IMG/VR virus record: IMGVR_UViG_3300018031_000018
Span: 1 to 24,579 of that record
DNA length: 24,579 nucleotides
Source of the DNA: a virus
Lineage: Duplodnaviria > Caudoviricetes
Direction: 5' to 3' (one strand)
Both the position numbers and the translations under genes were made by a program. Of the stretch, positions 1 through 24,579 are shown in pieces (position 1 is the stretch's first letter; each line of letters starts with the position of its first letter). The notes beneath the pieces are model-generated. The model worked only from the letters and a program-made list of their open reading frames with translations. It did not search any database and was not told the DNA's origin.

Positions 1-359
1 GCCGCCTGCACCCACTGGAACGTCCCGGAGCACTGACCGAGCCACGGAGAGAACGTCGCTATGCTGACGCCCTGCCCCGCCGAGACGATCAGCGGGTAGT
101 CCCCGAAGTTGACCTCGATGGTCTGATGACCGCTCAGAGGTATCCGACACTTGAAGTGCGCGCCCATCGTCCCTAGGTCGATCGCCATGTCCGCCGCGCT
201 GACGGCGATATTGTTCCCGGAGAAATGCATGTGAAAGATGAACGTCCGGAGACCCGCGGCCCCCGGGACGACGGTCGTGACCGCCGCGCCGGAGTGCTCG
301 CCGGAGCTGAGCCGGACGTCCGAGAGGAACTGGTCTCGGTAATAGGATCCAGGAGGCAT
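1..359 (-). CDS. Hypothetical beta-rich protein downstream of the tail tube gene (runs off the left edge)
   Basis: Not in the ORF track. ATG at 359-357 overlaps the tail tube stop (TAATG). Frame is open to position 1: [50 protein letters not shown]...GTFQWVQA. Confidence 0.7.
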   Translation of the reverse strand, partial: MPPGSYYRDQFLSDVRLSSGEHSGAAVTTVVPGAAGLRTFIFHMHFSGNNIAVSAADMAIDLGTMGAHFKCRIPLSGHQTIEVNFGDYPLIVSAGQGVSIATFSPWLGQCSGTFQWVQA

Positions 360-2155
360 TACACGTCAGCAGCACTTGGGAGAAAATCATAGAAGCAGAT
401 CAAAAGCGTATGGTCCAGACTCGTGCTGATCTTCGCCCCGGTGGACGCATTGATCGTTAGGGGCAGCGTGATAGGCTCATCTTGAGCAACATCCGGCCTC
501 CCGTCGCCGAGGGTCAGAAGAGGCACGTCGACCGAGATCCCGGCATTGGACTTCACGAGGTGCACGTCGAGCGTCACATCGCTGTTGTCCCTCACGGCCT
601 GGATCGCCGGGATGTCGGCGAGGAAGACGGTCATCGACCCGCCGACCTCGAAGGTCCCCACGCCCACCTCGAAGGCCCCCAGGACACCGACCGCCTTCAG
701 GGGGTCCGCATTGTTGTTCACGGTCAGGCTCAGGTCGCTGGCGAACGCGAAGAGCGGAGTCGGATTGGCCCACGTGTCGATGAACGCGTAAGTCACGTTC
801 AGAGTCGCCCCGGTGCCGGTCCCGCCGGTCGTGGCCGCCGGGTTCGACGGCGTGATCGTGTAGCTACCGCGGGTGTCCACCACGACGGCGGTCACCGCGC
901 CGGCGCTCACGGTCGTCACCTTGAACTTGGCCGCGACCGCGAAGGTCCCGCCGACGATCGTTAGAATGTCGTTCACGGTATATCCCGTACCGCCGGCACC
1001 CACCGTCGCCGTGAGCGCCTCCCGATTCGTCGTGCTGGCCCCGAATCGGGCCAGCTTGATCCTGGAGAAGTCAGAACTCGTGTTGAACGCGTCGGCCTCG
1101 ATGAGGGCCGGCCTGGTGCCGGACTTCACGCCAGTCGCGCCGGTCCTCTGCTCCACGTCCAGCCCGACGTAGGTCAGGTCCAGCGTTACTTTGTCGGCCA
1201 CCGGGATGTTCAGTGTCAGCTCATTCGTAACGGCTCCCACGACGTACTCACTCTGGACCTGGGTCGGAAGCGCGTCGTCCGGCGCCCCGAGGGTCCGCTC
1301 GAGCTGATACGTGCGCCGCTTGATCAGGGTACCGGTCTCATTCTTGAGGACCCTGGCCCCGTGGAAGACCCGGATGGTCTTGCCAGTCCCAAGGTCGGTC
1401 GCCATATTGCCGGCCGTTTTATCGAATTCGATCGCGTTCGTGGCGACTGAGCGCACCCGAGCGAAGCCATTGTTCCCGACCGTGGCGAACTGTTCGGCGG
1501 TCGCGTCCCCGCCGACGAAGAGGTACTCGCCCGGGATCACCCCGAGCTGGGTCAGATCCTTGGTGGTCGTGACCAACTTCGGGAGGGCTCCGGACGTATC
1601 GATCCGGGCGTCGCCCGTGGCGAACTGATGCCCGACCCGAGTGATCTTGCCGGTCTGCCCGGTAGCTGGGGTTAGGGGCGTGATCACCGGGACGCTCGTC
1701 GCGGTCACGGTGCCGGTCACTACCTTCAGGCCGTTATTCTGCGAGACGGCGAACCCCGAGGCAAAGAGCAGGTCGTTCACCCGGAAGCCGGTCCCGCCGG
1801 ACGCCGGCTCATAGTCGTCGCCGGTATCGCCGGTGTCCACGATCGCCACGTCCAGGTCGGTCTTGATCCGCAGGTCCGCGAAGAAGAACCCCTGGAGGTG
1901 CTTCTGGAGGTTCGTCTGTGTCAGATCCGTATTGAACCCGCCGCTCGCGTCGAGGTCGGTCGTCACGCCCTTCTTGCGCTGACGCCCCGGGTTAATGGGA
2001 TTTCTGGCGACTGTCGTGATCTCCCCGCCGAAGTCGGCGAAGGAGTTCGGCTCGAACGGATCCCAGATTGGAGTCCCCGGAAGGACCTTCAGGCTCGTCT
2101 CCTCCGCGATGCGGAGACCCACGACGTTACTGTCGATCTTAAGAACAGCGACCAT
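359..2155 (-). CDS. Major tail tube protein (siphovirus type) with inserted accessory domains
   Basis: 598 aa. Motifs [39 protein letters not shown] and FEVGGSMT typical of this tail-tube family. GGAGGAG RBS. Located directly after the tail terminator. Confidence 0.85.
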
Positions 2156-2183
2156 CTATTTACTCCTCCGTAATTCTACCACG

Positions 2184-2633
2184 TCACACGAACTCGTCAT
2201 ATCGCATCTCGGCCAAAATTTGAAAAGCGAACCAGGGCCCGTCCTGTCCCACCTCCGAGATCCGCACGTTCCGAAACCAGACGCCGCCGGCGGTCGCCTT
2301 ACCCTCGAAGGCCTTCTTAGCCACCATAGCCAGCTTCTCGCCGTCCTCGAGGCCGCGGTTCTGCCCGAGGGGGGCGAACACGCCCACGGTCACGATCCCG
2401 GTCTTCTCGAAGCGCCGCTTGCCCGTGTCCTGGGCGAGGGTCGCTTGGGCACCCGACGTGTGCCGAATCGTCACATCGGCCCATGGCTTATCCGGAGATG
2501 GGGCGCTAGTCCTCGGTACTCCGTCGTAAAACACGTCGGGTACGAACCCGACGATCGCCGCCGCGTCGGCCTCCCACCGCGTCCTGAAGGCCCCGAGGAT
2601 CTCGTCCCTAGCCGCATCGAAGGTCGTCGGCAT
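2184..2633 (-). CDS. Tail terminator / tail completion protein (DUF4128-like)
   Basis: Start moved to MPTTFDAARDEI (ATG 2633), just after the upstream stop at 2636. Motifs PWADVTIRH, GIVTVGVFAPLGQ, GVWFRNVRISEVG..GPWF, YDE. Position immediately before the tail tube. Confidence 0.75.
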   Translation of the reverse strand: MPTTFDAARDEILGAFRTRWEADAAAIVGFVPDVFYDGVPRTSAPSPDKPWADVTIRHTSGAQATLAQDTGKRRFEKTGIVTVGVFAPLGQNRGLEDGEKLAMVAKKAFEGKATAGGVWFRNVRISEVGQDGPWFAFQILAEMRYDEFV

Positions 2634-2635
2634 AC

Positions 2636-3007
2636 CTACTGCCTCGCCGTAACCTCGAAGATAAGATTCTGCCCATTGGGGTTCAGAGGCCTGACCTCGA
2701 TCAGCGCCCACCGGCTCTTGTCGGCCCTGATCAGGACGTCCGTCGCCGGGTCCGGATCGGATTTGAGATCCTTCCCGGCCAGGATGGCGAACACCTCGCC
2801 CTCCTTGGCAAGCGTGGCTCGGCGGATGACCGACTCATTAAGCCAGACCGCGGATACTTTCGTGTTCGTCACGCCCGGCGCCCCGGGCTCCCACGGCTTC
2901 GCCGGATCCGCCGGTGTCCCGGGGGTAGCCCGGGACAGCGTGGAGGTCTCCCCGTTCCTGGCCAGCAGCCGCTTGGCGGTGGCGATCAGGATGTCGAACC
3001 GGGCCAT
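2636..3007 (-). CDS. Head-tail joining (stopper) protein
   Basis: 123 aa, AKRLLARNG...DPAKPW...VRPLNPNG. Lies between adaptor and terminator. Confidence 0.7.
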   Translation of the reverse strand: MARFDILIATAKRLLARNGETSTLSRATPGTPADPAKPWEPGAPGVTNTKVSAVWLNESVIRRATLAKEGEVFAILAGKDLKSDPDPATDVLIRADKSRWALIEVRPLNPNGQNLIFEVTARQ

Positions 3008-3008
3008 C

Positions 3009-3518
3009 CTATCCTCTCACGAGGTAACCGGACTGCTCGATCAGCCCGCGGAGTTTGAAGTCGGCCTTCGGGTAGCGGGGCTCCGAGAACGTGGCGCCAC
3101 CGATATAGCTGGTGGACTCCGACACCGGCCCGACCTGCTCGCTCCTGGACTGGACCACGGCCCCTGCGGCGTCCCGCGTGGGGATCGGGTTCAGCTCGGA
3201 GGTCAACGCGATCAGCGCGTAGTCCATGCACGCCTCCTTAACCTCCTGTGGTATGCCACTCCTGGCATGTTGGTCGTCATCCTCCGGGAGCGTCCTGGGC
3301 CACGCCGTCCGCTGGGCGACGGTCGAGCGGTCCCCCCGGAAGCGGAAGCGGTGGTCCATATAGTCGGTCGCCTTGATGATCGCGATCTGGACGTCGGCAT
3401 CCGCCTCGCCGGCCACGTCCGCCCCTCGGTCCGCATGGTAGGCCTTGAACTCGGCGGCGGTGACGTAGGCGTTAGCCCCGCTCACGGAGCCGGAATCGTT
3501 CTGGATGAGGAATGCCAC
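3009..3518 (-). CDS. Head-tail adaptor (family often annotated 'DnaT-like ssDNA-binding protein')
   Basis: 169 aa with DSGSVSGANAYVTAAEFKAYHADRG, ATDYMD, QRTAWPR, IPQEVKEAC and EQVGP motifs. Synteny with the head-tail region. Confidence 0.8.
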   Translation of the reverse strand: MAFLIQNDSGSVSGANAYVTAAEFKAYHADRGADVAGEADADVQIAIIKATDYMDHRFRFRGDRSTVAQRTAWPRTLPEDDDQHARSGIPQEVKEACMDYALIALTSELNPIPTRDAAGAVVQSRSEQVGPVSESTSYIGGATFSEPRYPKADFKLRGLIEQSGYLVRG

Positions 3519-3722
3519 TCACAGTCTCCCGCCCCCCGGAGTGTTCCGATCGACACCCCTCGGGATGAAGCGCCTATCGGTCTCTCTCTGTGGAATGAGC
3601 ATCTCTGGAGCCATGCGCTGCGGCCTGCGTGGCAGACCCTCCCCGACGTTGCTCCATCTCGCAGAGTACGTACTCCATCCCTCGGGGGTAGTCTTGATGT
3701 GCCGCAGGATTACACTACCCAT
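3519..3722 (-). CDS. Hypothetical protein
   Basis: 67 aa. TAATG coupling to the upstream gene and abuts the downstream gene. Confidence 0.5.
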   Translation of the reverse strand: MGSVILRHIKTTPEGWSTYSARWSNVGEGLPRRPQRMAPEMLIPQRETDRRFIPRGVDRNTPGGGRL

Positions 3723-4540
3723 TATTTTAATCTCCGAATGACAACTGGGATCGGGGTTGGGAGCGGAAGGACGACCGTCAAGGCCGCGCCAACCGCGCCC
3801 TGGTGGACGATTGTACCCACCAGCGGGCTCGACGGCATCAGTTCCTTAGCGCCTGGGGGAAACGTCTCCACCCGCAGCGTCCGATCGCCCAGGTTGTCAC
3901 TAGCAGCCGCCACAGTCAGCAGATTGCTCGCCGGCTCGAAGGTCGCACCGGCGATTGGCGCCGTATCCTGCAACTTCTTCGTCAGGACGCCGCACATCAC
4001 GACGTTGTTCAGACTCGATGTACCAGTGAGGTTAAAGGTCGCCCCAGTCCCGGTCCCGCCGGTGACGGCAGCAGGATTCGTCGGCAGGGTCGTATAGAGC
4101 CCTGGATCAATCACAACGGCCGCGGTCACGGCGCCAGCCGCTACGGTCGTCGCCTTCAGCCGGGCCGAGGCGGTGAACGTCCCGCCCGAGACGGTGAGCA
4201 CATCGTTGACGGTGTAGCCAGTACCTCCAGCCCCGAGGGTGATGGAGGTGACGCCGATCTGCCCAGCAGCCACCTTTCCACTCACATCGACCAGATCGGG
4301 CTCCCCACCTGATGCGAGACTGACCCGTACGCGGTATTCCCAACCGAGCAGATCAGCCGCGAAAGCGCCCGTGATCTGCGTAGCCGTAGCGTCCTCCCAC
4401 CCGAAATCACCGGAATGCTCAGCTCGACACATATTTTTCGCCTCGGTGGCATTGGCTGCCTCAACGAGATATGTACCGACGCCGTCGAACCGGGTCGCAT
4501 TGAGAGATCCAGTAGGGAGCTCCACGAAAAAGTAAGCCAT
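3722..4540 (-). CDS. Putative virion structural / capsid decoration protein
   Basis: 272 aa, beta-rich, directly after the major capsid gene, with AGGAG RBS. Carries a 72-aa Gly/Thr-rich module also present in the tail tube. Confidence 0.6.
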   Translation of the reverse strand: MAYFFVELPTGSLNATRFDGVGTYLVEAANATEAKNMCRAEHSGDFGWEDATATQITGAFAADLLGWEYRVRVSLASGGEPDLVDVSGKVAAGQIGVTSITLGAGGTGYTVNDVLTVSGGTFTASARLKATTVAAGAVTAAVVIDPGLYTTLPTNPAAVTGGTGTGATFNLTGTSSLNNVVMCGVLTKKLQDTAPIAGATFEPASNLLTVAAASDNLGDRTLRVETFPPGAKELMPSSPLVGTIVHQGAVGAALTVVLPLPTPIPVVIRRLK

Positions 4541-4597
4541 CGATTTCTCCTATGTAAGTCTGGGACCAGCTCGTCGCTGATCCCGACCCGGATAGAC

Positions 4598-5548
4598 CTA
4601 GTTGGTGATGCCGTCGGCGCTCGAGATGGCCTTCTCGCTAAAGAGGGCCAGGCTCGCGTACCACTTGAGCCGGGTAATAGTCTCGTCCTTGTCCTCGGCG
4701 ATCCCCACGTCTTCGACGCGGATTCCAGCCGCCCCTTTGGCAGTGAGGCCCGAGATTCCGCCGGTCATGGAGCCATTATCCCAGGCCCCGGCGAAGATCG
4801 TGGTCTGATTGGACCCGGTCCCCTTCACCTGGTTCACGGGGATCCGGTCGTTCCGGAAGATCGGCACACTGCTGTACGATGGTACCTTGTCCCCGCTCGG
4901 CATCGTGATGAACTCCTCGATGGTTCCGCCCCCGGCCGTCCGGAGGAGGGCCTTATAGGACCTGATGGTCCGACTCGGCATGAGGAGGAAGTCCACTCTT
5001 TGGTTATTAGCCGTCACCAGGTCGAGCAGCTGGTCCAAGAATTCGAAGGACAACGCTCCGCCATTCGCGCCGGTGGCCACCTTCTGACCGGTCGGTACGA
5101 GGTTCAGGAGGCCGTTGAACTGGTTCGCCGCGCCCGTACCGTTGATGAACATGTGCTGGAAGATGTACCCGAGATGCTTAGCCTTCGATGCAACCTGGGC
5201 GCCCTTCTGATCATTGATGGTGCTCCGGGTCGCCTGAATCAGGCCATTCACCTCGGCGTCTGCCAGGATTGTGGTCAGCGAAACATTGACCTGGGTGAAT
5301 GTAGCCGGGTTCTTGGCGTTGGTGGAGCTGTCGATTGGATTGACGGCCGTCGAGACGAGGGTACCAACTCCCGCCACACCGGCCGAGCCAAGTGCGTTCT
5401 CTCGGTTATACGCGAGCGAGTTGCCCTCGATCTCGGAGAAAGGGAGAAACTCGAACATCTGATCGACGACGATGACATTTTCGATGACGCCAGACACTAG
5501 CATGTCCAGAGACAGCTTGGCCGATTCTGCGAGGGTTACGCTTGGCAC
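4598..5548 (-). CDS. Major capsid protein (HK97 fold)
   Basis: 316 aa. VTLAESAKLS...GVIENVI, LPFSEIEGNSLAYNRE, FINGTG..NQFNGL, TRLKWYASLALFS. AGGAGG RBS before a GTG start. Follows the scaffold. Confidence 0.9.
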   Translation of the reverse strand: MPSVTLAESAKLSLDMLVSGVIENVIVVDQMFEFLPFSEIEGNSLAYNRENALGSAGVAGVGTLVSTAVNPIDSSTNAKNPATFTQVNVSLTTILADAEVNGLIQATRSTINDQKGAQVASKAKHLGYIFQHMFINGTGAANQFNGLLNLVPTGQKVATGANGGALSFEFLDQLLDLVTANNQRVDFLLMPSRTIRSYKALLRTAGGGTIEEFITMPSGDKVPSYSSVPIFRNDRIPVNQVKGTGSNQTTIFAGAWDNGSMTGGISGLTAKGAAGIRVEDVGIAEDKDETITRLKWYASLALFSEKAISSADGITN

Positions 5549-5655
5549 GGTAGGTTACCTCCTGAATTCCATGTTTCTCGACGATTCGCCCCGACCGTCG
5601 GATCCCCCTCAGGAGGGCACACTCGGCGCCGGATCCCCCGGCCACCTAAGATGCG

Positions 5656-5697
5656 AGGATAATATCAGACCAGGGAATAAGTCAAGAGAAAAATTTC
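5656..5697 (-). promoter_or_regulatory. Putative sigma70-type promoter for the capsid operon
   Basis: Minus strand TTGACT (5685-5680)-N18-TATCCT (5661-5656), preceded by AAATTTTTCTC. The same architecture occurs upstream of terS. Confidence 0.55.
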
Positions 5698-5915
5698 TAC
5701 CGAGCGCTAGGGGGCATCGCTTCGAGCCGGATCGGCACGCCAGGAGGAGGGAGCTGGATATTGCTTGCCCTCCGTCTCTTCTTCTGAAGACCCATGATCA
5801 GGGGGCCAGAGGCTGCATCCTTGATTAGAAACGATCCGTCTTTTCCGCGAATGACCACGGTCTGCTTACTGATCGAGGAGTCATTAACGCCCGGAGAGGT
5901 CTCGGAGTAGTCCAT
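5697..5915 (-). CDS. Hypothetical protein
   Basis: 72-aa ORF filling the gap between the scaffold and the capsid promoter. Confidence 0.4.
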   Translation of the reverse strand: MDYSETSPGVNDSSISKQTVVIRGKDGSFLIKDAASGPLIMGLQKKRRRASNIQLPPPGVPIRLEAMPPSAR

Positions 5916-5918
5916 CCA

Positions 5919-6698
5919 CTAGCTCCTGTTCCGACGGTGCTCGCCGCGCTCAAGTCCCAGACTAATCTTCTCGAGGGAAGACAACTTCACCTCCGACCCG
6001 AGAGACCTGGTCGAGGAAGCGCCCGGAGAGGATCCCGATCCCCTTGGGGCATCGCTCTTAAAGAGCGGAGCGTACTTTGGCGAGGCCCGCATCTCCTTGA
6101 CCAGCTCATCGATCGTCAGGGGCTGGGCAGTCGTTCCCGAGACCCGCTGCCTGCCGTCAATATCCACCACGAAAACCTGGAACTTGCCATCCTCCTGGCT
6201 CACTTGGAGCTTGTCCTTGACATGCGGCATGACTAAATCTTGATCGATGGCCTTGTCACCCAGCGCCGACCTGATGGCGGTGTCCACGAGGACGGCCTTG
6301 AGCTGCCCGGTGACGGATCCATTGATCTCTTTCAGGACGTGGTTCTCCTTGAGGAGCGGCGCGTTAAGCTCGGTCTTGAGCTTCTCGAGATCGATTTTCG
6401 CTTTGCTCGCCAGCCGGGTCTCGTAGTCGTCGACCTTCGTTTTGATCCAGGTGACAACCTCCTCAGGGTTACGACCGTACTCGCCAAGAGGTGTGAGGTC
6501 GATCGGCTTCTCAATCCGGCGCGCTTTGAGTGCCTTCGACATGCCGACGAGGGCCGCCACTGCGCCCTTTACGGTCGGATCATCGCTCTTGATCTTGTGA
6601 TCACCGGCAACCTTGTCCTCCGCGTAAAGGGCGCGAAAGTCCTCCGGTACCAGCGTGATGTCCTTGACCATCAAGTTCTGAGAGAAGTCGAAATCCAC
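5919..6698 (-). CDS. Capsid scaffolding protein
   Basis: 259 aa, helical and charged. VPEDFRALY N-terminus, YAPLFKS followed by a Gly/Ser linker and a C-terminal SSLEKISLGL motif. GAGGAGG RBS. Upstream of the major capsid gene. Confidence 0.8.
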   Translation of the reverse strand: MDFDFSQNLMVKDITLVPEDFRALYAEDKVAGDHKIKSDDPTVKGAVAALVGMSKALKARRIEKPIDLTPLGEYGRNPEEVVTWIKTKVDDYETRLASKAKIDLEKLKTELNAPLLKENHVLKEINGSVTGQLKAVLVDTAIRSALGDKAIDQDLVMPHVKDKLQVSQEDGKFQVFVVDIDGRQRVSGTTAQPLTIDELVKEMRASPKYAPLFKSDAPRGSGSSPGASSTRSLGSEVKLSSLEKISLGLERGEHRRNRS

Positions 6699-6716
6699 TA
6701 CATCCTCCTCGTCTTC

Positions 6717-7034
6717 TTAGACCGGCCACTTGAGATGCGTCGGCTCCGCGTACATTCGATTCATGTCCGGGAGCCACCTGAGAGCGTTGGGCAGCTCGTC
6801 TCGACGAAAGATCCTCGCCCTCTTAATGTTCTTCGAGTAGTAGGGGCTGCCCGGCGTCAAGCCGAGCGTAATCTTCTCCGTCGCGGTCATCTCCAGGGTA
6901 GGATTCAGAGTCCTGCGGAGTCTGATCCGCTCCTCTCGAAGTCTGTCAATCTGCCACTCGACCTGGATCAGCCGAGACAACGGGCTCTCTCGCCGACACA
7001 TGCGAGAGAAGAATTTCAAAAATTCCTTGATCAT
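6717..7034 (-). CDS. Hypothetical protein
   Basis: Likely start MIKEFLKF (ATG 7034) after AGAGGA. Basic, with a short coiled coil. Confidence 0.5.
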   Translation of the reverse strand: MIKEFLKFFSRMCRRESPLSRLIQVEWQIDRLREERIRLRRTLNPTLEMTATEKITLGLTPGSPYYSKNIKRARIFRRDELPNALRWLPDMNRMYAEPTHLKWPV

Positions 7035-7041
7035 TTTTCCT

Positions 7042-7239
7042 CTACTTTCTCGGCGCCGGAGGAACATCCCTCCGACCCATCTTCCTGAGGTTCACCGCGT
7101 TCATCTGTCTGGTGGCGTCTGCCTTATTCCGAAATCCACCGCCATCAATGGCCGTACCAGCGTCGTTCTTCGCGATGTCGCCCGTACGGCACTCTATGAC
7201 TCGAAACTTCTCACCCCGCTTACTCACACATAGTGGCAT
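7042..7239 (-). CDS. Small basic phage hypothetical protein
   Basis: 65 aa, AAGGA RBS, MPLCVSKRGEKFRV...A.RQMNAV. Confidence 0.6.
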   Translation of the reverse strand: MPLCVSKRGEKFRVIECRTGDIAKNDAGTAIDGGGFRNKADATRQMNAVNLRKMGRRDVPPAPRK

Positions 7240-7243
7240 GTCC

Positions 7244-7336
7244 TTACTTCTTGGTCTTCGTGATCGGGATCGGCTTCTTGGGGCGCTTCTTCCCCTTGAC
7301 CACGTACGCCTTGTATGCTGAGCCGTGCTTAGCCAC
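7244..7336 (-). CDS. Lys-rich 30-aa peptide
   Basis: GTG start after GAAGGA: MAKHGSAYKAYVVKGKKRPKKPIPITKTKK*. Fills the gap between two ORFs. Confidence 0.5.
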   Translation of the reverse strand: MAKHGSAYKAYVVKGKKRPKKPIPITKTKK

Positions 7337-7547
7337 CTTTGATTCCTTCACTCAGCTCTTCGAGCAGATTCTCCCGCTCCTGTGTGTGGATCTCGTATTG
7401 TCGGTTGAGAACTCCGAGACCATGGTCGCGGAAGGACATGTAGACCCAGAACGAGACGACCACGAGGGCCGTTATCAGCATGAACTTCTCGAATTTGGTT
7501 AATCTGTACGTCACAAGCATCCCATCATAAGAGCAGTTTGAATACAA
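7329..7547 (-). CDS. Small hypothetical membrane protein
   Basis: One hydrophobic segment (MLITALVVVSFWVYMSF). Start codon uncertain. Confidence 0.45.
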   Translation of the reverse strand: MYSNCSYDGMLVTYRLTKFEKFMLITALVVVSFWVYMSFRDHGLGVLNRQYEIHTQERENLLEELSEGIKGG

Positions 7548-7548
7548 G

Positions 7549-9618
7549 TCAATCCCCTAAGTTCGCTTCTTCAAAGGCATCGCCGTGCCGGGCCTCCAGC
7601 TCCTCGAGGGTCAGTTCATTTCCCCTCCGATCAGTAAACTCATGGATCTCCAGCCCGCCGCGACGGAATAGTGCTCCGCGGGTTGGACCCAGGACCTCGT
7701 CTTGGAACGCTGCTGACTGGTCCCCGAGCCACTCCCCGTAAGTGATCTTGGCCGGCACGCTCCCAATGTTCTCATCGGCCCATTCCTCGCGGATCTCCCC
7801 GATCGGGCGTCCGGTGCGCCTAGCCTCGGCCCGGAAGTCAGCCAGACGCTCGTCTGGCCGGCGGGCATCGCTGACGAAGGGCCGGTTACCCACCAGGGCC
7901 TCACCATCGATCACGGAGACCATGACGGATCGGCAGTTATGTGTTATTATGTTACCGAATGTGGCAAAATAAATTCCGGAACCGGTTTGGAGGTTAAACA
8001 CGTGGCCCGAAAAATCACGCCGTTCGATATCGACGATCTCGTCACACGATACGTGTCCGGAGAGGGAGTCCATGACATCTGCCGAAATCGCGAATTCTCG
8101 GACATCGTCCTCTATCGAATTCTCAAGGAACGAGGAATATCGAGACGAAGTGCCGGAGAGGCTCGTCGCCTGGCATGGAGAGATCCCGAGAAGAGAAGAC
8201 GAGGCTGTGAGGCTAATCAGGGAATCTGGGATAGAAGAACACCGGAGGATAGGGCGGCCCAGATTTCGGCCGCCCATATTGCGTCTAGAGGACGAACGAG
8301 GTCTCTCCAGGAGAAATGCCTTAGTGCCAGAACCAGGGAGGGAAAGATGGACTCTCGATCCTCTACTCTCGAGAGATTGTTTAACGATATGATGCTGGAG
8401 CGCGGGCTCTGCTTCGACACGTTTCAGAAGGCTTTTGGTCCCTATAATACAGACTTCGCCATCGATCGCATCGCCGTGGAAGTCGCATCCAGAAGTCGAG
8501 ACCAAATTCATACCCGGACCTTCGAGAAGCGGACGCGCTACATTCTCGATTCGAGATGGTCCATCCTGGTGTTCGTGTTCGACACCGCTAAATGGATCCT
8601 TACTCCCAAGGTAGCAGATTACGCGGTCGCTGCGATCCAGGAGCTTCGCTGCGACCCATCCTCGATCTGTGAGTATCGGGTGATTTGGGGTGCAGGTCAG
8701 TTCGTGTTTCGACGCCGTGCGGATGACCACAATCTCTCCTGCATAAAACCGTTTCATAGCGGCCGTGATCCCGCCACAGGGCAATACATAACTATCGCCA
8801 AGTAAACAATTTACGTGGGCAGAAGGCCGCGCCCCGTTCGGCTCCAGTGCTCGCTCTCCCTCCGGCAGTGGCCGATCGTCCAGCATCACGAGCGCCCCGT
8901 CTCGGGACCGACAGATCGCAGATGTCCGGCCATCAAGGGTGGCCGTCCACCGGAGGGCCGATACGATATCCTCGTTGCCCTCCCAGACCGCTTCTCGGGC
9001 CGCATTTGAGACGTGGTTCACCGCGGTCCGCACCACCGCCTCCGCATTCCTCCTGGTGATCGCCAGGACTCCGTCCTGGAACCCATTGGCGCGGGTCCCA
9101 GCCACCCGGCGAACGATCTGCTGTACCCCTTCCCCCTGTGCCAACCCGAGCTGGATCTCTTGGACGAGGTTCCGCTGGTCAGTTGCCCGGAGTTCGGAGA
9201 ACCATTCCCCGAGGAGCTTCCCTTGGAACGGGCGCTCGGTAGCGATGGCCGCGGCCGATTGAATCGGGAGGCGGGCCAACTCGACGCGGATCGGGATGGA
9301 TGCCTTGATGGCCCTGCCCTCGGCCCGGATTTCTTGGGCCGCGAGCGCCTCGAGCTTCCCCGCAGTCCGGCGCCGCACCGCGTCCACGACCGTACGGCGC
9401 AGTTCCCTGATCTCCTCAAGCACGGCCCGATATCGCCGGCTGGTGAAGTCAGTCACTGCCCCGAGGCGGGCGAGGCGCACCCGAAGCTTTTCGACCAACT
9501 CCCGATCCGCCCCCTCAAGGAGGCGCAAGATCGCCCGTACCTCACCGGCCGCGAACCTGCGGACATCTACCTGGTGACGGAGGGAGACCCGGAGGAGCTT
9601 CTCGTTAGCAGTCGCCAA
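7549..9618 (-). CDS. Minor head protein (Mu gpF / SPP1 gp7 family) precursor containing an intein
   Basis: 689 aa, TTG start. MuF motifs AEAVVRTAVNHVSN and WTATLDGRTSAICRSRDG. The conserved H-x-N-C-R-S motif is split as ...AHVN|intein|CRSV. Predicted spliced product 270+128=398 aa. Confidence 0.9.
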   Translation of the reverse strand: MATANEKLLRVSLRHQVDVRRFAAGEVRAILRLLEGADRELVEKLRVRLARLGAVTDFTSRRYRAVLEEIRELRRTVVDAVRRRTAGKLEALAAQEIRAEGRAIKASIPIRVELARLPIQSAAAIATERPFQGKLLGEWFSELRATDQRNLVQEIQLGLAQGEGVQQIVRRVAGTRANGFQDGVLAITRRNAEAVVRTAVNHVSNAAREAVWEGNEDIVSALRWTATLDGRTSAICRSRDGALVMLDDRPLPEGERALEPNGARPSAHVNCLLGDSYVLPCGGITAAMKRFYAGEIVVIRTASKHELTCTPNHPILTDRGWVAAKLLDRSDRVICYLGSKDPFSGVEHEHQDGPSRIENVARPLLEGPGMNLVSTSGCDFHGDAIDGEVCIIGTKSLLKRVEAEPALQHHIVKQSLESRGSRVHLSLPGSGTKAFLLERPRSSSRRNMGGRNLGRPILRCSSIPDSLISLTASSSLLGISPCQATSLSGTSSRYSSFLENSIEDDVREFAISADVMDSLSGHVSCDEIVDIERRDFSGHVFNLQTGSGIYFATFGNIITHNCRSVMVSVIDGEALVGNRPFVSDARRPDERLADFRAEARRTGRPIGEIREEWADENIGSVPAKITYGEWLGDQSAAFQDEVLGPTRGALFRRGGLEIHEFTDRRGNELTLEELEARHGDAFEEANLGD
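7942..8004 (+). promoter_or_regulatory. Putative antisense extended -10 promoter, RBS and start for the intein-nested endonuclease
   Basis: TG-T-TATTAT at 7942-7950, GGAGGT at 7989-7994, 7-nt spacer, GTG at 8002-8004 in frame with the plus-strand ORF. Confidence 0.6.
8002..8805 (+). CDS. Putative homing endonuclease (HTH + basic helical linker + Vsr/DUF559-like PD-(D/E)xK domain), antisense inside the intein
   Basis: 267 aa from GTG 8002 (frame open from ATG 7939). HTH-like LVTRYVSGEGVHDICRNREFSDIVLYRILKERGI. Nuclease-like STLERLFNDMMLERGLCFDTFQKAFGPYNTDFAIDRIAVEV...RTRYILDSRWSILVF. Strong RBS. Confidence 0.78.
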   Translation: MARKITPFDIDDLVTRYVSGEGVHDICRNREFSDIVLYRILKERGISRRSAGEARRLAWRDPEKRRRGCEANQGIWDRRTPEDRAAQISAAHIASRGRTRSLQEKCLSARTREGKMDSRSSTLERLFNDMMLERGLCFDTFQKAFGPYNTDFAIDRIAVEVASRSRDQIHTRTFEKRTRYILDSRWSILVFVFDTAKWILTPKVADYAVAAIQELRCDPSSICEYRVIWGAGQFVFRRRADDHNLSCIKPFHSGRDPATGQYITIAK

Positions 9619-9841
9619 GGCCGCCAGTCTCGCAGTAGATGGGTAATACCGATGGTGGCTGGTTCGGGTTCGGGTAAATATAGTAAGGCTGCAAAGGCTG
9701 AGGCTGCAACAACCACATCCATGTCCTCGATCGCTGACATTTCAACTCAAGGATGATTCGTTCCAGGTCCTTATGATCCGGGTGCTCTCCTCGGATCAAT
9801 TTCAAAAGAATCTCATCGAGTCTCTCATCGCTCAGATTCAT
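9605..9841 (-). CDS. Hypothetical protein
   Basis: 78 aa, AAGGGAG RBS, overlaps the start of the minor head gene. Confidence 0.55.
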   Translation of the reverse strand: MNLSDERLDEILLKLIRGEHPDHKDLERIILELKCQRSRTWMWLLQPQPLQPYYIYPNPNQPPSVLPIYCETGGLGDC

Positions 9842-9911
9842 TGTTCTCCCTTTCTATAAATAAAAGGCGCCGCCGGTATTCTCCGCTACCTTATCTCAGG
9901 CCTCAGCATCA

Positions 9912-10157
9912 TCAGATGAGCGGGCCGGCGGGCGCCAATTCTAATTTCCTGATCGCGTCATCCAGGATCTGCGCCCTGAGCTCGCAGACGTGATTCATCA
10001 GTTCATAGAACCTCGTCTGCTCCGCCGACAGGCCGCTCGTCTTCCATCGGCAATTGCAGTTTGCCCGATGCGCGCGCAGGATCCGGATCGGATACTCATG
10101 GTCCGGCGTGCAATCCACGCTCACGAGGGGTTCCTGGATCAGCGGCGGTAGGTTCAT
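9912..10157 (-). CDS. Hypothetical protein
   Basis: 81 aa, ATGA overlap with the upstream ORF. Confidence 0.55.
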   Translation of the reverse strand: MNLPPLIQEPLVSVDCTPDHEYPIRILRAHRANCNCRWKTSGLSAEQTRFYELMNHVCELRAQILDDAIRKLELAPAGPLI

Positions 10158-10369
10158 CTCAGTACCATCCTAAAATTCGTGCACCACGACGAATTACACT
10201 CTAGCGCCGGCGGAGTCACGCCGATATATAAAACTTCCCCGCCGCAGAGCGGGCACGCCATGTCTCGCACCACGTCGCTCGGAAGAAAGCTCATGCAAGC
10301 AGTATTGGGGCATATGTCCCTGCCCTCCGGGACGCGTGTTCCGCACCTTCTACACTTCCGCCTGTCCAT
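10154..10369 (-). CDS. Small double zinc-ribbon protein
   Basis: 71 aa with eight Cys: CRRC..CPNTAC..CPLC..CNSSWC. Confidence 0.6.
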   Translation of the reverse strand: MDRRKCRRCGTRVPEGRDICPNTACMSFLPSDVVRDMACPLCGGEVLYIGVTPPALECNSSWCTNFRMVLR

Positions 10370-11771
10370 CGATCATTGTCTCCGCTCGACCGGTCATCAT
10401 CTCGGCCTCCACCTTTGCCCGATCCTCCTCAGGGTCGAAGTCGTCTGCCAAGAGGCCCCGGCGCTTAAGTTCCTCCAGATAGGTTTCTCGGCTGATCTCC
10501 CGCATCTGTCGGGCTGTGGTCAAGGTCTGGAGATCGGATGCCTGGGTCGTCTCGGGTCCCATGTCCGTCGTGATTTCGATCTTCCCCGGCTCCTCGATCC
10601 CCATCCACCTAGCCGTGAGCCACAGGGCCTGGGCCAGGACATCATTGAACCTGACGGCTGCGTCCTGGAGCGGCGACGTAGCCTCCGCCGAATCCAACGC
10701 CCGGGCGGTGGCCGTTTCCGTCCCGGGCCGGCGACGAAGGAACTCCGCCCCGTAGTGAGACATCCTCTCCTCCAGGTCTCGGATGTGCTCTCGACCAGCA
10801 GCGATCGCGGCCCCGGAGTGCTCCGTGAAGTACCACCGCCCGCCCTCCGTTGGCGTGGACAGGATCTTCCTCGGCGAAAGAACCACGTGGTCAACCTGCT
10901 CCTGTGAGACGCCGCTGGCACACAAGAGGGGGAACCGAGCGACTATCAGGATATTATCCTGATCCGATGAGTGCTGCCAGTGGGATACGTTCAGATCCAC
11001 GAGATCCTCGATCGGAGGCTTACCCGTCATGAGCCCGACTCGATCGGCGTAGAAGGTCACAAGCGGTATCCGATCCAGGTCGATCCTGGATGGGCCAACG
11101 ATCCGTCTCCATTCTTCCTGCTTCTCGCCCGGCTCATAGACGGAGAATTCCGTGATGCCGGTATCTGGATCATGGTCGAACGTCCTGACACGTCGCAGAT
11201 ATTTCTCTCCCCATTCATCGCGGGCGCTCTCGCCTTCCCGGATGCGGACGTGTGTGAGGATCTCTTTGCCATTCCGCACTATGGACGCCGCGAAGATCAG
11301 ATTCTCGGGCTTGATAAACGACCAAAAGGGCCTGCGCCCCTCTCGTAAGTCGTCGGCCAAAGTCCTCTGCCGTTCCCCCTCTATGGAGATCGCCGGGAAG
11401 TCCACTAAGACGTGGGCCAAGGCTTTGCCGAGCCCCTCCCGGAACCACTTCCTGGCGAAGACGCCGACGGCATTCCCCTGGAGGTCCACATCCTCGAGCA
11501 CACCCGAGAGCACCTCGGGGATGTCCGTCATGACAATCGGATCCGAAAACGGGCGTCCAACCCAGGACTCCAGGGTCTGGGAGGATACGTTCGTCAGGAC
11601 GGCCCGAATCAGCCTATTCCGATAATTAGTTTCTTTCTCGCTCTCGTAGCGAGGTAGATACGTCTCCCCCTTCAGGCGGATCGCCTCTGTGCCGGACAAT
11701 ACAGCATCTATCTTATCCCATGTTCGGATCATGGAATGCCAAGCAGCCGACGGGGAATCAGGAGTCAACAT
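10350..11771 (-). CDS. Portal protein (DUF4055-like)
   Basis: 473 aa. GETYLPRYESEKETNYRNRLIRA, DVDLQGN, HVLVDFP, KPPIEDLVDLNVSHWQHSSD, ETATARALD, ISRETYLEELKRRG. Follows terL. Confidence 0.9.
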   Translation of the reverse strand: MLTPDSPSAAWHSMIRTWDKIDAVLSGTEAIRLKGETYLPRYESEKETNYRNRLIRAVLTNVSSQTLESWVGRPFSDPIVMTDIPEVLSGVLEDVDLQGNAVGVFARKWFREGLGKALAHVLVDFPAISIEGERQRTLADDLREGRRPFWSFIKPENLIFAASIVRNGKEILTHVRIREGESARDEWGEKYLRRVRTFDHDPDTGITEFSVYEPGEKQEEWRRIVGPSRIDLDRIPLVTFYADRVGLMTGKPPIEDLVDLNVSHWQHSSDQDNILIVARFPLLCASGVSQEQVDHVVLSPRKILSTPTEGGRWYFTEHSGAAIAAGREHIRDLEERMSHYGAEFLRRRPGTETATARALDSAEATSPLQDAAVRFNDVLAQALWLTARWMGIEEPGKIEITTDMGPETTQASDLQTLTTARQMREISRETYLEELKRRGLLADDFDPEEDRAKVEAEMMTGRAETMIDGQAEV

Positions 11772-11799
11772 CTTAGAAGTCCCTTTCTTAGAAGTCCCT
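11771..11799. repeat. 14-bp direct repeat at the terL/portal junction
   Basis: TCTTAGAAGTCCCT at 11771-11784 and 11786-11799. Confidence 0.85.
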
Positions 11800-13320
11800 G
11801 AAAGCTATTCTGCGATCCTTCTCGCGGATCCTATACCGGACCTCATCTGCGACGTGGTCCTCGGAATTCGTGTCCACGTCATCCGGGGTCTTCGGGTCCC
11901 TCGGAAGTACGGGCAAAGTGCGCCTGTACTGCTCACATCTGCGACAAGCGAACAGGCCGCGACGTTCGCGGATCCCCTGGGGGCCCGGCAGAGCGCCACA
12001 CAGCATGTTCCGCATCTGCTGCCAGCCCTGGATCCGCGATCCAGGTCCCTTATCGGCCGGTGCCCACTGCACACCCATCCTGGCGTGGTCTCCGGCCACC
12101 GATTTGCCGGGCTCGTAGATATTATCGAAGATCGAAGAGTCGGCTATCCCCGGCCACCTGATCCGACGCCAAAGGTCCCATTCCTTCAGCTTATCCCTGA
12201 TCCTGGCAGCGATCTCAACCGTCAGCATCCGTAAACCCTCATTGGGAACGCCGGTCCATCCATAGAGCTCGTAGATTCGGATCAGATCCCCCTTGACGGT
12301 TCCAATCTTTCGGCCCTCCGCCTCGATCGGCTCCCCGTTGGACTCAGCCCACACACCGAGCGACCAGGGTTTTGTCATCCCATGATCATACGACAAGCTG
12401 ACCAGCCATTCCGCTGGTATCTGCTTAGCCGTCACGTCCGGGATCATATGATATTCCGGATGCCAATCGCCATCGAACATCCCGCCAGCTACAACATCCC
12501 AGGATCCCTCCTCCCATGCTTTCCTCTGAGCCGGATTCGACGCCGCCTCCCGGATCCGGGAATCGTATGAGGGATCCGCCGTGGTGAGGATCCGATTCTC
12601 CTCCCTCGGGCAATGAATTGCGACCCGTGCCTGCTCGCCCTCCTCCCGAACGATCCTCCCGATGCGTTGGCCAAAAGCTATCGGTAAGGCGAACCGCGTC
12701 TTGACCCAGTTGTGGCCGGGGCCGTAGGGATTAGTGGTGGCCCGAATCTTCAGCGGTATCCCCCGCACCGCTGATCGGATGCAAGACATCATGAGCCGGT
12801 AGCACTTGTCGTCGGGCCACGTCGTGAGCTCCTCGAAGCCAATCCATGTGAACGCCGCTCCAAGATAGCCCTGGAAGTCCTCCTCTCGATCTAAGTATGC
12901 CAGGCGCAGGGTCTCGCCGGTCGGCCACGCCCACTGCATCTTCGCCTCGTTGAAGCACGCGTAAGGCCAGATTGCCGGTATCCATTTCTTGGTCTTGATC
13001 ACGAAGTCGGCCAGTTGGACATAGGTTCTGCGGATCACGATCCCGCGGTGCTCGCTCCCGTATCCCGCGCCCACGTGCTGGCAAAAGTCCATGAGGAGAG
13101 CCTCGGTCTTGCCCCCGCCCCTGTTCCCTTCGGCAAGGGCCTCGAAGATCGGGCACTCGAGGAAGAGCTGCTGTCCTCTGGGTTGCGGTGCCCAGACGAC
13201 ATTTTTCCCTTCATAGATTGGACGCGGCCCAGCGTCGGTATCCTGCCATTCCAAGCGCGAACACCAGTCGGCGTGGGTCGAATCCTTCACCATCTCCGCC
13301 CCGCAGTCGCAGCCGCTCAT
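11788..13320 (-). CDS. terL: Terminase large subunit
   Basis: 510 aa. Walker A GNRGGGKT, Walker B WIGFEE, coupling motif ATTNP, RNase H-like nuclease residues SYDHG, ADSSIF and EDHVADEVRY. Confidence 0.93.
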   Translation of the reverse strand: MSGCDCGAEMVKDSTHADWCSRLEWQDTDAGPRPIYEGKNVVWAPQPRGQQLFLECPIFEALAEGNRGGGKTEALLMDFCQHVGAGYGSEHRGIVIRRTYVQLADFVIKTKKWIPAIWPYACFNEAKMQWAWPTGETLRLAYLDREEDFQGYLGAAFTWIGFEELTTWPDDKCYRLMMSCIRSAVRGIPLKIRATTNPYGPGHNWVKTRFALPIAFGQRIGRIVREEGEQARVAIHCPREENRILTTADPSYDSRIREAASNPAQRKAWEEGSWDVVAGGMFDGDWHPEYHMIPDVTAKQIPAEWLVSLSYDHGMTKPWSLGVWAESNGEPIEAEGRKIGTVKGDLIRIYELYGWTGVPNEGLRMLTVEIAARIRDKLKEWDLWRRIRWPGIADSSIFDNIYEPGKSVAGDHARMGVQWAPADKGPGSRIQGWQQMRNMLCGALPGPQGIRERRGLFACRRCEQYRRTLPVLPRDPKTPDDVDTNSEDHVADEVRYRIREKDRRIAFRDF

Positions 13321-13574
13321 GACTCAAACCTCCCGCGTACGGCCGCCGGGGCCTTGGCCCGCTGCTCGTCGTTCATGCGGCCCCACGCGGCGGTTAAAGC
13401 TTGATCGCTGGCCCTCGAGACCATCTGTGGCAAAAGAATAACGAACTCGGCCTTCTCACCCGCTGGCGTCTCCCGATAGAGCCGGAGCAGACGCTTCCAG
13501 ACGCGGTGCGAGAGGGTGCTTAGACCAACGGCCCGCAGGAGGCGCCGGAACTCCTTGATTTTACTCTCTCTCAT
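13317..13574 (-). CDS. Hypothetical basic protein
   Basis: Start moved to MRESKIKEF (ATG 13574, GGAGGAG upstream). ATGA overlaps at both ends. Confidence 0.55.
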   Translation of the reverse strand: MRESKIKEFRRLLRAVGLSTLSHRVWKRLLRLYRETPAGEKAEFVILLPQMVSRASDQALTAAWGRMNDEQRAKAPAAVRGRFES

Positions 13575-13807
13575 AGCTCCTCCGGGTCGCATGGTCGCAC
13601 CTGCGACATCAGCCTGACGGTGGTGGCGTTGGTCAGCCCGATGCACGCGACGGTATCCCCTCGGAAGTATATCTTGATTCCCTCGCTGCCGCGCCGGTGT
13701 GTTCGAGGGGTCACGAGCATAGTCACGACCACGGCCCGGGCACGGCGCCCAATCTCATCCAGGATATCCTCCATTGTGGCCTCAGGCAGCGTAATGTCGC
13801 TCACCAT
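13571..13807 (-). CDS. Hypothetical protein
   Basis: Start moved to MVSDITLPEAT (ATG 13807 or GTG 13804) after GGAGGT. Coupled to the upstream stop. Confidence 0.55.
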   Translation of the reverse strand: MVSDITLPEATMEDILDEIGRRARAVVVTMLVTPRTHRRGSEGIKIYFRGDTVACIGLTNATTVRLMSQVRPCDPEEL

Positions 13808-14118
13808 TCCACCTCCACTCCGATCGATCCGGTCACCTCGCCAATTTCCGGGGCGTAATCCACCCGGCCCGAGATCGATCCGCCGCCTTCTCCGGCGATC
13901 CGGAACGCAGCCTGCGCGATCGGAGTGTCCTCGAGGGACCCAAGGTCGAGCCGATGCCCGACCCCCAGGTCCAGATGTGAGGTCTCCCCGAGTCGCACGC
14001 CTGCGACCGAATAGATCCTCCACTCCTCTCCGGGGAGTTTGAGCGCCTCCACCCGGGAGAACCTAGCGCAGCCGCCGAGCAGCGACGAAAGGATCAAGAT
14101 CATCATCGTCGTCTTCAT
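13801..14118 (-). CDS. Putative lipoprotein with amphipathic beta-strands
   Basis: Signal peptide with lipobox MKTTMMILILSSLLGG|C. Ends GSIGVEVEW. Confidence 0.65.
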   Translation of the reverse strand: MKTTMMILILSSLLGGCARFSRVEALKLPGEEWRIYSVAGVRLGETSHLDLGVGHRLDLGSLEDTPIAQAAFRIAGEGGGSISGRVDYAPEIGEVTGSIGVEVEW

Positions 14119-14139
14119 CGTCCCCTGTCAGAGGATCTA

Positions 14140-14445
14140 TCAACATGCCTTCACCTTCATAAATCCGCATCCCTCAAGTGTTTGCAGTAAAGAAGTAGTC
14201 ACCTTCAGGTCGAGAGAGTAGCTTGTGTTTAGGATCCCGGCGGAGAGCCTGAGCTGTACCTTCTGCCCGCTGATCACGTGCGCGTCCTTTACCAAGTGGC
14301 CGGCGCCCGATGGGGTAATCGTCAGAGAAACAAATGTCGATATCGTCTCGGTCGAGGCCATGTTGGCCGCGAAGTCGAAGTCCGCGAGCACCACTTCGTC
14401 GACCGTCTTTAGTAGTACCTCCGGGGCCGTCTTCACGCCCGCCAT
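14140..14445 (-). CDS. Small virion protein resembling phage fibre-attachment adaptor proteins
   Basis: 101 aa. Pattern K..DE....DFDF...ETI...VQLRLSAG....Y.....TTS...LE recalled from small phage fibre adaptor proteins (not verified). Follows the repeat protein. Confidence 0.55.
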   Translation of the reverse strand: MAGVKTAPEVLLKTVDEVVLADFDFAANMASTETISTFVSLTITPSGAGHLVKDAHVISGQKVQLRLSAGILNTSYSLDLKVTTSLLQTLEGCGFMKVKAC

Positions 14446-14448
14446 TGG

Positions 14449-16032
14449 CTACTCCTCCCCCTTCGGTACAGTCCAGAGATCCTCGTCATCCTGTACGGTC
14501 CAGATGTTACCACCTGAAGGTATCTGCCAGCCCGCTCCACCAATAGGAACGAACCAAATATTGACCACGGTACCATCAAATACAAGCTTGATTATACCCT
14601 CCCAAGGCTGAATGGCGAAAGCGGTCCTCATGCTCCTCGCCTCCCAGGGCTGGGCGGCCTGACGAGATATGCCAACCAGAGCCTCCCAGGGCTGGGCCGT
14701 TGAGACGACCAGAAGAACCCTCGATTCCCACGGCTGAGCAGCCGTGACCACAATCACCCCGGTGGATGCCCATGGCTGCTGGGCAAACGCCGATAGACCT
14801 ATCAGAGATTCCCAGAACTGATTCTGGGTCCGGGTCAGGGCAACAAGGCTCTCCCATGACTGGCCCGCGGTTCGGAGCACGCTCCGGATGGACTCCCACG
14901 TCTGCCCGGCGGAGACCTGACGTAGGGCCATCGCCTCCCAGGACTGAATCGCCGCGTTCTGCTGTGTACCGCCAGCCTCCCACGGCTGCTGGGCGAGAGG
15001 GCGAAGACCGAGGAGTGCTTCCCAGGGCTGTCCAGCGATCCGGAGCGCGGTCGCTAGCGATTCCCAGGGTTGTGCGGCCATTCGAGCGAGCTGGACCAGG
15101 CTCTCCCATGGCTGACCGGCCGATGCCTGTTGAGTCCTCCCGGAGGCCCATGGCTGGGCTGCGAGAGGAGTGATGATGGCCATCGCCTCCCAGGGCTGTG
15201 AGACAATTGGCCGTATACCCTGAAGCGATTCCCACGGCTGCGCCGCCGTCCGCGCGAGGCCTAGTAGGCTCTCCCACGGCTGCATCGCGATGCGTGCGAT
15301 GAGTGCCATAGCCTCCCAGGGCTGCACGGCCGCTCTCGAGATGAGAGCCATAGCTTCCCATGGCTGAGACACTCCACTCGCAATAGACGACAAGGCCTCC
15401 CAGGGCTGAACCGCAACTGGTCGAAGGCCGAGGAGCGATTCCCAGAACTGCTGATCGGTCTTCTGGATTCTCGCCATCGCCTCCCAAGGCTGAGCCGCGG
15501 TCGGGCGGATTCCGGAAAGCGCCTCCCAAGGCTGAGCCGCGGTCGGGCGGATTCCGGAAAGCGCCTCCCAAGGCTGAGCCGCGGTCGGGCGGATTCCGGA
15601 AAGCGCCTCCCAAGGCTGAGCCGCGGTCGGGCGCACACCGAGGAGCGATTCCCAGAACTGCTGATCGGTCTTCTGGATTCTCGCCATCGCCTCCCAGAAC
15701 TGTTCAGCGACCTGACTCTGTGTGCCAAAAGACTCCCAGGGTTGAGTCCTGTCGCGCAGAATACCTCGTAGGGCCTCCCACGGGTGGACGAGAAAGCGAG
15801 TGACGGGGATCTCCGGAATAAAATCCCGGAACGGTGGGATCGAATCGTGAAGTATCCAGGTGTCGGCCGCGGGGGCCGGCTCAAAACTCTGGAACGGAGG
15901 GACGGAATCATGCATCGCCCATCCGTTCTCTGCCGGGGACGACTCGAATCCAGCGAACGGCGGAACGGAATCATGGAGAAGCCACTTAAAGAGCGGAATG
16001 TACTCCGCTGTGTGTCTGAGGGCGACGGACAC
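14449..16032 (-). CDS. Trp-periodic repeat protein (putative fibre shaft or ruler)
   Basis: 527 aa. Three 21-aa WxxHDS[VI]PPFxxF repeats, 29 14-aa Q[PF]WE[AS]L repeats and four 9-aa W-[FQT]-[VI] C-terminal repeats. Confidence 0.8.
   Translation of the reverse strand: MSVALRHTAEYIPLFKWLLHDSVPPFAGFESSPAENGWAMHDSVPPFQSFEPAPAADTWILHDSIPPFRDFIPEIPVTRFLVHPWEALRGILRDRTQPWESFGTQSQVAEQFWEAMARIQKTDQQFWESLLGVRPTAAQPWEALSGIRPTAAQPWEALSGIRPTAAQPWEALSGIRPTAAQPWEAMARIQKTDQQFWESLLGLRPVAVQPWEALSSIASGVSQPWEAMALISRAAVQPWEAMALIARIAMQPWESLLGLARTAAQPWESLQGIRPIVSQPWEAMAIITPLAAQPWASGRTQQASAGQPWESLVQLARMAAQPWESLATALRIAGQPWEALLGLRPLAQQPWEAGGTQQNAAIQSWEAMALRQVSAGQTWESIRSVLRTAGQSWESLVALTRTQNQFWESLIGLSAFAQQPWASTGVIVVTAAQPWESRVLLVVSTAQPWEALVGISRQAAQPWEARSMRTAFAIQPWEGIIKLVFDGTVVNIWFVPIGGAGWQIPSGGNIWTVQDDEDLWTVPKGEE
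15479..15633. repeat. Perfect 42-nt tandem repeat (3 full copies plus 29 nt)
   Basis: Unit GCCTCCCAAGGCTGAGCCGCGGTCGGGCGGATTCCGGAAAGC at 15479, 15521 and 15563, partial at 15605. Encodes ALSGIRPTAAQPWE. Confidence 0.92.
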
Positions 16033-16033
16033 G

Positions 16034-16375
16034 TCACAATCCCAGTACTTTCCACGGGAAGGATCTATCCACGCCGGCCGTCTGCTTCAGCCTGAAGATC
16101 GACTGTATGTCGGAGGGTACTGGGACCGATATCAGGATCGGTTCCGCTTGGGCCCCGAAGAACGATGCAAGGTACGCGACTCTCGACGCTCCGGCAGATA
16201 AGACCGAAGTCTCGATCTTAAGCTCCAGTTCATCTGCGGCGTCCGTCGAGTTACCGTTCGTCATTGCATTAGCGTCGACCATGAAGACGAGGGTCTTGTT
16301 ACTCGTCACCGTAGCTAGGAGATGCTCGACGCCTACCGTGGCCGCCTGGGTTCCGCTCGCTTCTAGGCTTGGCAT
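16034..16375 (-). CDS. Small beta-sandwich-like putative virion protein
   Basis: 113 aa, beta-rich, tightly packed in the fibre-like module. Confidence 0.6.
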   Translation of the reverse strand: MPSLEASGTQAATVGVEHLLATVTSNKTLVFMVDANAMTNGNSTDAADELELKIETSVLSAGASRVAYLASFFGAQAEPILISVPVPSDIQSIFRLKQTAGVDRSFPWKVLGL

Positions 16376-16379
16376 AGCT

Positions 16380-17207
16380 TCAATCCACTCCGTATACTAC
16401 CACAGGTATCAGACGCTCAGTGGCGGTCGTGATACTGCACTGGGCCTTGGCCGAGATCCGGACGCCCGCAGGGACCTGTGCGAAAAACGGTCCGAAGACG
16501 CGCGGGGTCCAGAGATCAGTCGCAGTCTGACTCCTAAGCTGCATCTGCGGGATCAGCACCTTTTCCGATCCTGCCGCCCCTATTCCTATCTGAAGGTGCG
16601 CCGCGCACGTCCCGCGAACCGAGAGATTATTATTCCCGACCATGACGTAAAGCGCCCTCACTTTGTTAATCGTAGAAGAGACTAGCTCGGACCAGGCGCC
16701 GAAGGTATTCGCGACGGTACCGGGATCGACCAGGGTCCCGCTGCTCGTCAATATGTCAGCTCCCCATGCGAGGACGCGACCCATGGCGCTGAACCCAAGA
16801 AAGCTCCTACCCATTAAGTGGAGGCCGATCCTCCTTACTAGAGATATGGACGAGGTCTGTACCCTGGCGACTATCCGGATCCCGGCCTTAACAGGGACAG
16901 GCATCAGGAAAGACCACGCCATACGATCGTTATTGGAATTAGTGAGGAGCATCTTGGGAAAAACGATCTTCTCGGCCCCGACCGCCCCGATCCCGAGATC
17001 CATGAGACTATCCCGGGTAGAGTCGTCGACCGACAGCATGACGTGGACCATCTGGGCGTCGATCGGCGAGGACGCGACGATCTGGGTCCAGGAGCCCATG
17101 GCGTTCGGCGTGGCACTGCTGGTCACAGAGGTCAGGGTGGTACTCGCAGTATTTAAACCCTGATCCAGCAGCTCGCTCGTACCAATCGCGATAGGCCAAT
17201 CGCCCAT
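16380..17207 (-). CDS. Putative virion/receptor-binding protein, paralog 2 (two internal repeats)
   Basis: 275 aa, starts MGDWP, two copies of N..G.W..+...IG+GA.G.EK+...P.G.RI.A+.Q. Confidence 0.7.
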   Translation of the reverse strand: MGDWPIAIGTSELLDQGLNTASTTLTSVTSSATPNAMGSWTQIVASSPIDAQMVHVMLSVDDSTRDSLMDLGIGAVGAEKIVFPKMLLTNSNNDRMAWSFLMPVPVKAGIRIVARVQTSSISLVRRIGLHLMGRSFLGFSAMGRVLAWGADILTSSGTLVDPGTVANTFGAWSELVSSTINKVRALYVMVGNNNLSVRGTCAAHLQIGIGAAGSEKVLIPQMQLRSQTATDLWTPRVFGPFFAQVPAGVRISAKAQCSITTATERLIPVVVYGVD

Positions 17208-17210
17208 GAC

Positions 17211-18032
17211 CTACGGAGCTCCGTACAAGACCACATCGAATAGCCGCTCGTTGATGGTGGCGGAGCTGCACTGGGCCCTGGCAGACAGCCTGGTTCCAGA
17301 TGGGACCTGCGTGAAGAATGGGCCGAACATCTGTGGCGTCCACGTGTCACCTCCGTCCTCGGACAAACAATAGAGGTTTGACATGAGCACCTTCTCGGCT
17401 CCCGAGGCCCCGATCCCAATATCAATGAACAAGCTCATTGTGGCCCTGGTGGCGAGATCGCGGTTCCCGATAGCGACATAGAGCATGCGGACCTTAATCG
17501 CAATAGAGGCGACGATTTCGGTCCAGGCTCCCTTCGTGTTCGCGGTCCCACCCGGGTCCACCTCAGTTCCTCCGCTGTCGCTCGTCATGGCACCAAAGGT
17601 CACGAACTTAGACACCGGACGCAGCCCAAGAAACCCATGGGCGCACAGGAGCGCGCTCACGTAGATGGTATCCCCCGAGCTCCCGGTACTCTGGTGGCGC
17701 GCCCATACCTTACTATTAGCCGCTATAGAGACAGGGGCATAGAAGAAGAGCTGGTCGGCGATGCTGCCACAAGTATAAAGGACATTAGAGACGATGACCT
17801 TAACCGCGCCGCTCTCGCCGATCCCAACATCGACTAAGTTGTCGTTTAAACCCTGGGAGAGTATTTGGAGGAAGAACCCGTGGGCGCTGATACTCGACAA
17901 CGGCGTGAGCTGCGTCCACGGACTCTTGGCGTTCGCCGTGCCGCTGGTCGTCGAGGTACCTAAAGAATTAGAGGGACTTATCCCATATTGCACAATCTTC
18001 CCATGTCCAAGAGTAGCCGGCCAGTCACCCAT
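17211..18032 (-). CDS. Putative virion/receptor-binding protein, paralog 1 (two internal repeats)
   Basis: 273 aa, starts MGDWP, colinear with the adjacent 275-aa protein. Confidence 0.7.
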   Translation of the reverse strand: MGDWPATLGHGKIVQYGISPSNSLGTSTTSGTANAKSPWTQLTPLSSISAHGFFLQILSQGLNDNLVDVGIGESGAVKVIVSNVLYTCGSIADQLFFYAPVSIAANSKVWARHQSTGSSGDTIYVSALLCAHGFLGLRPVSKFVTFGAMTSDSGGTEVDPGGTANTKGAWTEIVASIAIKVRMLYVAIGNRDLATRATMSLFIDIGIGASGAEKVLMSNLYCLSEDGGDTWTPQMFGPFFTQVPSGTRLSARAQCSSATINERLFDVVLYGAP

Positions 18033-18033
18033 G

Positions 18034-18271
18034 TCACGGCCCGTTCCGCCATGCCCCGAATTTATCCACCACCTGTGACTTTATCATGTCGGCACCATTC
18101 ATGCTCGACATCAGGGCATCTATGACCTCCTTGACTCTGTCGCGCGGTGGAGGTAGGAGGACGAAAGTCATATTTCGACAGGTCGGGCCGGGATACGTAT
18201 CTAGGCGCAAGCGGATCGGCGAGCACCGTCCCGAGACTCGAGAGACGGCCAGTGATCTGCACGTACCACAT
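18034..18271 (-). pseudogene. Small gene apparently split by a +1 frameshift
   Basis: GAGGAGGAG RBS and ATG 18271 (MWYVQITG...). A second frame supplies a protein-like end (MTFVLLPPPRDRVKEVIDALM...WRNGP*) stopping at 18034. Span 238 nt = 79 codons + 1. Confidence 0.4.
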
Positions 18272-18283
18272 GTCTCCTCCTCT

Positions 18284-18961
18284 CTATGCATTATCATACT
18301 CGTCCCAGACGCCGTTGAAGCTGAGCCGCCACTGGGCGACGCCCGCGTCAGGGCCATAAAAGAGCAGGCCCTCGCCGGAACCAATATCCAGGTACTCGTC
18401 CTCGACGACCGGATCCCATACGTACTCAGTGGCAATCCCAAAGATCCCAGACGTAGTGAACTCAATGGCGGGGTTGATCGTACTCCACGCGATGGCCCCC
18501 AAGGTGATCGTCATGCCGGTACTGGCCGTACGTATATTCGCCACGTTCGCGGCATCGCTCGTCAGGTGCCTTTTGGCGGGCGTTATCGTGGCTCCGGACG
18601 CCGCCCCGGTGAAGGTGAAACGAGCCAATGCGTACCTGGAGATGGTCGTCACATCAGCCCCTATAGACGCCCCATTATTCAAGATGACTCTCATCCTACG
18701 TAGGCGAGCGCGGATGGATTGCCCAGTCGGCATCTCGAGCCAAAAGTACGCCGTCCCGGTACCGTTGTGGGCGGTCGTGTGGCCGGTCAGAATACCGCTG
18801 TTGAAGTAGTACATCCCGACGACCTTCCTTACGCTCGTCGGTACGAAGAAGTGGTGGTGGACCGTGTCCGGCCCAACTACAAGACTCTGGGTGCGGACCT
18901 TTTTCCCGGTATTTCCTGCATCGGTCGGGAGCTGAACGAACGTCGCTACTGGTCCGGCCAC
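18284..18961 (-). CDS. Putative virion structural protein
   Basis: 225 aa, beta-rich, N-terminal FVQLPTDAGNTGKKVRT. GAGGA RBS. Confidence 0.65.
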   Translation of the reverse strand: MAGPVATFVQLPTDAGNTGKKVRTQSLVVGPDTVHHHFFVPTSVRKVVGMYYFNSGILTGHTTAHNGTGTAYFWLEMPTGQSIRARLRRMRVILNNGASIGADVTTISRYALARFTFTGAASGATITPAKRHLTSDAANVANIRTASTGMTITLGAIAWSTINPAIEFTTSGIFGIATEYVWDPVVEDEYLDIGSGEGLLFYGPDAGVAQWRLSFNGVWDEYDNA

Positions 18962-18962
18962 A

Positions 18963-19169
18963 TCATCCTCCTATAGGTATCTTCTTGACACTGATCCGCA
19001 TACTACACTTCGGACACTGGATCTCATGATCCTGGCCATCAGCCATCACGGCCTCAATCACCGGTGTCACGTCCTCCCCACAGCCAAGGCGTTCGTTGGT
19101 ATAAAGTACCTGCGAATCGTCATTGGTAAGCTGCCGACGTCCCCTGCAATTATAGATTATCCGATTCAT
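18963..19169 (-). CDS. Small Cys-containing (zinc-ribbon-like) protein
   Basis: 68 aa, C...CG...CPKC. TGATG coupling. Confidence 0.6.
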   Translation of the reverse strand: MNRIIYNCRGRRQLTNDDSQVLYTNERLGCGEDVTPVIEAVMADGQDHEIQCPKCSMRISVKKIPIGG

Positions 19170-19912
19170 CAGACGGTAGTGACGGTTAGCTGGCTCGTGT
19201 AAGTCGTTCGATGAACTGTATCGCTCGCCGGAAGATTCTGCTCATACCAGACGCCGATATTCTCTCCTGCCGCGAGATTTCCAGTCGGCACGGTCTGGTC
19301 CACGTTGTCATCCACGAACGTAACACCCGCGGGGGTAGTCTTCCGGTTCGCGATCGTGGTCGTATCACCTTTTGCCGTCTCTATGGCTTGACGGATCCGA
19401 GCGTCTGGATCAGCAGAGAGTCTCACCTTCGCGTTGGTTCCCGTAAGAGTTGCGTGCGAATTTCTCCAATGGACCTTGTGGAAGCGGATCGCGATCGCGG
19501 CCTCGCTGGCCGAATCATAAAATGCGCTGTGAAAGCCACGTTCCGCCGGCGGGACCGTCCCCCAGGTCGTACCGGCCGCCGTGTTCCGGAGCGTCACGGT
19601 CCCAGTCGCATCGGCACCGATAAAGAATCTGAGTATCCTCTCGTAGGGACCATTCGGAACCGCGACCGCAGTCGTCCCGTTAAGGGTCCCTGTGCCAGTC
19701 ACGATCACGCCAGCCGCATTCCGGCCCTTGACAGTGAAACTCTGGGTCGTGTCGCCTGCGTTAGAGCTTACAACCTCAAGATTCGAGTTAGCAGTCATCT
19801 GGGTGAAAACCGTGCGGTGATCAATATCGATCCCACCACCCGTCAGGGTCACATCGTCATCTGGCCTATTGAGCGCCTCGTAAGCGATCAGGTCGGTAGC
19901 TGCTATAGGCAT
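19169..19912 (-). CDS. Putative virion structural protein (first gene of the fibre-like module)
   Basis: 247 aa, Thr/Gly/Ala-rich beta protein with strong AAGGAGG RBS. Confidence 0.7.
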   Translation of the reverse strand: MPIAATDLIAYEALNRPDDDVTLTGGGIDIDHRTVFTQMTANSNLEVVSSNAGDTTQSFTVKGRNAAGVIVTGTGTLNGTTAVAVPNGPYERILRFFIGADATGTVTLRNTAAGTTWGTVPPAERGFHSAFYDSASEAAIAIRFHKVHWRNSHATLTGTNAKVRLSADPDARIRQAIETAKGDTTTIANRKTTPAGVTFVDDNVDQTVPTGNLAAGENIGVWYEQNLPASDTVHRTTYTSQLTVTTV

Positions 19913-19931
19913 GTTCCTTCCCTCCTTAGAA

Positions 19932-20369
19932 TCAAGATTTCTCCGCTGCCCTCTGCACCCATTCCTCAGCGCTCGCGGCCGGTCGGTTGACGATCAGCAC
20001 CCCGCCGGTAAGGGCTGCGTCCACACTCACCCGCTCCCGGTACTCGGGCACGAACCGTTTGAGCTTCAGCTCGAGGAGGCGCCCGTCGTGCTTCTTGATC
20101 CTACCACACTCGGCGCCGTGGAAAAAGACCGGCTCCTCCCATCCGTCCACCCCCCTCCGATGAGCCTCGGCCTCGAGCAGCTCCCCGTAGAGGGCGAGGG
20201 CTTCCTTAACCTGGGTATCGAACTCAGGATCCTTTTTCCTAAGATCCTTGAAGGGCCCAGTCCAGAAGTCCAGCCTAAAGGCCGATCGGCAGAGAAGCCC
20301 AGTAGCGGCTACCTCCCGGAGATACGCCTGGCGTACCTCGGGAGTAATATCAGAGATGTTCTCCCTCAT
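19932..20369 (-). CDS. terS: Terminase small subunit-like protein
   Basis: N-terminal HTH-like region and LEAEAHRRGVDGWEEPVFFHG..G..KKHDGRLLELKLK...PEYRE motif. ATG 20369 (or TTG 20372). First gene of the late region. Confidence 0.7.
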   Translation of the reverse strand: MRENISDITPEVRQAYLREVAATGLLCRSAFRLDFWTGPFKDLRKKDPEFDTQVKEALALYGELLEAEAHRRGVDGWEEPVFFHGAECGRIKKHDGRLLELKLKRFVPEYRERVSVDAALTGGVLIVNRPAASAEEWVQRAAEKS

Positions 20370-20378
20370 CAATCCAGT

Positions 20379-20419
20379 ATCTTAAGAGAATAGAGAAGAA
20401 GAAGTCAAGAGAAATTTTA
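20379..20419 (-). promoter_or_regulatory. Putative sigma70-type promoter for terS / late operon
   Basis: TTGACT (20408-20403)-N18-TAAGAT (20384-20379), preceded by AAATTTCTC. Matches the capsid promoter. Confidence 0.55.
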
Positions 20420-20451
20420 GGGGATACCTTTGTAAGACCGACCTAGGTCTG

Positions 20452-20652
20452 TTAGTCGCGCAAGACCACAGCAGGAACGGCCCCAGGGCTTCGTGCGTCT
20501 ATCATAAAAAAATTGCCTGGGATGCACGAGTCCTTTACAAAGGTCATGAAAGCCCCGCGCACATGGCACAATGTGTTCTCCTCGCTTGTTTGCAGGATCA
20601 TCCTTTCCTGTGGGAATGTCTCCAGGATTGTGATCAGTTCGGCAATGGTCAT
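20452..20652 (-). CDS. Hypothetical protein
   Basis: 66 aa, MTIAELITILETFPQE, a common small-phage-protein N-terminus. AAGGA RBS. Confidence 0.6.
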   Translation of the reverse strand: MTIAELITILETFPQERMILQTSEENTLCHVRGAFMTFVKDSCIPGNFFMIDARSPGAVPAVVLRD

Positions 20653-20669
20653 TGCTTCTTCCTTTTCTT

Positions 20670-20698
20670 CCCCCTCCCCACGTTCCTTTCATTACAAC
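20670..20698. repeat. 29-bp intergenic repeat, copy 1
   Basis: CCCCCTCCCCACGTTCCTTTCATTACAAC; one mismatch to 21379-21407. Confidence 0.8.
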
Positions 20699-20773
20699 GG
20701 TACCATCTTGCTGGGCTTTTTAAGCTCTTTCCCTCACCTCAGTAGAAGCGAGGGGGAAAGCTTAAGAGCTGTA

Positions 20774-20950
20774 CTACGGAGAAGAGTACCTTGCAGCATT
20801 GTCGCGAGCTTCCTTTTCTGTCTCGTACCCGTCCGGGAGCCCCTGGACAATGCGCTTCCCGTCACGGAAGAAGTAAAGGAACCACCGGCCAGATAATTTT
20901 TCCTGCAGGAGATAGAAATGCCCGGCCCTCATAGCCCTCATTCTCTTCAT
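20774..20950 (-). CDS. Hypothetical protein
   Basis: Start moved to MKRMRAMRAGHF (ATG 20950) after AAAGGAG; 58 aa. Confidence 0.6.
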   Translation of the reverse strand: MKRMRAMRAGHFYLLQEKLSGRWFLYFFRDGKRIVQGLPDGYETEKEARDNAARYSSP

Positions 20951-20976
20951 GTTACTCCTTTCTTCGCTCCGCGCCA

Positions 20977-21086
20977 CATACAAAGGAAGCAGATACCGTG
21001 CCCGATCGTAACTCGTGCGGGCGCTTAACGTGCTGGCCTGACTTACACGAAATGGTAGACAAATAATAGTAAAAACCGACAAAAAC
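20977..21086 (-). promoter_or_regulatory. ~110-bp duplicated element, copy 1, with sigma54 -24/-12 motif
   Basis: Minus strand GGGCACGGTATCTGCT (21003-20988), GG-N10-GC. Imperfect direct repeat of 21666-21776. Confidence 0.7.
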
Positions 21087-21095
21087 CGGCGCGGT

Positions 21096-21287
21096 CTACG
21101 GCGATCTCACAATTATAGGTGGGCCGTAACGCCTCTTGGCGGGCTCGGTGGCAAACCATTCATCCCAGAAACAGATAGAGCAATCGTCTGTCTTCTTGAT
21201 ACGAGAATCATCTCCACGGATCCAGGGTTTATCGCAATACCTTTGTCCTTTATGACCGCGTGGGCAAATGGTTTTAATCCAAGGCAT
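21096..21287 (-). CDS. Small Cys-rich hypothetical protein
   Basis: 63 aa, CPRGH..YC..CSIC. Confidence 0.5.
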   Translation of the reverse strand: MPWIKTICPRGHKGQRYCDKPWIRGDDSRIKKTDDCSICFWDEWFATEPAKRRYGPPIIVRSP

Positions 21288-21378
21288 CTTTATCTACCTT
21301 CTCCACCAGCGGAGCTTGTCCTCCTCTTATCCATCTTCTTCCTTTCTTCTGACCTTTACTTCTATCCCTTCTTATGAC

Positions 21379-21407
21379 CCCCCTCCCCACGTTCCTTCCA
21401 TTACAAC
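21379..21407. repeat. 29-bp intergenic repeat, copy 2
   Basis: CCCCCTCCCCACGTTCCTTCCATTACAAC; core CCTCCCCACGT recurs at 21647-21657. Confidence 0.8.
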
Positions 21408-21414
21408 CATGATC

Positions 21415-21627
21415 TCACATTACTGGACGCCGAGGAAGCCTGTACGCTTCGAGCCCCTTCGTCCCGAAAGAGGCCGCATTCCGAAGAGACTGAAGGCTCA
21501 TGGTTAAGTCGGCGTCACCAGGGTAGTCCGCCTTCATCCAACAAAGCCTGAGATCGTTCTTCCAGGTCCGACCGTGGCGAGCTGCAAAGAGCAGTATGGT
21601 TGCTTCCTCTTTGTATAGAATACTCAT
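21415..21627 (-). CDS. Small hypothetical protein
   Basis: 70 aa, FAARHGRTWK..L...W...LQSLRN motif. AAAGGAG RBS. Confidence 0.65.
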   Translation of the reverse strand: MSILYKEEATILLFAARHGRTWKNDLRLCWMKADYPGDADLTMSLQSLRNAASFGTKGLEAYRLPRRPVM

Positions 21628-21665
21628 TGGCTTCTCCTTTCCTTCACCTCCCCACGTCTCTCATC

Positions 21666-21776
21666 CATACAAAGGAAGCATATACCGTGCCCGATCGTAA
21701 CTCGTGCGGGCGCCTTAACGCACTCGTCTAACTGACACAAAGTGGTAGACAAAGTGTGGTAAAAACTGACAAAAAC
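21666..21776 (-). promoter_or_regulatory. ~110-bp duplicated element, copy 2, with sigma54 -24/-12 motif
   Basis: Minus strand GGGCACGGTATATGCT (21692-21677), GG-N10-GC. Confidence 0.7.
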
Positions 21777-21785
21777 TGTTGAGCT

Positions 21786-22289
21786 CTACGTCAGGGTTGA
21801 GACCTTGTCTTCCACGACCGCGATCGTGTCGTGAATGGCCCCTCCGTGTGAGATCAAAAGGATCTCCACCTGCTGGAAGCCACGTGCCCTGCCCATTGAG
21901 ACACTATGATAGCCGAAGGTTATGACTCTGCCGACCGGACTCAGGACAGAGGGGAGGTGGTCCTTGACGATCCGGAAGCTCGACGCCCAGTGCCCCTCGT
22001 ACATCTCCATCGATTTTCGGTACGAGTAGGGAGGATCAAGGATCGCTGTGTCGAACTTCTCCCCACAACCTTGGACGAAGTCGCATGCGTCCAGGATGAC
22101 GTTGGGCTCTACGTCAGGGTTGGAATCCACTCGGAGTTCATCGAGATCGAGCCTCGTCGGCCCGGCGAACAGGTTCAACACGCGGCCACGGCACCGGCTC
22201 TCCACCCACTTCCTGATCGGAGCTACAGAGAATGTATATCTGTGGAGCGGCGCCCGCATATAGGTGACACCGATCAAGGATTCGATCAT
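21786..22289 (-). CDS. Small SAM-dependent (amino) DNA methyltransferase-like protein
   Basis: 167 aa, motif I VLNLFAG and motif IV AILDPPYS. Confidence 0.75.
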   Translation of the reverse strand: MIESLIGVTYMRAPLHRYTFSVAPIRKWVESRCRGRVLNLFAGPTRLDLDELRVDSNPDVEPNVILDACDFVQGCGEKFDTAILDPPYSYRKSMEMYEGHWASSFRIVKDHLPSVLSPVGRVITFGYHSVSMGRARGFQQVEILLISHGGAIHDTIAVVEDKVSTLT

Positions 22290-22291
22290 GG

Positions 22292-22804
22292 TTATGTCGA
22301 ATTCCTTATACAGTACCCCAACATCGAGAGGTGCTGCTTGAACCTATCATGGTTCCCATTAAAGAGATATAGCATCGATCCGTACGGATTCGATCCCCGC
22401 GGCATCCCATCTGGCCCAAGGAACCGGATTCTCCTCAGCACGAAGCAGATCGAGGTCAGGGCCGGAGTGAATATGCAGCTCTGGAAATATGCCTGCTCGA
22501 ACCGTTGGCCAGGTAGGAGGGCGATAACGTGGGCACCCCGGGCAGTCTCGACCCGAATCTTGTCGAGCCACGCCCGTAACTCCCGACCATAGGGCGGATT
22601 GACAAATATCCGCGCGGCGCAGGGTATCTGCCAGTCCTTCTCCAGGCCGCTGTTTTCCTTCGTCCAGAAAATCGCAGCTCTAGTAGGATTATGTGCGAGA
22701 GAGGCGGGATCTATATCGATCTGACCGCCGAAATAGGCACGTACCGGCTCCAGCACCCGCTCAGGCGTGTAATACTCCGTGTCTTGACATTCCTTATCGA
22801 TCAT
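22292..22804 (-). CDS. Phage DNA N6-adenine methyltransferase (Dam-like phage family)
   Basis: 170 aa, YYTP...IDIDPAS...GLEKDW...FVNPPYG...RRIRF. Confidence 0.82.
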   Translation of the reverse strand: MIDKECQDTEYYTPERVLEPVRAYFGGQIDIDPASLAHNPTRAAIFWTKENSGLEKDWQIPCAARIFVNPPYGRELRAWLDKIRVETARGAHVIALLPGQRFEQAYFQSCIFTPALTSICFVLRRIRFLGPDGMPRGSNPYGSMLYLFNGNHDRFKQHLSMLGYCIRNST

Positions 22805-23184
22805 GTCGATGGACCCTCGTTCTTGGGCCTGAAACTCGGCTTGGAACCACTGTAGCCGCCCTTTCCGGCCGGGTTCCTAACCGTCTTCAGGAATGCCGAT
22901 GGTACGCGCCTCTCGTCTGGGTGAAATAAGACGATCCCGTCGTAATCCCCATCCAACGTCAGAGGAGCTGATAACGTGCCTCCGACCCTGACCACTTGTC
23001 TCGCCCACCACTTCCTGGCCGCCTGTGCCGCCCTCGGCGTTCGGCGCTCGTAATAAATCCCCAGGAGATCCTGACCGACGAAAAATAAGTGGTCCCGGCG
23101 TAGCCCAGCCCGAATGCACGTCGCGATCGAAAGGCCATCCTCATGCTGCAACAACCTCAGGCCCGGGATCAATTGGAAGTTCAT
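22801..23184 (-). CDS. Hypothetical protein
   Basis: Start moved to MNFQLIPG (ATG 23184). ATGA overlaps at both ends; 127 aa. Confidence 0.55.
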   Translation of the reverse strand: MNFQLIPGLRLLQHEDGLSIATCIRAGLRRDHLFFVGQDLLGIYYERRTPRAAQAARKWWARQVVRVGGTLSAPLTLDGDYDGIVLFHPDERRVPSAFLKTVRNPAGKGGYSGSKPSFRPKNEGPST

Positions 23185-24579
23185 GTTAGTACTTCTGGGG
23201 GCTCCGTAGACCCGGTCCGCCAGTTGTTCGCCTTTTCCACGGTGTTGCATTCTTGAGGGACACCTTCGACATGATACGTACCCGTCGAGGGGTTTACCAT
23301 TTTCAGATAGGGGCGGCGCCGCCCGTCACTCAAATCGAGGGTAAGCAGCTCGTAGTCGCCCCGGCGGTCCAATACCTGAGCTTTAAGCTGGGAACAAACG
23401 CGCTCTATCCCCACTTTACGGACGATTTCTCGCCTGACTTCTGCGTTTTTTTCCCGGAGGATTATCGACGAGTCGATTTTTTCGGCGGGAGTTTCAACTA
23501 TGAAGCGCGGCACTTGGACCCCATTTAACATATAGAGTCCCCACCCGTCTGGCCATTCTATCGCCTTTCTCCCGTCTGCATGAAGCTGTCCGCGCGAATT
23601 ACGTAGAATGGTTGTCGGGTGCTCTGAAACCATGACGAAGTTTACATTTGACCACCAGTAGCCCGCTGAACAAACGGTATCTTCGTAAGCTCGCGCCTGG
23701 AGTAGAAGCTCTGGATCTAATGTAAGATCACAAGCGTCGAGGAAAAAATTAACCCAGGCGGCCCAAGACGCCCAAAATTGACCCCCTAACCAAAAATGCC
23801 AATCTAACTTAAAAGATTTCGGGTTGACTGCCGAGCCGATTATCGAGTAGACTGCCGAGTTGACTGCCGAGTCGACTGCCAAGAGGACTTCCAAGTCGAC
23901 TGCCGAGCGGACTTCCGAGTCGACTGCTGAGTCGACTGTCGAGTCGACTGCCAAGCCGACTGCCGAGTTGACTGCCGAGTAGATTGCCGAGTCGACTGCC
24001 GAGCGGACTTCCGAATCGACTGCCGAATCGACTGCCGAGTTGACTGCCGAGTTGACTGCTGAGCGAACTGCTAAGCGGACTGCTGAGTCAATTGCCGAGT
24101 CGACTGCCGAGTCGACTGCCGAGTCGACTGCCAAGAGGACTTCCGAGCCGACTGCCGAGCGGGCTGCCGAGTTGACTGCCGAGCTGACTGCCGAGTTGAC
24201 TTCCGAGCTGACTGCCGAGTAGACTGCCGAGTCAATTGCCGAGTCGACTGCCGAGTCGACTGCCGAGAGGACTTCCGAGTTGACTGCCGAGCCGATTGTC
24301 GATTGTATCTTCGTGCTACTAACTCGTAAGCTCTTCTTTTGATAAGACTTAATAATAGCACGACTAATTGACGCGGCAATCGCGCCAACGAGTGGAGACG
24401 AAACCCAAATTGGGTTGCCAGGCCATTTAAATTTCGCTGTTTTGTAACACTGGCGGGCGCCGCGCTCCCACCGCTCGTGATCGGCTGGCCCGGTTCTTAA
24501 GCCGATCTCTATCCAGCGTTTTTTCCACTCAGGGAGGAGGGCTTTCTGTTTTGCGGTTAGCCGACTAATCTTGGACGGC
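23181..24579 (-). CDS. DUF6745-like protein with central tetrapeptide repeat (5' end at or just beyond the window edge)
   Basis: Frame is open from 24578 (PSKISRLTAKQKALLPEWKKRWIEIGLRTGPAD...WVSSP), through SAVx repeats, to GQLHADGRKAIEWPDGWGLYMLNGVQVP...NAEVRRE...PSTG..H...VP. At least 465 aa, longer than the ORF track call. Confidence 0.8.
   Translation of the reverse strand, partial: PSKISRLTAKQKALLPEWKKRWIEIGLRTGPADHERWERGARQCYKTAKFKWPGNPIWVSSPLVGAIAASISRAIIKSYQKKSLRVSSTKIQSTIGSAVNSEVLSAVDSAVDSAIDSAVYSAVSSEVNSAVSSAVNSAARSAVGSEVLLAVDSAVDSAVDSAIDSAVRLAVRSAVNSAVNSAVDSAVDSEVRSAVDSAIYSAVNSAVGLAVDSTVDSAVDSEVRSAVDLEVLLAVDSAVNSAVYSIIGSAVNPKSFKLDWHFWLGGQFWASWAAWVNFFLDACDLTLDPELLLQARAYEDTVCSAGYWWSNVNFVMVSEHPTTILRNSRGQLHADGRKAIEWPDGWGLYMLNGVQVPRFIVETPAEKIDSSIILREKNAEVRREIVRKVGIERVCSQLKAQVLDRRGDYELLTLDLSDGRRRPYLKMVNPSTGTYHVEGVPQECNTVEKANNWRTGSTEPPEVLT
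23822..24297. repeat. Degenerate 12-nt coding tandem repeat (about 39 units)
   Basis: Consensus GAGTCGACTGCC on the plus strand; encodes S-A-V-x on the minus strand. Confidence 0.9.

Follow-up and report, generated by a model that had tools for sequence, protein, structure and literature searches.

Class 1 inteins are defined by an N-terminal Cys or Ser, a T-x-x-H motif in block B, a C-terminal His-Asn and a Cys, Ser or Thr at the +1 position. Full inteins with anti-sense VSR-like endonucleases were described in actinobacteriophages by Gosselin, Arsenault and Gogarten (bioRxiv 10.1101/2025.01.02.630785), who match them to 1CW0 and 3R3P and report every minor capsid intein to be non-canonical; their survey places 293 inteins in terminase large subunits and finds an ordinary in-frame endonuclease in 712 of 784. 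I-Bth0305I, the EDxHD prototype, is encoded in a group I intron of recA, and its H213 is the proposed general base (Taylor et al. 2011, PMC3239194). Two further arrangements are the fractured genes, in which a split intein comes with three coding regions that are all on one strand (Dassa et al. 2009, PMC2677866), and a dnaX intein of cyanobacteria whose LAGLIDADG endonuclease is read in another frame (bioRxiv 10.64898/2026.09.14.751524).

The locus studied here lies in a 24,579-nucleotide stretch of a tailed-phage sequence (IMG/VR record IMGVR_UViG_3300018031_000018; hereafter the window). It very probably represents a class 1 MuF intein that carries on its antisense strand a separate, selectively maintained gene for a Vsr-like endonuclease, with a likely promoter of its own inside the intein, the product of which would likely cut intein-less alleles and so have the intein copied in. 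An earlier note, made from the sequence alone, knew of no description of this architecture, but the actinobacteriophage inteins above are one: the window element is a real and well supported member of a recently described kind.

The intein and its host gene

The minus strand of the window is a tailed-phage head/tail operon of terminase, portal, MuF, scaffold, capsid and tail tube. MuF is located between the portal gene (10350-11771) and the scaffold and major capsid genes, and its neighbours match DUF4055, Terminase_6N and Phage_scaffold. Further long unannotated frames are present on the plus strand, e.g. at 1995-4097. The features of the host gene are:

7549..9618, minus strand: MuF (SPP1 gp7-like) minor head gene, 689 aa including the intein; Pfam Phage_Mu_F at residues 153-271 (E 1.8e-10)
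7936..8808, minus strand: class 1 intein, 291 aa; Cys1, block B T40-x-x-H43, block F GHVFNL, block G H290-N291, +1 Cys
8809..8839, minus strand: N-extein flank of the insertion site (SAHVN up to the junction), half of the predicted nuclease target

All residues of the class 1 definition are in place (C1, T40/H43, H290-N291, +1 Cys); the ends read C1 ... TPNH ... GHVFNL ... ITHN, followed by the extein C. The MuF ORF matches Pfam Intein_splicing (E 1e-6), and the GC content of the intein is 0.53, against 0.64-0.67 in the exteins. An AlphaFold model of the sense frame, built on an alignment of 30 inteins, is confident at both ends, which form a HINT fold, and falls below a pLDDT of 50 at residues 123-237. 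Foldseek retrieved inteins and other HINT domains with this model, led by 7qst (E 3e-4) and 2imz (E 6e-4). The intein is contiguous and not split, its sense frame is without stops, and no Pfam match to LAGLIDADG or HNH was found in that frame. The earlier description of a 291-aa MuF intein with splicing blocks and a middle lacking either motif, together with the disordered stretch that was expected in the sense frame, is borne out by the residues, the Pfam matches and the model; the middle is predicted to be a tolerated disordered loop.

The insertion is precise. An intein-less MuF homolog (L102) is contiguous at the insertion point, reading HPS before and CRS after it, and the intein-less MuF of phage SETP7 is likewise contiguous at the site. 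The empty-site sequence that the earlier note had written down is correct. A search for an intein-less allele near the window phage found none, the nearest being 49% identical. A sister contig differs from the window in the flank 8809..8839 at 8823, 8836 and 8839 only, and contigs from four of the five listed sequencing runs contain no joint spanning the intein, a negative of no weight given the patchy coverage outside X1. RNA runs are absent from the list as well, which does not bear on expression.

The gene on the antisense strand

Opposite the intein the plus strand contains the following features:

8002..8805, plus strand: antisense endonuclease gene, 267 aa; likely start GTG 8002, stop TAA 8803-8805
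8008..8139, plus strand: N-terminal helix-turn-helix (HTH), residues 3-46; structural matches to Tn3 resolvase (Z 6.4) and the GcrA DBD (Z 6.2)
8356..8718, plus strand: Vsr-like nuclease fold, residues 119-239; structural matches to 1cw0, 3r3p and 3hrl
7922-7927, plus strand: weak -35 ATGACG, within the C-extein
7942..7950, plus strand: predicted extended -10 box TG-T-TATTAT, spelt by the block G Ile-Ile-Thr codons (ATA ATA ACA)
7989..7994, plus strand: predicted Shine-Dalgarno GGAGGT, 7 nt before GTG 8002, spelt by the block F Asn-Leu-Gln codons (AAC CTC CAA)

In codon register the plus strand is open over 7939-8805, and in fact from 7717. This is weak evidence for a gene by itself, because in-register antisense stops are rare in a GC-rich phage: the two exteins, the portal and the terminase of the window phage have 14 of them in 1,375 codons, a rate at which about 7% of 267-codon frames are expected to be open, and synonymous resampling with pooled codon usage left 25 of 5,000 frames open. 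The case for a gene is carried by homology, fold and selection.

The earlier note let the open antisense frame fall one codon short of either end of the intein. At the stop this holds, TAA 8803-8805 being the reverse complement of the Leu2 codon TTA. At the other end the note's start, ATG 7939 (the penultimate His codon read on the other strand), is rejected as improbable: in the codons that follow it relatives often have stops and the antisense dN/dS is 2.28, and the ATG lies upstream of the predicted -10 box. The relatives begin at the block F His codon (CAT, giving ATG), 7 nt past GGAGGT; in the window this codon is CAC and yields GTG 8002, the likely start. The 21 codons upstream of it are probably untranslated.

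AlphaFold, given an alignment of 148 sequences (the window and 147 relatives), modelled the antisense protein with a pLDDT of 91.9 as an HTH (residues 3-46), a helical arm and a Vsr-like domain. The model superposes on Vsr (1cw0) with Z 11.1 (rmsd 2.3, 111 aligned), on I-Bth0305I (3r3p) with Z 9.3 (rmsd 2.5, 94 aligned) and on ngo0050 (3hrl) with Z 8.4. Foldseek ranked Vsr and I-Bth0305I first, with E values of only 0.013-0.02, and a family profile retrieved 3hrl (E 1.5e-4) and 3r3p (E 7.5e-3) from the PDB sequences. Among the 148 members MTES_1575 is matched by 65 and DUF559 by nine, and Pfam HTH families by about one third; the window protein as a single sequence has no match in Pfam or among the PDB sequences. 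The folded nuclease foreseen on this strand, with HTH and helical linker, is what the model shows.

The strands were compared by dN/dS from 11 pooled pairs, two of them from one phage subfamily. Over the last 20 codons the ratio is 0.04 in sense and 2.28 in antisense, which serves as a built-in control: constraint on one strand need not lower the ratio of the opposite strand. In the intein middle the order is reversed (sense 0.80, antisense 0.22), as had been foreseen for an antisense gene, and likewise in the stretch after residues 1-62, up to the DFHGD motif (0.69 and 0.33). The two strands are close before block F (0.43 and 0.42), and residues 1-62, which hold blocks A-B, give 0.32 and 0.48. 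In view of the control we therefore read the middle as coding in antisense, the C-terminal 20 codons as coding in sense only and blocks A-B as coding on both strands; the final 60-65 residues of the nuclease are co-coded with blocks A and B. Between the window and its nearest relative (L186) the middle is 30% identical in sense and 54% in antisense, where pN/pS is 0.31/0.79.

These results bear directly on the idea that the antisense frame arose by chance, as the shadow ORF of a gene rich in GC. The rarity of in-register stops (14/1,375) and the other long plus-strand frames, such as 1995-4097, would favour it, but it is refuted by the confident nuclease model and its fold matches, the lower antisense dN/dS of the middle, the homologs that stand free of any intein (below) and the codon bias: only 1 of 3,491 Leu codons in intein middles is TTA or CTA, as opposed to 12.8% in exteins. 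Its probability is close to nil.

The expression signals coincide with codons of the splicing motifs. A promoter scan found two promoter-like sites where 0.9 are expected, which is weak alone; the -10 box of the window matches the consensus in five of six positions. The set used for statistics comprises 172 inteins of less than 80% identity, from which 12 incomplete loci, two frameshifted loci, L218 and L122 had been dropped. At Leu2, 111 of 118 inteins use TTA or CTA, which read as stops in antisense (extein Leu: 321 of 2,516, 13%); in block F, CTC encodes the Leu in 124 of 159 (extein Leu: 613 of 2,516, 24%) and CAT the His in 115 of 131 (extein His: 229 of 577, 40%). Extein usage serves as the null for these codons, since MuF inteins with an in-frame endonuclease, which could have been controls, were not found. 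A -10-like hexamer is present at the fixed block G position in 95 of the 172 inteins (mean 14, maximum 25 in 1,000 synonymous resamplings), an extended -10 in 61 (2.7 under resampling) and a Shine-Dalgarno in 117 (32.5 under resampling); these are consensus matches to predicted signals, and their counts are inflated by the shared ancestry of the sequences. Blocks G, F and A are predicted to encode, through their choice of synonymous codons, the extended -10 box, the Shine-Dalgarno, the start and the stop.

The active site of the window copy is only partly that of I-Bth0305I. In a profile alignment to 3r3p, E124 (8371), D151 (8452) and E160 (8479) align with E170, D196 and the conserved acidic "x" of that enzyme, and they are conserved in 167, 172 and 171 of the 172 relatives, respectively. 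At the position of H213, where 149 of the 172 have the His of a G-G-x-W-H-type motif, the window has D167 (8500) in the loop SRSRD; H170, three residues on, is kept in 132 of 172. The column of D222 is occupied by F174 and is variable, the family having no conserved Asp there by the profile alignment only; the positions of E175 and K176 are Glu in 47 and 71 of the 172. L186, whose intein is 51.5% identical to that of the window, also has D167: it shares AVEVASRSRD-x-IH identically and keeps E124, D151, E160, H170 and R177.

The loss of the G-G-x-W-H motif might mean that the gene once encoded a homing endonuclease and that the window copy has lost catalysis and is in decay, with vertical inheritance of the intein from then on. 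Its start codon, a GTG as against the ATG obtained from 115 of 131 block F His codons, agrees with such a course, as do decayed relatives (L105 and L167 deleted, L187 and L220 frameshifted). We consider it unlikely: L186 has the same loop with the key residues kept, the antisense pN/pS of the middle is 0.31/0.79, and the His-less inteins of Guernseyvirinae look recently transferred. The shared loop fits a maintained variant better than fresh decay.

Spread, mobility and origin of the family

At E <= 0.001 the antisense protein family matches 1,316 cluster representatives, and tblastn found relatives of the antisense nuclease in 121 phage records, located, among the matches listed, under CDSs named head-morphogenesis, minor-capsid, hypothetical or otherwise. 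The hosts of these phages include Salmonella, Escherichia, Vibrio, Pseudomonas, Klebsiella and Aggregatibacter, and many metagenomic contigs have the family too. A search of viral contigs with the single window protein found only its sister.

A first set of loci was selected by the nuclease and consisted of 19 hand-picked records of the 121 and the best 80 of 518 viral-contig loci, 79 after the sister of the window had been set aside. In 18 of the 19 phage loci and 78 of the 79 viral loci an intein carries the nuclease antisense and in codon register. After removal of six edge or intein-less loci and two with miscalled boundaries, antisense stops in the 90 relatives with sound boundaries are confined to the first 28 or last 29 intein codons. 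Since this set had been selected by the nuclease, a second was fetched with the extein junction and blocks A-B as query, taking the best 80 each from 565 viral and 470 metagenome matches. The 158 loci examined include 146 complete inteins, with an antisense nuclease in 145 of them and an unbroken antisense frame in 140 (two are frameshifted, three have a stop past the cut-off), a set only partly independent of the first, given redundant loci, overlap between the sets and the co-coding of blocks A-B with the nuclease tail. The frame is unbroken in most homologs, and the earlier note's idea of a two-strand element with a separately encoded nuclease is supported by conservation, antisense purifying selection and the predicted promoter and ribosome-binding site.

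The same insertion motif recurs in unrelated phages. One Jerseyvirus extein matches 473 phage records and its intein 72. Jerseyvirus sam and Kagunavirus Snoke, members of two genera, have inteins that are 95.7% identical and exteins that are 67.5-80.4% identical, a contrast due in part to slowed evolution of the intein under dual coding. The extein of sam is 84-91% identical to that of the intein-less SETP7, and sam and demigod have identical inteins next to N-exteins of 87-90% identity. From these comparisons the His-less Guernseyvirinae inteins look mobile, and the patchy, horizontally spread relatives fit homing.

Antisense selection is silent on what is selected for, and with the active-site loop the activity may have changed as well. 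One might thus suppose that the protein, carried by the intein, is made and selected for a non-homing phage function, for example as a site-specific DNA binder or as a nuclease that shuts out co-infecting phages lacking the intein. This seems quite improbable in view of the same insertion motif in unrelated phages, the patchy presence with cross-genus transfer, and a homing endonuclease as the closest characterised fold.

For a homing element, the steps may be pictured as follows. Host sigma-70-type transcription would proceed from the extended -10 box in block G, and the nuclease would be translated from GTG 8002. It would recognise the site coding for H-x-N before and C-R-S/C after the junction through its HTH and helical arm, and cut empty MuF alleles in co-infecting phages, which would be repaired by recombination. 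The MuF precursor would splice with the disordered middle looped out, leaving a 398-aa MuF. The earlier note also saw in the layout a means of uncoupling homing from late expression. The terminase large subunit is a late packaging gene. Since in-frame endonucleases dominate the published survey (712/784), in which terminase is the commonest host, such uncoupling is possible but is not needed.

Two family members (L017 and L091) are free-standing, each convergent to and directly behind an intein-less MuF gene. They have the same C-terminal tail as the one that lies opposite block B in inteins, and their own opposite strand is full of stops; a search with the intein profile opposite both genes gave no significant remnant. 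In a quick-search tree of the nuclease family (94 of 171 rows, three having been dropped beforehand) they are found at different places among the intein-borne genes, with no strongly supported branch forcing two origins. They could be the ancestor of the intein-borne genes or an escape from the intein. More tentatively, it is conceivable that the whole is a self-contained two-strand element, in which synonymous codons of the splicing motifs provide promoter, ribosome-binding site, start and stop and the C-terminal tail is overprinted antisense of blocks A-B, and which stays mobile after loss of the Vsr His and sheds free-standing genes beside intein-less MuF, the reverse of the published direction of origin.

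Comparison with known systems

The fractured genes differ from the window: its intein is contiguous and its nuclease antisense and overlapping, with neither a split intein nor a same-strand endonuclease between intein halves. The dnaX intein resembles the window, as far as described in that preprint, in having splicing and endonuclease functions in separate overlapping frames, frame-specific dN/dS and a putative Shine-Dalgarno before the hidden ORF; it differs in the +2 frame, the LAGLIDADG family and the bacterial chromosomal host.

I-Bth0305I, as described by Taylor et al., shares with the window protein an N-terminal DNA-binding part and a C-terminal Vsr-like domain, and its E170, D196 and acidic "x" correspond to E124, D151 and E160. 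The window gene differs by residing in an intein rather than an intron. It appears to be built like an EDxHD enzyme, with Glu, metal-binding Asp and acidic "x" present, and is not filed as a strict member because the His general base (H213) is replaced by Asp and the second Asp (D222) is without a conserved counterpart.

A survey of titles and abstract starts, outside which most subscription papers fall, found no embedded promoter or Shine-Dalgarno and no assay for this antisense nuclease family, and the words "promoter", "ribosome" and "start codon" are absent from the main text of the actinobacteriophage preprint. That preprint describes the closest known system: like the window, its inteins have a contiguous intein, an open and unstructured in-frame middle, an anti-sense VSR-like ORF (1CW0/3R3P) after a helical stretch and a minor capsid host. 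The 225-aa minor capsid intein of REQ3 from that study is in our family (locus L016), with the antisense nuclease present and a family profile match of E 5e-35. Since the kind has been described already, the window copy adds little alone, and the family view is more useful. The antisense gene has been missed by annotation in most of the cultured phages examined: an ORF overlapping it is called in 2 of the 19 fetched records, in sam as a partial ORF and in IME285 as the free-standing gene. The family is a clear example from nature of dual coding in codon register, its expression signals lying in synonymous sites, and the cultured Jerseyvirus/Kagunavirus pairs with and without the intein make homing by the antisense gene directly testable. 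Compared with the actinobacteriophage set of that preprint, the family extends to the further hosts named above, and the layout is common in phages.

Start codon variants and shortened copies

In 23 inteins of the 172-locus set (inteins below 80% identity), the block F His, whose codon is read on the opposite strand as the likely start of the Vsr-like nuclease gene, is found two codons further in (H-G-x-V-Y-N-L), and this displaced His likewise yields an antisense ATG. Neither start is present in 17 inteins of the set, 13 of which have also lost the CTC codon that spells part of the antisense Shine-Dalgarno sequence. Family inteins that are either shortened (188-191 aa) or frameshifted were observed in L105, L167/L168, L187 and L220, and represent decay intermediates or else assembly errors. 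The antisense frame of L167 has an internal deletion, yet is still open.

Flank of the insertion site and other features of the window

A sister contig (L001/L101/L185, sequencing run X1) and the window are identical over ~5.9 kb but for three substitutions, at 8823, 8836 and 8839, which span 17 nt and lie 15-31 nt off the insertion site. The flank residues read SAHVN in the window versus PAHVN in the sister contig. The three clustered substitutions may stem from recombination of a short stretch at the target. Elsewhere in the window the following features were identified:
1995-4097, +, 700-codon frame antisense to several genes of the tail and of head completion
22292-22804, -, Dam-family adenine methyltransferase (E 8.8e-15)
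23181-24134, -, DUF6745 protein
A Pfam search of the 1995-4097 frame gave no match, and this frame is probably a shadow ORF.

Other sites, splicing classes and free-standing relatives

Two related loci carry the element in a different setting:
L015 (Escherichia phage KMB36), 1168-2061, element at MuF site SRTSTT|CRARD
L016 (REQ3), 1348-2022, class 3 intein that begins with Ala and likewise carries the antisense nuclease
The KMB36 site differs from the usual HPN|CRS and is located upstream of it. Together with the class 3 intein of REQ3, this indicates that the antisense gene is tied neither to a single site nor to a single splicing class. Free-standing genes of the nuclease family were also found:
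L017 (Acinetobacter phage IME285), 455-1348
L091, 1689-2675
Both are convergent to MuF genes that lack an intein and lie immediately behind them. The L091 gene is preceded by TG-T-TATACT and GGAGGT, resembling the signals of the intein-borne copies.

An antisense HNH endonuclease

The MuF intein of L218 (356 aa) has an uninterrupted sense frame, and most of its Vsr-like gene, of which only both ends remain, has been displaced by another ORF:
L218, 1534-2136, minus strand of the locus, HNH endonuclease (200 aa between stop codons; Pfam HNH, E 1.8e-10)
This ORF is antisense to the intein, in a different register. Such an antisense HNH is absent from the four types listed in the available portion of the preprint on antisense VSR-like inteins (Gosselin, Arsenault and Gogarten, bioRxiv 10.1101/2025.01.02.630785).
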